A DNA stretch of 64,000 nt, from assembly GCA_030603365.1 (NCBI GenBank), contig JAUVXV010000011.1:79307-143306 (forward strand), in the 5' to 3' direction. This document shows positions 1 through 64,000 of the stretch, piece by piece; position 1 is the first letter of the stretch, and each line of letters starts with the position of its first letter. The position numbers were made by a program, and so were the translations under genes. The notes below the pieces were generated by a model, which saw only the letters and a program-made list of their open reading frames with translations, was not told where the DNA came from and searched no databases. This stretch comes from Candidatus Heimdallarchaeota archaeon. GTDB taxonomy: Archaea > Asgardarchaeota > Heimdallarchaeia > Heimdallarchaeales > Heimdallarchaeaceae.

Positions 1-967
1 GTACAGCAAAATGCAATATTGCAAGAATCTTTTCATTACCTATCTTTTTACTAAGGGGAACAATAGCTAAACTACCAAGAGCTATACCCGCATTTGAAGC
101 AGCTAATATTATAGCCCATTGCATGTCAGAAGCAGACAGGTCGTCAATAATGTATTTCCGAATGAAAGGAACTGCAATCCCAGACGTAAAACCAATTATA
201 GATTCACAGAAAAAGAAAGCTAATAGCTGGAAACCAATTGGTTTTTTACTTTTCTCCTCATATTTCTTCCAATCTTCTCCTTTAGAAATCTTTTTTGCTT
301 CTTCCTTTGAAGCTTCAGGAACAGGAAATCTAAAAGAAAGAAACATAGTTACAATCAGAAAAATAGCAATAAATAGGATCATGTTCATGTAGGGACCTTT
401 ATCTGCGATAAGATGAAAATAACTAAATTCCCCTCCTTGAAATGGAGTAAAGACCCCTTGATGAGTCCTATAATTAGCATAAATAGAAAGATATACCCCT
501 CCCAATAATGGTGCAATAACTCCTGCCATATTCCAGAAAAAATGCATAAAGCTAAAGAACCGGGTTTTCTCTTCCTTTGATGGAGTTATATCTGCCAGTA
601 GAGTAGTTAGAGAAATCTGAGTTAGTGATCTAGACACACCAAATAATGAATAAGCAGCGATCATCCACCCTTTCAAATCAGTAAAACTAGTTGCGTAAAA
701 TAAGAACATGGAAATTCCAGCTGCTCCCAAACCTACAATCATAGTATACTTTCTTTTTCTAACATCTGTTATGTATCCAAGACCAATGATAAGACCTGAA
801 GCTAAATATCCAGCTACTGCAAAAATCAATCCATAATAGAAGTCATTCCAATTGAGAAAAATGATGAATAAAGGGATAACATACTGAGTCAACCTATTGC
901 TCAAACCAATCAAGGTTCTGTAGAATATGATCGAATAGGCTTGCTTATTTTCATCAAGATTGAACAT
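1..967 (-). CDS. MFS transporter (runs off the left window edge)
   Basis: Not in the ORF track. Manual translation from ATG at 967: MFNLDENKQAYSIIFYRTLIGLSNRLTQYVIPLF...LGYITDVRKRKYTMIVGLG, an MFS motif-A-like G-x3-D-x2-R/K-R/K with many TM segments. A TTTTTAAA box lies at about 993-1000. Confidence 0.85.
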   Translation of the reverse strand, partial: MFNLDENKQAYSIIFYRTLIGLSNRLTQYVIPLFIIFLNWNDFYYGLIFAVAGYLASGLIIGLGYITDVRKRKYTMIVGLGAAGISMFLFYATSFTDLKGWMIAAYSLFGVSRSLTQISLTTLLADITPSKEEKTRFFSFMHFFWNMAGVIAPLLGGVYLSIYANYRTHQGVFTPFQGGEFSYFHLIADKGPYMNMILFIAIFLIVTMFLSFRFPVPEASKEEAKKISKGEDWKKYEEKSKKPIGFQLLAFFFCESIIGFTSGIAVPFIRKYIIDDLSASDMQWAIILAASNAGIALGSLAIVPLSKKIGNEKILAILHFAV

Positions 968-1017
968 AGAATAACCACTGCAGATATTTCCGTTTAAAAA
1001 ATATTTTGAAAGTGGCT

Positions 1018-1842
1018 TTATTCATTCTCTAATTTCTCGATTAACTCAACTAGAGGAAGGCTATGTGCTGCGATATTTGTCCCGAGATCGTAGTATTTTG
1101 AACCTTCAACAGCCTCATGAATTCCACTGGTTATTTCAGCAGCATGAGCTTTGTCTTTTTCAGCTGCTACAAAGATGCAATTTCCTTTCACTTTACTTAG
1201 TTGTTCATCAGTTATTTTGAATTTTCTTTGGATAAGCATGGTTTTCCTGACACGACGGATATTATAACTATCAAAATATCCCCAGTATTTTTTTGCTTGT
1301 TCCTTTTGGCTTCTATCTAGGTAGATATAACGAATAATGAATTTAGCTATTGGTTTGACGAGTAAGTGCCAAACAGGACGGGTATTAATATAAACAAATG
1401 GCCAGGTATAACCTGGAACTTCAAGTCTAAGAACAGGTCCAATCATATAAATTGATTTGGGTGACATGAGACCCATACTCATGGCTAGCAAAGTAAAACC
1501 TGCTCCATAACTTGAAGCAATCATCAGATAATCTTTCAACTGTAGGAAGTCGATAACTTCAGCTATATCACGAGCAAATCTTTCAGGTGAAAAATCAGGC
1601 TTTTTACCTAACTGAGCAGTATGCTTTTCTCTAGTTTCAATAACATAAATTCTATAATTCTTCATCATCTCTAGAAGTACTTTATCCCATGCACTTGGTA
1701 AACTACCAAAACCAGGTAAGAGAACAAGAGTATCTTTTATTTTACCTTCTGGTTCATAGAAATGAACCTTAAGTAAATCTGTCTCAGTATCACCTACCTG
1801 AACATATTGAGAAGTCGCGTATTGCTCAAATTCGGAACTCAT
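1018..1842 (-). CDS. alpha/beta-fold hydrolase
   Basis: LLPGFGS oxyanion-type motif, ASSYG nucleophile elbow, AEKD and C-terminal AAH positions match the Ser-Asp-His triad layout. Confidence 0.8.
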   Translation of the reverse strand: MSSEFEQYATSQYVQVGDTETDLLKVHFYEPEGKIKDTLVLLPGFGSLPSAWDKVLLEMMKNYRIYVIETREKHTAQLGKKPDFSPERFARDIAEVIDFLQLKDYLMIASSYGAGFTLLAMSMGLMSPKSIYMIGPVLRLEVPGYTWPFVYINTRPVWHLLVKPIAKFIIRYIYLDRSQKEQAKKYWGYFDSYNIRRVRKTMLIQRKFKITDEQLSKVKGNCIFVAAEKDKAHAAEITSGIHEAVEGSKYYDLGTNIAAHSLPLVELIEKLENE

Positions 1843-1949
1843 ACATTTGTTTTTTATTAGTCTTTTTTAAATTTATACTTATTTTCGAGAAGGGAAAGGT
1901 TATTTATTGTCTTTTGATATGTTCATGAATAGAACAGATCAAGTGAGGA

Positions 1950-3110
1950 TTGCTTGTGTCTTTGAAGAATATTGAACAAACAATACAGTTTTTTGAAAAT
2001 AGTAAGAATACAATTCAAGATATATTTGATTCAGGATTTTGCAATTTTTGTGGAGCATGCATACACAGCTGTCCTGTGGATGCGATTGAATATTTAGATC
2101 CTCAAATATTAGTTAAAGAAAACTGCATCCAATGTGGAAGTTGCTTGGAACTATGCTCTCAAAATCAAGAAGTAAGGTATTCCAAACAAATGATTAGTAT
2201 TGAGAAAAATGACCAAATTAAGGATATTCATTCAAAAATTGCCGAAGTTCCTTTAGGTCGTTTCAAAGAAATCTGGAATGGTTTCTCTAGTTCTAGAAAA
2301 ACGAGAAATGTAACTATGGTGGGGGGAGTTACAACTAGCCTATTGCATACTGCTTTATCAGAAAATGTAGTTGATGCAGTTCTTATTCCAGAATTTACTG
2401 AGAAAAAACAAAATCCTAGAGGAAAGTTAATTTCAAATCCAGAAGAATTACTTCAATCAGGAGGAAGCAAATATTTACCTACTCTTTCTCTAGATAGACT
2501 TGATGAAATTGCGAATAACCAAGATATAGATAGAATAGCAATCACAACATTACCATGTCAAGCATATGTGATTAAGAAAATGTTTCTCGATACTCAATAT
2601 GAGAAACTTGTTAAAAAGATTCATCTAGTATTAACATTGTTTTGTGGGAGTGGGATTCCCTATAGAGATGATGTAGAATTCTTTCTGAAAGCCAAAGGAG
2701 TTACAGAAAGTTTATCAGAATTGAAAGTGATTCGAAGAAGAGAAAAAAGGATATGGCGAATTAATCCTCAAGACATTGAAAGATATATCTTTATTACAAA
2801 GGATGGTAAGGAAGTAAGTATCTCATCTAGTAGAATTCTAAGATGCAAAACTAAATCTAATTGTAGTACAATTTGTCCTGATTATACAGGTTATTTTAGT
2901 GATGTTTCAATAGGGGCATCTCACATATCTTCAAACATAATTATTGCAAGAACAGAAAAAGGAAGAAAATTAGTTAACTTGGCTATTGAAAAAGAAATTA
3001 TCAAAACAAGAAATTTCTCGAAAATTAACAACTTTTTAATTAATTTCATGGGCAAAAATAAAAGGGATCTAAAAAGAAAGTCATATCAAAAATTTTTCAA
3101 AAACAAGTAA
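1950..3110 (+). CDS. Coenzyme F420 hydrogenase/dehydrogenase beta-subunit family (FrhB/FdhB-like) with N-terminal 2x[4Fe-4S]
   Basis: CNFCGACIHSCP and CIQCGSCLELC ferredoxin motifs, GGVTTSLL, GSKY, LPCQ, LFC and CPDY..DVSIG motifs. Confidence 0.85.
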   Translation: MLVSLKNIEQTIQFFENSKNTIQDIFDSGFCNFCGACIHSCPVDAIEYLDPQILVKENCIQCGSCLELCSQNQEVRYSKQMISIEKNDQIKDIHSKIAEVPLGRFKEIWNGFSSSRKTRNVTMVGGVTTSLLHTALSENVVDAVLIPEFTEKKQNPRGKLISNPEELLQSGGSKYLPTLSLDRLDEIANNQDIDRIAITTLPCQAYVIKKMFLDTQYEKLVKKIHLVLTLFCGSGIPYRDDVEFFLKAKGVTESLSELKVIRRREKRIWRINPQDIERYIFITKDGKEVSISSSRILRCKTKSNCSTICPDYTGYFSDVSIGASHISSNIIIARTEKGRKLVNLAIEKEIIKTRNFSKINNFLINFMGKNKRDLKRKSYQKFFKNK

Positions 3111-3187
3111 GTTTAATATAACTCAATACATGTGGAATTACTAGTTTGCTAAATAGAAAAGGACTAAAAAGCTACTATTGATTTTTT

Positions 3188-4492
3188 TTAGTCCTTCTTC
3201 AAGTCTTCAGGTTTTACACTTGTTTCAGCTAGAATTTTTTCTTCTACTAGCAAAGCTAATTCAGGCTCTACACTCTTCTTATCGTGAAAAACTAGCTTAA
3301 GAAGTAGCGGTGCCATAATGACTGTCACAAAAACAAGCATGATTGCCATAGTGTAAATGTTTGAATCAAATATACCACGTTGAACACCAATTCCTGCTAT
3401 TACAAGTACAATTTCAGCTCTTGGAGACGTTCCTACAGCAATTTTTAATGCAGATTTATTGCCGAAACCCATGATTCTTGAACCTGCAAAAGTCCCAATA
3501 CCTTTAGAAAGTATTGCTAGAAGAATAATTAGTACCATAATAAAAGAGATTCCTCCAGAACTAAAATCAAAATTGCTTCCTACTGAAAAGAAGAACAACG
3601 GAATGAATATCCCTTCTCCGAATTTGATTATGGGTTCTTTGATTTCTCCTATAATTAACTTATTTTGCTGCAGAGATAAGCCCAAAAGAAACGCCATAAC
3701 AACTCCAGAGAAATGAAGGGCTTCTGCAAAATAATCAATCAAAACTAATAAACCAAAAACTATTCCTAAGGCAAAATAAGGCGTTTTTGCAGAAGAGAAA
3801 ATATTGTAATTGTTTTCAAGAAATTTTAGAATTCTCGGTAAGATGAACATAATAACAATTATAAACAATGCTAAATATCCCAGATCTTTTAATAGAGTAA
3901 TAATCCAGTTCCCTTCTTCCGGTGCAAAAAGAGCACCAGAAAGAACTAATACAAGGATTAAGGCAATAAAATCATCAAATACAGCAACAGAAAGCGTAGT
4001 CTGCCCCTCTTTTGACCCTAATTTACCTAAGGAATTTAAAGTTCTAACTGTTACACCTATACTAGTAGCTGTGAAAAGAGTACCGAAGAAAATTGCAAAA
4101 AGAATATCTTTCTTAATTAGGAAATAACCGGTTAATATTCCTCCAATCAATGCAATGGAAACCTCAATAAGTGAAATGAATAAACTATTTTTTCCAATTT
4201 TCCTTAAATCTCCGATGTTTATCTCCAAACCAACAATAAACAATAAAAGAAGAATGCCAATTTGTGAAAATTGCTCTAAAATCTCACCGTCCATAAATGT
4301 GCTTAATACTTCACTTCCCTTATCGCCAAATAATAGGAATATAGGCCCACCAATGAGAACTCCAGCAAGTAGTTCACCTAGAATGGATGAAAGTTTTAAC
4401 CTTTCGAATATTTCTCCTAAAATTCGTGCACTAAGAAGTCCGATTCCAATAAACAACAGTATGCGCAGAACTTGATCACTCATCTTCTCCAC
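3188..4492 (-). CDS. Cation:proton antiporter, CPA2 (NapA/KefB-like)
   Basis: About 12-13 TM segments; GELLAGVLIG, LLFIVGLE, ATSIGVT, AVFDD, PLFFFSVG and PRAE motifs. Confidence 0.92.
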   Translation of the reverse strand: MEKMSDQVLRILLFIGIGLLSARILGEIFERLKLSSILGELLAGVLIGGPIFLLFGDKGSEVLSTFMDGEILEQFSQIGILLLLFIVGLEINIGDLRKIGKNSLFISLIEVSIALIGGILTGYFLIKKDILFAIFFGTLFTATSIGVTVRTLNSLGKLGSKEGQTTLSVAVFDDFIALILVLVLSGALFAPEEGNWIITLLKDLGYLALFIIVIMFILPRILKFLENNYNIFSSAKTPYFALGIVFGLLVLIDYFAEALHFSGVVMAFLLGLSLQQNKLIIGEIKEPIIKFGEGIFIPLFFFSVGSNFDFSSGGISFIMVLIILLAILSKGIGTFAGSRIMGFGNKSALKIAVGTSPRAEIVLVIAGIGVQRGIFDSNIYTMAIMLVFVTVIMAPLLLKLVFHDKKSVEPELALLVEEKILAETSVKPEDLKKD

Positions 4493-4994
4493 GCTCGAGT
4501 TCTAAGATGAGCATTTTAGAATCAATACTAGTTTCCTTCCATATGTTTCGTACAGAAAGAATTATATCATTTATTGAGATTAGACCTTCAACAGGGTCAT
4601 CTTTTGTCTTAGCTCTTGGCAAGACAGTAGATTCATATTTTGTCATACATTCAGTAACACGGGAGATTTTGTCGTCATCTACGATAATAGGCAAGTTTTG
4701 ATTAGCTAAATCTCTAGCTGTAGTACTGGAAAAAGCCTTTGCTTTTGAAAGAACATTAGATATATCTGTATGAAATGTCGAAAATAGTACTACAAGGTCT
4801 TTTGGAGATATTAGTCCATAATATTTGCCTTCCTCATCTACAACTATCAGAGTTTTTGAATCCTGATGGAAAGATTCATCCAGAATAAAAAAACAAGCAG
4901 TTGTTTCAACAATTGAAGGAACTTTGAGTATTGAAAAGTCTCCAGCTTTCATTTCTTTAATTTTGGAGATGAAAATATCAAATAAGGTTTCCAT
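4476..4994 (-). CDS. CBS-domain pair protein, overlapping the antiporter start
   Basis: Two CBS repeats (VVDEEGKYYGLISPKDL; VEGLISINDII); overlaps the antiporter start by 17 nt. Confidence 0.8.
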   Translation of the reverse strand: METLFDIFISKIKEMKAGDFSILKVPSIVETTACFFILDESFHQDSKTLIVVDEEGKYYGLISPKDLVVLFSTFHTDISNVLSKAKAFSSTTARDLANQNLPIIVDDDKISRVTECMTKYESTVLPRAKTKDDPVEGLISINDIILSVRNIWKETSIDSKMLILELERGEDE

Positions 4995-5084
4995 ATAAAA
5001 GATTAGTTGGTAAAGAATAAATAAAGCTTACGTAACTTTAATCTAGCGTATAAAAAGATAAATAACTCTAAGTTATAGAACTAT

Positions 5085-5246
5085 GTTTTAGTAGCAGCAA
5101 CAGATTTCTCTGCTTTTAATGAGAGTACAGTTGCTTTTGGAGATGATTTGTATTCAGTAGTTATACTATTAGTTTTAGTAATTGTGTTACGAACACTGAT
5201 ACTTTAGAGATTTGTTTCCAGAACTCCAAAAAGTAAACAAAAATAA
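5085..5246 (+). pseudogene. Orphan 3' remnant of a CPA2-antiporter paralog
   Basis: Translates to VLVAATDFSAFNESTVAFGDDLYSVVILLVLVIVLRTLIL*RFVSRTPKSKQK*, resembling the last TM of 3188..4492 (VLVIAGIG...FDSNIYTMAIMLVFVTVIMAPLLLKLVF). Internal TAG at 5205 and no start codon. Confidence 0.4.
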
Positions 5247-5275
5247 ATAGAATTAGTAGAAAAAAAAGAGAAAAA

Positions 5276-5695
5276 TTAATCCTCTTCTTTCTTTATTAGA
5301 TAACGATCAGAAAAATGTTGGATGAGTTTTCTTGCTGCTTGATAATCTAGGTTCAGTTTATCCCCCCACATTGATTTAGCTCTTTCTAGTTTTCCCATCA
5401 ACAACCCTAATTTCAATCCAGTAACTGTATTTCTAGTGAATAATTCATTTCCTCTGAAGTTGACTACACCATATTCTTGCATGACTTTTCCAAATTGTTG
5501 GCATATCTGATTATATTCTTCAGTTGTTTCGTCTACAGATTGATCAAAATTCTTTATCTTCTTTATACCTACAAAATCTATCAATGATAGATAAGGATAG
5601 AAACTAATTAACTGGGTTACAAAATCATCTAAATCTAGAAAACTTTCAGCAATTTGATCAGGAATCCACACATTATACTTTGTTTTTTCGCTCAT
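5276..5695 (-). CDS. hypothetical protein (third gene of a tight 3-gene operon)
   Basis: 139-aa ORF 8 nt after the previous stop, followed by an oligo-T tract. Confidence 0.7.
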   Translation of the reverse strand: MSEKTKYNVWIPDQIAESFLDLDDFVTQLISFYPYLSLIDFVGIKKIKNFDQSVDETTEEYNQICQQFGKVMQEYGVVNFRGNELFTRNTVTGLKLGLLMGKLERAKSMWGDKLNLDYQAARKLIQHFSDRYLIKKEED

Positions 5696-5703
5696 ATAAG
5701 CAC

Positions 5704-6054
5704 CTACAGTTTATTTAAAGACTCAAGAGCTTTTCCTAGTTCTACAATAGCCAGGTAATCATCTTCATACTCTAGAAGCATTTCAGTTTGGATCTTTATT
5801 TTCTTTTTTGTTTCAATCAGATCATCAGATTTCTGTCGAATTCTATCTTCCAGTAATTTAAAATTAAGCATTGCCAATATTGAATGCCATGATTCTAGTG
5901 TAATCATTTCTGTAGATTCATCTAAGAATTGCTCAATTTTATTGACAATTGTATCTGGATGACTGTCTAGCTTTTTTGCTAATTGAATGACCTTTCGCTT
6001 CTGATTATAATTAAGCTCATATTTCACATATTTTTTCTTCTTTGAAAATACCAT
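5704..6054 (-). CDS. hypothetical helical protein
   Basis: 116-aa ORF 2 nt after the previous stop. Confidence 0.7.
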   Translation of the reverse strand: MVFSKKKKYVKYELNYNQKRKVIQLAKKLDSHPDTIVNKIEQFLDESTEMITLESWHSILAMLNFKLLEDRIRQKSDDLIETKKKIKIQTEMLLEYEDDYLAIVELGKALESLNKL

Positions 6055-6056
6055 AG

Positions 6057-6572
6057 TTATCCCTTTTTACCTAACCAATTTTTTTCTATAACATAAGTAT
6101 CAACTGCTGATAGTGTCATAACTTCTATAGTCTTAGCAATCGTCACATCATCATTGAAGTCAGGATCCAAACCTGCTACACCACTTACATGGACTATCTT
6201 GTAGATTGCGAGAGAAGATCCTTCGTTAAAGTCTATTGTACGCTCTAATATCGCTTCAAATGAGATGACCGAATTAACATAAATAGGAGCATTAATCTTC
6301 ACTCCTTTTTGTAAATTGTTCTTATCTAATTGCTCTTTGGAGTAAGCAGCTATAAGTATAGAATCCTCTCCTCTCCTTAAGAGGTTGAAGCTTATTTCAT
6401 TTGGAGCTGAAACTGAACAAATATCCACTATAAGCTTAGCTTCTTTCAGTGCAAAATAATTTGTTATAACATGGAGATTATGTGCTTCTAAATTCCCACT
6501 AATTCCAAGCATTGGACTTATAGAAACTAAATATCTTGATAGCTCAGGAGATAGTTCAAGTCTATCAAACAT
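6057..6572 (-). CDS. Divergent flavin-reductase-like (FMN-binding split barrel) protein
   Basis: APIYVNSVISFEAILERTIDFNEGSSLAIYKIVHV resembles the AP-x5-(F/L)EC-x6-GDH-LF-G-V pattern, but the Cys and DH are missing. Confidence 0.45.
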   Translation of the reverse strand: MFDRLELSPELSRYLVSISPMLGISGNLEAHNLHVITNYFALKEAKLIVDICSVSAPNEISFNLLRRGEDSILIAAYSKEQLDKNNLQKGVKINAPIYVNSVISFEAILERTIDFNEGSSLAIYKIVHVSGVAGLDPDFNDDVTIAKTIEVMTLSAVDTYVIEKNWLGKKG

Positions 6573-6639
6573 AAGTCATAGAGAAAACATCCATTTAAGA
6601 AAGTTACTCATCGGTTGTTTTCTTTGGTCTTACTTACGA

Positions 6640-7116
6640 ATGAGTTATATGTCTTGTTACGCAATGATATTTATGGAAGAACTTTCTTTTAAGCAGTTTA
6701 TTGAAAAATCTTCTAACGTTCTAGAGAAGTATCGTGCAAATATTGCAAGATTAGGTAAACTAAGAGAACAAATGGAAAAGCAGTTTTTCTCTCCAGCTGA
6801 AATGGTTGAACACTTCTATGCAAATAAGAGTGAGTATTTTGCTTGGCAAGAATTTCAAGACTCGATAATAAATTTAGAGGAAGCATATAATGAACTTGTG
6901 GGGAATATGATGGATGCAAATGGTGATCCTGAAGCTTATCAATATTTCCTTAGAGATAAAAGAATCCCTGTTCTAGTCTATCCTGAAAGTGATTCAGAAG
7001 ATTCCGATGAGGACGAATTATTTGATGAAGAAACAGTTGATCGAATAGCTCAAGAAATCGTGGATGAACTTGCGGGTGAAACAGAGAAACAAGAAGATCA
7101 AAAAGCAAAGAAGTAG
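6640..7116 (+). CDS. hypothetical protein, coiled-coil with acidic C-terminal tail
   Basis: 158-aa ORF; the real start may be at 6664 or 6673; ESDSEDSDEDE tract. Confidence 0.7.
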   Translation: MSYMSCYAMIFMEELSFKQFIEKSSNVLEKYRANIARLGKLREQMEKQFFSPAEMVEHFYANKSEYFAWQEFQDSIINLEEAYNELVGNMMDANGDPEAYQYFLRDKRIPVLVYPESDSEDSDEDELFDEETVDRIAQEIVDELAGETEKQEDQKAKK

Positions 7117-7117
7117 A

Positions 7118-7669
7118 TTATTCTTCTTTCAACAAATTTAGGAAGTTGGATAAAATCTGTTGAGTTAACCCCCATATTTTGTATTTTCCCACTCGATAAT
7201 ATTTACGAACTCCGCCCTTGTAAAAGCCAGTTTCTAATGTACTGGGCTCTAGTAAATGTGATAAATCAGCTTGAAAATATTCTTGAACTTCAAGAGGATT
7301 GATCTTAATAGTAGGGTTTCCCTTGATAAATCCAACAAAAGGGTACACATAATGATGGCTTGTTGAAATTATAGGTTTAAGTCGTCCTTTTAATTCAATA
7401 AATTCACTACTTATACCTATTTCTTCTTCTGTTTCCCTTAGAACTGTTTCAGAGAGACTAATATCTGATTCATCATGTCTTCCTCCAGGGAAAGCGATTT
7501 GTCCTTGGTGATGCTTCAGATTTTCTGTTCTTTTTGTAAATAAGATTTTATTATTGCTTTGAAAAATCGGAATTAGAACTGCTGCAAGTTTAAGATGAGG
7601 TTTATGTGAAACTGGATTTTCTAGAGGCTCTAAAACATTCTCCAATTTACTCAGCAGTTCCATAATCAT
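7118..7669 (-). CDS. Nudix hydrolase, CoA pyrophosphatase (NudL/NUDT7-like)
   Basis: AAVLIP, LFTKR..L..H.GQIAFPGG (NuCoA motif), RETEEEIG Nudix box, IWGLT. Confidence 0.92.
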   Translation of the reverse strand: MIMELLSKLENVLEPLENPVSHKPHLKLAAVLIPIFQSNNKILFTKRTENLKHHQGQIAFPGGRHDESDISLSETVLRETEEEIGISSEFIELKGRLKPIISTSHHYVYPFVGFIKGNPTIKINPLEVQEYFQADLSHLLEPSTLETGFYKGGVRKYYRVGKYKIWGLTQQILSNFLNLLKEE

Positions 7670-7734
7670 ACAAAAAACGATTGCTATTTCAATTCTTCGA
7701 AAGTGACTTTTCAGCAGAAAGAAAATTTGAACTC

Positions 7735-8304
7735 CTAATCATTGTTTTCTTCATCTGGATCATATTCTAAAGAAAATGTACTTTCTATCCATCCATGCAT
7801 ATCCTTTTCTTCCATTGATTTAGGTCTTGCACCTTCATCTGGATTCTTCTCTCTTTTCTTCTTCATTTTAGGAGAAAGATCTTTCTCAGAGATAAATTTT
7901 CCATTCTCAAATTTTAATTCAAAAACAGTTTCATAAGCAGATGTTCTCTGAAAACCCATATGGATATACATACTATCAATAAAGTCCTTAGCGATAATAA
8001 TTTTACCTGAAAAGTCGAGTTTGAGATTAAGATCCTGATAATGAAGTCTTAGACTCTCCTTTCTTACAACAGGTTTTACAGCGTTTATTTCTATTTCTTG
8101 CTCATCATTAACTTCCATATCTACAAGAGTTAGATAGTCATTTGTAATTGTAAAGTAAAGAACATAACCCCTCCAACATGCAGTATGTGGTGAGCGTGGA
8201 ACTAATCCATAATCTAATGGCGAAAAAAGCTCTCCCTTAGAAATTCCAGAAACAGAATATACTTCACCTTTATAGAGAAATGAATCAGATATTTGACCAG
8301 TCAT
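7735..8304 (-). CDS. conserved hypothetical protein (TACWRGY motif)
   Basis: MTGQISD start, TACWRGY and YIHMGF motifs, recalled from an uncharacterised mostly bacterial family. Confidence 0.7.
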   Translation of the reverse strand: MTGQISDSFLYKGEVYSVSGISKGELFSPLDYGLVPRSPHTACWRGYVLYFTITNDYLTLVDMEVNDEQEIEINAVKPVVRKESLRLHYQDLNLKLDFSGKIIIAKDFIDSMYIHMGFQRTSAYETVFELKFENGKFISEKDLSPKMKKKREKNPDEGARPKSMEEKDMHGWIESTFSLEYDPDEENND

Positions 8305-8361
8305 TAAAAATAATAAACAATAAAATAATAAAAAAGTGTTGTTAAATTAAAAGAAGAAAAA

Positions 8362-9000
8362 CTAGAATGTGGCTTTGATTTCCTCATCAAGTTTTTTGAC
8401 TTTCTCTTCTACACCCTCAATTAAGCCTTCAAGTTCCGCATGCATCTTCTCGGCATATTCTGCATCTTTATTCTTGATCCAACCGAGATTGATTTCTACA
8501 TTATGCATAGCACTTTTTAGACCAGTTAAAGCACAAAGAGCACCAACACCGATATCAGAAAGAGCTTGTTTGTTACCTTTGGTTCCCATCTCAAGATGTA
8601 GTTCAATCACTTTTCTACAGTCTTTAACTGTTTCAAGGGGAACTTCAGCAGCAACTTTGTATTCAGCTAAGATTTTTGCTGAACGAGCAGCTTTTTCTTC
8701 TTCAGTGTCTTTTGGCATTCCAAACGCCTTGATTACACCACTAAAGGCATTAGCATCTTTATCAGTAAGTTCGGTTAATTTGATTCGAAGTGCTTCTGTT
8801 TTTTCTAGTTTTGCTTTAAAGAATTCTTCTACATCTTCATAGCCTTGTTTACCAATAGTTAATCGAGCAACCATACTACCAAGGGCAGCTCCCATAGCTC
8901 CAGCTATACAAGCTGCAGATCCACCACCTGGTGCAGGAGCATCACTAGCTAGTTCATCTAAAAATTCTGTTATTACTTTCTCAATAAGCATTTTACTCAT
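8362..9000 (-). CDS. fchA: Formiminotetrahydrofolate cyclodeaminase
   Basis: FLDELASDAPAPGGGSAA, D.DANAF, GN...SD.GVG and NVEINL; ATG at 9000 overlaps the ftcD stop. Confidence 0.92.
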   Translation of the reverse strand: MSKMLIEKVITEFLDELASDAPAPGGGSAACIAGAMGAALGSMVARLTIGKQGYEDVEEFFKAKLEKTEALRIKLTELTDKDANAFSGVIKAFGMPKDTEEEKAARSAKILAEYKVAAEVPLETVKDCRKVIELHLEMGTKGNKQALSDIGVGALCALTGLKSAMHNVEINLGWIKNKDAEYAEKMHAELEGLIEGVEEKVKKLDEEIKATF

Positions 9001-9913
9001 CTTGTTCATCTTCTGTAAAAATTCTTTTTTCTATAATCTGATTTCTGTCAAAATTGTTCAATTGTAAAGAGCTTTCAGCAGCATCAAGGAGTGCATCTAA
9101 AGGTAGCATACCATAGATTTCTGACTCAGTTACTGCAACTCCGTATCGCTCAGCTTCTCTTTTAACCATATCAAAAACTCTGTGTAAAGGAGTACCTGTA
9201 TAATTAGTCACATTCATCGATACCTGAACTACTCCTCGTTCCTCAATATTCATAGCACCTGCTTGAATATATCTCAAACCACCACCTGAGTGTCTTATGT
9301 TTCGAGCAATTGCTTTGGCAATATCCATGTCGTTAGTATCAAGATAAATGTTGTACGCAATTAAGAAGTTTCTCGCTCCGATATTTATTGCACCAGCTGT
9401 TTCATGGGTTTGTCTTTTACCAAAATCTGGTATATAATCATCGTTTGTAGCTATCTCTTCCTTCAATTGTTCATACTGGAAAGATTTTGTTCTGTAATTC
9501 TGAAGAACTGCTCTATTGGGATTTTCTGTAGCATCACCATACAAATAAACTGGGATTTTCAAATCTTTTGCTATTTTTGCACCAAGTTTCTGTGCAAGTT
9601 TTGCACACTCTTCTAGAGTATAGTCAGAAACAGGTATGAATGGAATAACATCTGTAGAACCAAAACGATTGTGCTCTCCTTCATGTTCATTCATATCTAT
9701 TAATTCAGTAGCTTTTATACATCCTGCAAAAGCAGCTTTATAGCATTCGTTGGGTTCGCCAATAAATGTAATTACGGCTCGGTTATGATCAGGGTCCATT
9801 CTACTATCTAAGAGAGTAATCTTACCTGCTTTCTTAATAGATTCAAGAATTTGATCAATAACCTCTTGCCTTCTACCTTCTGAAAAGTTAGGAACACATT
9901 CAACTAAAGGCAT
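8993..9913 (-). CDS. ftcD: Glutamate formiminotransferase
   Basis: MPLVECVPNFSEGR, DPDHNRAV, HEGEHNRFGSTDVIPFIP, GARNFLIAYN and VQVSMN. Confidence 0.95.
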   Translation of the reverse strand: MPLVECVPNFSEGRRQEVIDQILESIKKAGKITLLDSRMDPDHNRAVITFIGEPNECYKAAFAGCIKATELIDMNEHEGEHNRFGSTDVIPFIPVSDYTLEECAKLAQKLGAKIAKDLKIPVYLYGDATENPNRAVLQNYRTKSFQYEQLKEEIATNDDYIPDFGKRQTHETAGAINIGARNFLIAYNIYLDTNDMDIAKAIARNIRHSGGGLRYIQAGAMNIEERGVVQVSMNVTNYTGTPLHRVFDMVKREAERYGVAVTESEIYGMLPLDALLDAAESSLQLNNFDRNQIIEKRIFTEDEQDE

Positions 9914-10005
9914 ATTTTCACCTTGTGTTAGCAACAATAAAATGAATATATATATCTTAGCATGAAGCTTTGAATCATTTAAAAAGAATGAAAAGAAGGG
10001 GTAAG

Positions 10006-11310
10006 TTAGAGATTTTTGATAATTTCTCTGAGAAGATTCATTCCTTCATCGATTTCTTCTTTATTTACATTCAGATAAGGTCGAAATCGAATAGTCTTTT
10101 CACCACAACCAAGAAGCAGGAATTCTTTGTCATAAGCTTGAGTTAGTATTTTATCTCGCATTTCTGAAGAAGGTAAATCAAAAGCAATCATCAAACCTAA
10201 ACCACGAGCATTTGACACCTTATCAGGAAATTCTTCTTGTAGCTCGTAGGTTTGTTTAAGCATATACTCACCCCTTTTTGCTGCATTATCAACGAGCTTT
10301 TCTTTCTCTATAATTTCAAGATACTTATTTGCTCGAAACATATCTACAAGATTTCCACCAAAAGTACTATTAATTCTACTACTCTCCTCGAAGACATTAT
10401 TTTCTATTTCTTTTACTCTGTTTGAAGCTAGTATTCCACTGACTTGCAACTTTTTACCAAAACTGATTATGTCAGGATTAGCTTTTTCAAAGTGCTCAAA
10501 TGCCCAAAATTTACCAGTCAATCCTACTCCTGTTTGAATTTCATCGTAAATTAAAAGAAAGTCATGCTTATCAGCCATTTCACGTAATTTTTGGAAGAAT
10601 TGGGGACGAAGATGATTATCTCCACCTTCGGATTGTATGGGTTCGACTATCAAGCAAGCAATATCATCACCATACATGTCTATCGCATCATGTATTTCTT
10701 GACAACTTTTTTCCTCAGCCATTACAATTTGTTCAAAATTATCTTCAATAGGGAAAGTAACTTTAGGGCTGGAGACTCGAGGCCATTTGAATTTTGGAAA
10801 ATATTTTATCTTTCTAGAATCGAAGGTATTAGTTAAACTAAGAGTATAACCTGAACGTCCATGAAAAGCTTGCTCAAAATGAATTACCTTACTCCCAACT
10901 TCATCTTCAAAACCTTTCTTGAAATTATTCCTAACCTTCCAATCAAAAGATGCTTTAAGTGCATTTTCAACAGCAAGAGCTCCTCCACTAATTAAGAACA
11001 AGTTAGGGAGAAAATCAGGTATTCCAACTCGACCAAAAGTTTCAACAAAATCACCCATCTCGTCTGTATAAAAATCTGAACTGCTTGGTTTATTTACAGC
11101 TACAGATGCAAGTTGATTCAGAAATTCTTTCTCAAGCATATCTGGATGATTAAACCCAACTGGAGATGAAGCAAAGAACGAAAAGAAATCTAAGAATGAT
11201 TTACCAGATTTCTTATCAACAAGTCTACATCCTTGACTTTTTTCTAAATCAACAATCATGTTAAAACCGTCAGCAAGCATATATTTTCCTATTTTCTCGA
11301 TAGCATCCAT
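10006..11310 (-). CDS. lat: L-lysine 6-aminotransferase (class III PLP)
   Basis: FLDFFSFFAS, NKPSSSD, GGALAVENALKASFDWK, FHGRSGYTLSLTNT, EPIQSEGGDNH, FGKK and SRINSTFGG. Confidence 0.93.
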   Translation of the reverse strand: MDAIEKIGKYMLADGFNMIVDLEKSQGCRLVDKKSGKSFLDFFSFFASSPVGFNHPDMLEKEFLNQLASVAVNKPSSSDFYTDEMGDFVETFGRVGIPDFLPNLFLISGGALAVENALKASFDWKVRNNFKKGFEDEVGSKVIHFEQAFHGRSGYTLSLTNTFDSRKIKYFPKFKWPRVSSPKVTFPIEDNFEQIVMAEEKSCQEIHDAIDMYGDDIACLIVEPIQSEGGDNHLRPQFFQKLREMADKHDFLLIYDEIQTGVGLTGKFWAFEHFEKANPDIISFGKKLQVSGILASNRVKEIENNVFEESSRINSTFGGNLVDMFRANKYLEIIEKEKLVDNAAKRGEYMLKQTYELQEEFPDKVSNARGLGLMIAFDLPSSEMRDKILTQAYDKEFLLLGCGEKTIRFRPYLNVNKEEIDEGMNLLREIIKNL

Positions 11311-11348
11311 TTACAGAACTCTCCTATGAGAGCATAAAAATTTGAATG

Positions 11349-11356
11349 TTTATAAA
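11349..11356 (-). promoter_or_regulatory. TATA box of lat
   Basis: TTTATAAA about 40-46 nt upstream of the ATG, with a GGAGAG Shine-Dalgarno-like site in the short leader. Confidence 0.55.
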
Positions 11357-11389
11357 TTGAACTGAATGACATCAAAAGGTGGTGGAAAA

Positions 11390-11479
11390 TGCCGATATGA
11401 AAGAGGAAATTTGAGTGGCTTATCAAACGGAGCGTTCGACCACTCATCCATCCTCTAGGGCAAGGGGTGCCTATCGGCA
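11390..11479 (-). ncRNA. Candidate structured non-coding RNA (90 nt, three-way junction)
   Basis: GC-rich intergenic island with nested helices UGCCGAUA/UAUCGGCA, GGCA/UGCC, AGAGGA/UCCUCU, UGAGUGG/CCACUCA and UCGAACG/CGUUUGA. The G-U pair forms only on the minus strand. A TATTTAAAA box is at 11499-11507 and UUUU follows the closing helix. Confidence 0.65.
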
Positions 11480-11591
11480 GTTACACAATGATTTTTCTTT
11501 TTAAATAGATTCTAATAGTTCTATCCGCAATTGTTAGAAACATTTTAGAAGTTCTTTTGGCAATTTTTTATACTTAAAAAGTTCTAAACGG

Positions 11592-12455
11592 ATGAGTACT
11601 ATGCGAGAAATCAAAATGTATGTTGGTTGTACGGGTTTTAACTATGAAGATTGGAAAGCACAGCATGGTTCTTTTTACCCACCTAAAATTGACAGATTTG
11701 ATTTACTTGAATTCTATTCTACACAATTCACTACTTGTGAGATTAATTCTACGTTCTATGCATTTCCAAAATTAGAAACTACTATTAGGTGGGCTAAATC
11801 ACTTCCTGATGATTTTGTTCTAACCGCAAAAATACCCAAATCAATATGTCAAGCTGATCTTCTTTCAGGTGTTGAGAAACCTCTAAATGATTTCTTAAAA
11901 ATTTTGCATCCTTTGAAGAAGAATTTAGGACCTCTAGTTATGCAACTTAAACCTAGTTTTGAAAAGAATGAAACAAATCTAGAACAAATTGTTGATTTCA
12001 TCGATTTTTTCCCTCATAATAACTATGAATTAATAATGGAGTTTAGACATTCAACTTGGTTCAATGAAGAAACATATGACTTACTCAATGAGAAGAAACT
12101 TGGAATCGTTAGTTCTTATCTTCCTTACATTAAATTTAATCTCTTTGAAGAAGTAAAAAAAGAGCATTTCTATCTAAGGCTGATAGGTTCTCACCAACAA
12201 CAAATTGGGTTAGGTAAGGAACTTAAAGACAGAACAAATTACATGGAAGAAACAGCTGATAATCTTCTACAAGCTTACCAAAACAATTCTAACAAATCAA
12301 CAGGATATGTGTTTATCAACAATCATTTTTCAGGGTATGCACCACCAGCTGCTAGAAAATTCAAAGAAATGTTACAAGAAAGGGATATTTCGATAGTTGA
12401 ACCAGCAAACACTGTGTTTAAGGGACAGCAAAAACTAGCAGATTTCTTTGGTTAA
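11592..12455 (+). CDS. DUF72 (YecE-like) TIM-barrel protein
   Basis: VGCTGFNY..W, EINSTFY, KIPK, EFRH.TW, YLRLIG and FINNH. Confidence 0.9.
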   Translation: MSTMREIKMYVGCTGFNYEDWKAQHGSFYPPKIDRFDLLEFYSTQFTTCEINSTFYAFPKLETTIRWAKSLPDDFVLTAKIPKSICQADLLSGVEKPLNDFLKILHPLKKNLGPLVMQLKPSFEKNETNLEQIVDFIDFFPHNNYELIMEFRHSTWFNEETYDLLNEKKLGIVSSYLPYIKFNLFEEVKKEHFYLRLIGSHQQQIGLGKELKDRTNYMEETADNLLQAYQNNSNKSTGYVFINNHFSGYAPPAARKFKEMLQERDISIVEPANTVFKGQQKLADFFG

Positions 12456-12623
12456 GCTTGATAGCACTTTTTTTTAATATGTTTCTTAAAAAGTTAGATA
12501 GACACTCTTCATTATCCCTTTGTATATCTCTAAATTCAATGTCATTTTCTAAATAATATTTCTATATGCTAAAGTGTAAATTTGTTTTTGAAGTAATTTT
12601 ATGACAAAAAAAAATGCTTGTTA

Positions 12624-13232
12624 TTATTCATTATGTGAATCCACAAGGATTTGAAATCCACAAAATGTGCAGAATTTATTTTGAACCAATTGTTTTGTTC
12701 CACATTTACTACAGAAGAAAAACCTTTGTTGTTTTAAGAAAGAATGGGTTGTAGTAGATGAACCATACTCTATTTCTCTCTTAAAAGGTTTAACTTTGAA
12801 TCCTCCTGTTATCGCTCCTCCTGCAATTATACTTGCCGGAAGAAGAAAGGTATACAAGAACCAAAGGATAATCACAATCCAACTCCAAACAATATACCAA
12901 GTAGAATACCAACCCCAAATGATAGAATAGTAGATCATTAAAGCTAATCCTCCTCCAAATGTGACTATTGCGTTTGGTGCGATTATCATAACAACATCTC
13001 CTTTCTGTCTAACAAATAATCCTGAAACTAAACCAGAAATGAGAAAGATAATTAGTCCAAGAATTGTGAAAAACCAAACCCAAACCCCTGCTTCATAGCT
13101 AGTTGCATAGCTGAAAAACCAAACCATAGCAACAAAGTACGTACTAGAAATCGCTAGACCAATTATTATCCCCAAGAAAGGATAGAGAAAACTTTTGAAG
13201 GATTTTTCATTTTGTTCTGTTCTTCTATTCAT
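12624..13232 (-). CDS. Multi-TM membrane protein with C-terminal zinc ribbon
   Basis: About 4 TM helices followed by CSKCG...KFCTFCG. Confidence 0.75.
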   Translation of the reverse strand: MNRRTEQNEKSFKSFLYPFLGIIIGLAISSTYFVAMVWFFSYATSYEAGVWVWFFTILGLIIFLISGLVSGLFVRQKGDVVMIIAPNAIVTFGGGLALMIYYSIIWGWYSTWYIVWSWIVIILWFLYTFLLPASIIAGGAITGGFKVKPFKREIEYGSSTTTHSFLKQQRFFFCSKCGTKQLVQNKFCTFCGFQILVDSHNE

Positions 13233-13454
13233 ATCACTTCACCTAAAATTTCCTTTTTCTAAACTGTTAAGTGTCTTCTTGAAACTATATAAGGTTTTTT
13301 TATTAATCAAATGATAGTGTTAATTTAACGTATTAAAACCTCTAGAACCATTCTGTAACAACTATAATTTCGCTTTTAGGCAAAAGTTTCTTCGACAATG
13401 AACTTTAAATAAAAAAAATGGAAAAGCTAATGATTTGAAGAAAGAGGTTTTTTA

Positions 13455-14861
13455 ATGAAAAAAACTAGAAAAAAAGTCTCATTAGTATTAGTTTTAGTTC
13501 TTTTAGTTCAATTCCTTACAATATCTATTCAAGCATCTCAAATACTGTATGAGCGTGGTGAATCGTCTGAAGATAACAAAATCTATTCGTATACAATATC
13601 AAGTATATTAGAAATTGATGAAGATAATGATTTTATTTCATATGGTTTTAATGGTTCAGGAACAGAAGTAGACCCTTATCGAATTGAAAATCTAAACATT
13701 ACAACATCAGAAGACCATTGTATATTTATCAATAACGTCTCAAAATATTTTGTAATCCAAAATTGTTATCTGGATAGTGGTAGAAGTGCAATTCATCTGT
13801 ATTATATAGCTCATGGAATAGGGTTAATTTTCAATAATACTTGTTGCAATAATTATGAAGCAACAGGAAGTTATGGGGAAATATACGGATACGGTATGGA
13901 AATCCAGGGTGCTCCTGGAACAACAATAATTGAAAATACTTGTTACAGTAATGATATATTCGGAATTCTAATTAGTGAATCACCGAATTCAGAAATCCAA
14001 AATAATCATTGTTATAATAACACTGAATCAGGTATTCTTGTTTTAACTTCTGATGAAACATTGGTAGAGGATAATATTTGTCATAATAATACTCTATATG
14101 GTATAGAACTATACGGACGTTACGGTTATTCATACTGGGATACATCCAATGATTGCACAGTTAAATCCAATATATGTTATGATAATTCAGCTGGAATTTC
14201 AATGTTTGGGGTGAATAATACAATTGAAGGAAATTTATGTTATGATAATGAATATGGTATAACTATACTTAGTGATAAAAGCTTAATCCTGAGTAATACT
14301 TTGAGAAACAATGAATATGGAGCTTATCTAGATGGACGAGCTTTAGTGGTATATAATAATACGTTTGATTCCAATAATATTAATGGTGTTTATTGTTATT
14401 TGTATAGGTCAATAATTCTCTATAACACAATTAAAAATAACATAGATTATGGATTTTTATTTGAGGCAGCATTAAAAAATACAATCTACTATAACTGTTT
14501 CACTCAAAATAATTTAGAGAGTAGTTCTCAAGCATACGACTCAAGAGATGACAATGATTGGTTTCACGAAGATTCGAAAATTGGCAACTACTGGGATGAT
14601 CTTGGTGATTCAAATGAGTACCTAATAGCTGGTTCCGGAGAAGCTAAAGATGAATATCCTTTAAACTCTTGTTTCTCTGAATTAGGACCGATTCCACCAA
14701 TTCCAGAAATACCAGATATATTTGAAGACATCGATAGGATCATGAAATTCATCCTAAATGTTCTTTATAGTGTTATTGGAATATCAGTTATTGTTGCAAT
14801 AATTGTTGGCTTAATCGTGCTAAGAAAATATTGGAAAAGAAAAAACAAAGACAGCATTTAA
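13455..14861 (+). CDS. Secreted, membrane-anchored right-handed beta-helix (NosD-like) protein
   Basis: Signal peptide, GSGTEVDPYRIEN, repeated N.CY.N...GI units, GNYWDD...DEYPL, C-terminal TM plus basic tail. Confidence 0.85.
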   Translation: MKKTRKKVSLVLVLVLLVQFLTISIQASQILYERGESSEDNKIYSYTISSILEIDEDNDFISYGFNGSGTEVDPYRIENLNITTSEDHCIFINNVSKYFVIQNCYLDSGRSAIHLYYIAHGIGLIFNNTCCNNYEATGSYGEIYGYGMEIQGAPGTTIIENTCYSNDIFGILISESPNSEIQNNHCYNNTESGILVLTSDETLVEDNICHNNTLYGIELYGRYGYSYWDTSNDCTVKSNICYDNSAGISMFGVNNTIEGNLCYDNEYGITILSDKSLILSNTLRNNEYGAYLDGRALVVYNNTFDSNNINGVYCYLYRSIILYNTIKNNIDYGFLFEAALKNTIYYNCFTQNNLESSSQAYDSRDDNDWFHEDSKIGNYWDDLGDSNEYLIAGSGEAKDEYPLNSCFSELGPIPPIPEIPDIFEDIDRIMKFILNVLYSVIGISVIVAIIVGLIVLRKYWKRKNKDSI

Positions 14862-15015
14862 TAAAAATCTAGTCTTAGCAATTTGTTTATCATTTTCCGG
14901 AATATTAATTTTTTTAAATCCATTAAGAAAAATATAAAAGGTGGTCAAAAAAGATTAATCTAATCTAGAAGATGTTCATATAATCTAGAAAGTAAAATAT
15001 ACAGGATGATAAATT

Positions 15016-16125
15016 TTGACAGAAAAAAGTGTTTATTTGCATTCAATTGCAACAACTGTTCCTGAGAAATACTATACTCAAAAATTCGCTCTTAAGTATA
15101 TGAAAAAAATAGTCGCAGATACAGCTTATAAAAAAGTATTTCTGAATAAAGTATACAAAGGGACTGAAATCAGAAAGCGACATTCTGTTATTGATGATTA
15201 TGGAAAAGACCCCAGCGAATTCACTTTTTATCCCAAGAACAAGACACTTAGACCTGAACCTACAACTAAACAAAGAAACGATCTTTATGCAAAGGAAGCA
15301 CTTAGGCTAGGAAAACAAGCTGTCGAGAAACTATTCAAAGCAAACCCTAAGTTTGACAAGAGTAAAATCTCTCATGTTATAACAGTTACATGTACAGGTT
15401 TTGATGCTCCAGGACTTGATTATTTTATCGTTAAAGACTTCGATTTAAACCCCAGAATGGACAGATATATCCTTGGATTTATGGGATGTCAAGCTGCTAT
15501 CAATGCCTTGAAGCTAGCAAAGGATTTATGCCATTCAAATCCTGAAGCACGAGTTTTGATAGTCAATGTTGAATTATGTTCAGTACATCTACAACAACCA
15601 TGGAATACAGACCAAGTTATTGCTAATGCCATCTTTGCTGATGGTATTTCTGCTGCTCTTGTTTCCAGTGTTGAAAATGACTGTGAGGGAAGTAAATTTG
15701 TCTTACATGATTTTGCTACTGAAATTGTTCCAGGTACTGAAGAAGATATGGCGTGGAATATAGGTGATACTGGATTTGGAATGAAACTTACCTTAAATGT
15801 ACCAAGAGTTGTTAAAGCAAACATTGCCAGTATTCTTGAAGAGATTCTAGATAAAGCTAATAAAACTAAAGATGATATAAAAATTTGGGCAATTCATCCT
15901 GGTGGAAAAACTATTCTTACTAAATCCCAAGAAGCTTTAGACTTAACTCCTGAAGATCTTGATGCTTCATATCATGTCATGCATGAGTATGGTAATATGA
16001 GTTCAGCGACTATCATGTTTGTATTAGAACATATTTTGAAAGACAATGAGAAAAAAGGTCTAACTTTTACAACATCTTTTGGTCCAGGAATGACTATTGA
16101 ATCTGCATTGATGGAGAAAATATAA
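15016..16125 (+). CDS. Type III polyketide synthase (chalcone-synthase-like)
   Basis: TCTG..PGLD, catalytic Cys in MGCQAA, ELCSVH, FADG, catalytic His in IHPGG, catalytic Asn in GNMSS, FGPG. Confidence 0.93.
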   Translation: MTEKSVYLHSIATTVPEKYYTQKFALKYMKKIVADTAYKKVFLNKVYKGTEIRKRHSVIDDYGKDPSEFTFYPKNKTLRPEPTTKQRNDLYAKEALRLGKQAVEKLFKANPKFDKSKISHVITVTCTGFDAPGLDYFIVKDFDLNPRMDRYILGFMGCQAAINALKLAKDLCHSNPEARVLIVNVELCSVHLQQPWNTDQVIANAIFADGISAALVSSVENDCEGSKFVLHDFATEIVPGTEEDMAWNIGDTGFGMKLTLNVPRVVKANIASILEEILDKANKTKDDIKIWAIHPGGKTILTKSQEALDLTPEDLDASYHVMHEYGNMSSATIMFVLEHILKDNEKKGLTFTTSFGPGMTIESALMEKI

Positions 16126-16152
16126 GAAAAACAAAGAAAAAGGAGAAAAAGA

Positions 16153-17604
16153 TTAAACCTTTATTTTCTTCCAGAATTTTTTAGCTGACTTGTTACCACC
16201 AAATCCTAACATCCTCCCAACATATGGCCAGAGTGGATTGAAGATTGGAAGGTACATAACTATCCAATTAGCCATCTTATGCCACCAAGATGGTTTGTGA
16301 TTATATTCACAATCTGAAATGCAAACAGAACAATCACCAGCATTTTCTAACCAGAACAGATAGCATGTTTCAACATTGACATACCATTTTTTAGCACCTG
16401 GATTATTACTAATACCTGTTGTTTTATAAGAAGGATATTTATCAAAGGGAATAGAGGCACTTGGACACTTCTCTGCACAGGTCATGCATGTTCTGCAGAA
16501 TTTTTCTACTGATTTAGCAAATTTATAATCAGGTTTATCAAGAGCAAGAGGAATATCAGTCAGAATTTTTGCTACCCTTACCCTAGGACCATAATCTCTA
16601 GTGATCAACAATCCATGTCTTCCCCATCCTCCCAATCCAGCTTCAACTGCTAGGGGGACCGAGATTCCTAGAGAATTTCCTGCAGGTATTGCTTCATATC
16701 CTAGATTTTTGATGAAACTGGATACTAATGTTCTAACAAAAGCTATTTTAGAATAACCTAAACCTGTAGCAATTCCTCCTGGCATTTTTGGTGTTGTATT
16801 AATAGCATCTAAATCCATCTCAACTGCAATTACTATTGCATATTGAATTGAATCTGGAATGATATATTCTCTATCCATCCGATCATGCGAATAAATCCAT
16901 TTAGGATCAAATTTAGTAACACCAATAAGATTAGCCCCATACAATTTAGCAACTTTCTTCAACCAGATGGTCATTTCTTTGGGATCTTTGACATCATATA
17001 CGTAAGGTTCTTGAACATCATAATTCACTTGTTTTACATTGCGTTTTGCCTTCTCAGCTTCCATTTTCTTAAGTTCTTCTTCAGAAAGAGTCTTACGTCT
17101 TTCCATTTGGAATTCGCGCATACTTACCATGTTCTCAATTGACCAAGATGCATCTACAGCTGCACGTTCGATTTCAGAATAACCATCCAATCCCATAGCA
17201 GCTCTTTCATGAGCTTTCGCATAAATTGGTTTCTTATAACCTTCATACTCTTCGTCCCACATTCTTCTACTGAAAATAGTATACTTCTCATTGAACTGCT
17301 CATAAACCTCTTCGTTAAGTTCGAAAGGTTTCTTCTCTTGCTTACTTGCTTTACTTGGTTTTTTAGACTTTAGAACTTCTGTGGGAATCACCTTGTTTTT
17401 CTTTGATGTTGCAGTGATAGCTTCAAAAGGACAGACATAAACACATTGTAAACAACTTATACAATTAGTGTGGTTCACCTCAGCAATAGTTTTACCAATC
17501 TTAATTGCTTCCTTACCCTTTTTGTTCTGAGGACAAACTTCTACACATTCATGTTGACATTTTGATGGAACACAAAGTTTCTTCTGAATCTTGATACTCA
17601 TCAA
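16153..17604 (-). CDS. rdhA: Reductive dehalogenase (cobalamin, Fe-S) with N-terminal RLI-type ferredoxin domain
   Basis: KKVAKLYGANLIG, AGLGGWGRHGLLITRDYGPRVR, FCRTCMTCAEKCPS and C..FW....DCSVCISDC; N-terminal CVPSKCQHECVEVCP...CISCLQCVYVCPFEAI; no TAT RRxFLK signal. Confidence 0.88.
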   Translation of the reverse strand: MMSIKIQKKLCVPSKCQHECVEVCPQNKKGKEAIKIGKTIAEVNHTNCISCLQCVYVCPFEAITATSKKNKVIPTEVLKSKKPSKASKQEKKPFELNEEVYEQFNEKYTIFSRRMWDEEYEGYKKPIYAKAHERAAMGLDGYSEIERAAVDASWSIENMVSMREFQMERRKTLSEEELKKMEAEKAKRNVKQVNYDVQEPYVYDVKDPKEMTIWLKKVAKLYGANLIGVTKFDPKWIYSHDRMDREYIIPDSIQYAIVIAVEMDLDAINTTPKMPGGIATGLGYSKIAFVRTLVSSFIKNLGYEAIPAGNSLGISVPLAVEAGLGGWGRHGLLITRDYGPRVRVAKILTDIPLALDKPDYKFAKSVEKFCRTCMTCAEKCPSASIPFDKYPSYKTTGISNNPGAKKWYVNVETCYLFWLENAGDCSVCISDCEYNHKPSWWHKMANWIVMYLPIFNPLWPYVGRMLGFGGNKSAKKFWKKIKV

Positions 17605-17645
17605 GCAAGAGCAAAATTATGTATAAATAAAGTTTTGGTGAATTC

Positions 17646-19196
17646 TCAAGCTTCATCATTTGCATTCTTTAACCAGAAGTAATCTTCCCCTCTCTTGCTT
17701 ACTTTGTCTTCTTCACAAAGTTTAGCTAAAATAACGTCTGCAACATTTCTTGCCAGACATTCCCATTCAAATTGGGCTAATGAGTGAATTTCTTGCATGA
17801 TAGAGTCTCGAGATGTAATTCCTGATTTCAGCTGTTCAATAGCAGTTTTTTCGTATTTAGAAAAGTGTAGTAAGTTAAATGAAATGATAGATTTTAAATC
17901 TGTAATAAAGTCTCTATGACCAGTTAATGCATATTTGACTTTGAATTTTGAAATTCGATTATAACTTTGTATTAAATCAGAATAAGCTCCGGGATATTGA
18001 GCAATTGAGCTAATCATATCTTTATGAAATAGACTACTAGCAAAGAGTACTCCTCTGGGATCCCAAAAACCTATTTGACCTTCAGTATAGCCTGGAAGAT
18101 TTACAGTTTCTAGTTCCCATTTACTTAGTCCTAAAGGTGTATAAGATCCTAAGTCCATCTTGGTTCCATCTTCTAGATAAGAATTGAAAATAAAATCATC
18201 ATCTACAAGATCTTCTGCAGTCTTTTTTGATGCGAAAATTGGTAAGTTATATTCATCTTTAAAATGAAGAGCTTGGTTAACGTGATCAGCATATGAATTA
18301 GTAAGCAGTATCCCTTCCATTTTGTCAATGTTCTTTTCAATATATTCTATAATAGGAGAGATATTTTTCTTAACAGTTGATCCCGGATCAATAATATACC
18401 GTTTTTGATTTCCTACGATATAGATATTAGATTCACTAAAAGGTTTTGGAGTATGTGCTGGGGTCTTAAATGTCCAAATATAGGGAAGAAAACCTGTTTC
18501 TTTGAAAGTTATAAGAGATTTTTTAGCTTCAAGCTCTCTTGCAGTATCGACGAGTTTCTTTTTTTCTTCATGTAGTTTGTACATTATTGTAGTAGTTGCA
18601 TTATCGAATACATCTTTCATCTTTTCATAATCGTTGATAATCTTGGATGGTTCAAACCACTTACCTTGGATTTCCGGAGTTTGGTTTTTACCTATAAGAA
18701 ACTCTGAATACTGTGAGAGTCTAGTAGAGTCTCTTAAACCAGTTGCAGGAGAGATAAACAGATAGTAATTAGGATACAAAGTTCTTTCATCCATTAATAA
18801 TCGTTGAAATCCACACGGAACCATTGAATGAAAGAGAACATTAAGATAAGTGGGGTCCATTTCTAAAATTTGTTGACGGAAATCGAGTGATGCTGAAATA
18901 GAACTGTTAAGCTCAGGATCAATAATTAAATTGCGTTCTAGTAGTAGTCTTAAGGCTACAATTTTGTCTCGCATGTGTTCGGAGATATCACCATGTTTCT
19001 CATGTAACTCATTGTATAAGACCTCATCTTTTGCAGTTAAGATAGAAGCAATAGGAGTCCATGATGAAGGAAATTTAGGAATATTTTTTCCTCTCCTAAT
19101 TAAGTAAAAATTATATTTTCCTTTATCTATGCGGAAAACAAAAACTACAACAGCTCTAAGTTCCTTCATTCTTTCAAGCAAGCAGTTGTTAATCAT
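17646..19196 (-). CDS. Nudix-like + metallo-beta-lactamase (LACTB2-like) fusion, catalytic residues degenerate
   Basis: N-terminal Nudix-like YLIRR..FP..W...ALRLLLE; MBL fold SNIYIVG..IIDPG, with TNSYADH in place of HxHxDH, PGYT and TGH. Confidence 0.65.
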   Translation of the reverse strand: MINNCLLERMKELRAVVVFVFRIDKGKYNFYLIRRGKNIPKFPSSWTPIASILTAKDEVLYNELHEKHGDISEHMRDKIVALRLLLERNLIIDPELNSSISASLDFRQQILEMDPTYLNVLFHSMVPCGFQRLLMDERTLYPNYYLFISPATGLRDSTRLSQYSEFLIGKNQTPEIQGKWFEPSKIINDYEKMKDVFDNATTTIMYKLHEEKKKLVDTARELEAKKSLITFKETGFLPYIWTFKTPAHTPKPFSESNIYIVGNQKRYIIDPGSTVKKNISPIIEYIEKNIDKMEGILLTNSYADHVNQALHFKDEYNLPIFASKKTAEDLVDDDFIFNSYLEDGTKMDLGSYTPLGLSKWELETVNLPGYTEGQIGFWDPRGVLFASSLFHKDMISSIAQYPGAYSDLIQSYNRISKFKVKYALTGHRDFITDLKSIISFNLLHFSKYEKTAIEQLKSGITSRDSIMQEIHSLAQFEWECLARNVADVILAKLCEEDKVSKRGEDYFWLKNANDEA

Positions 19197-19236
19197 TATT
19201 TAACTACTGCTCTCCAAAATCGAGTAACAAGGAAAA

Positions 19237-20685
19237 TCAAATACGTTCAACATCGTGAGAAGCTGATTCAGTCCTACCTGCAGCAGTGATTTGGATAAAC
19301 TCAGCGTTAGTTTGCATCTCTTTAAGTGTAGTTGCACCGCAGTAAGAGATACCACTACGTAAACCACCAATGAGTTGTTGGAGAACATCTACAGCAGACC
19401 CTCTATAAGGAACAACAGCTTCTACACCTTCTGGTACCACACTTCCCATATCAAGCTCATCAAAAGAACCCTTCTTTTCTCTTGCTTCTCGACCGAGTGT
19501 AGCTCCAAGACTAGCCATACCACGAACAACTTTGTAGCTTCGACCACCTCTCAAGACAGAAGTACCAGGACTCTCCTCTGTTCCAGCTAATATACCACCC
19601 AACATAACTGTTGAAGCTCCAGCTGCTAATGCTTTAGTAAGATCTCCGCTGTTTCTAACTCCCCCATCAGCAATAATAGGAACACCATATTCATTGGCAA
19701 CAGCTGCACAATCCATGATAGCAGTAAATTGAGGAACTCCACTTCCAGTGACAATTCTTGTTATGCATATCGATCCAGGACCCACACCTGTCTTAATAGC
19801 ATCACATCCTGCTTCGATTAGATCTTTTGTACCAGGTCCAGTAGCAACATTTCCAGCAATTAGTTCTACATCACCAAAGTTTTTTCTTATTTCCTTCACG
19901 GTGTTTATTGCCAAATCGGAGTGTCCGTGAGCGATATCTATTACTAAAACATCTGCATCAACATTGATCAATTGTTCAGCTCTTTGAAGGTAATCTCCCC
20001 TTACACCTATGGCTGCTCCAACTAGAAGTCTACCTTTGGAATCTTTAGAAGAATCAGGAAGAACTTTGCTCTTGATGATATCTTTAGAAGTGATGAGACC
20101 ACTTAATTTCCCTGTTTCATCTATTAAAGGAAGTTTTTCTATTCTGTTCTTTTGGAGAATGTCCTTAGCTTCTTCAATTGAAATATCTGGGTGTGCGGTT
20201 ACTAATTCTTTAGACATAAGTTCTGAAATTTTTACCTTACCATTTTCCTCAAACATAATATCTCTAGTAGTAAGTATACCAACTAATTTCTCTTTATTGT
20301 CAGTAACCAATATTCCAGATATGCCTTTGTCATCCATCATAGATTTGGCATCATCTAGAGTATTGGAAGGGATGAGACAATAAGGGTGATCAATACGAAT
20401 CATTTCTGAGCGTTTTACCTTAATAACTTCAGAAACTTGATCTTCAACAGACATAAATCTGTGAATTATTCCTATTGCTCCTAATTGAGCCATAACAATG
20501 CTCATCTTACTCTCACAAACAGTGTCCATATTGGAAGCAACAATAGGAACGTTAAGTTTGATATTTCTGGACAAGTTTGTAGAAGTATTTACATCTTTTC
20601 TCGAAAAAACAGAAGATCTCTTCGGTACAAGAAGCACATCATCGAATGTTAAACCTTTACGCATAATCTCAATCCAATGGAACAA
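19237..20685 (-). CDS. guaB: IMP dehydrogenase with CBS pair
   Basis: [18 protein letters not shown], catalytic [13 protein letters not shown] and RGMAS; likely start at MRKGL (20664). Confidence 0.97.
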
Positions 20686-20830
20686 AGTTTTAGTGTATAA
20701 AAATATTGTTTACCAAGTTTGAAATATTGCAAATTGATGTAAAATGACAATACGCTAATAATAGTCTCTCAATGATGCTTATTAAAATAATTAAAGGTTA
20801 AATTTTTATAGAAGAATTAGGAAAAGTGAA

Positions 20831-21715
20831 TTGATTAAGATGAGTCAAGTTTACAATTTACCTCCATTTGAGGATGCAAAAAAAAGAATTTCTGAAAGTT
20901 CGCATAAACTTTACCAGTACATAATTTGGTCAGTAATCATTGCTGTTATTTTAGTCGTTGGACTTGCGATAACCCTAATAGTGGTTTTAGGTTTAGGTAT
21001 AGAAGACCTTGATATATCAAATTACTATGATTTTGGAGAACAACTTATTGCTAACGGGTTATTTACTACAGGACTTATTGCAGCAATATTTCTGATAATT
21101 GCTCTTATTGCTTTGATAGTTATTTTGATTATGTCATACATCCAATATTACAGATTAGGATCATCTTTTAGCAAGTTACATGATGCTGAAAGAACATTAG
21201 AGACAACTAAATATATTAGTTATGGATTTTATGGATACATTATTGCAATCATAGCAGGAATATTCGTACCAGGTGTAGGAGGAACTGTAGTTTCAATTTT
21301 AGGTAATGCTTCTCTAGCAGTTGCAGCCTATTTAATTTACAAACTATTCGTAGAATACAAAAGACTTGGTAGATTTAGTGGAAAAACTTCTATGTTGCTC
21401 TTCATCGGTTTAGCAGTAAATGTAGCAGCAGAAATAGCAGCAACCTTTACTACATATGGTCCTTTCGGAAGTCTGATAGGTTTTGTTCTAATATTAATAG
21501 GGTTTAGAGATCTTAGTAGAGACATAAAACTAGTAGTAGCGCCCGGTGGTCAGCAAATGAAGACTGAAGCACCTCCTGCTGATGGTTATAGACCTGCACA
21601 ACCTGCAACAGCAACCGTTCAACCAGTCAAAGATCAAATTCGTTTCTGCTCAAGTTGCGGTGCAAAGATTACAGCTGTTGGAAAGTTCTGTCAAAACTGT
21701 GGTGCGAACTTCTAA
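20831..21715 (+). CDS. Multi-TM membrane protein with Pro/Gln linker and C-terminal zinc ribbon
   Basis: About 6 TMs, a PPADGYRPAQP linker and FCSSCGAKI....KFCQNCG. Confidence 0.8.
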   Translation: MIKMSQVYNLPPFEDAKKRISESSHKLYQYIIWSVIIAVILVVGLAITLIVVLGLGIEDLDISNYYDFGEQLIANGLFTTGLIAAIFLIIALIALIVILIMSYIQYYRLGSSFSKLHDAERTLETTKYISYGFYGYIIAIIAGIFVPGVGGTVVSILGNASLAVAAYLIYKLFVEYKRLGRFSGKTSMLLFIGLAVNVAAEIAATFTTYGPFGSLIGFVLILIGFRDLSRDIKLVVAPGGQQMKTEAPPADGYRPAQPATATVQPVKDQIRFCSSCGAKITAVGKFCQNCGANF

Positions 21716-21815
21716 TTTCTTCTTTTCTCTTTTTTTTTATTATTCAGAGTATTTTTATGTAAAAATTACCGTGTTTCACAAGTACATTTTTATTTTAGCA
21801 AAATTTCTCTAATTT

Positions 21816-22727
21816 ATGACAATTCGAATTGTAACTGACAGTACCTCAGATATTCCTTGGGATTTTGCCAAGAAAAATAACATTGAGGTTGTCTCTCTAT
21901 ACATGATTGTTCATGAAGAAACTTTGGTAGAAGACGAGAATTTTGACAAAGATAGTTATTACAAACTTTTTGAAGAAGAAAAAGCATTTCTCCATATTCC
22001 AAAATTAAATCTGTACTCTTTTGTACCAAAAACATCCCAACCCAATCCAAATGATTATTTTCAAGCATACCAGAAGCAAATAGACGCTGGAGCTACTGAA
22101 CTAATTGTAATCTGTGTTACTGCAGGATTAAGTGGTTCAATAAATAGTGCAAGATTGGGAGCAAAACAGTTAGCAAGGAAGAATAAAGATGTAAAAGTTC
22201 ACATCATTGATGCTAAATCAGCTTCTTATCCAGAAGTCATCTTGATTAGGATGGCTTTGAATCTTATCAAGAAAGGTTACGAAGGTGAAAAAATCACTGA
22301 AATTTTACATGAACAAGCATTGAAGATAAAGACTATAATTCTACTCCCAACCTTAAGATATCTTTGGAAGGGTGGAAGATTAAAAACAACCAAATTTATA
22401 CTAGGAACAATGCTTCGTAAGAAACCAATAGTCACTATGAATGCAGAAGGTTTTGTGGAAACAGCTGGTTCAGCTACGGAAGTTGAGGAAGGATTAGTAG
22501 AATCACTTCGATTAAACACTGAAGATTTTTCTAAAGATCCTAAAGCATTTTCTATCGTCTATGGAAGTAGAAAAGATTATGCTGAGAGGATGGCTGAAAT
22601 AGTTTTAGAGAAATACCCTAAAATGAAAATTGAAATAGCTCAAAGTGGAGGATCAGTACTTTCTCATTTAGGACCCGAATCTATTGGTCTCATCGGTGAT
22701 TACACAGACGATGAGTATTGGGATTAA
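21816..22727 (+). CDS. DegV family fatty-acid-binding protein
   Basis: IVTDSTSD, PKTSQP, LSGSINSA, IDAKSAS, L.KGGR, KPI and HLGP. Confidence 0.92.
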   Translation: MTIRIVTDSTSDIPWDFAKKNNIEVVSLYMIVHEETLVEDENFDKDSYYKLFEEEKAFLHIPKLNLYSFVPKTSQPNPNDYFQAYQKQIDAGATELIVICVTAGLSGSINSARLGAKQLARKNKDVKVHIIDAKSASYPEVILIRMALNLIKKGYEGEKITEILHEQALKIKTIILLPTLRYLWKGGRLKTTKFILGTMLRKKPIVTMNAEGFVETAGSATEVEEGLVESLRLNTEDFSKDPKAFSIVYGSRKDYAERMAEIVLEKYPKMKIEIAQSGGSVLSHLGPESIGLIGDYTDDEYWD

Positions 22728-22750
22728 AGAAGAAGTAGAGTATTTTAATT

Positions 22751-23794
22751 CTATCTTTTTCTCCTTCTTATTTTCAAGATTAGTGGTAAAGCGAATGCTG
22801 TAAGAGTTATAAGTATAAATTCAATAGAAAGATTATTTGTCGTAGGTGAGGTAGGATAGGTGGGAGGGTCTGTACATTCAAAGCTTCTGTTTAGAGGATA
22901 CATATCGAAAGAATCTGCAGTCCCATCAAGCTCATAAATACAATTTTGTTCAATATCAGACCAGTAATTTCCATATTGAGATACAATTTCAAACCAGGTG
23001 TTATTTTCACCACTATCATATGCTTGTGCTTCAAAAAGTCCCGCATTATCAACAAAATTATTGAAAAATACCAGTACATCGTAAGTATTAGAAGAAAGAA
23101 ACACTCCGTAAACTATATTTTCTTCTAGAAGATTAAATTTAATCACACTAGTATGTGTATAATGAAACTTTATTCCATCCATCAAGTTCCTAAAAATAGT
23201 ATTGTTTTCAAGAGTAATCCATTGACAATTATAGCAATCTATTCCCCAAAAAAAACTGTTCGCAATGTAGTTGTTGGAAATATCTAATCCATAAGAATTG
23301 AAGGCATAAATCCCTCTTGTATTGAAAATAAAGGTATTATTGACAATATCCATGAATCCACAGCGATTAAGATAAAGACCAAAATAATTTGCTTCACAAG
23401 TGTTATTTATTACAGAAGCTAGATCATCAGCATCTTCAAGGTATATTGCATAGGTGGATGTATTGTAATATAAACTAATGTAACAGTTTCTGATTATATA
23501 AAAAACGCTAATACAACAAATCTTGATTCCATATTCTGATTCACCAGTTATGCTATAATTTTCAATGGTGTAAGGATTAGTTGAAGAACCGTTTCCAGAA
23601 AAACCATAAGTGACAAAATCATCATTGGAATTGATAATAATAGGATCATGTTCAACATAATTTATATTCAAGATTTCTTTTGTAACTTCGCTACTATCAG
23701 ATGCTAAAGAGTTGTATGAATTTAGATTAAAATATGATAACACAATTAGACCGATACACAAAACAAGGAAAACATTTCGTTTTATTTTACCCAT
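22751..23794 (-). CDS. NosD-like beta-helix surface protein
   Basis: Signal peptide, GNGSSTNPYTIEN, N-x-GI repeats, GNYWSD..DMYPL, C-terminal TM and RRRKR. Confidence 0.85.
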   Translation of the reverse strand: MGKIKRNVFLVLCIGLIVLSYFNLNSYNSLASDSSEVTKEILNINYVEHDPIIINSNDDFVTYGFSGNGSSTNPYTIENYSITGESEYGIKICCISVFYIIRNCYISLYYNTSTYAIYLEDADDLASVINNTCEANYFGLYLNRCGFMDIVNNTFIFNTRGIYAFNSYGLDISNNYIANSFFWGIDCYNCQWITLENNTIFRNLMDGIKFHYTHTSVIKFNLLEENIVYGVFLSSNTYDVLVFFNNFVDNAGLFEAQAYDSGENNTWFEIVSQYGNYWSDIEQNCIYELDGTADSFDMYPLNRSFECTDPPTYPTSPTTNNLSIEFILITLTAFALPLILKIRRRKR

Positions 23795-23950
23795 TACTAC
23801 ACCTTAGAATAACAATCTACAACAGCTATAAAAATATAGAGAAAAAAAAGTGAGCAAGCTAACTTCTTCATCAGTTGGTTAGTTAACTCACTTTCTGTAA
23901 AAGAAATGGAGAAGACTTAAGATGGAAAAGAGTTTTAAACAAAAAGAGAA

Positions 23951-24010
23951 AAGTTGACTGCTATGGGGAAAGAAGAGGAAGAACCTGCTTTGGAAGAATT
24001 GCTGAAAAAA
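23951..24010 (+). repeat. Dispersed ~60-bp repeat, probably a decayed small-gene fragment (other copies at about 40847-40906 and 43518-43573)
   Basis: aagttgactgctatggggaaagaagaggaagaacctgctttggaagaattgctgaaaaa versus aagttgatttctacagggaaagaagaggaagaacctacttttgaagaattgtttaaaaa. Confidence 0.7.
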
Positions 24011-24247
24011 CTCTGAAGAAGCTAGAAGAACAAGGGAGATATCCAAGGGTATGGAAATAGCACAGAGCAAGAACTAGAACATTCGTGGGAAGTATTACTA
24101 AAATGCAAGTTACGCTACCGGAAAATAACCAAAACCATATTTAAACTCGAGAATCATATATAAATGTAAGAAAAAAACAAAAGATTAAATTCTGTCTTAT
24201 TCGTTATATCAACATTCTATTGGATGGGTCTGAAGAATCAGCTTTAA

Positions 24248-25609
24248 TTATGAATATTGAATTCTACAGCCATTTCTTCTAAGGTATTCGAAATGATCTA
24301 CTAAAGTATTAGAGTAATCAGTAACCCCACAGTTTTTCAAATAAAGGATTTTTAATGAAGTGAGTTTCTCAAAAGTTATAGGGAGTTTTGATATATTATT
24401 ATTACCAATATATAACTCTATCAAGGAAGATAAGTTTCCGATAGTTGCAGGTAGACGAACTAATTTGTTATTATCTACATATAAGACTTGTAAAGAAGTT
24501 AAATTACCCAAAGATTGAGGAAGTTGAGAGATTTCGTTATCAGAAACCATAAGATTCTCTAATGAGCTTAATTTACCTATTGAATCTGGAATTGTCGACA
24601 ATCTATTGTCATAAATTAACAACTCTCTAAGTGAACTTAGTTTTACTATAGAATCAGGAATTGAAGTTAATTTATTCTTTCTAAGATTAAGTTCCTCAAG
24701 AGAAGTTAAATTTGCGATAGAATCAGGTATTCGTGTTAAATAATTATTGTCAAAATGTAGTTCTTTTAGTGTTTTAATTTCCATAATAATTTTTGGAAAA
24801 ACTGAAAATTGATTATAACTCAAATAAAGTTTTTCGAGATTTGGAAGATTGGATGGAAGACTATCAAGTTTGTTAAAAGCCAGACTTAGTTCTTTTAATT
24901 TAGTTAAGTTTTCAATTGATTGTGGCAATTTTGTTAGATTGTTATTATAATAGTATAGTTGTTCAAGATTGATTAAATTCTCTATTGATTTTGGCAAATT
25001 TCCAAAACTAGTCCCTCCTATAACTAGCGCTTTTAACCAAGTCATCTCTGTAATAAAATCAGGAAATTTCTTTGTAGGATAGAGAGTCAACTGAAGCTTT
25101 CCTAAAGACGTTAATTTTTTTATTGAATCTGAGAAGTTTATGTATTCTTCACTCCCGATCTCTAAAGATTTTAACCAAGACATCTCAGCTATTATTTCAG
25201 GGAATTTTTCTATAGGATTATTGTAGAGAGTTAGGTCTTCTAAAGAAGTCAAATTTTTTATTGAATCGGGGAGAATTGAAATGTTATTGGAATTTAAAAT
25301 TAAAGTCTTAAGAGTTGTTATTTCAGTGATTAATCCAGGAAGCAATGTAAATTGATTATTTGATAAATCAAGAGTCCTTAAGAATTTAAAATTCTTAAAT
25401 TCTGGAGGTAATTGTTTTAGGTTTTCATGGCACAGACTTAATTCTACTACATGATTATCTTCTGCAATAAAACCTGAATTAATCGTACTTAATTTATCTA
25501 CAGAATCTAATGTGTGACCAAGCTGGTTTTCCAATAATTGCATTACCTCATGGTCTGAACTAATTAATGGAGTTTCATGATAAATAATTGTAGATTCATC
25601 ATCAGTCAT
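24248..25609 (-). CDS. Leucine-rich repeat protein
   Basis: Roughly 16 LxxLxLxxNxLxxLPxxI repeats of 23 aa. Confidence 0.95.
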   Translation of the reverse strand: MTDDESTIIYHETPLISSDHEVMQLLENQLGHTLDSVDKLSTINSGFIAEDNHVVELSLCHENLKQLPPEFKNFKFLRTLDLSNNQFTLLPGLITEITTLKTLILNSNNISILPDSIKNLTSLEDLTLYNNPIEKFPEIIAEMSWLKSLEIGSEEYINFSDSIKKLTSLGKLQLTLYPTKKFPDFITEMTWLKALVIGGTSFGNLPKSIENLINLEQLYYYNNNLTKLPQSIENLTKLKELSLAFNKLDSLPSNLPNLEKLYLSYNQFSVFPKIIMEIKTLKELHFDNNYLTRIPDSIANLTSLEELNLRKNKLTSIPDSIVKLSSLRELLIYDNRLSTIPDSIGKLSSLENLMVSDNEISQLPQSLGNLTSLQVLYVDNNKLVRLPATIGNLSSLIELYIGNNNISKLPITFEKLTSLKILYLKNCGVTDYSNTLVDHFEYLRRNGCRIQYS

Positions 25610-25761
25610 ATAGTTGAAATTTCATTTTATCTATTAAAGTTTTATTGATTATTTTGAAACAGAATTTAGAATTTAAAGTAATTCAATCAGAAGTATATTT
25701 GGTGATGGAATTAACTGAATTATTGTCATGGAAATGTAAAAAGAAATAAAAGAAGAAGAAA

Positions 25762-26715
25762 TTAGTAAGAAATACCTAGTTTCTTACTTACACCGTCTAA
25801 CATTTCTATAACCATTTTGTCAAATGGAAACTCAGGATCCCAACCCCATTCTTCACGAGCAACACTATCATCAAGACTTTGTGGCCATGAACGAGCAATT
25901 GCGTCACGGAAGTCAGGTTTGTAGGTGATTTCAAAGTCTGATATATATTCCTTGATTGCATTTGCCAGTTCTTCTGGAGTGAAACTCATTCCAGTTACAT
26001 TGTATGCTCGGTGTTGAAGTTTATCCTCGGGAGCTTCAATTAAATCGAAAGTAGATTTGAGACAATCAGACATCATCATCATAGGTAGTCTCACGTCGCT
26101 TCCTAAGAAACATTCATACTTCTTGTTCTTTAGTGCTTCATAAAAAATCCAAATTGCATAATCTGTAGTTCCACCACCCGGTTCTTCGGGGCTTAGAACA
26201 CCAGGATATCGTAAGCTTCTGAAATTTAAGTCATACTTCTGGTTATAGTAATTACCCATGAGTTCAACATAAACTTTGGAAATACCATAGATACTAGTTG
26301 GTTCCATTATTGTAGTATTTGGAGTATTCACTAATGGTGTAGTTGGTCCAAATGCAGCAATAGATGAAGGTGCAAACAGCTGTTCTAAATTTAATTCTCT
26401 AGTTGCTTCTAATGCATTGTAAAATCCTTCAAAATTGATTGAATGAGCTAATTGAGGATTTCTTTCTCCAGTAGCTGATAAAACGGAAGCATTGTGTATA
26501 AGAACATCAACATCATATTCGACTAATAAACTTCTAAGACCATACTGATCTCTTATATCAAGCCGTCTATAAATTACATCTAATTCCTTGAAAACAGGAT
26601 TAATTTTCTTTCTTCCAGTTGCAATAACATTTTCTTTTCCATATCGTTTTAACATGGCTGGAATAAGATCCATGCCTATTTGTCCATACGAACCAGTGAC
26701 AAGATATCTTTTCAT
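25762..26715 (-). CDS. tdh: L-threonine 3-dehydrogenase (SDR/epimerase type)
   Basis: TGSYGQIG, LSATGE.NP, PSSIAAFG, YGISK, PGGGTTDYA and IARSWP. Confidence 0.88.
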   Translation of the reverse strand: MKRYLVTGSYGQIGMDLIPAMLKRYGKENVIATGRKKINPVFKELDVIYRRLDIRDQYGLRSLLVEYDVDVLIHNASVLSATGERNPQLAHSINFEGFYNALEATRELNLEQLFAPSSIAAFGPTTPLVNTPNTTIMEPTSIYGISKVYVELMGNYYNQKYDLNFRSLRYPGVLSPEEPGGGTTDYAIWIFYEALKNKKYECFLGSDVRLPMMMMSDCLKSTFDLIEAPEDKLQHRAYNVTGMSFTPEELANAIKEYISDFEITYKPDFRDAIARSWPQSLDDSVAREEWGWDPEFPFDKMVIEMLDGVSKKLGISY

Positions 26716-26808
26716 AGAAAACAGAGAAAAAGGTAATTTTAAAAATTTATTGCAATGGTATTAGAAATTAAGGTTCAGAAAAAACAAAAAAGAAAAAAAG
26801 TGAAGAGA

Positions 26809-29568
26809 TTAGTGAGTTAGTTTCCTTTTCCTTCTAAGTGCTAAATACAATGCTGCAGAAAGAGCTCCTAGAATTGGTAACAAAGATATAGCACTAAATT
26901 CGGGTATAATAGGTTCCTCAATCTTCCACCAACAATCCACTGTTTCAACAATTCCAGTGACGAGATCAGTAACTATGAAGTAAACATCATACCAACCTTC
27001 GTTCGCGAATACCCAGTAGACATAGAAATCATACGTTGTCATGGCTAGTACCAATTTCGTTTCATCATAAGCTATCCATGAGTCACTTCCTTGAACTATT
27101 TTTACTACAAGATTTAGATTTTTGTCTATTGAATAGAGATTACCTACTCCAAATTGCATAGTGTAGTTTACTCCTACTTCTCCATAGTAACCTTGTTCAA
27201 TCCATATGTCTAACCAACCATCATCGTGGATATACCAACGACATTCGGTTGTCCAGACATTTCCTGTTTGTAGTTCAACTACTACAAAGTAGATATGGAA
27301 TATTCCTGGATTCATGAAGATATAACTAAGGTTCCACAGAAGTAATTGATAAGATAGTAAAACCAAGGAATTTGAATATAGTATTACAACTCCGTAACCC
27401 GTGTCTATTCTTACTTCTACAAAGATTGGAACATCATAACCATAGTAACTCTGTGCGTAAAATTCCATCCACACCTCTTGTCCTACAATTGCTTCATAGT
27501 CTTGAATTATCCAAACATCAATGAATCCATCGTAGATATACCATCGACAGTATTCATACCAATGAAAACCTGTTGTATTGTCTATCACAATCAAGGTTAT
27601 TGTGAACCATCCTGCGTATAAGAAGGTATATGGTATTATGATTGTGTAGATACCATTAGCTGGGATTATCACAACATCAGTATTAACCAATATTGTATCC
27701 GTTCCATCACTTATCCATACTTCAACTGTCAAATCCATTTCAATAGAGTAATAGTTTACTATCCAAAATTCCATTAGGACTTCTTCACCAATTGAAGCTT
27801 CTAAATCTTGGACAATCCAGATGTCAAGATATTCTGCATAGATGTACCACCAACAATATTCAATCCAGACTAGTCCCGTATCTAGTTCCGTCACGATAAG
27901 AATTACATCATAGTAGCCTACCACTTCAAATAGGTGCCATAGTTCAAAGACAAAGAATCCTAGTGCATCTACAAGTATAATTTCATAGAAGAGTTGAATA
28001 TAATCTACTCCATCGAAAATGAGTACTTCAATACCTACAGTCTTCTCTACAGCGAAGAAATTGTATATCTCAAACATCATCCAAAGTTCTTCATATAGTA
28101 ATCCATAGTATTCTTGGTAAATATAGAGATCAAAATATCCCCAATAAACATACCAATAGCAATAATCAACATATATCATTTCAGAGAATATATCGATTAC
28201 AACTAGTTTTACATCCCAATAATCTGCATAAAGGAACGTCCAAAATACTGTGAAATCATACACTTCCCCAGGAACGAGTACCTTAGTCTCTCCATATATC
28301 AATATGCTATGCGTTGCATTACTTATCCACACTTCAATAGCGATATCTCGATCAACTGCATAATTACTTACAACCCAACAATACATGATCGCTTCTTCAA
28401 GAACGAAAACTTCGAATTGTTGGTAGATCCAAACATCTATGAAACCTCCATAGATAATCCATCCTTCTGGACAATATTCAATCCATGTAAGATCCAATTC
28501 ATAAACAAATACTTCAACATAGAGTTCCCAGAATCCTTCATAGATGAATGTATAGAAGATTTCCTCCATAAAGTAACTCCCAGCATTTATCGTCACAAGA
28601 ACGTTGAAATATAGCTCGAAAGTATGTGTTCCGTTCGTAATCCATACAGAAATATCGAGAGTCAGATCCACAGAATAGTAATTATAAACCCAAATCTGTA
28701 TTCTTTCTTCAACAAAGACCCAAGCTTCAAAGTTTTGCTCAATTACAATATCAATGAAACCATCATAGACTTCCCAGTAGCAATAAGCAAACCATTCGTT
28801 TTGGTCAATTATATCGGTAACTCTGAGAATTACATCATAGTGTCCTGATGCCGCAAAGGTCCAATAGACTATTATTATCAGAACATCATATGCATTAATA
28901 ACCGTTGTTTCATCATGTATTAGTGTTGGACCTGTACCATCATCTAGAAATACTTCAATGTAAAACTCTTTATCTATTGCATATCCATTATAGATATAAA
29001 TTTCTATTTTGACTTCTATTCCAATTTGAGCTTCGTAGTCTTGAATAATAGCTAATTCTAAATAGCCATCAATAACTTCCCATTGGCACTCAGTTGTAAC
29101 CTCTGTTTGATTTATTAAATCCATTACTTTGAGATTAACTAAATGGAATCCCACTAATGTGAAAGCATGAGTTACAATAAATGTATATTCTAAGTAAGGA
29201 TAGAGCACTCTTGATTCTTGATAGATGAGAAAAACACTACCGTTATCATATTGAATCCATACTTCTATATCTACATCAAGTTCAATTGCATAAAGACTTA
29301 GCACATGACATTCTATCAATGCTAAATCATATACCGTTATCACAAAATCTTGCACAATCCAGATGTCAATTGTATCTTCCCTGTCTTTCAACTCTGCTTG
29401 ATCTTGTGCCGGTTCAGTTGCTACTTGTTGCACTTCTTGATTAGAGGGATTAGGATTAGAATTTAATGCTTGTGCAGCTTGATTAGAACCCCCAATCATA
29501 GAAAATGTCAAAAGTAGAATAATGAATGTTGTTTTCATTAACTTTTCTCTGTTCATTTTAAAGCACAC
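26809..29568 (-). CDS. Large surface protein with eight tandem ~103-aa Ig-like repeats and a PEF-type C-terminal anchor
   Basis: Signal peptide (likely start 29556), eight repeats from IxQx(Y/F) to CxW, C-terminus PEFSAISLLPILGALSAALYLALRRKRK. Confidence 0.85.
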   Translation of the reverse strand: MCFKMNREKLMKTTFIILLLTFSMIGGSNQAAQALNSNPNPSNQEVQQVATEPAQDQAELKDREDTIDIWIVQDFVITVYDLALIECHVLSLYAIELDVDIEVWIQYDNGSVFLIYQESRVLYPYLEYTFIVTHAFTLVGFHLVNLKVMDLINQTEVTTECQWEVIDGYLELAIIQDYEAQIGIEVKIEIYIYNGYAIDKEFYIEVFLDDGTGPTLIHDETTVINAYDVLIIIVYWTFAASGHYDVILRVTDIIDQNEWFAYCYWEVYDGFIDIVIEQNFEAWVFVEERIQIWVYNYYSVDLTLDISVWITNGTHTFELYFNVLVTINAGSYFMEEIFYTFIYEGFWELYVEVFVYELDLTWIEYCPEGWIIYGGFIDVWIYQQFEVFVLEEAIMYCWVVSNYAVDRDIAIEVWISNATHSILIYGETKVLVPGEVYDFTVFWTFLYADYWDVKLVVIDIFSEMIYVDYCYWYVYWGYFDLYIYQEYYGLLYEELWMMFEIYNFFAVEKTVGIEVLIFDGVDYIQLFYEIILVDALGFFVFELWHLFEVVGYYDVILIVTELDTGLVWIEYCWWYIYAEYLDIWIVQDLEASIGEEVLMEFWIVNYYSIEMDLTVEVWISDGTDTILVNTDVVIIPANGIYTIIIPYTFLYAGWFTITLIVIDNTTGFHWYEYCRWYIYDGFIDVWIIQDYEAIVGQEVWMEFYAQSYYGYDVPIFVEVRIDTGYGVVILYSNSLVLLSYQLLLWNLSYIFMNPGIFHIYFVVVELQTGNVWTTECRWYIHDDGWLDIWIEQGYYGEVGVNYTMQFGVGNLYSIDKNLNLVVKIVQGSDSWIAYDETKLVLAMTTYDFYVYWVFANEGWYDVYFIVTDLVTGIVETVDCWWKIEEPIIPEFSAISLLPILGALSAALYLALRRKRKLTH
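26911..29373 (-). repeat. Eight protein-level tandem repeats, each with an invariant Gln and an invariant Cys
   Basis: Starts WIVQDF/AIIQDY/VIEQNF/WIYQQF/YIYQEY/WIVQDL/WIIQDY/WIEQGY; ends TECQW/AYCYW/EYCPEGW/DYCYW/EYCWW/EYCRW/TECRW/VDCWW. Confidence 0.9.
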
Positions 29569-29885
29569 CCGTTTAGCGAGTATAGCATACTATATTAAAA
29601 TAGCATATATATCTCTTTCCTCAAACTAAACGCTTTGTAAAGACCGACAAAAATGAATATAGTTTAAGAGTACCACAGTCTAAAAACTCGAAGAACTAGC
29701 TAGAAACAGGTTAATTTCCTCTAAATATAGTTCACGTTATTTCTTAACTAAACACTGTTCATTTAAATAAAATTACAATCATTATCTTCTTTCTTCACTT
29801 TATTTGTATAAAAAACAATAAAAAAATTAAAAAAGACTTCGAATATAATATCAAATGTTAGGTAAATGTTTATAGACTTAGGAAG

Positions 29886-30851
29886 ATGGGAGTGTTCAGG
29901 TTGAGAAATGCAAAACAATCACAGATTTTGAAATTCAATAAGAAGGGCATTCCACTTGTGATAATAGGCTTACCTCAAGGAGGAAAATCTACTTTTGTAA
30001 AACGTGTTAAAACAGGAGAATTCTTTGAAACTCGTGCTACCATGGGTATGCAATTTGAAACAGCTGAAATTGGAGATATACGTTTTGACATTTTTGATTT
30101 GGGTGGACATAAATCATATCGAAAAACAATTTGGCAAACATACACAAAACTTGCTTATGGGTTAATTTTCATTATCGACTCAGCAAATCCTGAAACTTTT
30201 GATCTTGCAAAAAAAGAGTTCTGGAGAAGTATTGATTTAAAAGGAGACCAAGATGAATTCATCATTCTATTCCTCTGCAATAAATCTGATTTAGATGAAA
30301 GTGTTGATTTAGAAACCATCATCAATCATATGGAACTCTATAAGTTAGTCGAAAAAGAAAATGCTTCTTTTCAATTTTTCAAAACCAGTATGAAGACTGG
30401 GGAAAATGTTGATGCAACACTTAAATGGTTAGTTAGCAATACTTCAAGAATTGTACAAAAACGCACTATACATCCTCAAATGTTCATGCTTGCAGATTTA
30501 GAAGGTTTTCCAATCTTAGAGATAGATAAAATGGACTTAGAAGAAGATCCTTCACTTATGGCTGGATTCCTGTCTGCAATTGAGAGTTTTAGTCAGAAAC
30601 TGTTTGGCAAAACAGGAATCCTACAATTCATGCAATCGGGGGATTACAAATATATAGTAAAAACTGATGACAAATTCATTTATTCCTTAATTATAAAGAT
30701 GGACGAATGTCAGGAAGAGGCGAGAAGATTAATTGAAATTGTTAGCGAGAATGTCTATAACATGGAGAATTTTGGTATACTGGAAGGGATAATTACTCAA
30801 TTATTAAACATAGATCCGTCTGAGTATGTTTTAAGAAAAGGTTTTATTTGA
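29886..30851 (+). CDS. Arf/Sar1-like small GTPase fused to a C-terminal longin/roadblock-type domain
   Basis: G1 GLPQGGKS, G2 ATMG, G3 DLGGH, G4 NKSD, G5 TSMKTG; C-terminal LADLEGFPI...DPSLMAGFLSAIESFS. Confidence 0.9.
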   Translation: MGVFRLRNAKQSQILKFNKKGIPLVIIGLPQGGKSTFVKRVKTGEFFETRATMGMQFETAEIGDIRFDIFDLGGHKSYRKTIWQTYTKLAYGLIFIIDSANPETFDLAKKEFWRSIDLKGDQDEFIILFLCNKSDLDESVDLETIINHMELYKLVEKENASFQFFKTSMKTGENVDATLKWLVSNTSRIVQKRTIHPQMFMLADLEGFPILEIDKMDLEEDPSLMAGFLSAIESFSQKLFGKTGILQFMQSGDYKYIVKTDDKFIYSLIIKMDECQEEARRLIEIVSENVYNMENFGILEGIITQLLNIDPSEYVLRKGFI

Positions 30852-30900
30852 AGCAGAAAGAAAAGCATAAAAGCTCTTGAGATACATCACCTTTAGAGCT

Positions 30901-32271
30901 ATGGTAAAGGAATTCTTTTATCCCAAGACAATTGCAGTAATAGGAGCAACAGCTGATCCTAAGAAATTTGGTAATGCAGTTACTGTAAATCTACTAGAAA
31001 ATGACCAATTAGAGAGTGAGATTTTTCCAATTAATCCTAAATCTACAGAAATACTAGGCTTGAAAAGTTATTCATCTATTCTAGAAGTAGATAAGGAGGT
31101 TGATTTAGCGATTCTTCTAGTTCCTTCAAAAGCTGTATCACTAGTAGTAGATCAGTGTATAGAAAAACTAGTTAAAAGAATAATCATTGTATCAGCTGGT
31201 TTTGGAGAGATTAACGAGGAAGGAAAGAAAATAGAGCAAGAAATGACCAACAAAGCTCATGAAAAAGGGATAAGAATCATTGGTCCAAATTGTGTTGGTA
31301 TAATGAACGTAGATTTAGGAATGAATGCTTCGTTTGTTCTAACCCCACCAAAAGGTAATGTAAGCATTGTAACACAATCGGGCAGTTTTGGAGCAGCATG
31401 CTTGTATGACATGAAATGGCAAGGATTAGGGTTCTCTAAATTTGCTAATCTTGGGAATATGGCAGATATAAATTTAACTGATGTACTTGAATTCTTTAAA
31501 GAGGATGAGAACTCCAAAGTTGTTTGTATATATCTAGAAAATGTTGTGGATGGAAGAAAATTCTATGAAACAATGAAAGAAGTATCAAAGACAAAACCTA
31601 CAATCATATTGAAGGGAGGAAGAACAGCTTATGGAGCATCAGCAGCTGCTAGTCATACAGGTTCTATTGCAACAGATTATAGTTCTCTCAAAGCTGCTAT
31701 CAAACAATCTGGTGCGACATTATGTGAAAGTATGAGTGACTATGTTGCTGCTATCAAAGCGTTTTCATTCTTACCTTTACCTGATGGGAACAGAGTAGGA
31801 ATTCTTACTAATAGTGGAGGAAGCGCAGTTTTATTCAGTGATTATGCTGAAGAATACGGGTTAGAACTAGCAGATTTTTCAAAAGGATTCAAAGAAAAAA
31901 TCGCCCCTTACATCATACCTTTGGTAAAGAAAGTCAATCCCTTAGATTTGATAGCTGGTGCAAATGGTGAAACATATTATCAAGTTACAAAAGCAATGCT
32001 TGAGGATCCTAATATCGACATTGTTGTCCCTTGTGCTGTTATTCCTACATTCTTAGGAATGACTTTAGATGAACATTACTCAGGAGTCATAAGAGCGTGG
32101 AATGAAACAGTTAGAAAGAAACCTATCATACCAATTTTCCTGAGTGGAGAACTACTTGAAAAAACAAAAGAATTAGCTGAAAAAGAACAGGCACCAGTAT
32201 TTATGTCACCTAGAGAAGCTGCATTTGCAGTAAAAGTTTTGATAGATAGAATGAAAAAACTTCAGAAGTAG
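30901..32271 (+). CDS. acdA: Acyl/acetate-CoA ligase (ADP-forming) alpha subunit
   Basis: PKTIAVIGA, SAGFGE, GPNCVG, QSGS, LGNMAD, KGGRT..G..AAASHTG (phospho-His), TNSGG and NPLD. Confidence 0.88.
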   Translation: MVKEFFYPKTIAVIGATADPKKFGNAVTVNLLENDQLESEIFPINPKSTEILGLKSYSSILEVDKEVDLAILLVPSKAVSLVVDQCIEKLVKRIIIVSAGFGEINEEGKKIEQEMTNKAHEKGIRIIGPNCVGIMNVDLGMNASFVLTPPKGNVSIVTQSGSFGAACLYDMKWQGLGFSKFANLGNMADINLTDVLEFFKEDENSKVVCIYLENVVDGRKFYETMKEVSKTKPTIILKGGRTAYGASAAASHTGSIATDYSSLKAAIKQSGATLCESMSDYVAAIKAFSFLPLPDGNRVGILTNSGGSAVLFSDYAEEYGLELADFSKGFKEKIAPYIIPLVKKVNPLDLIAGANGETYYQVTKAMLEDPNIDIVVPCAVIPTFLGMTLDEHYSGVIRAWNETVRKKPIIPIFLSGELLEKTKELAEKEQAPVFMSPREAAFAVKVLIDRMKKLQK

Positions 32272-32507
32272 GATCGAAGTATCATCTCTTTCACTTTTTC
32301 AGCATCGTCAGTATATCTAGGATTAAGTTCCTTTCTGCGTTTCATGAAAGAGTCTAAGTCCTCAACTTCTTTGATATAACCCCTCTCCAATAGCTTCAGT
32401 GTGGATAAAAGCAAGGTTATGCTTATTTTGTCTTCTAAGCATTTGTGAATTAATGGAATGGAACGCTCGAAAACTTTGTTGTTACGCATTTTGTCGGAAG
32501 CTACCAT
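32262..32507 (-). CDS. hypothetical protein
   Basis: 81-aa ATG ORF with a TTTAAA box about 25-30 nt upstream. Confidence 0.6.
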   Translation of the reverse strand: MVASDKMRNNKVFERSIPLIHKCLEDKISITLLLSTLKLLERGYIKEVEDLDSFMKRRKELNPRYTDDAEKVKEMILRSYF

Positions 32508-32600
32508 TATAAGACCAATAGGATTATGATATTTAAAGATGTGTCAGACTAAATTATTACCCCCCGAACATCAAAATGATGGAAAAATTAACCTAAATGA

Positions 32601-32843
32601 CTAATTAATATTACTCAAATCTTGTATAGATCTATTTTCTAGAAATTTGTATCCTAACATATAGAACAAAGCAAATGAGAAGCAGAGAATAACAAAAACT
32701 ACCCCCCATATTTCTACAGGCCAAGCACCAGTTTGAAGCTCTATATATCTAAACAAAAAAATAACTCCTACTGATAATGCACCAGTAAGAAGGCTTGCTA
32801 ATGGTGCAAGGATAAAAACGGTCTTTTTTGGATTTCTACTCAC
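32601..32843 (-). CDS. small 2-TM membrane protein
   Basis: Two hydrophobic segments; overlaps the upstream gene's stop. Confidence 0.7.
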   Translation of the reverse strand: MSRNPKKTVFILAPLASLLTGALSVGVIFLFRYIELQTGAWPVEIWGVVFVILCFSFALFYMLGYKFLENRSIQDLSNIN

Positions 32844-33165
32844 TCTTATCTTCCTCTTTATCTTCTTCCAAATCTAGTTGTTCTATCCCTTCTTCTTGTC
32901 TTTCTATCTCTCCTCTACCTTCATATTCTAATACTTTTCCTAAGGGAGTAGACATTATTCTAGGTTTTTTGTAGCTTCGTATATTTGCATAACCTAGATA
33001 GATGATGATAAGATCAAGTATGACTATTACGACCCAAAAAGCTGTATCTTGAGCAAAAGCAGCTAGAATCAATAACCCAACTACTAAAGCGAAAATGATG
33101 AAAGTTAGAGCTGGGATAAATAAACGATGATATTTTGGTTTTACTTTAATCATCATTTTAATCAC
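32836..33165 (-). CDS. small 2-TM membrane protein with acidic tail
   Basis: Two TMs and an EEDKEEDKSE tail; start overlaps the upstream stop. Confidence 0.7.
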   Translation of the reverse strand: MIKMMIKVKPKYHRLFIPALTFIIFALVVGLLILAAFAQDTAFWVVIVILDLIIIYLGYANIRSYKKPRIMSTPLGKVLEYEGRGEIERQEEGIEQLDLEEDKEEDKSE

Positions 33166-33494
33166 TTATTGTTGAAATTAGTTTCTTCATCAAAGACGAT
33201 TTCATTAGTGTTTGACTTTTGTGTATCAATCTTTTCTTTGTGCATTAATAAAGATATCAGTTTAAAGCTGACATAATTTAATATAACAAAGAAAAACCAT
33301 CCAAAAAGAATCCAAACTGAATAGATACCTAATTCATCCCATCTATTCATTGAAATTGTAACTAAAACATAAATAAGAAACGTTCCAAATATTAAAACAC
33401 CGCTTATCAAAATTATTTTTCCAACGAGAGACTGCTTTCTAAATCTAAATGTATCAAACCAAGATCTTACCTTAGATTTTTTCTTAGAACTCAT
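33162..33494 (-). CDS. small 2-TM membrane protein
   Basis: Basic N-terminus and two TMs; first of three overlapping genes. Confidence 0.7.
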   Translation of the reverse strand: MSSKKKSKVRSWFDTFRFRKQSLVGKIILISGVLIFGTFLIYVLVTISMNRWDELGIYSVWILFGWFFFVILNYVSFKLISLLMHKEKIDTQKSNTNEIVFDEETNFNNK

Positions 33495-33581
33495 AGAGAC
33501 AATTATTCAGTCAACTATGATGAATATAAGTTTTGTTCGTTCAGTTAATTAAGGAAAAAAAAGACGAACTCTTGTTCAACC

Positions 33582-34562
33582 TCAAAGTTTCTCTAGAAGC
33601 TCAAGCAATATCATCTGCTTTTCTAACGGTAAAGATTCTTTAGAATGAGCTCTAATTGAGAGGGATTCTAAAGATTGGAAAATCCAGTCTAATTCTGTTC
33701 TTACTAAGCTGTATGCATCCATAGCACTAAGTCCTGGAAGCTGTTTAGAAATGCCTTCAAAATAAGAAGACGATCTTCCTCCATAAACAATACCATCATC
33801 AAGATTGGCAATAATCAAGCTTACAGATGGAATTAGTCCACGATAATCATTAGTTCCAATAATATCGTATCCTCGTTCATAACTAAACGACCAGAATTTG
33901 ACTTTGAGCAGTTTTGTTGGAGAAAGGAAACGAAGTGACTGAATCATTGATTCAACTATATTACGATTACCGGCTACAATTACAGGTATACCAATTACAA
34001 GACCATAAAGGATTTTGTCTATTCCTTCAGGTATCAGTCTTGTAATAACCTCGAAAGAAAGAAAGTCACGGGAGTTATCCAACATACTATCTTTTGCTAC
34101 ATTCTTTAATTTGATCAAGGAGTCATAATCAGTAAGATCTGTCTTTTCAAAAATATTTATCATATTTTGTTGAATATTGGAAAGATATCCAGCGAGACAA
34201 GATTTTATTTGCACACCTATTTCTTCTTCGTAGCTAATAGCTTCATAGGAATTGAACTTGTGTTTGAGTTGCACTTGCTTAAATTCAGCGAGTAAAAGAG
34301 GGAGAATATTACCATTGAACGGGGATTCAATATCTACTAAAAGTGAGGCGACAAGTTCATTTTCATTATAAAAAAACAATATTTTACCTTCATATTCTAT
34401 TTCTCTTGGAAAAGAATAGACAACTTCTGATGAAAGAGTTATAATTGCACTAATGAGACCTGTCACTAATGCATTATCAATTACGACATTTTCTGAATAA
34501 GAGTCGTACTGATAAAGTAATTCCCCATTTTTAGATGTAATAAGTATTTTCACTTCTTTCAC
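33582..34562 (-). CDS. Longin + DENN-domain protein, folliculin-like
   Basis: N-terminal longin pattern (ILITSKNGELLY...DNALVTGLISAI). C-terminal ILYGLVIGIPVIVAGNRNIVESMIQSLRFLSP...KFWSFSYERGYDIIG resembles the recalled folliculin cDENN segment. Confidence 0.65.
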   Translation of the reverse strand: MKEVKILITSKNGELLYQYDSYSENVVIDNALVTGLISAIITLSSEVVYSFPREIEYEGKILFFYNENELVASLLVDIESPFNGNILPLLLAEFKQVQLKHKFNSYEAISYEEEIGVQIKSCLAGYLSNIQQNMINIFEKTDLTDYDSLIKLKNVAKDSMLDNSRDFLSFEVITRLIPEGIDKILYGLVIGIPVIVAGNRNIVESMIQSLRFLSPTKLLKVKFWSFSYERGYDIIGTNDYRGLIPSVSLIIANLDDGIVYGGRSSSYFEGISKQLPGLSAMDAYSLVRTELDWIFQSLESLSIRAHSKESLPLEKQMILLELLEKL

Positions 34563-34772
34563 TCTTACACTAAGTTAGTAAGTAACCTCTAACACACCAT
34601 ATAGTATACAAAGGATACTGTCCACCTTTTTATCTAGCTAGCACGTAGATATTAACCCCGTTAAATATACATTGTCCATAAAATAATATAAATACTATGG
34701 AATACGATGAACTCCAACTAGAGCCAAATTAACGACAAAAAAGCGGAAAGTAGTGTGAGAACTATTTTTGCA

Positions 34773-35147
34773 CTAAATAGGCCAAAGTATTCCGAAGAAG
34801 ATTATGAAGAATATTAAAGGAGGTCCAATGAATCCTACTATTATCAGTACCTTCACCCAGGTCGGCATTCTATTGCGTTTTTTAGGTGGATAAGGGTACT
34901 GTTGACCTGGTACTGCATCATAAGATCCTGAAATACTTGTCACTTGTTGAACTTGTTGAGATTGATACTTTTGATAACCACTATATTGAACATTAGCGGG
35001 TTGAGCTTGAATTTGAGTATTTTTATGGTCATCTTTCATAGTTTGACCACAATTCTCACAAAATTTATTATCGCTCTTATTTCTTGCACCACAGAATTGA
35101 CAAAACATAAAGCTCATATTTCTTTCAAGATTCATTATCCCTTCCAC
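34773..35147 (-). CDS. Zinc-ribbon protein with Gln/Tyr/Pro linker and C-terminal TM (tail-anchored)
   Basis: FCQFCGARN....KFCENCG, QYPYPP and a single C-terminal TM. Confidence 0.75.
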   Translation of the reverse strand: MEGIMNLERNMSFMFCQFCGARNKSDNKFCENCGQTMKDDHKNTQIQAQPANVQYSGYQKYQSQQVQQVTSISGSYDAVPGQQYPYPPKKRNRMPTWVKVLIIVGFIGPPLIFFIIFFGILWPI

Positions 35148-35293
35148 ATATTTAAAATCATTCTTTTATTCTTATTAATACTCAAATATGTAAAAATCTT
35201 CACAATATAATTCAAATAAATTTGCTTGCAAAACTATTTTAAAGGATTAGCAGAAGATTAGATACCATTCATGAAATAAAATGAGGAAATGAT

Positions 35294-36079
35294 TTGGTAA
35301 CTACAACTCAATCAACTGAATCACTTGCAAATCTATTCAAAATTTCTGCTGGAATTTTCATAGTATCAGCGATATTGGACATTCTGTCTGTCTATATTGC
35401 TATAGTCGGGATTTTCTATATCTGGCTAGTAGGAATGGTAATAGGATTTGCTTTTTTTGCATATGTGTTAAATAAAACAAACGAAATTTACCATGGTTCT
35501 GATAATACACTCAAAGGTGCTATGGGTGTTATTGTTCTCATGGTAATATTGGAATTAGTATTGTGGGTTGGTTTATCAAGCGGATGGGAGTTTGTGTGGA
35601 ATTTCGCAATGTTCTTGTTCTTAGGTGTTGATATCCTTAGGGGTATTGGTTTCACATTAGCTTTTATTGGATTGAAGAAGATAGATAGAAGTTTGAATAG
35701 TCCATTTTACCCAATATATGGTTGGGCACCTTTAGTATTTGAAGCACTTTTTTGGACAACTGAATCTCCAGTCGACGATATAATACTTGATGTAGAAATA
35801 TGGGTAGTTTTAGTACTACTAATAACATTGGCTGTTATGCAATTTATTAATGCAAATAAGGTAGCAGAACTTTCACCACAACCTAAACCAGTTGCACCGG
35901 GCTATTCACCATATCAACCTTATCAACAACAAACTCAAGGACCGGTTTACCAAACACAAAAACCAGTACAAGAATCACAAACAGAATTACCTATGCAAGA
36001 TACGAAATTTTGTGAACATTGTGGAGCAAAAATCGCAGCTGATGCAAAATTCTGTACAAACTGTGGTTCATCTACTTAG
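35294..36079 (+). CDS. Multi-TM membrane protein with C-terminal zinc ribbon
   Basis: About 6 TMs, a PGYSPYQPYQQQ linker and FCEHCGAKI....KFCTNCG. Confidence 0.8.
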   Translation: MVTTTQSTESLANLFKISAGIFIVSAILDILSVYIAIVGIFYIWLVGMVIGFAFFAYVLNKTNEIYHGSDNTLKGAMGVIVLMVILELVLWVGLSSGWEFVWNFAMFLFLGVDILRGIGFTLAFIGLKKIDRSLNSPFYPIYGWAPLVFEALFWTTESPVDDIILDVEIWVVLVLLITLAVMQFINANKVAELSPQPKPVAPGYSPYQPYQQQTQGPVYQTQKPVQESQTELPMQDTKFCEHCGAKIAADAKFCTNCGSST

Positions 36080-36173
36080 GTTAAAGGGAATATTTTTTCT
36101 TTTCTCTTTTTCTATTTACTCATTTCGAAAAACAATTAAGCAGAAGGCTGATATTCAAGAACAATCAGTATAG

Positions 36174-37268
36174 GTGACATACTTGAATTGGTTTATTATT
36201 ACTACAAACAGATGTAATCTTTTCTGTCAGTATTGCCAGAACGAACCTCATCCTGATCTACCAATTGAACCCAATTGGGAGGTAGAACAACTAGCTCAAT
36301 TCTTAGAAAAGGATGAGAATCCAACTATCTGTTTCTATGGGGGAGAACCATTAATTTTCATAGAGCTAATTCAAGAAGTCATGGATGCAATTCCAGCTGA
36401 TCATTACACTTTACAAACCAATGGATTACTCCTTCACAAACTTCCTACTGAATATTTGAACCGGTTTTCATCAATACTTATTTCACTTGATGGGAATGAA
36501 AAAATAACCGATTATAGTAGAGGAGAAGGTACTTACAAGAAAATACTCAGGAACATAAAAGACATCAGATCAAGAGGATATAATGGAGATTTGATTGCAC
36601 GAATGGCTGTTCATGAAAAATCTGATGTTTACAAGGATGTTTTACATTTACTAAACAACAATAATTTGACATTTGATAATGTTCATTGGCAGCTGGATGT
36701 TCAGTGGGATGAAGGTATAGAAACCAGATGGAACGATTTTCCCAATTGGGTAAAATTATATAATAAAGGAATTTCAAAACTTGTCCGATATTGGCTTGAA
36801 GAAATGAGAGAAGGGAAAATTAGAGGAATAGTACCGTTTTTAGGAATTTTTAGAAATATAGTGAATGAAACTTCTACTGATTTACCTTGTGAAGCAGGAT
36901 TACGAAGTTTTGCAATAAGAACAGATGGAGTGATTACAATCTGTCCTCTTCCCCCAGAATATGAATTTACTATAATGGGAGACTTAGATTCTTCAACACC
37001 TTCACAGCTTGAGAACTCCCTGAGGATCGGAGAAAAATGTCAAGAATGTGAGGTATATGGTTTATGTGGTGGAAGATGTCTCTTCGCAGAGAAAAGTAAA
37101 CTGTGGGGAGAGGAAGGGTTCGAGATGGTCTGTGAAACAGTCAAGCATCTTATCAAAGAATTAGAAGGAATAAAAGAAGAAGTATTAGGTCTCGTAAACA
37201 ATGGAATTATCAAATTAGAGAATTTTGAATATCCAGAATATAACAATACAACAGAAATAATACCTTGA
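36174..37268 (+). CDS. Radical SAM/SPASM enzyme (AF0577-like, putative peptide-modifying)
   Basis: CNLFCQYC, FYGGEPL, QTNG, SLDG, HWQLD; SPASM Cys set CEAG...ICP...CQEC....CGGRC...C; ends EIIP. Confidence 0.85.
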   Translation: MTYLNWFIITTNRCNLFCQYCQNEPHPDLPIEPNWEVEQLAQFLEKDENPTICFYGGEPLIFIELIQEVMDAIPADHYTLQTNGLLLHKLPTEYLNRFSSILISLDGNEKITDYSRGEGTYKKILRNIKDIRSRGYNGDLIARMAVHEKSDVYKDVLHLLNNNNLTFDNVHWQLDVQWDEGIETRWNDFPNWVKLYNKGISKLVRYWLEEMREGKIRGIVPFLGIFRNIVNETSTDLPCEAGLRSFAIRTDGVITICPLPPEYEFTIMGDLDSSTPSQLENSLRIGEKCQECEVYGLCGGRCLFAEKSKLWGEEGFEMVCETVKHLIKELEGIKEEVLGLVNNGIIKLENFEYPEYNNTTEIIP

Positions 37269-37274
37269 AGGAGA

Positions 37275-38216
37275 TCAAAGAATCCATAGACTATCTATAA
37301 TAGTAGTTTTCTCATCTTCGAATTTTCTTAATATCCCACATTTAACAAGTTCATCTAGTTCGTTTTCGACATTCTGTTTTGATGCTCTAACTTGTGAAGT
37401 AAGGGAATCAATAGGTATTCCTCCATTGCGATGCTCTTTCAAAACTACTAGAACAATCTCTCGTTGAAGAGGAGGGAGAGAAAGAATACTCATCATGTCT
37501 AGATATTCCGGTTCTTTTTGTTTCTCAAGTATAAGTTGAAGCTGTGAGGATAATCTGGATAGAGTTGAAATATTGAAATCATGTATGTCAAAGATCCAAT
37601 TAGTTAATCTTTGAATGAGTGTATCAATCTTTACTGTGTTATCATTGAATTTCTGATAATAATCTTGTGAGAAGACCATGAACAAAACTACGGGAACCTT
37701 AGCTCCCATTTCATCAAAAAGAGGGAGAAAGACGGGTTTTACCCACATTTTCACATCATCAAGATAAAAGGGTTCCAAAAACTTGTTTACGGCCTTGTTT
37801 TCATCCTCAAAATAGATATTTACGAAATTCTCTGTAAAGGTATCTAGATGGAATTGAGTAGAAGCTTCAGGTTTGATAGTTGAGAAATTCATTGTATAAC
37901 CACCATTAGCTTCTTTGTAACCAACTAAGTTGAAATCTAATCCCTCAGAAACTGGTTTATGAACCTTTTCAATTGTTATACGCAATCGAGAAGGAAGTAC
38001 TTTAGAAGAGATAAAGGGTTTGATATGACCAACAGTAATGTGCCTAGAAGAGGAGAGCTTTTTACTAAAGGGATAAGAATCATCTTTATCAATTAACTGC
38101 ACGTAACCTTCAAGTAAATCCCCAGAATCAATAAATGTTAACCAAGTAGGGATAGTAACGCGGTTTGAAGAGGTTACAGTTGACTCGAAGGTTACAGGAA
38201 GTTTCATTGCAAACAC
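37275..38216 (-). CDS. Putative regulator: AbrB-like N-terminus, uDENN/longin-like middle, C-terminal winged helix
   Basis: FESTVTSSNRVTIP and FSKKLSSSRHITV twin AbrB-like hairpins; LPPLQREIV...SKQNVENELDELVKCGIL wHTH. Confidence 0.55.
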   Translation of the reverse strand: MFAMKLPVTFESTVTSSNRVTIPTWLTFIDSGDLLEGYVQLIDKDDSYPFSKKLSSSRHITVGHIKPFISSKVLPSRLRITIEKVHKPVSEGLDFNLVGYKEANGGYTMNFSTIKPEASTQFHLDTFTENFVNIYFEDENKAVNKFLEPFYLDDVKMWVKPVFLPLFDEMGAKVPVVLFMVFSQDYYQKFNDNTVKIDTLIQRLTNWIFDIHDFNISTLSRLSSQLQLILEKQKEPEYLDMMSILSLPPLQREIVLVVLKEHRNGGIPIDSLTSQVRASKQNVENELDELVKCGILRKFEDEKTTIIDSLWIL

Positions 38217-38287
38217 TTAGTACTTGTAATAGAATATGAAGAGAAAAACATTTGAAGATAAAAATTTTTGGCTATCATTGCTAAAAG

Positions 38288-39043
38288 CTACTCTGAGGAT
38301 TTCGTGTCTTTGGTAGGAGGTTCAAATCCTTTCTTAAAGGGTTTATAGGAGCGATCAAAAACTCTCTTCTGGGCTAAATAGATTAATGCAATGACATAAA
38401 GAATGAAGTTAATTAGAGGGATGAAGTAACCCCAAACTCCAATTGCAATTACGAAGCTAAAAATGCCAAATAGGAGTAAGAAAATCAGCTCAGCATGTTT
38501 AGCAGTAGCAGTTGTAAAAGGTAAAAGTAAATCAGCAAAATCTGGTAAGCCAAAATATACAAAGCAGATGATAAGATAGACAATAATATAATATCCAGCT
38601 GAAAAATCTACCCAATCAAAGAAATTCTTGAAATCTTGGTTGAAGATAAGAAGAAGAATAACGACTACGAAATTCATTAAGGGAGCTATACCAATTAAGA
38701 AAGCATGATAAACATTTTTCAAATCTCCAGACAAGCTCTGACTAGTTACATCTCTTAATGTCATCGACATATGGAAACTAACTTTCACATCATAACCCAG
38801 CAGTCTTATCATTAAAGAATGCCAAAGCATATGGCACCAGCTTCCAGGGAAAAAGATAATATTCAAATATTTCTTGATATCTTTGAAGAGCCAGTCGGTG
38901 AGAATATCCCAGAGTAATTTTGTCATGAAAAGTGCGAAGATTGCAAGGAAAGTAATCCTTGCAGCTCCAGTGAAAACGCCGACTAAAGCTTCATACGTGT
39001 CGACTATTATTGGAGGTACAGCCATAGTTCCTACTCCTCTCAT
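38288..39043 (-). CDS. Membrane zinc-metalloprotease-like protein (M50-like) with degenerate HExxH
   Basis: FFPGSWCHMLWHSLM matches the FFPGxxxHExxH pattern with E replaced by M; IGIAP motif; multiple TMs. Confidence 0.6.
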   Translation of the reverse strand: MRGVGTMAVPPIIVDTYEALVGVFTGAARITFLAIFALFMTKLLWDILTDWLFKDIKKYLNIIFFPGSWCHMLWHSLMIRLLGYDVKVSFHMSMTLRDVTSQSLSGDLKNVYHAFLIGIAPLMNFVVVILLLIFNQDFKNFFDWVDFSAGYYIIVYLIICFVYFGLPDFADLLLPFTTATAKHAELIFLLLFGIFSFVIAIGVWGYFIPLINFILYVIALIYLAQKRVFDRSYKPFKKGFEPPTKDTKSSE

Positions 39044-39884
39044 CCACGTTAAAACCCAAACCCAAACTACCGTTCTTATTCATCTTTTTAAGAGTTGAAC
39101 GATATCGATAGATCTTCCTCTTAAGAAGTTCTATATTCAGTTTATAGTGGTTCTCTATAAACACCCAGTATGCACGGATTAGCCCATTATCAGAAAGATA
39201 GTATGGTAAGAGAGAAGAAACAATAACTAATGCTGCATCTTCAACATCTATTCGAGGAATGATCCGATCATCTATCAAATCAAAGGCTTTCTCTTGTAAT
39301 TTACTGAGAGTTATTTCCTTATCAGGGAAGTATAAAATAACCTCGCTAACTACTTGAGCAACCTTACTCTTTAGTAAAGGACTAAAAACATTATTCCTCT
39401 TACGTTGAATATAACCAGCAGCAAGAAGCTCTGATTGTGTTTGTTTCATTGCAAAATAACTGAATATTTTACCTCTCTGCATTCCCAGAAGATCTCTAAC
39501 AGTATCAATATGATTTGGAGAGAGTTTAGAACCTACCAAAGAAAGCCGAAAATCAAGCAAAGCTAAATAGTAATTAGCTATGTGATTTTTAGTGAAGTAC
39601 CTATTAGAACCATAGTCTTCCAAAAAGTCAGGAAGAAGACGTTGGAACTGAATGGTAACATCAGTGATAAGCTTACTTGGAAAGAATTCTAGGAAAATGT
39701 TCGAAAGCTGAGTAGCAAAATCCATAATCCTATTGATACGATCTTCTTCAGGGTCAACAAAGTAGCTTTTGATTATGCTAGCCTTGCGTAATCCTGGTGC
39801 AAGAATTTGTGATAAATCGTGAGTGCTCAGGAAACTCCCGAGCTCCTCAGTTTGTTGTATTGATGCCACGCTCATAATGGACAC
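38991..39884 (-). CDS. hypothetical protein, possibly divergent TFIIB/cyclin-like fold
   Basis: Two helical units with patterns like KAFDLI...DAALVIVSSL...IENHYKLNIELLKRKIYRY. Confidence 0.45.
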   Translation of the reverse strand: MSIMSVASIQQTEELGSFLSTHDLSQILAPGLRKASIIKSYFVDPEEDRINRIMDFATQLSNIFLEFFPSKLITDVTIQFQRLLPDFLEDYGSNRYFTKNHIANYYLALLDFRLSLVGSKLSPNHIDTVRDLLGMQRGKIFSYFAMKQTQSELLAAGYIQRKRNNVFSPLLKSKVAQVVSEVILYFPDKEITLSKLQEKAFDLIDDRIIPRIDVEDAALVIVSSLLPYYLSDNGLIRAYWVFIENHYKLNIELLKRKIYRYRSTLKKMNKNGSLGLGFNVDERSRNYGCTSNNSRHV

Positions 39885-40043
39885 CTAAGCCATGTCTAAT
39901 TGTCCACAAGGTGCCTTCTTATAAATCACTTAGCACAAAAGTTGCAGTTAGGTTGCAGTTTTAGTCAAAAAATTTTTGTGGGGTTTATATACTCACTCCC
40001 TTACTCCAAAAAGTTTTTCAGCATCTCCAACAGAGTAATTTTG

Positions 40044-40484
40044 ATGAAACTATCAATATCTATCAAACGATTAGTTTTTGCGTTTTTAGGGTTTAGTTTA
40101 GGTTTACAACCTGTTTGGATTTTCTTTTGGTTATATCAAAATCAAATGCTAGAGTCCATCCATATACTGGTTTTGTGTTTAATGTTTATGCTTCCGGGAG
40201 GGTTGATTACAGGACTAATTCCTATGAAATTCTTGGATGGAGTCGTATCATCTATAATTCTTGGTATTTTATCCTACTTTCTTTCTTTCATTATCTGGGA
40301 TATAAGTTCATGGTCTATCAATGAGTTCTTGAAAATACTTATCTTTCCAATATCTGTAGTGATTGGAGGTAATATTGGAGCTGCAATTAGACTCTACATC
40401 AATAAAATATTCTTGAAGTATAAAGAGAAGAAAGAAATGACTGAAGACATCAACAGTTCTAACAAAAACGACTTAGATAGGTAG
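40044..40484 (+). CDS. 4-TM membrane protein
   Basis: Likely start at ATG 40044 (MKLSISIKR), within the 39900 ORF; four hydrophobic helices. Confidence 0.7.
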   Translation: MKLSISIKRLVFAFLGFSLGLQPVWIFFWLYQNQMLESIHILVLCLMFMLPGGLITGLIPMKFLDGVVSSIILGILSYFLSFIIWDISSWSINEFLKILIFPISVVIGGNIGAAIRLYINKIFLKYKEKKEMTEDINSSNKNDLDR

Positions 40485-40762
40485 TAGATAGAATTTTTCA
40501 CATTATAAAAACTCCAACAGCATAAAAATGAGGAGACAGGTAAAATAGCTACAGACATGTGGAATAAAATCGAATTTGCTAAAGAGAAAAGATCCATACT
40601 AGGACAGTCAAGAAGGTGATTCTCTTGTTATTGAAAAATTACTGGGATTCTAGCTAAACACGCACTGGTTTGGGAGGAACTGGAGGAGCTTTCAAAAATC
40701 GCTTTAAGCACTAAATTTGATTTGGAAACTGTTGTAGCTTCAAGTGATAGAGACCAACCATT

Positions 40763-41038
40763 AGATTACTCAAGTCATTTTATCTTAAATCAGTTTGTAG
40801 ATAGTGTTTTTTTGCGTAAAAAGTAGAAAAATGATAACAAAAAAGGAAGTTGATTTCTACAGGGAAAGAAGAGGAAGAACCTACTTTTGAAGAATTGTTT
40901 AAAAACTACGTGATAGACTTTGGAGTGTAAGAAAACAAACTGTCAACACTTTTTCTTTTATTCTTCTCTGAATTTCTTTTTCCCTTTTTCTCAAAAGAGT
41001 TATAATCTAGCTTTAGTATCATTTAATGATTCATAAAG
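40763..41038 (+). repeat. Direct repeat X1: 276-bp upstream/promoter region of TPR gene A
   Basis: Matches 43434..43705 with 8 substitutions and one 4-nt indel (hand count). Confidence 0.95.
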
Positions 41039-43009
41039 GTGGGTTATCTGACTCCGTCATTGGAAAAGGAACTAGAGAACCTTGAAACAGCAATCTTTCA
41101 AGGCAAATATACTGAAGCTATGGAAAGGATAGAAGAAATTCTTAAAACCGAAGATATCACTTTAGAAAACAAAGTTAGAGCTCTAAATCTTAGAAGTTTA
41201 ATTGAATTCTTCTTGGGAATTTTCATATTTGAACCAGAACGATTTAAAACCGCTCATGCTTTAGATTTAGAAGCTTATGAAGAGGCCTTAAAAATTGACA
41301 ATCCTACGCTTCTTTTTACTGCAACAATGTTTCTCTCATGGAGTAATTATAGACTTTCAATTTATAAGCATAGTAGAAAATTACGCCAAAAACTAGAGAG
41401 TACTTATGAAAGAATATGTTTAGAAGATCCAAGTGAAGCAAAGAGATTAGAACCGCTCTGGCTTATTCTTGAAGCATTACAATATACAATTCGAGCATTT
41501 CGTGGAGAACCAGTCCCTGAGGATCACTTTGAAGAGGGTATAAAACTGACAGAAGAAGCCATGAAACTTTCAGAAGAAGTAAATAATCTTTTTGCTAGAC
41601 AAGGGAGTATAAGTAATCTCATAGTTTACTATTTTAGAACTGGAAGAAGGGAAGAACAATATAGTTACATCATTAAGCTTTTAGATTTTTGGGAAGAATT
41701 AGGAAACAAATATGCTGTAGCTCACGTACTAAGTATACTTGGGGGCTTCCATTATGATAATGGTGAGTATGAGTTATATTTAGATTACATGACTAAGAGA
41801 TTGCGTATCTGGGAAGAACTAAAGAATGAAACAGGGATAGCTTCTCACAATATTGAAATGGGAGCTTATTATGAGTCTCAAAGAAAATATGATAAGACAC
41901 TAGAATACTATAAGAAAGCTCTTGACTATTTCTCAACAAAAGAAGATTTACTGAGAGTTTCTTATATTTCTCAAAACATAGGTTATGTCTGTAGATTGAA
42001 AGGAGATTTACTTCAAGCTTTGGAATTCACAAAGAAAGTATTTGATTATTGCAATGAAACGAAATATGAAGGTTGGTGGAATATTCTTCCTAATTTATCA
42101 GCGATCTATTTGCTTATGGGTGATCTCGATAAAGCACTCCATTATGAGGAAGAAAATCTGAATCTCCATAAGACTACAAGTTATGCTCATGATACTGCTT
42201 TTTCACTATCTAGAATCTGTATGATCTATTGGCAAAAAGGATTTGAAGATAAAGCAATATCTGATGCTCAAAAAAGTTTGAAGTTATTCGAAGAAATAGA
42301 AAACCCTCTATGGACAGGTAATATTCTTGCTGATCTAATTTTCTTTACTTCAGAGAAGTCTGACATAGATCTAGCTAGAAGTTATTTGGAAAGATTGGAA
42401 CAAATCGCAGAAGATTCAAAAGATACCAATCTAAGACTAGAACTCAATTTTTCTGAAGCTTTGATTCTTAAAAACAGTTCTAATTCAAGAGATAGACTTC
42501 GAGCTGAATTATTGTTTGAGAATCTACTAAGAGAAGAATTGACTTTTGCTTTCCGAATAAAGGTTCTAGTATCATTATGTGAGCTAATACTTCAGGAAAT
42601 AAGTGTAACAAATGAAGTAGAGAGTTTTGCAAATCTAAAGAAGTATACTGAGGAACTATTCTCTCTCGCATCTGACAACAATTCATATTTGATTAAGTGT
42701 CAGACTCTTATCCTACAATCAAAATTAGCGCTTGTGGAGCTAAAGAAAACTCAAGCAGAAAACTTACTTGAAGAAGCAATGAAAATAGCAACTGAAGCGA
42801 AATTAGACAGATTGAAAAAAGTAATTTGGAAGGAACAAAGTAATTTTGATTCAATAAGAGAGATAATAATGAAACTAGATAGTAGCGCAAGAATTACAGA
42901 GAAGCTTGAGTTACTAAAAGTTGAGAAAGGTATCAATAAAATCAAAAGAACAACTACAACTGAATCCATCATCGCTGACACGCCAATACCTCTAAAATCA
43001 CATATCTAG
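41039..43009 (+). CDS. Tetratricopeptide-repeat protein (Asgard-type), paralog A
   Basis: TPR-like helical repeats (G.YDKTLEYYKKAL; GDLDKALHYEEE); 656 aa, collinear with 43706..45676. Confidence 0.9.
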   Translation: MGYLTPSLEKELENLETAIFQGKYTEAMERIEEILKTEDITLENKVRALNLRSLIEFFLGIFIFEPERFKTAHALDLEAYEEALKIDNPTLLFTATMFLSWSNYRLSIYKHSRKLRQKLESTYERICLEDPSEAKRLEPLWLILEALQYTIRAFRGEPVPEDHFEEGIKLTEEAMKLSEEVNNLFARQGSISNLIVYYFRTGRREEQYSYIIKLLDFWEELGNKYAVAHVLSILGGFHYDNGEYELYLDYMTKRLRIWEELKNETGIASHNIEMGAYYESQRKYDKTLEYYKKALDYFSTKEDLLRVSYISQNIGYVCRLKGDLLQALEFTKKVFDYCNETKYEGWWNILPNLSAIYLLMGDLDKALHYEEENLNLHKTTSYAHDTAFSLSRICMIYWQKGFEDKAISDAQKSLKLFEEIENPLWTGNILADLIFFTSEKSDIDLARSYLERLEQIAEDSKDTNLRLELNFSEALILKNSSNSRDRLRAELLFENLLREELTFAFRIKVLVSLCELILQEISVTNEVESFANLKKYTEELFSLASDNNSYLIKCQTLILQSKLALVELKKTQAENLLEEAMKIATEAKLDRLKKVIWKEQSNFDSIREIIMKLDSSARITEKLELLKVEKGINKIKRTTTTESIIADTPIPLKSHI

Positions 43010-43030
43010 AGAAAAACTACTACCAACATG

Positions 43031-43085
43031 ACTAAATCAAAAAAAGAAGGATATAGAAGAAAATTATTTTCTCTTCTTTCTAATT
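43031..43085 (-). repeat. Direct repeat Y1: 55 bp covering the last codons and oligo-T terminator of an S8-protease-type gene
   Basis: 54 of 55 nt identical to 49466..49520. Confidence 0.95.
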
Positions 43086-43433
43086 AAAATTATGCTTATA
43101 GAAACCACTGAAGCTATGAGTATTCCTGCTGTTGAGTAACTCAACTTGCGTGTTGATGAAGTAGGATTGACTGAGTCATCTACTGTGAAAGTAAAGACCA
43201 TCTCTTCCATTTGACCCTTATCATGCATTAGACGAATGGAAATATTACGAACTCCTTCAGGTCCAGGTAATGTTACTTCATAAGGTGAGCTAAGTGGGTT
43301 GTATGGATCAGCATCGATTCTATATTCAACTGAAGCTATGTCAACTGTATCTATATCAAAGCCGATTACTGTATCAGAATGGACTGCTTCAAAGTTTGTA
43401 TGAGAAGTTAGAGTTACAACCTCGCTGACTTTA
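43064..43433 (-). pseudogene. 5'-truncated paralog of the S8 protease C-terminal domain and membrane anchor
   Basis: Gapless alignment to the last 122 aa of 49499..52093 (68/122 identical by hand count). Homology stops where repeat X2 begins, and the TTG 'start' lies inside X2. Confidence 0.85.
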
Positions 43434-43705
43434 AGATTACTCAAGTCATTTTATCTTAAATCAGTATGTAGATAGTGTTTTTTTGCGTAAAAAGTAGAAA
43501 AATGATAACAAAAAAGAAAGATGATTTCTATGGGGAAGAGGAAGAACCTAGTTTTGAAGAATTGTTTAAAAACTACGTGATAGACTTTGGAGTGTAAGAA
43601 AACAAACTGTTAACACTTTTTCTTTTATTCTTCTCTGAATTTCTTTTTCCCTTTTTCTCAAAAGAGTTATAATCTAGCTTTAGTATCGTTTAATGATTCA
43701 TAAAG
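43434..43705 (+). repeat. Direct repeat X2: upstream/promoter region of TPR gene B
   Basis: See X1; contains an oligo-T tract followed by a GTTATAATC TATA-like box. Confidence 0.95.
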
Positions 43706-45676
43706 GTGGGTAATCTGGCTTCATCATTGGAAAAGGAATTGGATAGACTTAGGAAAATAATCTTTCAAGGTAAGTATACTGAAGCAATGAATGGAATAGA
43801 AGAAGTTCTAGAAACTGAAAATATCTCTATTGAAAATAAAATTATAGCTTTAAATCTTAAAAGTCTTATTGAGTTTTATTTGGGAAAGTTTGTACATCAA
43901 CCAGATCGATTTAGAACCGCTCGTGCTTTAGATTTAGAAGCTTATGAAGAATCCTTGAAAATTGACAATCCTTCGCTTCTTTTTACTTCAACAATATTTC
44001 TCTCATGGAGTAATTATAGACTTTCAATGTATAAGGAAAATCTTGAATTAGCCCTAAAACTAGAGAGTATTTATGAAAGAATATGTTCAGAAGAACCGAG
44101 GGAAGCAAAGAGATTAGAACCTCTGTTTTTGATATTTAAAGCAGTAAGACCTGCAATTCGTTCATTTCTTGGAGAACCAGTCCCTGAAAATTATATTGAA
44201 GAGAGTATAAAACAAACAGAAAAAGCTTTGAAACTATCAGAAGAAGTTAATGATCTTTTTGCAAGATCTGGGGCTATTAATAATCTAATGGTTTTCTATT
44301 TGAGAACAGGAAGAATGGAGGAACATTATAGTTACATCATTAAGCTTTTAGATTTTTGGGAAGAATTAGGAAACAAATATGCTATAGCTTCCACCCTCGG
44401 AGCTCTTGGACACTTTCATTTGGAAAATGGGGAGTATGATTTATATTTAGATTATATGAGTAAGAGTTTACGAATTTGGGAAGAATTAGAAAACGACACA
44501 GGAATTGCTATTCACAATTCTGAAATGGGAGCATATTATGAGTCTCAGAGAAGATATAATAAAGCTCTGGAATGTTTTAAAAAAGCACTTGATTATTTTA
44601 CAGAAAAGGAAGATTTACTTCGCATCTCTTATATTTCTCAAAGCATAGGGTATGTTTATAGATTGAAAGGGGATCTGCTTCAAGCATTAGAATATACAGA
44701 AAAAGTATATGATTATTGTTATGAAACCAAATATGAGGGATGGTGGAGTATTCTCCCTAATTTATCTGCAATTTACTTACTTATCGGTGATCTTGATAAA
44801 GCTCTGCAATTTGAAGAAGAAAATCTGAATCTCCATAAGAAAACTGAATATACTCTTGAAACTGCTTTTTCTTTGTCTAGAATCTGTATGATTTATTGGC
44901 AAAAAGGATTTGAAGATAAGGCAATTTCTGATGCTCAAAAAAGTTTGAGATTATTCGAAGAAATAGAAAACTCTCTATGGATAGGTAATATTCTTTTTGA
45001 TCTAATATTTTTTACTTCAGAGAAGTCTGAAATAGAGTTAGCTAGAGGTTATAGGAAAAGATTGGAACAAATCACAGCAGAAACAAAAGATAGTGTTCTG
45101 AAGCTTAAACTCAATTTTTCTGAAGCCCTGATTCTTAAAAACAGCTCCAATTCAAGAGAAAGACTTAGAGCTGAATTATCATTTGAAAACCTACTAAGAG
45201 AAGACTTAGCTTTTTCTTTTCGAACAAGGGTTCTGATATCATTATGTGAACTAATACTTCATGAAATCAATTTAACAAATGAAGTAGAGAGTTTTGAAAA
45301 TCTAAAGAAGTATGTAGGGGAGCTTTCCTCGATTGCATCAGATAACAATTCATACTTACTTACTTGCCAGACTCTAATATTACAATCAAAGTTAGCTCTT
45401 GTGGAACTAAACAAAAATCAAGCAGAAAACTTACTTGAAGAAGCAATTAAAATTGCTACTGAGGTAAATCTAGACAGATTGAAAAAAGTAATTTGGAAAG
45501 AACAGAGTAATATTGAAGCATATAAAGATGTAATAACGAAACTAGATAGTAGCGCAAGAATTACAGAGAAGCTTGGGTTGCTGAAAGTTGAGAATGGAAT
45601 CAAGAGAATCAAAAGAACAACTACAACTGAATCTATTGTTGATGACACCCCCATACCTTTAAAAATACATATCTGA
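43706..45676 (+). CDS. Tetratricopeptide-repeat protein, paralog B
   Basis: 656 aa, gapless paralog of A. Confidence 0.9.
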   Translation: MGNLASSLEKELDRLRKIIFQGKYTEAMNGIEEVLETENISIENKIIALNLKSLIEFYLGKFVHQPDRFRTARALDLEAYEESLKIDNPSLLFTSTIFLSWSNYRLSMYKENLELALKLESIYERICSEEPREAKRLEPLFLIFKAVRPAIRSFLGEPVPENYIEESIKQTEKALKLSEEVNDLFARSGAINNLMVFYLRTGRMEEHYSYIIKLLDFWEELGNKYAIASTLGALGHFHLENGEYDLYLDYMSKSLRIWEELENDTGIAIHNSEMGAYYESQRRYNKALECFKKALDYFTEKEDLLRISYISQSIGYVYRLKGDLLQALEYTEKVYDYCYETKYEGWWSILPNLSAIYLLIGDLDKALQFEEENLNLHKKTEYTLETAFSLSRICMIYWQKGFEDKAISDAQKSLRLFEEIENSLWIGNILFDLIFFTSEKSEIELARGYRKRLEQITAETKDSVLKLKLNFSEALILKNSSNSRERLRAELSFENLLREDLAFSFRTRVLISLCELILHEINLTNEVESFENLKKYVGELSSIASDNNSYLLTCQTLILQSKLALVELNKNQAENLLEEAIKIATEVNLDRLKKVIWKEQSNIEAYKDVITKLDSSARITEKLGLLKVENGIKRIKRTTTTESIVDDTPIPLKIHI

Positions 45677-45761
45677 GACAAACTAATCCTTTTTCTACTT
45701 TTTTCAACAACAGTTATAATTCAGTTTGTAGAAAGTATATTGATTCAGGAAGGTTAACAAT

Positions 45762-47738
45762 ATGTCCATCTCCAAACAATTGGATGATATAGAGCAAAGA
45801 GTTTACGAAGGAAAATACCCAGAATCAATTCAAGAGCTTGGAATAATTCTACAAAAGAATCCAACACAAGAAGAAACAATAAGAGCCAAACTACTAATTT
45901 CTTTGTCAGAAATATGGGTAGCTCAATTTGAAACCCGGAATAGAGTAACTTATCTAAGAGCCTATAATATTACACAAGAAGCATATGAGGAAAGTGTCAA
46001 AATCAACAATCTCTCTTATCAATTTGATTCTCTAATTTTACAATATGAATGTGCTCATTATCTACCAGAATTTGAAAAGGCTGAAAGAACATTCGAACAG
46101 ATAGTTTCTCTTGCTCAGAAATTAAAGAATGAAGACTCTGAACTCTTCAAACTAAAAGAATCTTACTACATATTTGCTAAAGCAACCTTTACTGTTTTTA
46201 GTACTTACAAAGAAGTAGGAGAGTCTGAGAAGTTTATTGATTCTAGTATAAATCGGCTGAAAGAAGCATTGACGATAGCTCAAGAACAAGACAATCACAT
46301 GATTATTCCTTTGATATTGCTCTATATCTTCTACTTCTATTTCTACAAAGGAGATTTTGAGAAATATTTTGATAATACAACCAAACTACTGGAATATGGA
46401 GAGAAGATGAATAACATCTATCTGATTGCAGAGAGTCATGGCCATTATTGTAATTACTACGGAGGAACCAGAAAATCTGAAGAATATATGGCTCAAATGA
46501 TGAGAACCTTTGAAATTGTAAGAAAGATTGGAAACAAGGCAAAACTAGCTTCTCTTAATTCATTGATGGGATGGTATTACCTTTCAGTTGGAGATTATGA
46601 TAAGTCTCTGGAATACTATGAAAAGAGCTTTGATTATCATGAAAGAAACTATGATCAAGAAATCGATTATTCAAAAACAATTGGACATGCTTGGAGTCAG
46701 ATCACTAGATCTGGTGTTTATAGTCTAAAAGGAGATCTTAAGGAAGCAATAAGAAGAGCAGAGGAAGGATATGAAATTCTAAAAAAAGAAAAACCTCACT
46801 TGTGGTGGAATGCTCTTCCTAGTATAACACAGCTCTATCTATTAAAAGACGATCTAGATAAAGCTCTAGAAATTGTAGAAGTTAGGCTGAAACTCCACGA
46901 GAAAACGGGGTACACATTGCATATTGGAGGAGCGCTCAGAGTTAAAGGAATAATTCAATGGCAGAAAGGAATGGGAAAAAAAGCCATTGATACAATTCAA
47001 AAGAGTCTTACTTATTTCAAACAACTAGATGATCCTATTCGTATAACCTATACACTCTATCTGATAGCTTATTATTACTCTGAAATGGGAGAAATGGATT
47101 TAGCTAAGAAATTTGCAAAAGAATTTGAAAAAGCCAATCAAGAAATAAAGGGAGATCAGCTGAAATTTGAATCAAGTCATCTTAAAGCAACACTATTGTT
47201 GAAAAGCGAAGATAGTGGTGATAAACATAGAGCTGAAGGAATCCTCGAAAATCTTTCACAAGGAAAACTATCGTATTCAGAATACATTACAATTAATCTA
47301 TCGTTATGTGAAGCACTTCTGAAGAATGTTCAACAGACTGGAGATAAAACTAGTTACAGTAAACTGAAAGACCAAATACTAGAACTGTTCATCAGAGCGC
47401 AAGAAAATAACTCATACTCATTAATTGTAGAAACTCTTTTACTATGGTCAAAAATCGCATTAATTGAATTTAATGTGGACGAAAGCTCAGAAAAGTTGAA
47501 TGAAGCAGAAAAATTAGCTGAAGAAAAAGGTCTAGAACGGTTATTGAAAGTGGTAAGAGAAGAAAAAGATAATCTCAAACCAGAAAGAAATAGACTGATG
47601 AGATTAGATGGAGGAACTCCAATTAACAAGAGGATGGAAATAGTCAACTTTGATAGAAGAATGAATGGAATAAAGAAAACGAGTATGATTGAAACAATAA
47701 TCAAAGATACTGATCTCCAGCTTAAAGCTAACATATAG
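45762..47738 (+). CDS. Tetratricopeptide-repeat protein, paralog C (more distant)
   Basis: Same architecture (GDYDKSLEYYEKS; LLWSKIALIE; ends LKANI). Confidence 0.88.
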   Translation: MSISKQLDDIEQRVYEGKYPESIQELGIILQKNPTQEETIRAKLLISLSEIWVAQFETRNRVTYLRAYNITQEAYEESVKINNLSYQFDSLILQYECAHYLPEFEKAERTFEQIVSLAQKLKNEDSELFKLKESYYIFAKATFTVFSTYKEVGESEKFIDSSINRLKEALTIAQEQDNHMIIPLILLYIFYFYFYKGDFEKYFDNTTKLLEYGEKMNNIYLIAESHGHYCNYYGGTRKSEEYMAQMMRTFEIVRKIGNKAKLASLNSLMGWYYLSVGDYDKSLEYYEKSFDYHERNYDQEIDYSKTIGHAWSQITRSGVYSLKGDLKEAIRRAEEGYEILKKEKPHLWWNALPSITQLYLLKDDLDKALEIVEVRLKLHEKTGYTLHIGGALRVKGIIQWQKGMGKKAIDTIQKSLTYFKQLDDPIRITYTLYLIAYYYSEMGEMDLAKKFAKEFEKANQEIKGDQLKFESSHLKATLLLKSEDSGDKHRAEGILENLSQGKLSYSEYITINLSLCEALLKNVQQTGDKTSYSKLKDQILELFIRAQENNSYSLIVETLLLWSKIALIEFNVDESSEKLNEAEKLAEEKGLERLLKVVREEKDNLKPERNRLMRLDGGTPINKRMEIVNFDRRMNGIKKTSMIETIIKDTDLQLKANI

Positions 47739-47846
47739 ACAAAAAATGGCAGTAAATTTCCTTGGTGTTTATATATTCAAATTTTACTTTTATTGAATTA
47801 TGCTTGAAAAATTTCTCTTTCAATTCCAAAAAAAAAGAAGAGAAGG

Positions 47847-49403
47847 CTAGGTTCGTTCCTTCTTCTTTTTCAAGACTGAAACGATTGATAAAATGCCTAT
47901 TAATCCAATTAGTATAAGAAGTACAGAGATTTCTTGAAATTCTGGGACAGGTAATGCGTTAAGAGGATAAAGGTCTCTTGATGCTGCTAATCCATCAACT
48001 AAGTAACTTTGTCTGGTGCCAAGATCATCCCATACATTCCCTTCTAGTGTTGAAGTATCGTACCAATAATTCTCTGTTCCGTCATCATATGCTTGAGAAC
48101 CAGTTGTTAGTCTATTTGAAATGAAGTTGTTATGATGTATGTTGTTATTATAACTCTCATCATCCAAATAAACTGCGTAATTATCATTACCTTGTATCAG
48201 ATTATTGGTGATATTAGAGTTCTCAGTATGCCTAAATTCTATTCCATAAATATCATTATTTTTGATAACATTATTATTCACTTTTACAAATTCTGTATAA
48301 ACAAAATTCAGACCATACATATTATTCTGGACAGTGTTTTCTTGAACTAGAGTGAAGTTACCAGAGACATATGCTCCCCAACCACAATAACTACATGTAT
48401 TATCGATAATTGTTGTATTATAACACCCATTTGAAATATGAATTCCAATCTCAAATGCGCTAATACTGTTATCTTCTATAATTGTGTTTGTCGATTTATA
48501 CACAAAGATACTTGCACCAGCGTATCCTAAGTGATTCAGAGTATTGTGTTTGACTGTACTATTAGTGCAGAAGAATAAGCTGATTCCTCTTAAGGAGTTC
48601 TGCATCATTTGATTTTCAACTGTGCATTTTGTTGCGTTTATTAAAAATAGCTGATTATAAATTGACACATTCAAAACAACATCTTGAATGCTAGTAAAGA
48701 ATCCAATAAGCTTTCCATTTGCAGTATTGTTATATACACTACATGTAAGAAAATCATTCAATGTACTACCAAAAACATCTAATCCTTCATTGCTGAAGGA
48801 ATTATTTGCTATCACAGTGTCATGAGGAAATATAACAATCACACCATACGAACTTCCGCTACATGTGTTATTAGCTATAATAGAACCATAACAAGCATGA
48901 GTACTAATACTGTAACTATAATTGTTAGTACAGGTGTTATTTACAATAATTGAATCTTGTGCATATTCTAGAATGATGCCTTGAATGCTTTCGTAACAAT
49001 AGTTATCTCTAATTTCGGTAATTCCAGGAGCTACTGCAAAAACATAGATCCCATAACCTTCAGCTGTAAGTTCACAATTTCTTATGATAAAGTTCACATG
49101 TGCATTAGTAATTGAAATAGCTGATTGTTCTGTTGTTGTAATTTCATAGTTTTCAATAATAAAAGGATGAGTTTCATTTCCATATCCTGGAAAATTATAT
49201 CCTGAAGGACCAAAGTCAGCATCTGAAGTTATTAGAATTGGTGAATGAACTACTTTTTGATGGGGGTAAGGATTAAATCTATTATTTTCATAAGTTGCGA
49301 AAACAGTTCTTCCATCGATGTATGAGAAATTTCTACATAAAATCACGATTAATAGTATAAATAGAAGAGGATTTTTCTTTTTCTTTAATATCTTAAAGAC
49401 CAT
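47847..49403 (-). CDS. NosD-like beta-helix surface protein with PEF-type anchor
   Basis: PGYGNETHPFIIEN, N-x-C repeats, GNVWDD..DLYPL, then PVPEFQ, a TM and KKKK. Confidence 0.87.
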   Translation of the reverse strand: MVFKILKKKKNPLLFILLIVILCRNFSYIDGRTVFATYENNRFNPYPHQKVVHSPILITSDADFGPSGYNFPGYGNETHPFIIENYEITTTEQSAISITNAHVNFIIRNCELTAEGYGIYVFAVAPGITEIRDNYCYESIQGIILEYAQDSIIVNNTCTNNYSYSISTHACYGSIIANNTCSGSSYGVIVIFPHDTVIANNSFSNEGLDVFGSTLNDFLTCSVYNNTANGKLIGFFTSIQDVVLNVSIYNQLFLINATKCTVENQMMQNSLRGISLFFCTNSTVKHNTLNHLGYAGASIFVYKSTNTIIEDNSISAFEIGIHISNGCYNTTIIDNTCSYCGWGAYVSGNFTLVQENTVQNNMYGLNFVYTEFVKVNNNVIKNNDIYGIEFRHTENSNITNNLIQGNDNYAVYLDDESYNNNIHHNNFISNRLTTGSQAYDDGTENYWYDTSTLEGNVWDDLGTRQSYLVDGLAASRDLYPLNALPVPEFQEISVLLILIGLIGILSIVSVLKKKKERT

Positions 49404-49413
49404 AATACTACCT

Positions 49414-49437
49414 TCTAGGTTTACTAGTAAAACTAGA
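49414..49437 (-). promoter_or_regulatory. 24-bp near-perfect palindrome (candidate operator) between TATA box and start codon
   Basis: tctaggtttactagtaaaactaga, with one mismatched pair. Confidence 0.5.
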
Positions 49438-49465
49438 CAAATCTAGAATAAATAGTTTTGCAACA

Positions 49466-49520
49466 ACTAAATCAAAAAAAGAAGGATATAGAAGAAGATT
49501 ATTTTCTCTTCTTTCTAATT
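49466..49520 (-). repeat. Direct repeat Y2: stop and terminator of the S8 protease
   Basis: 54 of 55 nt identical to 43031..43085. Confidence 0.95.
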
Positions 49521-52093
49521 ATTATGATACTTATAGAAACTACAGATGCAATAAGAATACCTAAGGTTGAATAATTCGTACGTGTTGTTGATGGTTCAGG
49601 TTTGTCTGTATCGTCTACAGTAAAACTCAATGTCATTTGTTCCATTGCTCCTAGAGTGTGTTGAGCTTGAATTAATACTGTATGAGCACCATCAGGACCT
49701 GGAATTGTTATCTCATAAGGTGGATCAAATGATGTCAACGGATTTGCATCTAATGAGTATTGAAGCAGTGCTAAGTCAGTTGGATCTACGCTAAAGGAAA
49801 GCTTTGTATCAGAGTAGACTGTATCAAAGTTCGAATGTGATGTTAAGGTTACTACCTCACTTATTTTCACATTGCATGAGCCATCATAAGTTCCATCTAC
49901 CCATTTAACAACTAAGTAGTAAGTATCATCAGTGGAAACAGTAAATATCGTTGATTCATTGGCTACCACACCAAGAATACATTGAGCTAAAATGATTGGA
50001 TCACCGTAGGTGCCAGGATTTGTATCCATTATGAATAAATCTGCATCAGTAAAAGTTCCAACATTGAAGTTTCCATACAGTTTGTATATCATATTAGCTT
50101 CAAGATTGATTTGTCTAACGGCTACATGAGTACCATACTGTCGACCTGAGAGTGTGATCAGTTCTGCTGTACCTACATTTAACCAGTCAGTTACAGCTTG
50201 GATAGCACCTTCTACAGAGACAACTCCATAACCTTCAGTATAGTCTTTGAAATTTCTGTTAAGACCTGGAAATTGAGGTGTAGCATCTTCATCTCCATTG
50301 TAAAGCTCTCCTCCAGTACTAATCGAACCTTCAATGTTATACACTTCACTTGCACTCATACAGATGATTTGTTTGATCTTCTTAGCTGTATCCCAAGAAT
50401 ATGTATAAGATCCTTCTTCTTGTATCATAGCATCTACAATTAATTGAGCTAATCCTGCGACAAATGGTGATGCCATTGAGGTTCCTTGAATTCCTCTGTA
50501 ATTATCACTATAATAATCAGTTCTGGGGGGGTAAGATGTATCAGTATTGAAGGAATAAGCATCGTCTGCATCATTACTATCGGCTGCTATAATCGGTTGG
50601 TGAATCGCTGAACTTCCATAAGAAGCGAAACTACCTCCGGGAGCCACAACATCTGGTTTTATGAAACCTTGACTACTATGACCATTACTACTATAATAAG
50701 CAATTTCACTTGCTTTGTTTACTGCTCCAACTGTAATTGCATCAAGGCATGATCCTGGAGAATTGACTCCACCTGAGGAGGTTCCATCATTCCCAGCTGA
50801 TACAACACAGACTATACCTTTGTTCCTAACTAAAGAGGAAACAGCAGAATCAATTGAAGAGACAACTGAAGGCCAGCCTATTGACATGTTCACAACTGTT
50901 ACATTGTAAGACTGACCAAAGTCATACAGCCATTGAAGAGCATTTATCAGAGAATTAGTTGGACCAATACCCCTATCGTCTAGTACCTTTAGACCAACTA
51001 CATTACTATCTGGTGCTACTCCAGTAAAAGCTCCTCGTCCATCAGCATAAGGATTTGTCCATCCTGTATTATATACAAGTTCTCCTGAGAAATAGTTACC
51101 TCCTGCACCAACTCCATTACCATAAACAACTGCATACCAACCAGGTGTGGAAAAAGCATATGAATAAACACCTGGTGAAGAACCATCATTTGCACTCCCT
51201 GTAACCCAAGAAGATGAAGAATCCACGAAGCCAATATATGTTGAACCTCCGCCTTCCCACGTATAATAAACTGTTACAGTTTGAGCTGAATTAAGATAAA
51301 ACCAAGAGTATCGCCAGTACCAGTTATCTGTTGTATGAAAATAGCCTGAATCTTGAATCATGGTGATAGAAGTACTGCTAGAAGCTCCATTTGAAGCAGC
51401 TATACTAGCTACGTGAGTCCCGTGTTCACCTTTATCAGTTGGTGTTGCATACTCATCTCCTGTAGCAACATTGTCAGCTCCTACAAAATCTTGCCAATAT
51501 ACCACATTGAAATCTGAGTCAGGATGAGTATCATCAATACCTGTGTCTAGTACTGCTATTGCCGTATTAGAATCTCCAGTGTATCCATACCCTTGAGATG
51601 CTTGCCAAACCTTCCTTACACCAAAATCTTCAGTTACATCAAACAAAAGAGCATGTCCTAGTGCATTCTCTTCTAGATAGAGTGAGGAATCTAGATCTCG
51701 AATCTTGAGTAAATTCTCAGCTGTTCCTTTTACATGTACAGCATAAATGATAGTATATTCTGATAAAATCTCTACACCAGCACTCTCAAGGAAAGACCTA
51801 TCAGATTTAGTGATGGGTCCAGTAAAGGAGATTATTGCCTCAAAAGTTTCTGTCTTTTCACTTAGAACTAATTTTTCTTTGAATGAGTCTTGAAAGCGAT
51901 CTTGGTCAATGTCTTGAGTTTGATCAACTTTAACAATATGATAATCCTGCAGTGGATAACTATTTTCAATACTTGAAATGGTAGTAGTATCATCAACTAC
52001 TATTATAGCAGAAGTGTTAGAAGTAGAACTAAAACTCAAAATTAGAAGTCCAAAGATAACCAAAGAGCTCAATTTTCTTTTCGAAAACAACAT
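49499..52093 (-). CDS. Secreted membrane-anchored subtilisin-like serine protease (S8) with inserted beta-domain
   Basis: Signal peptide and propeptide; catalytic D in VLDTGID, H in HGTHVAS, oxyanion N in SAGNDG, S in GTSMASP; C-terminal TM and RKKRK. Confidence 0.95.
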   Translation of the reverse strand: MLFSKRKLSSLVIFGLLILSFSSTSNTSAIIVVDDTTTISSIENSYPLQDYHIVKVDQTQDIDQDRFQDSFKEKLVLSEKTETFEAIISFTGPITKSDRSFLESAGVEILSEYTIIYAVHVKGTAENLLKIRDLDSSLYLEENALGHALLFDVTEDFGVRKVWQASQGYGYTGDSNTAIAVLDTGIDDTHPDSDFNVVYWQDFVGADNVATGDEYATPTDKGEHGTHVASIAASNGASSSTSITMIQDSGYFHTTDNWYWRYSWFYLNSAQTVTVYYTWEGGGSTYIGFVDSSSSWVTGSANDGSSPGVYSYAFSTPGWYAVVYGNGVGAGGNYFSGELVYNTGWTNPYADGRGAFTGVAPDSNVVGLKVLDDRGIGPTNSLINALQWLYDFGQSYNVTVVNMSIGWPSVVSSIDSAVSSLVRNKGIVCVVSAGNDGTSSGGVNSPGSCLDAITVGAVNKASEIAYYSSNGHSSQGFIKPDVVAPGGSFASYGSSAIHQPIIAADSNDADDAYSFNTDTSYPPRTDYYSDNYRGIQGTSMASPFVAGLAQLIVDAMIQEEGSYTYSWDTAKKIKQIICMSASEVYNIEGSISTGGELYNGDEDATPQFPGLNRNFKDYTEGYGVVSVEGAIQAVTDWLNVGTAELITLSGRQYGTHVAVRQINLEANMIYKLYGNFNVGTFTDADLFIMDTNPGTYGDPIILAQCILGVVANESTIFTVSTDDTYYLVVKWVDGTYDGSCNVKISEVVTLTSHSNFDTVYSDTKLSFSVDPTDLALLQYSLDANPLTSFDPPYEITIPGPDGAHTVLIQAQHTLGAMEQMTLSFTVDDTDKPEPSTTRTNYSTLGILIASVVSISIIIIRKKRK

Positions 52094-52237
52094 AATGACC
52101 TCTGATTAATTAGTTGTCATATTTTACCTCTTTAAATTATTTATACTTGTTGGTTTGTTTTTGTCGGAACACCTAATTCTGTCAGTTTGTTTCTTTTGTT
52201 CTTTAATAGGTTCAGTACTCTCTGTAAACTGAAAGTA

Positions 52238-52606
52238 ATGGTTGGGAAACTCTGGGGTGATACAAAACGGACAGCTGAATTTGCTAAGAAGAATCTGGAA
52301 GAACAATTAGAGAAGATTCTGCTCGAGAAAAAAACAATTCACATGAATGAGCTATATGAGGAATTCTGGCATAGTCATTACCTTTTAACACATTATTTGC
52401 AAATATTTCTTATTGTCAAGGAATTAGAAGAAGAGGGAAAAATCATTTTAGATGGGCAGAAAAACATTTCCTTGGCTTGGATAAAACTATTTGATACAGA
52501 TGGTATTAATGAAGTAACTGTTTGGGATCTCGAACACAAAAAGGAAGATATAGAAGAAAAAAAGGAAATTATTAGAAGATATTCAACAATCAACTACTTA
52601 GCGTAA
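52238..52606 (+). CDS. hypothetical protein, possible winged helix
   Basis: Likely ATG at 52238; IHMNELYEEF...VKELEEEGKIIL pattern. Confidence 0.55.
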   Translation: MVGKLWGDTKRTAEFAKKNLEEQLEKILLEKKTIHMNELYEEFWHSHYLLTHYLQIFLIVKELEEEGKIILDGQKNISLAWIKLFDTDGINEVTVWDLEHKKEDIEEKKEIIRRYSTINYLA

Positions 52607-52676
52607 AAAATAAAATTCTTCTCCAGAAAATATTTTCCATAATTTTATATAATTTGGAAGCTAGTGTTTTACTAGT

Positions 52677-52979
52677 ATGTCATCAAGAAAACCTCAAGAA
52701 AAAGAGGAAAAAACTAAGAAAATACATTATAGTGAAAAGAAGACTGCTTTTGAAGAACTAGCAGAAGAACATGGTGTTGAACTTAGGGAAGCCACTCCCA
52801 TGGCTGGGATCAAATACTGTGATAAATGTGGATATGCTAACACTCCTGATGACGATTACTGTTTTAACTGCCACTCTCCTTTTGCTCAATACGATCTCTT
52901 TGGTAAAGCACTTGAATCTTTAGAAGATGAGGAGGAAGAAGTTAAAGTGAAAAAAAAGAAGAAGAAAAAGAAAAAGTGA
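52677..52979 (+). CDS. Small zinc-finger protein with acidic and poly-Lys tail
   Basis: CDKCGYANTPDDDYCFNC, ends EDEEEEVKVKKKKKKKKK. Confidence 0.7.
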   Translation: MSSRKPQEKEEKTKKIHYSEKKTAFEELAEEHGVELREATPMAGIKYCDKCGYANTPDDDYCFNCHSPFAQYDLFGKALESLEDEEEEVKVKKKKKKKKK

Positions 52980-53032
52980 AGATTAATAAATGAGAATGTT
53001 CTCTTATATTTTTACTAGTAATTAAGTCAGAG

Positions 53033-53887
53033 ATGAACTTAATGGAATCTACAGTTTACAAAAAACAATCTTTATTACCATTTCTTATAATTTGCGGAGC
53101 GCTTCTTACAATTGCAGGGGGTATATTAATACACTATTCTATTTGGTTAGTAACTCCTTATAGTTATTTTTCTAGTGCTGAAGCATTGACTCAGATAATC
53201 TGCGGCTATGTTGGTATAGCAGCAATTATTATACCAATCGCTCTAATAGGGAGCGTATATCCTCAGAAGAAGAAAGACACCAATACAGCAATTATTCTGC
53301 TTGTTGTTTTTATCGGATTTGATTTATTCATATCACTAACTCCTGATATAAGTAATTGGGGATCAGGATGGGGTGGTCTAGCTGTTTTGGTAGTTTTTGG
53401 AATCATTAGAGGAGTAACATTTCTACGAACAAACAGAGCACTTAAGGTACCTAAAAAAGGCTATGGAAATCCAATGTTATTAGTATATGGATGGACTTTC
53501 CTAATTACAACTATTCTTGCACTCCTATTTGCAGTGATTGCAGCAATTATTGATGATTATGATGTGTTCTATATGTTATTAGAAGCAGCAGCTTGGGTTA
53601 TTGTTGTTCAATCATTTATTGATGCACTAAGTATCACATTAGTAGGATTGAAATTCTTAAGAGATGGGTTAACAAACCCTACAATAGAGAGTGAACAAAT
53701 TTCTAGAACTGCACCTACATCAGGAATAGGACGTAGTACATATCAACCAATTCAAATCAGTGGTCAAGCTACAGATCAAGTTGGTGTTACTCAAGACGAA
53801 GAATTATTAAAATACTGTACCTACTGTGGAGCTCAGAATTTCAAGGGTCATACGTTCTGCGAAAATTGTGGTAAGAAAATAGATTAA
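53033..53887 (+). CDS. Multi-TM membrane protein with C-terminal zinc ribbon
   Basis: About 6 TMs followed by YCTYCGAQN....TFCENCG. Confidence 0.8.
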   Translation: MNLMESTVYKKQSLLPFLIICGALLTIAGGILIHYSIWLVTPYSYFSSAEALTQIICGYVGIAAIIIPIALIGSVYPQKKKDTNTAIILLVVFIGFDLFISLTPDISNWGSGWGGLAVLVVFGIIRGVTFLRTNRALKVPKKGYGNPMLLVYGWTFLITTILALLFAVIAAIIDDYDVFYMLLEAAAWVIVVQSFIDALSITLVGLKFLRDGLTNPTIESEQISRTAPTSGIGRSTYQPIQISGQATDQVGVTQDEELLKYCTYCGAQNFKGHTFCENCGKKID

Positions 53888-53956
53888 ACTTCTCCATACC
53901 ACTTTTTCTTCTTTTTTAAAAAATTTTAAATCTAAGCTAGGTATTGACTAATTCTT

Positions 53957-55219
53957 ATGTCTGCTATTGAATCTATAAAAAATACTTTTTTTGATGTATG
54001 TATAGTTGGAGCTGGACCAGGAGGATCATCTTCGGCATATTATTTAGCTAAACAAGGGAAGAAAGTTGTTCTACTTGATAAAGAGAAATTCCCAAGGAGA
54101 AAAATATGTGGAAACGCTTTCTCTCAACGAGCTCAAATACATCTAAAAAGAATGGGAGTCTTGGATGAAATTATAGCGGAAAAGAAAGGTAATTGGGCAG
54201 CGATTGGTGGATTAGTAAGTCCTAGAGGTATCACATATATTGATGATTCAGCTTCTGAAATTGGTAAACATCTGATGATTGCTATCAAGAGAGAAATTTT
54301 AGATGAAAAGATGGTTCGTGCAGCAGAGAAAGAGGGTGCGTTGTTTCTTGAAGAATATAATGTAAAAGAGGTTGTGTATTCACAAACTGAAAAGAGTTGG
54401 AAAATAAATGCTTTTGATAATAAAGAAGGGCAAATCCAAGCTACAATTCTTATTGCAGCTGATGGAGCAGTTTCAAAAATTGCTCGTTCTCTTGATGTAG
54501 TCAAGAATCCTCCTGAAGCAGTCTGTACAAGCGTGTTCATTAAAGCAGGTACTCATCAATACAAGGAAGATGGGGTTTGTGTTTATACAAGAGATATTCA
54601 TCCTGGATATGTTGCTTTATTCAAAGAAGCTGATGGCGATGTTACTTTTTGTTGTTACATAATTCCTGGAGGAAAATATAAAGCAGTTGATTTAGAAAAA
54701 CTGCATCATGAATTCTTAGAAAAAGATGAATATATAGTCGAAGCTTTAGGGCCTAAAGCAGTAATTGAACCAATGAATGCTGCTCCATTAAGATTGGGGG
54801 GAGTGAAGAAAAGTTATGCTGATAATTTCTTAGTTGTAGGTGATGCTGCAGGTCAGATTGATCCTTTAACTGGTGAAGGTCTTCAATATGCGATGGATGC
54901 AGGAGAACTAGCTGCGATTGCACTCAAGGAAGCTTTCAAGAAGAATGATTTCAGTGCTAAATCTCTAAAAAAATATCAGAAGTTGTGGATGAAATCCTTT
55001 GGGAAAGATTTCAAATGGTCAACAAGGATGGTAAAGGTTCTAGCAAGGATGCCTGTATTTCTAGATGCTTTTGCTCTACTATGCAACGATAAAGGGGTTG
55101 AATATATGATTCAATGGGCTAAAATAATGACAGGGTCACAATTTAAAGTGAGCTTCTTCAAACCAAAGTTAGCAATTCCGTTGCTCTGGACTGCAATTAC
55201 ACTCAAGTTAAAGAGGTAA
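53957..55219 (+). CDS. Geranylgeranyl-reductase-family FAD-dependent oxidoreductase
   Basis: VGAGPGGS, FPRRKICG, AADGA and VGDAAGQIDPLTGEGL. Confidence 0.88.
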   Translation: MSAIESIKNTFFDVCIVGAGPGGSSSAYYLAKQGKKVVLLDKEKFPRRKICGNAFSQRAQIHLKRMGVLDEIIAEKKGNWAAIGGLVSPRGITYIDDSASEIGKHLMIAIKREILDEKMVRAAEKEGALFLEEYNVKEVVYSQTEKSWKINAFDNKEGQIQATILIAADGAVSKIARSLDVVKNPPEAVCTSVFIKAGTHQYKEDGVCVYTRDIHPGYVALFKEADGDVTFCCYIIPGGKYKAVDLEKLHHEFLEKDEYIVEALGPKAVIEPMNAAPLRLGGVKKSYADNFLVVGDAAGQIDPLTGEGLQYAMDAGELAAIALKEAFKKNDFSAKSLKKYQKLWMKSFGKDFKWSTRMVKVLARMPVFLDAFALLCNDKGVEYMIQWAKIMTGSQFKVSFFKPKLAIPLLWTAITLKLKR

Positions 55220-55292
55220 TCTCTTAAAGATTCTCTTTTTTAGCTTACTTGAATAGACTAATATATTTTAAAGTGTATAATTTTACGATTCT

Positions 55293-56186
55293 ATGATTAC
55301 CGAGCAGAAGAGATTGCAGAATGTTTGCATTCTTGAAGATAGCAGAAATTTGGTTTACGATATTTATGGAGATATGGATGGGTTTCCTTATTTCTACTTC
55401 CATGGTTATCCCTGTTCTAGATTAGAAGCACGATGTATTCATGAGGAAGCAACTGAGAAAAATATCAAACTTATATCGATAGACAGACCCGGATTCGGGT
55501 TATCTGATTTTCAAAAAAATAGAACAATAATTGACTGGAGTAAAGATATTCTTTCGCTTTCAGAAGAGCTTAACATTCAGAAATTTGGAATAGTTAGTTA
55601 TTCCGCAGGAGCTCCATATGCATTAGCGTGTGGATATAGGTTTCCTGAAAAACTAGTCAAAGTAGTGATTCTTGCTGCTTTAGGAGGAGGAGATTTTCAG
55701 CAACCAGGACTCAAAAATGATCACAAAGCAGCATTTCGAGTTGCAGGACATCTTCCATATATTTACAGATGCATCTTTTGGTGGAGTACAATCCGCAGAA
55801 TCAAGGGAAAAAGTGCTGCAAAAAGATATTATAGAAGTAATCTAAGTAATTTTGCTTTAAAAGACCAAGAATTATTTCAAAATTCAGATATTCTAAATCA
55901 ATTGATAGAAATTCAATGTGAATCATGTAGACAAGGAATGAAGGGGGTAATTCATGAAGCAATACTACTTGGAAAACCATGGGGGGTAGATTTAAGCTCG
56001 ATATCTAGTAACTTGAAAATCCATATATGGCATGGAACAGCTGATCTGATAGCTCCGGTAACAGCTTCAAAGGAAATAGAAAGAATGTTACCAAAATGTA
56101 CAACTCATTATAAAGAAAATGAAGGTCACTATTCACTAATATTCAATCATAATGAAGAGATATTAGATGCAATGGGAAGTTTATAA
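55293..56186 (+). CDS. alpha/beta-fold hydrolase
   Basis: FHGYPCSR, DRPGFGLS, SYSAG, WHGTAD and EGH. Confidence 0.88.
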   Translation: MITEQKRLQNVCILEDSRNLVYDIYGDMDGFPYFYFHGYPCSRLEARCIHEEATEKNIKLISIDRPGFGLSDFQKNRTIIDWSKDILSLSEELNIQKFGIVSYSAGAPYALACGYRFPEKLVKVVILAALGGGDFQQPGLKNDHKAAFRVAGHLPYIYRCIFWWSTIRRIKGKSAAKRYYRSNLSNFALKDQELFQNSDILNQLIEIQCESCRQGMKGVIHEAILLGKPWGVDLSSISSNLKIHIWHGTADLIAPVTASKEIERMLPKCTTHYKENEGHYSLIFNHNEEILDAMGSL

Positions 56187-56361
56187 CAAATTTAGTTTTT
56201 TTTAATTCTGCTAAAAGAATAAGTGTAAGAATAACAGAGAAAAAATTTATAGGAAACTATCTTACCACACTAATTTATTTTTACGTGGTAAGATTTACTA
56301 TGCTTCATTCGCTCGGAGTTGTAAAAGTTTTAAAAGAACAAAAAAAAAAGGAAAAAAGCAC

Positions 56362-58163
56362 CTAAGCTTTTCTTCTTTTATAGAAAATTACTACACTCAA
56401 AATACTTAGAGAACCAAATATTAGCAGAATAGCATTCAAAGAACTAAATTCGTTTACTACAGGTTCTTCATCTATGGTAAAAGAAGAATAGGCTGTAAAT
56501 TCACTCACTGTTGTAGAATCAATGTAGAAAGCTACTCTCCAGTAAAATTGTCCGTGATATTCTAGGGAGTAGTTATTTCATAATCAGAACCTTGCATTAT
56601 CAAAGATTCATTCAATTCAAGAGTTAGGAATGTGGGTGAATCAGAAACTTGCAGTAAGTATCCATATGCCCCTGGCATATCGGTCCAATCAAGAATGGGA
56701 GTTTGATCTTGGATATATGCTCCATCTGCTGGAGAAAGAAGTTCTATATTCACATCTTGAGTATAATAATCAATTGCGATCGAATAAACTGTTGGTGTTA
56801 CTGATTCATCAATTGTACTTAATTGTGCTCTCCATTTGAGATATCGTCCAAGATAAGTGAATGGATGCTCTACTCCAGGTGAAACCTCTTCCCAATTTGT
56901 TCCTCCATCTGCTGAAAGATAGTATGTAATAGCAGTATCGGGGGCAATTGAATCAGAGACTGTTAAGGTTGCTCTTTCAATTTCTTCTCCAATTGGTGCA
57001 AAATACATTATATTGGATTGAGCAATTGCAAAAGAGCTAGATAATTCTCCATAATGACCTCCAGAGTCAGCTATTTGTAATGAATATACACCTGCAGTGG
57101 TTGCGACTACATATGCATAATATCCTGAAACATAAACATCATACCCATCATTGGGTAAACTGTAGTAGCCAGCTGCAACTGGAGTTGTTGGGTCGCTTAT
57201 TTCATAGATTCTCATCATTCTTGTGTCCATACCATATCTTCCAGCAACGTAAACATAGTTACCTTCAATGTCTACACCAAAATAACGAGTGTTATCATCT
57301 AACCAGATGACCCTAGACATATTGGAAGGATCACTGATATCGACAATTTGTAGACCACCTAAGTCACAAGCAACGTAAGCATAAGTATCTTTGATTTCGA
57401 CTTTCTTTGCATATCCATCTAAGTCAACATTACTCACAAAAACAGGGGTTGAAGGAGTTGTTATATCATAAACATCCAAGCCTGCGTGACTTATAGCTAC
57501 GTATAGATAGTTGCCAGAAATAGCTACTCCATTAGCATCAGAGAAATCAGTTACACTAACATATCCTGAGACATCTACAGGAGCAGTAGGATCAGTAATA
57601 TCAATAACTCTTATACCACCAGAGTATGCTGGTATATATGCATAGTTTCCTTGAATCTTAACATCCAAAGCATGATACAGGTCTATCTCACCCAATTTAG
57701 TAGGATTAGCTTTATCAGTTACATTGAGTATCAATAACCCATCACCTGCATTAGCTAAGTAAGCTATGTCATTTTCAACAACAGATCCATAAATCCAATT
57801 AATTTCAGCGGAGTCATTATAGTATCCAGCAAGACTTAAATCAGTAGGATCAGAAGTATCCAAGATAAAAAAACCATCATAGGCACCACTAAGATAAGCG
57901 TAATTACCTTCAACAAAAATACTGTTTGCTGATGTACTAACTTTTAATGAATCTTGATAGATAGGATCCTTGCTAGGAAGTTCTATCCAACCTGTTCCCC
58001 ATCCTGTTACATTGGAGTTGTAAGTGTCTTTGTAGGTTGTTGTTGTGAAATTTTCAAGAACAGAACCAGAAGTTGCAGATTGAACCGTTGTAGAAGTTGA
58101 ACTAAGACTTAAAAAAATCAAAAAAACCAAAGTTGTAAAGAAAAATAAATTTTTGCGTTTCAT
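56362..58163 (-). CDS. LVIVD-repeat surface protein, split by a -1 frameshift at about 56565 that separates the membrane anchor
   Basis: LVIVD repeats (GNYAYL..GFFILDTSDP etc.). The ORF stops at CCC TAG (56562), but the -1 frame continues LEYHGQFYWRV...NEFSSLNAILLIFGSLSILSVVIFYKRRKA* to 56362. Confidence 0.85.
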
Positions 58164-58294
58164 TAATATTCCTCGTGTTTCAGCATGCAGTAAAATTATC
58201 TCACATAAAAGTTTATTTGTAATCAGTTAGGGATTATTAATTCTAATGTGGAAAAAGTTTTATTTCTGAATATTGTTGTTTAATAGGAACTACA

Positions 58295-59476
58295 ATGAAA
58301 AGAGCAAACATTCTTCAGATCTCTTTAGGAATTATACTTATTCTTGCAATTGTTATACCTTTGGCAATATTGTTACCAAAAGAAGAGGTCAATTTAGACC
58401 AACCAATATTAATTTACTCAGATGAGGATTTCCTGAAGTATGATTTTGCTGGCGATGGAACTGAATCAGATCCATATTTAATAAATGGTAGAACATTAAT
58501 TAATGATAATATAGGAAGTATCCATCAATATGGGATTTGGGTTGAAAACACAACAAAATATTTCTCGATTCAAAACTGTATAATAAAGAATTATGATGTA
58601 GGAATTGTAATTGGATATGTAAGGAATGATACGACAAAAATTCTCAACAATTATATAGAAGAAGCCGATTACGCTGCAATTCACTGCGGTTTAGTAAATG
58701 GAATACTAATCGAGAACAACGAAGTTAACGGTGGTAGTAGATATGGAATATATCTAATACGTTGTAGCGATTCACTACTACGAAATAATTCAATTTACAA
58801 TTATGGCGTAGGTATAGCTTTACTTGATACAGACTACATTACTTTGCAGCGAAATAACTGCAGCTTCAATTCTCATAGTGGAATTACAAGTATGATGTGC
58901 AATTATATTAATATTGAAAATAATATAGTTTCAATGAATCAAGCAGATTACACATCTTCTGCAGGTCTTGAATTACTACTTTCTAATTTCCTAAGTGTTA
59001 TAAATAATTCAATAACAGAGAATAGTTCTAATGGAATTAGAGTTCATAGGACATGTTTCTCATTAATTGATTCCAATAATATAAGTTATAACCAGATTCC
59101 GAGTATTTCCCATTTTGGTGATGGAATTTTCATGGAATATTCAGATAATAACACAATACAATACAATCTTTTCAAAGAGAATGGGGCTTATGGTTTGAAT
59201 CTTACCAAGTCAAATAATAACACCATTCATCATAACGCATTCATATGTAATAACCAAAAAACCATAAATCAAGCTTTCGAGGAAAATTGTACAACTAACA
59301 TGTGGTATGATGTTTCTACTTTTGAAGGAAATTATTGGCAGGGATGGAATACTAGCTTAGCTTATCCAATTGAAGGAGGACTCTCTGAAGATCTTTATCC
59401 TTTAGAGGAAAATCCAGTTAATCTAATTCTTTCACTTTATTGGCTGAGTTTAATATTTAATTACAGAAACACATAA
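58295..59476 (+). CDS. NosD-like beta-helix protein with N-terminal membrane anchor
   Basis: GDGTESDPYLIN, N..S.N..GI repeats and GNYW..DLYPL. Confidence 0.85.
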   Translation: MKRANILQISLGIILILAIVIPLAILLPKEEVNLDQPILIYSDEDFLKYDFAGDGTESDPYLINGRTLINDNIGSIHQYGIWVENTTKYFSIQNCIIKNYDVGIVIGYVRNDTTKILNNYIEEADYAAIHCGLVNGILIENNEVNGGSRYGIYLIRCSDSLLRNNSIYNYGVGIALLDTDYITLQRNNCSFNSHSGITSMMCNYINIENNIVSMNQADYTSSAGLELLLSNFLSVINNSITENSSNGIRVHRTCFSLIDSNNISYNQIPSISHFGDGIFMEYSDNNTIQYNLFKENGAYGLNLTKSNNNTIHHNAFICNNQKTINQAFEENCTTNMWYDVSTFEGNYWQGWNTSLAYPIEGGLSEDLYPLEENPVNLILSLYWLSLIFNYRNT

Positions 59477-59553
59477 AATCATACTTGGTTAGTATACGAG
59501 ATATAAGAGTAGAAAAGCGTTAAAAAATCTGCAATAGATACAGTTGTGATAAA

Positions 59554-60195
59554 TTGAATGAAACAGTACCAAGTAAGCATATAAGCATTCTAAAATCAAC
59601 CTTCTTTTCATTAATAGCTCTTTCTATGGTTGTTTACTCTATTCTACAGATAATAGGTTTTGCTAAATCGTATGAAACCTTAGAGTTTACATATCTAGAA
59701 ACTTTTCAACTGCAGCTCTTTATACCATACTTTGTGGGTTTCGTGTTTCTTTTTCTTACTCTTTTTTTCGTCAAAAATATCAAAGGATATCTACAGGTTG
59801 AAAGAATTCTGTCCATAGTTTTTTGGATAGTCTATTTCGTTTTTTCTATAATCAATCGAGCATTCTTGTTTATGTTTTATGTTAAAAGCAGTGAAGATTC
59901 TTCTTCCTTCCTTGAGAATTTAATCATTATAGAAGTGTTCTTTCTTTTGGCTTTAGCTTTTACAGGGATAACCTATAGAACTGATATCTCTAAATATCTT
60001 TCATACACTTTGTATGCTCTTGCAGGAACTTCATTTATCTTTTTTTTAATACGTTTGACAGCTCAATGGGAACCTGTCCTTCGAAAATTTATCCTATTAT
60101 CTGAATTCTGGATCGAGGTACTACTGATATGCAGTTTAGGGATTCTATTAACCGTGACCATTATTACTTCATTTAGAAAAAGAGAAAAAGTATGA
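59554..60195 (+). CDS. 6-TM membrane protein
   Basis: Six hydrophobic segments. Confidence 0.7.
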   Translation: MNETVPSKHISILKSTFFSLIALSMVVYSILQIIGFAKSYETLEFTYLETFQLQLFIPYFVGFVFLFLTLFFVKNIKGYLQVERILSIVFWIVYFVFSIINRAFLFMFYVKSSEDSSSFLENLIIIEVFFLLALAFTGITYRTDISKYLSYTLYALAGTSFIFFLIRLTAQWEPVLRKFILLSEFWIEVLLICSLGILLTVTIITSFRKREKV

Positions 60196-60254
60196 TTTTG
60201 TACAATCAAATCAAAAAGTGTAATGCAAATTATTTATTTTCTTCGAGCTTATAA

Positions 60255-61442
60255 ATGAAATTACTTCTTAATAGGATGGTGAAAAGACTTATGGCGTCTA
60301 CATCCGCTCAAAAAACAATCATCAACAAGCTAGACCAGAAAGACTTTCTGATAGACTGTGTTGATATAGCAATAAGTGAAGAATTAGGCTCTCCATACTT
60401 GATAGAATTATCAAAGGAGAGGAACGTGAAGAAAGGGGATATAACTAGCTGGGAAGACCTAGCTACTCATTTAGGATCAACTGATCCAAACATTTTCAGA
60501 GAAAGATCTGTTAATTATACAACTACTAAATGGGCACATGAATATTACGCTAAGACCCCTGGAGTAGAACTGCAAGTTGCAGAAACTGGTGGAACTACTG
60601 GACCCCCCAAGAAGAATATTCTTCTGGCAAATACTACAAGACAAGACTTTGAAGAAATGGACTATTTCTCAATGGAAACAGATACTTTCAATGTATTAGT
60701 CAAACTCTGTTTAGACCAATTCAGGGATTTCAATATTCCTTTGCATTTGACATACTTAGCTACTGTACCTACAGGACCTCATACCATTGGCAAATGGACA
60801 ATCAAGAGCTTTGAAAGAGACATTGCTAAATCTATCTTTATGATAGACATGGACCCACGTTGGGTTAAGAAAGCAGCAATGATCGACCCCAAAATGATGG
60901 GCATGTACCTACAACATATGCAAGATCAAACTGAGGCACTAGTCAAACAGGAATTTCCATTCATTGAAGGACTATTTACTACTGGAGTGTTAATTGAGAA
61001 ATCCTTCCCAATGATACAAGCACTCAGAAACAAAGGTAACCTCAAAGTAATAGTTCATGGTGGTACTCCATTAAACAATGAAACCTTGAAAGTTCTTAAG
61101 GAAGATATGGGCTTACCTGTTTGTGGATTTTACGGACAGAGTTTGTTCGGAACAGCCTTCGAATCTCCTGATCATGAAGGTTATAATATCGATTATTTTC
61201 CACATCCGCGAATGAATATGTTTGTGGTTTCTGACGAAAACGATATCTCTACTCGAGTTAACTATGGTGAAGAAGGTACTGTTGTTTCTCAACGTATCAG
61301 TCCTGAGACTGTTATTCCTGCCTTAGTTCAGAATGGTGATATTGCTCATTTGATCAAGCCTAAAGGTAAGTTCGACTATGCTGATGGTGTTCGTAACCCT
61401 CACAGAGACCTTTCTCAAGACCAACAGATGGGAGTTTACTAA
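60255..61442 (+). CDS. EhpF-like ANL-superfamily adenylating enzyme (phenazine-tailoring family; PaaK-related)
   Basis: ETGGTTGPPK P-loop, PTGPH, IDMDPRWVKK, YLQHMQDQ, HGGT, YG.SL and RVNYGEEG; start may be at 60277 or 60292. Confidence 0.75.
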   Translation: MKLLLNRMVKRLMASTSAQKTIINKLDQKDFLIDCVDIAISEELGSPYLIELSKERNVKKGDITSWEDLATHLGSTDPNIFRERSVNYTTTKWAHEYYAKTPGVELQVAETGGTTGPPKKNILLANTTRQDFEEMDYFSMETDTFNVLVKLCLDQFRDFNIPLHLTYLATVPTGPHTIGKWTIKSFERDIAKSIFMIDMDPRWVKKAAMIDPKMMGMYLQHMQDQTEALVKQEFPFIEGLFTTGVLIEKSFPMIQALRNKGNLKVIVHGGTPLNNETLKVLKEDMGLPVCGFYGQSLFGTAFESPDHEGYNIDYFPHPRMNMFVVSDENDISTRVNYGEEGTVVSQRISPETVIPALVQNGDIAHLIKPKGKFDYADGVRNPHRDLSQDQQMGVY

Positions 61443-61489
61443 TTCGTTCTTTACTTTTTCAACCTTAGGGAGGTTGGTTTTTCTTTTCT
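61410..61489 (+). repeat. Direct repeat R1 (80 bp): last codons and terminator of the EhpF-like gene
   Basis: 76 of 80 nt identical to 62171..62250; contains a caacct/aggttg hairpin and a T-tract. Confidence 0.95.
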
Positions 61490-61528
61490 ATATTTTCCTT
61501 CTATTGTCGATAATTTTATTTACTTTCG

Positions 61529-61546
61529 TGTATACTACAGTATACA
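61529..61546 (+). promoter_or_regulatory. Palindromic operator of vapBC
   Basis: tgtatact-ac-agtataca abutting the antitoxin ATG, the typical position for TA autorepression. Confidence 0.65.
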
Positions 61547-61758
61547 TGAAAACTATTACTATTTCGGATGAGATTTACAATAAGCTAATTCAAATCAAAG
61601 GAAATAGAAGTTTTAGTCAGTTGATAGATGATCTTATAACAAAAGATGTTGAGAAGCGTATTGATTTACTTATTGAGTCAGCTAAGAAAACTGGTTATGA
61701 AAAGGAATTAGAGGAGATTTCCACGAAAATTAGAGCCAATTTTAAGGTGCGAACATGA
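61546..61758 (+). CDS. vapB: Antitoxin, archaeal VapB (DUF217-like)
   Basis: MKTITISDEIYNKL...RSFSQLIDDL; ATGA overlap with the PIN gene. Confidence 0.85.
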   Translation: MKTITISDEIYNKLIQIKGNRSFSQLIDDLITKDVEKRIDLLIESAKKTGYEKELEEISTKIRANFKVRT

Positions 61759-62162
61759 AAATTCTCTTAGATACCTCGTTCTTGATTGAACTTAAAAAAG
61801 GTAACAAAAAAGCACTAAATATATTAATAGATAGAAAGAAAAAAACTCAAGATATACTTGTAAGCTCTTTAACTGTTTATGAATTGCTTGTTGGAGCTCA
61901 CTACATTCTAAAGAAGCATGATGATATCAAAGAACTCAAGCAAATTCAAGAAATGCTACAAAACCTTACGGAAGCTATTATTGATATTAAGGTGATTTGG
62001 AAAGCAGCTGAACTGAAAGCCGATTTACTGGTCTCAGGTGTTACTGTACCAGATATAAACATTATAATAGCTTGTTCAGAAGAAGCTGAAATTCTAACTT
62101 ATGATAAAGGTTTCCAACCATTAACCAATTTTGGTTTCAAAGTAACTATTTTGGAAAGATAA
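61755..62162 (+). CDS. vapC: PIN-domain toxin
   Basis: ILLDTSFLI, TVYELLVG, PDINIIIA and LTYDKGF. Confidence 0.9.
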   Translation: MKILLDTSFLIELKKGNKKALNILIDRKKKTQDILVSSLTVYELLVGAHYILKKHDDIKELKQIQEMLQNLTEAIIDIKVIWKAAELKADLLVSGVTVPDINIIIACSEEAEILTYDKGFQPLTNFGFKVTILER

Positions 62163-62170
62163 CTTGAAGT

Positions 62171-62250
62171 CTTTCTCAAGACCAACAAATGGGAGTCTAC
62201 TAATTCGTTCTTTATTTATTCAACCTTAGGGAGGTTGGTTTTTCTTTTCT
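62171..62250 (+). repeat. Direct repeat R2 (80 bp)
   Basis: Second copy of 61410..61489; still encodes LSQDQQMGVY*. Confidence 0.95.
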
Positions 62251-62261
62251 TATTCATGTTT

Positions 62262-62663
62262 CTATGAAGTGCTTGTCTGTGTTGTTTTTGTTTGTCCAAC
62301 CAGTGATAAAATCCCCCCTGATAGAACAAATAGTCCTCCTGGTCCTCCAGTCACAAAACCAATAAGTATTAAGATTACAGCAACAGCAGTAATATCTTTA
62401 ATCCACGGACCAGTTTTCGTTTTCTTTTGTAACCATTCCCAAATTAGGAAGAGAACTAATACTCCTGAAAGAAACATTATCAAACCATTCAACCAATTGA
62501 TTCCTGTGAAAGAAAGAAAAGACATTCCGCCTACAACATCTAATCCTCTTGCTGCTCTTGCTTCAGAGATGATGGTCAATATACCTTGAATCACAAGAAT
62601 AAATCCACCAGTTAATGAATTTATTTTTCCGCAAGTTAGTCCGCAAGTTCGTATATCTAACAT
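62262..62663 (-). CDS. small membrane protein
   Basis: Gly-rich hydrophobic helices, with a TTTATATAT box about 20-30 nt upstream. Confidence 0.7.
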   Translation of the reverse strand: MLDIRTCGLTCGKINSLTGGFILVIQGILTIISEARAARGLDVVGGMSFLSFTGINWLNGLIMFLSGVLVLFLIWEWLQKKTKTGPWIKDITAVAVILILIGFVTGGPGGLFVLSGGILSLVGQTKTTQTSTS

Positions 62664-62816
62664 AAGAAAACTTGAGTAGTAGTATATATAAATCTACAGC
62701 AAGATATGATTTTTGATTAATTAAGAGAGATCAGTTTTCTTATTGCTAGAGTTGTAGATACTTAGTTTAGTTCTCCACATTAGAAGAGTAGATTTTCTTT
62801 TCTTTCATTTCTCAAC

Positions 62817-63020
62817 CTAAAGAGCATTAGCATATTTCTTGTATGCTTTAGGAGTATTTTTCGTCAGTTTTTCGTCTGCTGTTATTAGCTCTCCTTGTTT
62901 AATTTTCGCTAATACAACATAAACTGAATCATAGAAAGTTAATTCACTCCTTTTTGCAATCGAAATAGCTTCTTTAGCTAATTCCAGTTCTAAGTCATGA
63001 AACCCTATTCCATAATTCAA
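62817..63020 (-). pseudogene. C-terminal half of a VapC/PIN toxin
   Basis: LTFYDSVYVVLAK...LITADEKL; lacks the N-terminal DTS motif and any antitoxin. Confidence 0.75.
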
Positions 63021-63139
63021 TTATGAAAAAAATTGTTGCTGAAACGAGGAAAATTATATTCCTCGAAACAAATTATCTTGAGAAGTAGTTTTTTAAGAAA
63101 AGATGTAAGGAAAAAAAAGTAAACTAGCACTTAAGCTAG

Positions 63140-64000
63140 TTATATCTTTTTGCGCTTTTTATTAATGAGAAGACTTATGACCACGGCACAAACGAAGATT
63201 CCAAATAGAAAAGTCCCAACATAAGCTAATTCAGGAGCTGTGGCCATATAAGATTCTTCCATCATCCAGAAGTTACCGTGACCTGATTCATCCATTATTA
63301 TTGTTCCATTATCAATATGTTTATTTTCCCAATTGATGAAAGATTTAGCTTCTTCTAAGAGACCTGTATGTATATTTACTGAAGTTTTAATCGTTGCTTC
63401 TAATATTTCTAAAGTTTCATAGATTGAACTCAAAACTAGGTCATAATAGTAGAGATATAATTCAATTACGAATGAATCAGAATCCATACTAAAGTTATAA
63501 TTCACACTATAAGATTGTTCATAAGTTGTGCCTGTTATCTCAGTAGTTGAATTGCTTTCGTCTTCATAAGAATCATCCTCAAACTCTTCAAATATTTGTT
63601 CATAAAGATTATAGGTGCCTGTAGAGTTGACATATTTAGTAGGGGATATTAAGAAATTGGTAGTTGATGAGAATAAATAATACATCCAAATATAGCCTAA
63701 CATCATTGGGTCAGGATTAGGAATTAAGATCCCATTAACATAGACTTCATACCAAGTATCATTAGCTGTATCAGGATCTTCAGTTATGTCCAATCTGATT
63801 TGGTCACTTTCATTTATTCGAACATCACCGATATAGAAATCGTCTGGGGTTTCATACCGATCCCCGACTATATCAAGAGTTTTGACAATCCAAGTAAAGG
63901 AGTTTCCGGGATATATAACATCTGAGAAAACTAAAGTACCAGTAGGATAATCTGCAGTTGTCGATACAGTACTGGAAATAAGTACAAAGATAGTGAAAAC
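63140..64000 (-). CDS. Secreted surface protein with PEL-type C-terminal anchor (start lies beyond the right edge)
   Basis: Frame is open to 64000 (VFTIFVLISSTVSTTADYPTG...FTWIVK), i.e. the end of a signal peptide; C-terminus APELAYV, a TM and KKRKKI. Confidence 0.75.
   Translation of the reverse strand, partial: VFTIFVLISSTVSTTADYPTGTLVFSDVIYPGNSFTWIVKTLDIVGDRYETPDDFYIGDVRINESDQIRLDITEDPDTANDTWYEVYVNGILIPNPDPMMLGYIWMYYLFSSTTNFLISPTKYVNSTGTYNLYEQIFEEFEDDSYEDESNSTTEITGTTYEQSYSVNYNFSMDSDSFVIELYLYYYDLVLSSIYETLEILEATIKTSVNIHTGLLEEAKSFINWENKHIDNGTIIMDESGHGNFWMMEESYMATAPELAYVGTFLFGIFVCAVVISLLINKKRKKI

Follow-up and report, generated by a model that had tools for sequence, protein, structure and literature searches.

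A conserved small RNA gene in one Heimdallarchaeia family and its predicted role in masking ribosome-binding sites

The window analyzed here is the whole 64,000-nucleotide stretch of DNA (G000:C12:79307-143306, where G000 is the source genome), and positions given without a contig refer to it. On its minus strand, the window carries what is very probably a real, conserved and unannotated small RNA (sRNA) gene of one Heimdallarchaeia family. The reading that we prefer, at a probability of roughly 0.45 and on entirely computational grounds, is that this sRNA acts in trans and masks ribosome-binding sites within a small regulon made up of a winged-helix (wHTH) regulator, the sRNA itself and a gene for a TPR protein. 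The features of the locus are as follows.

11523..11531, minus strand: conserved upstream box ATTGCGGAT, a putative transcription-factor site, kept in all structural groups of the sRNA and in genera g10, g11 and g13
11497..11522, minus strand: rest of the promoter block, with AGAACTATTAGAATC and the TATA box TATTTAAAA (11499-11507)
11386..11479, minus strand: predicted sRNA transcript of ~94 nt, from conservation and fold, with putative ends
11472-11479 with 11390-11397, minus strand: helix P1, UGCCGAUA paired with UAUCGGCA; the 3' strand (11390..11397) occurs only in G000, G016, G020 and G023
11459..11471, minus strand: hairpin GGCA-CCCCU-UGCC, for which the 5' UGCC at 11476-11479 is an alternative partner
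11460..11467, minus strand: C-rich motif CCCCUUGC, the proposed seed, inside the invariant ACCCCUUGCC
11402..11456, minus strand: long arm of three helices, with a 4x4 internal loop and a variable apical part (11419-11439)
11451-11456 with 11402-11407, minus strand: long-arm helix AGAGGA/UCCUCU, before the 4x4 internal loop
11440-11446 with 11412-11418, minus strand: long-arm helix UGAGUGG/CCACUCA
11433-11439 with 11423-11429, minus strand: long-arm helix UCGAACG/CGUUUGA
11378..11389, minus strand: U4 run (11386-11389), then the tail CCACCACC
11592..12455, plus strand: divergent DUF72 gene (Pfam PF01904), the constant neighbour
10006..11310, minus strand: downstream gene lat, encoding L-lysine 6-transaminase (TIGR03251, 638 bits versus a cut-off of 520.8; Pfam Aminotran_3)

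The helices, the hairpin, the TATA box and the UUUU run that the initial annotation had described are all present on the minus strand, and RNAfold yielded the same three-way junction for the sRNA, with a free energy of -40.5 kcal/mol. None of 200 shuffled sequences was as stable (shuffle mean -23.9 kcal/mol, z = -4.80), and the plus-strand fold of the same locus was weaker (z = -3.13). The locus is also the GC-rich island in AT-rich surroundings that had been noted, because the GC content of the sRNA is 0.50, compared to 0.25-0.32 in its flanks, 0.33 in the window and 33% in the genome. Judged from the distance to the TATA box, the 5' end of the transcript would lie near 11478. The U-runs place the 3' end tentatively at 11386-11389, or possibly at a second U4 run at 11374-11377. 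In the tail, UUUCCACCA is retained in group 1, and a CCACCA-like sequence is found in group 4.

The sRNA is present as a single copy in the source genome. BLAST and the covariance model R1 gave exactly one match per genome in 19 of the 25 genomes of the genus, and R1 gave no match in the other 22 genomes of the order. Two more copies in the genus (G003 and G006), both weak matches located 2 kb from the DUF72 gene, bring the total to 21 of 25. These copies fall into five structural groups. Read from 5' to 3', every group begins with UGCC, followed by GGC(A) and the invariant ACCCCUUGCC. Next come a purine-rich strand, which pairs with pyrimidines resembling UCCUCU, and a helix of (A/U)AGUGG with CCACU; after these follow a tip that varies, the tail GGC/GGGCA and, finally, a T4-T8 run. 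Most homologues terminate in T5-T8 runs, and the source genome in only U4. The first 39 nt of the sRNA are 95-97% identical where the DUF72 proteins are only 73-82% identical. The sRNA was searched for and not found in G014, G019, G022, G042 and G044, the assemblies of which are 76-89% complete; the searches in G042 and G044, as well as those for further box promoters, returned coding-sequence false positives only. In G001 (L045, G001:C206:1-2563), a sixth genome within this range of completeness, the promoter block lies beside the DUF72 gene with no sRNA after it, and the contig ends ~200 nt later. This gap could be due to a deletion, an insertion or an assembly break.

The DUF72 gene is syntenic with the sRNA in every genome that has the sRNA. 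On the downstream side, groups 1, 3 and 4 have lat, 8 genomes have an MFS transporter gene, and G023 has an ASST-like gene. This downstream gene varies between genomes, so the sRNA is no leader dedicated to lat. At the same site and behind the same promoter block, genera g10, g11 and g13 of the family have a small hairpin RNA that looks different, and the DUF72 proteins are 44-52% identical across the genera that retain the promoter and the position of the RNA. The RNAs of these three genera start with UGCCC and carry an exposed C-rich stretch (ACCCCUAG in g10, CCUCUU in g11 and ACCCCAAG in g13). In two of the three (g11 and g13), lat is again located downstream of the RNA, and the order RNA-lat is probably ancestral.

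Structural conservation was counted on a covariance-model-guided alignment of 19 sequences. This alignment was adopted because RNAalifold on the raw MAFFT alignment, in which the apical part does not align, gave a poor consensus. With the reservation that pair counts obtained in this way lean towards the model, 93.6% of the cells were paired, versus 44-57% when the partners were slid. Eight pairs were altered on both sides, every one of them in the long arm. Homologues with compensatory changes were thus found as far as the long arm is concerned, and none of these changes fell in P1 or in the GGCA/UGCC stem; the latter is invariant, so it shows no covariation either way. In the long arm of group 2, CCAG/CUGG is swapped to UCAG/CUGA, and the sRNAs of G003 and G006 have an extra inserted hairpin, the stems of which are wholly different between the two. 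P1, which the initial annotation had described, is present in the source genome. However, together with the three-way junction, it is confined to four close genomes (G000, G016, G020 and G023), and the others close the molecule differently. In the minimum free energy structures of groups 2-5, UGCC and GGCA form a 5' hairpin, ACCCCUU is single-stranded, and (U)UGCC(C) closes the molecule by pairing with the 3' tail; outside the P1 genomes, it is the tail GGC / GGGC / GGGCA(A) that pairs with the internal (U)UGCC(C). By these predictions, the sRNA can be closed in two alternative ways, one of them being the three-way junction.

The sequence ACCCCUUGCC is invariant in the 21 sequences of the genus, and 14 nt of the sRNA are invariant with the stem included. 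The C-rich motif is predicted to be unpaired with a probability of 0.8-1.0 in most groups, and of 0.24-0.6 in group 2 and part of group 4, and the C-run is predicted to be mostly unpaired in either closure form. A conserved and, by prediction, accessible seed of the kind expected of a trans-acting sRNA was therefore found. The internal loop and an AAUUU stretch are also conserved, whereas the apical part, which had been thought tRNA-like, is the least conserved portion of the molecule. In group 2 sRNAs (e.g., L049:1501-1605), the 3' tail GGCUUAGGAU is similar to the target sites proposed below and is predicted to pair with the C-rich motif of the same molecule, which could be self-sequestration.

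Rfam 15 gave no match at the gathering threshold, and, over 11300-11600, none that overlapped the element at E<=10, with riboswitches, 5S, SRP and ribozymes among the families searched. Seven homologous loci from other genomes gave no Rfam match at E<=0.01. A lysine riboswitch or other cis-regulatory RNA was rejected, as there was neither an Rfam covariance match nor a constant linkage to a regulated gene. A C/D-box or H/ACA guide RNA was also rejected, as the diagnostic boxes are missing. Regular-expression searches of 25 sequences showed that the C box RUGAUGA is absent at <=1 mismatch in 24 of them, and that CUGA occurs sporadically with no conserved D box; the tails before the U-run (..CGGCA, ..GGAUU.., ..CGGGC, ..AGGGC) have no ACA box. 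A small-protein gene was dismissed because the 33-codon ORF of the source genome stops after 3 codons in group 2. ARAGORN called 0 tRNAs in the window and, with introns allowed, 42 tRNAs in the genome, none of them on contig C12.

The ARAGORN calls in the source genome included many tRNAs with introns, and two of the calls were odd: a 786-nt intron was assigned to a tRNA-Met (C1:102329-103210), and the anticodon of another tRNA (C13:71399-71475) had four bases. No Phe, Asn, Pro or GUA-anticodon Tyr tRNA was called, the one Tyr call having the anticodon AUA, which suggests non-canonical introns or assembly gaps. Separately, a near-identical repeat with CAAGGGGTGC was observed at or near contig ends (C2:389, C16:389, C5:143743 on the minus strand and C15:186010 on the minus strand). 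This repeat probably represents an insertion sequence at which the assembly breaks.

The promoter block of the sRNA (11497-11522) is near-identical in 15 genomes of the genus, and its TATA box lies ~17 nt on from the ATTGCGGAT box. Taken together, the 35 nt upstream of the sRNA (ATTGCGGAT, AGAACTATTAGAATC and TATA) are as conserved as the sRNA itself. The earlier proposal, a new small RNA that would be transcribed from a promoter of its own, is supported by single-copy conservation across the genus, the promoter block, the oligo-T end, the lack of an Rfam family and the compensatory changes in the arm. A scan of G000 for the box plus TATA returned 7 matches, versus 3 in the reversed-sequence control. 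Only three intergenic matches to ATTGCGGAT were found in this genome, and these belong to the sRNA, the wHTH gene and the TPR gene. Over 33 nt, the promoter of the unlinked TPR gene is ~80% identical to that of the sRNA. The region 11502-11558 (minus strand) holds TTCTAA/TTAGAA repeats around the box, and the same AT-rich promoter region gave the only sub-threshold Rfam match, to the nematode miRNA family mir-1829 (30.6 bits versus a cut-off of 60), which is a chance match.

The wHTH and TPR genes were chosen by their promoter box, independently of any complementarity to the sRNA:

G000:C1:499048-499260, minus strand: wHTH gene (71 aa, Pfam HTH_24/MarR), with the upstream region to ~499370
G000:C3:68546-69343, plus strand: TPR-protein gene (266 aa); 68458-69343 with its promoter

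The wHTH protein occurs in 31 of the 31 genomes of the family and is 94-100% identical within the genus. Its promoter carries two ATYGCGGATA boxes, and two boxes are kept in the genus orthologues shown; the box is absent from the nearest wHTH relatives outside the family (52-58% identity). Next after the wHTH gene on C1 is a gene for a pyridine-nucleotide disulphide oxidoreductase. In the 5'UTR of the wHTH gene, GCAAGGGGA is invariant 8-12 nt before the ATG in the genus orthologues shown, and GCAAGGGG, the exact complement of CCCCUUGC in the sRNA, is located at -9 in every one of them. The 5'UTR of the TPR gene has GGCUAGGGG nine nt before the ATG, which matches CCCCUUGCC at 8 of 9 positions. 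Among the genus TPR orthologues with an assembled upstream region, the promoter box is kept in all and GGCUAGGGG in most. Both genes carry GCWAGGGG, which is complementary to the sRNA motif, nine nt before the ATG. The source genome has 34 copies of GC[AT]AGGGG, and only at the wHTH and TPR genes is an ATG located exactly 9 nt downstream. An 8-mer complementary to the motif region was found within -25..-1 at only 9 of 11,035 candidate starts. In the genomes where the sRNA was not found, the regulator retains its G-rich site wherever the upstream region was examined, which covers all but the g10-type site of G042.

Between genera, the sRNA motif and the regulator site co-vary:

Genus g1: sRNA motif CCCCUUGC, regulator site GCAAGGGG
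Genus g10: sRNA motif CCCCUAGC, regulator site GUUAGGGG
Genus g11: sRNA motif CCUCUUGA, regulator site UGAAGAGG
Genus g13: sRNA motif CCCCAAGU, regulator site UUAUGGGG

The cognate assignment of motifs to sites gave 29 of 32 pairs and was the unique best of the 24 permutations, four genera setting a floor of 0.04 on the p value. A conserved and co-varying complementary target site was thus found, at the computational level only. The cruder measure, a matrix of duplex energies across genera, was not cleanly diagonal, and a genome-wide scan of duplex energies returned many G-rich coding sites that were stronger than the proposed targets. The TPR sites vary with the sRNA unchanged (GGAG in G004 and GGGU in G021), and the TPR site of g10 fits poorly. 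In group 2, the motif is predicted to be partly sequestered by the tail of the sRNA. The complementarity between the sRNA and its proposed targets spans only 8 nt and coincides in part with a Shine-Dalgarno-like G-run, the conservation of which could have reasons of its own.

The mechanism that we propose starts from a stand-alone gene that would give rise to a structured sRNA of ~95-105 nt in Heimdallarchaeia. Transcription would start ~20 nt downstream of the conserved TATA box, with the ATTGCGGAT box upstream of TATA, and the transcript would end in the oligo-U run. The stable long arm, together with a short 5' hairpin or closing helix, would present ACCCCUUGCC in a loop or linker. From there, the motif is predicted to base-pair in trans with GCAAGGGG, the putative ribosome-binding site of the 71-aa winged-helix regulator gene, and less perfectly with GGCUAGGGG of the TPR-protein gene. 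Such pairing would hide the site and reduce translation. Since the promoter box is common to the three genes, it is probably the regulator that drives the sRNA, which in turn would feed back on the regulator. We suggest more tentatively that the wHTH protein itself binds ATTGCGGAT and drives its own gene, the TPR gene and the sRNA, with the sRNA masking the ribosome-binding sites of both the regulator and the TPR gene. On this more tentative reading, the sRNA feedback circuit would be specific to the one Heimdallarchaeia family.

A stand-alone structured sRNA could also act in another way, either by binding or scaffolding proteins or through other targets, such as helix 18 of 16S rRNA, in which case the match to the regulator would be incidental. 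We consider this rather unlikely, even though the same evidence for an RNA gene applies to it. The 14 invariant nt, stem included, are more than the 5-8 nt that a seed needs, and the conservation of the internal loop and the AAUUU stretch also speaks for such a role, as does the best non-self duplex of the sRNA in the genome, which is formed with 16S rRNA (15 bp with a 2-nt bulge, -30.2 kcal/mol). However, the 16S stretch is invariant in the family, whereas the sRNAs of g10, g11 and g13 retain only UGCCC(U). Moreover, neither the complementary motif at -9 of two other box-bearing genes nor the co-variation of motif and site would be explained. The sRNA part of this duplex is GGCACCCCUUGCCCU (11457-11471, minus strand), which is complementary to AGGGCAAGG-cu-GGUGCC of the 16S rRNA (G000:C8 ~11123-11145, minus strand); the 16S stretch lies just 5' of the 515F site and is invariant in 17 genomes of the family. 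In the 23S rRNA, GGAAAGGGGUGCC (G000:C8 ~1666-1689, minus strand) is complementary to the sRNA hairpin at 12 of 13 positions, where about one chance match per genome is expected for such a GC-rich 10-mer. Both rRNA complementarities are probably fortuitous and are not kept in other genera. It is improbable that GCWAGGGG / CCCCUUGC is instead, in either orientation, the DNA operator of a second regulator downstream of the three promoters. At each of the three box promoters, the motif does follow within ~60 bp, and a drifting DNA-binding specificity would also give co-variation between genera. However, both mRNAs hold the motif at a fixed 9 nt from the ATG and not from the promoter, and from locus to locus it varies in orientation and in its distance to the TATA box. 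Where g10 and g11 deviate, G is placed opposite U, which is tolerated by RNA pairing and is a mismatch to a DNA consensus. The fixed distance to the ATG and these G-opposite-U deviations mildly favour RNA pairing.

The initial annotation had offered a leader that regulates lat and ftcD-fchA. Control of lat (and ftcD/fchA) in cis, by a leader or riboswitch-like element that relies on read-through at the weak U4 stop, is quite improbable. It would account for lat being downstream in groups 1, 3 and 4 as well as in g11 and g13, and the alternative pairings UGCC/GGCA/UGCC/GGCA count in its favour; as only U4 follows the sRNA in the source genome, some read-through into lat is possible there. On the other hand, lat is replaced by an MFS transporter gene in 8 genomes and, in G023, by an ASST-like gene, the sRNA stays with DUF72 at one copy per genome, most homologues end in T5-T8, a TATA-like TTTATAAA is located between the sRNA and the start of lat, and no Rfam riboswitch matched. 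The claim of a lat leader is not supported in its original form, on account of the varying downstream gene, the constant DUF72 neighbour and the T5-T8 ends. A non-functional GC-rich remnant or chance hairpin, conserved by recent common ancestry only, would be in line with the narrow distribution in one GTDB family of 31 genomes. This is very improbable in view of the 5' part of the sRNA, which is conserved far beyond the neighbouring proteins, of the helices, which survive compensatory changes and insertions, and of the promoter and RNA position, which are kept across genera with DUF72 proteins at 44-52% identity. Finally, a tRNA-derived or tRNA-like element, or an unrecognized intron-containing tRNA, had been suggested by a likeness to tRNA-Ser. 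This impression, which came from the first reading only, was based on the D-arm-like GAGUGGUCGAACGCUC and the downstream CCACCA, and ARAGORN does miss several expected isoacceptors in the source genome. Nevertheless, ARAGORN made no call here with or without introns, Rfam gave no tRNA match at E<=10, there is no T-arm, and the D-arm-like stretch belongs to the variable apical part, which is wholly replaced in groups 2-5. The tRNA reading is effectively refuted.

For a trans-acting sRNA that masks ribosome-binding sites, the nearest precedent is sRNA162 of Methanosarcina mazei, an archaeal trans-acting sRNA of about 100-250 nt with its own promoter, which also acts in cis as an antisense RNA (PMC3510493). 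The Heimdallarchaeia sRNA has no sequence or structure similarity to sRNA162. It also differs in that its interaction is predicted only, and in that target and sRNA share a promoter element, in a predicted feedback loop. RoxS/RsaE of Firmicutes resemble the Heimdallarchaeia sRNA in directing exposed C-rich motifs at G-rich, Shine-Dalgarno-like target sequences; the C-rich regions of RoxS pair with G-rich targets (PMC5419742). We count as a further likeness that the expression of RoxS/RsaE is under a dedicated transcription factor. However, RoxS/RsaE are bacterial and have several C-rich regions, whereas the Heimdallarchaeia sRNA has one invariant C-run and no homology to them (Rfam negative). 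Archaeal C/D-box and H/ACA guide RNAs are similar in forming a small GC-rich island in an AT-rich genome and in the 12-15 nt complementarity to rRNA that is seen in the source genome. In contrast to these guides, the sRNA has no C box (24 of 25 sequences), conserved D box or ACA, and the rRNA complementarity is lost in other genera. In the LuxO-Qrr and OmpR-OmrA/B loops, which are bacterial and Hfq-dependent, the sRNA is activated by the very regulator whose mRNA it represses at the ribosome-binding site. Compared to these loops, the link between regulator and box suggested here comes from motif sharing only.

Full-text searches of the literature returned no relevant paper on sRNAs in Heimdallarchaeia, and post-transcriptional regulation in Asgard archaea is essentially uncharted. 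The present analysis provides a concrete sRNA gene together with its predicted regulator, its promoter element and a pair of candidate targets, and all of these are short enough for in-vitro tests without culturing the organism. Should the mechanism prove false, a new structured RNA family for annotation would remain. If it is true, Asgard archaea would have their first defined sRNA regulon, and the masking of ribosome-binding sites by an sRNA within a transcription-factor feedback loop would operate in the archaeal lineage closest to eukaryotes.
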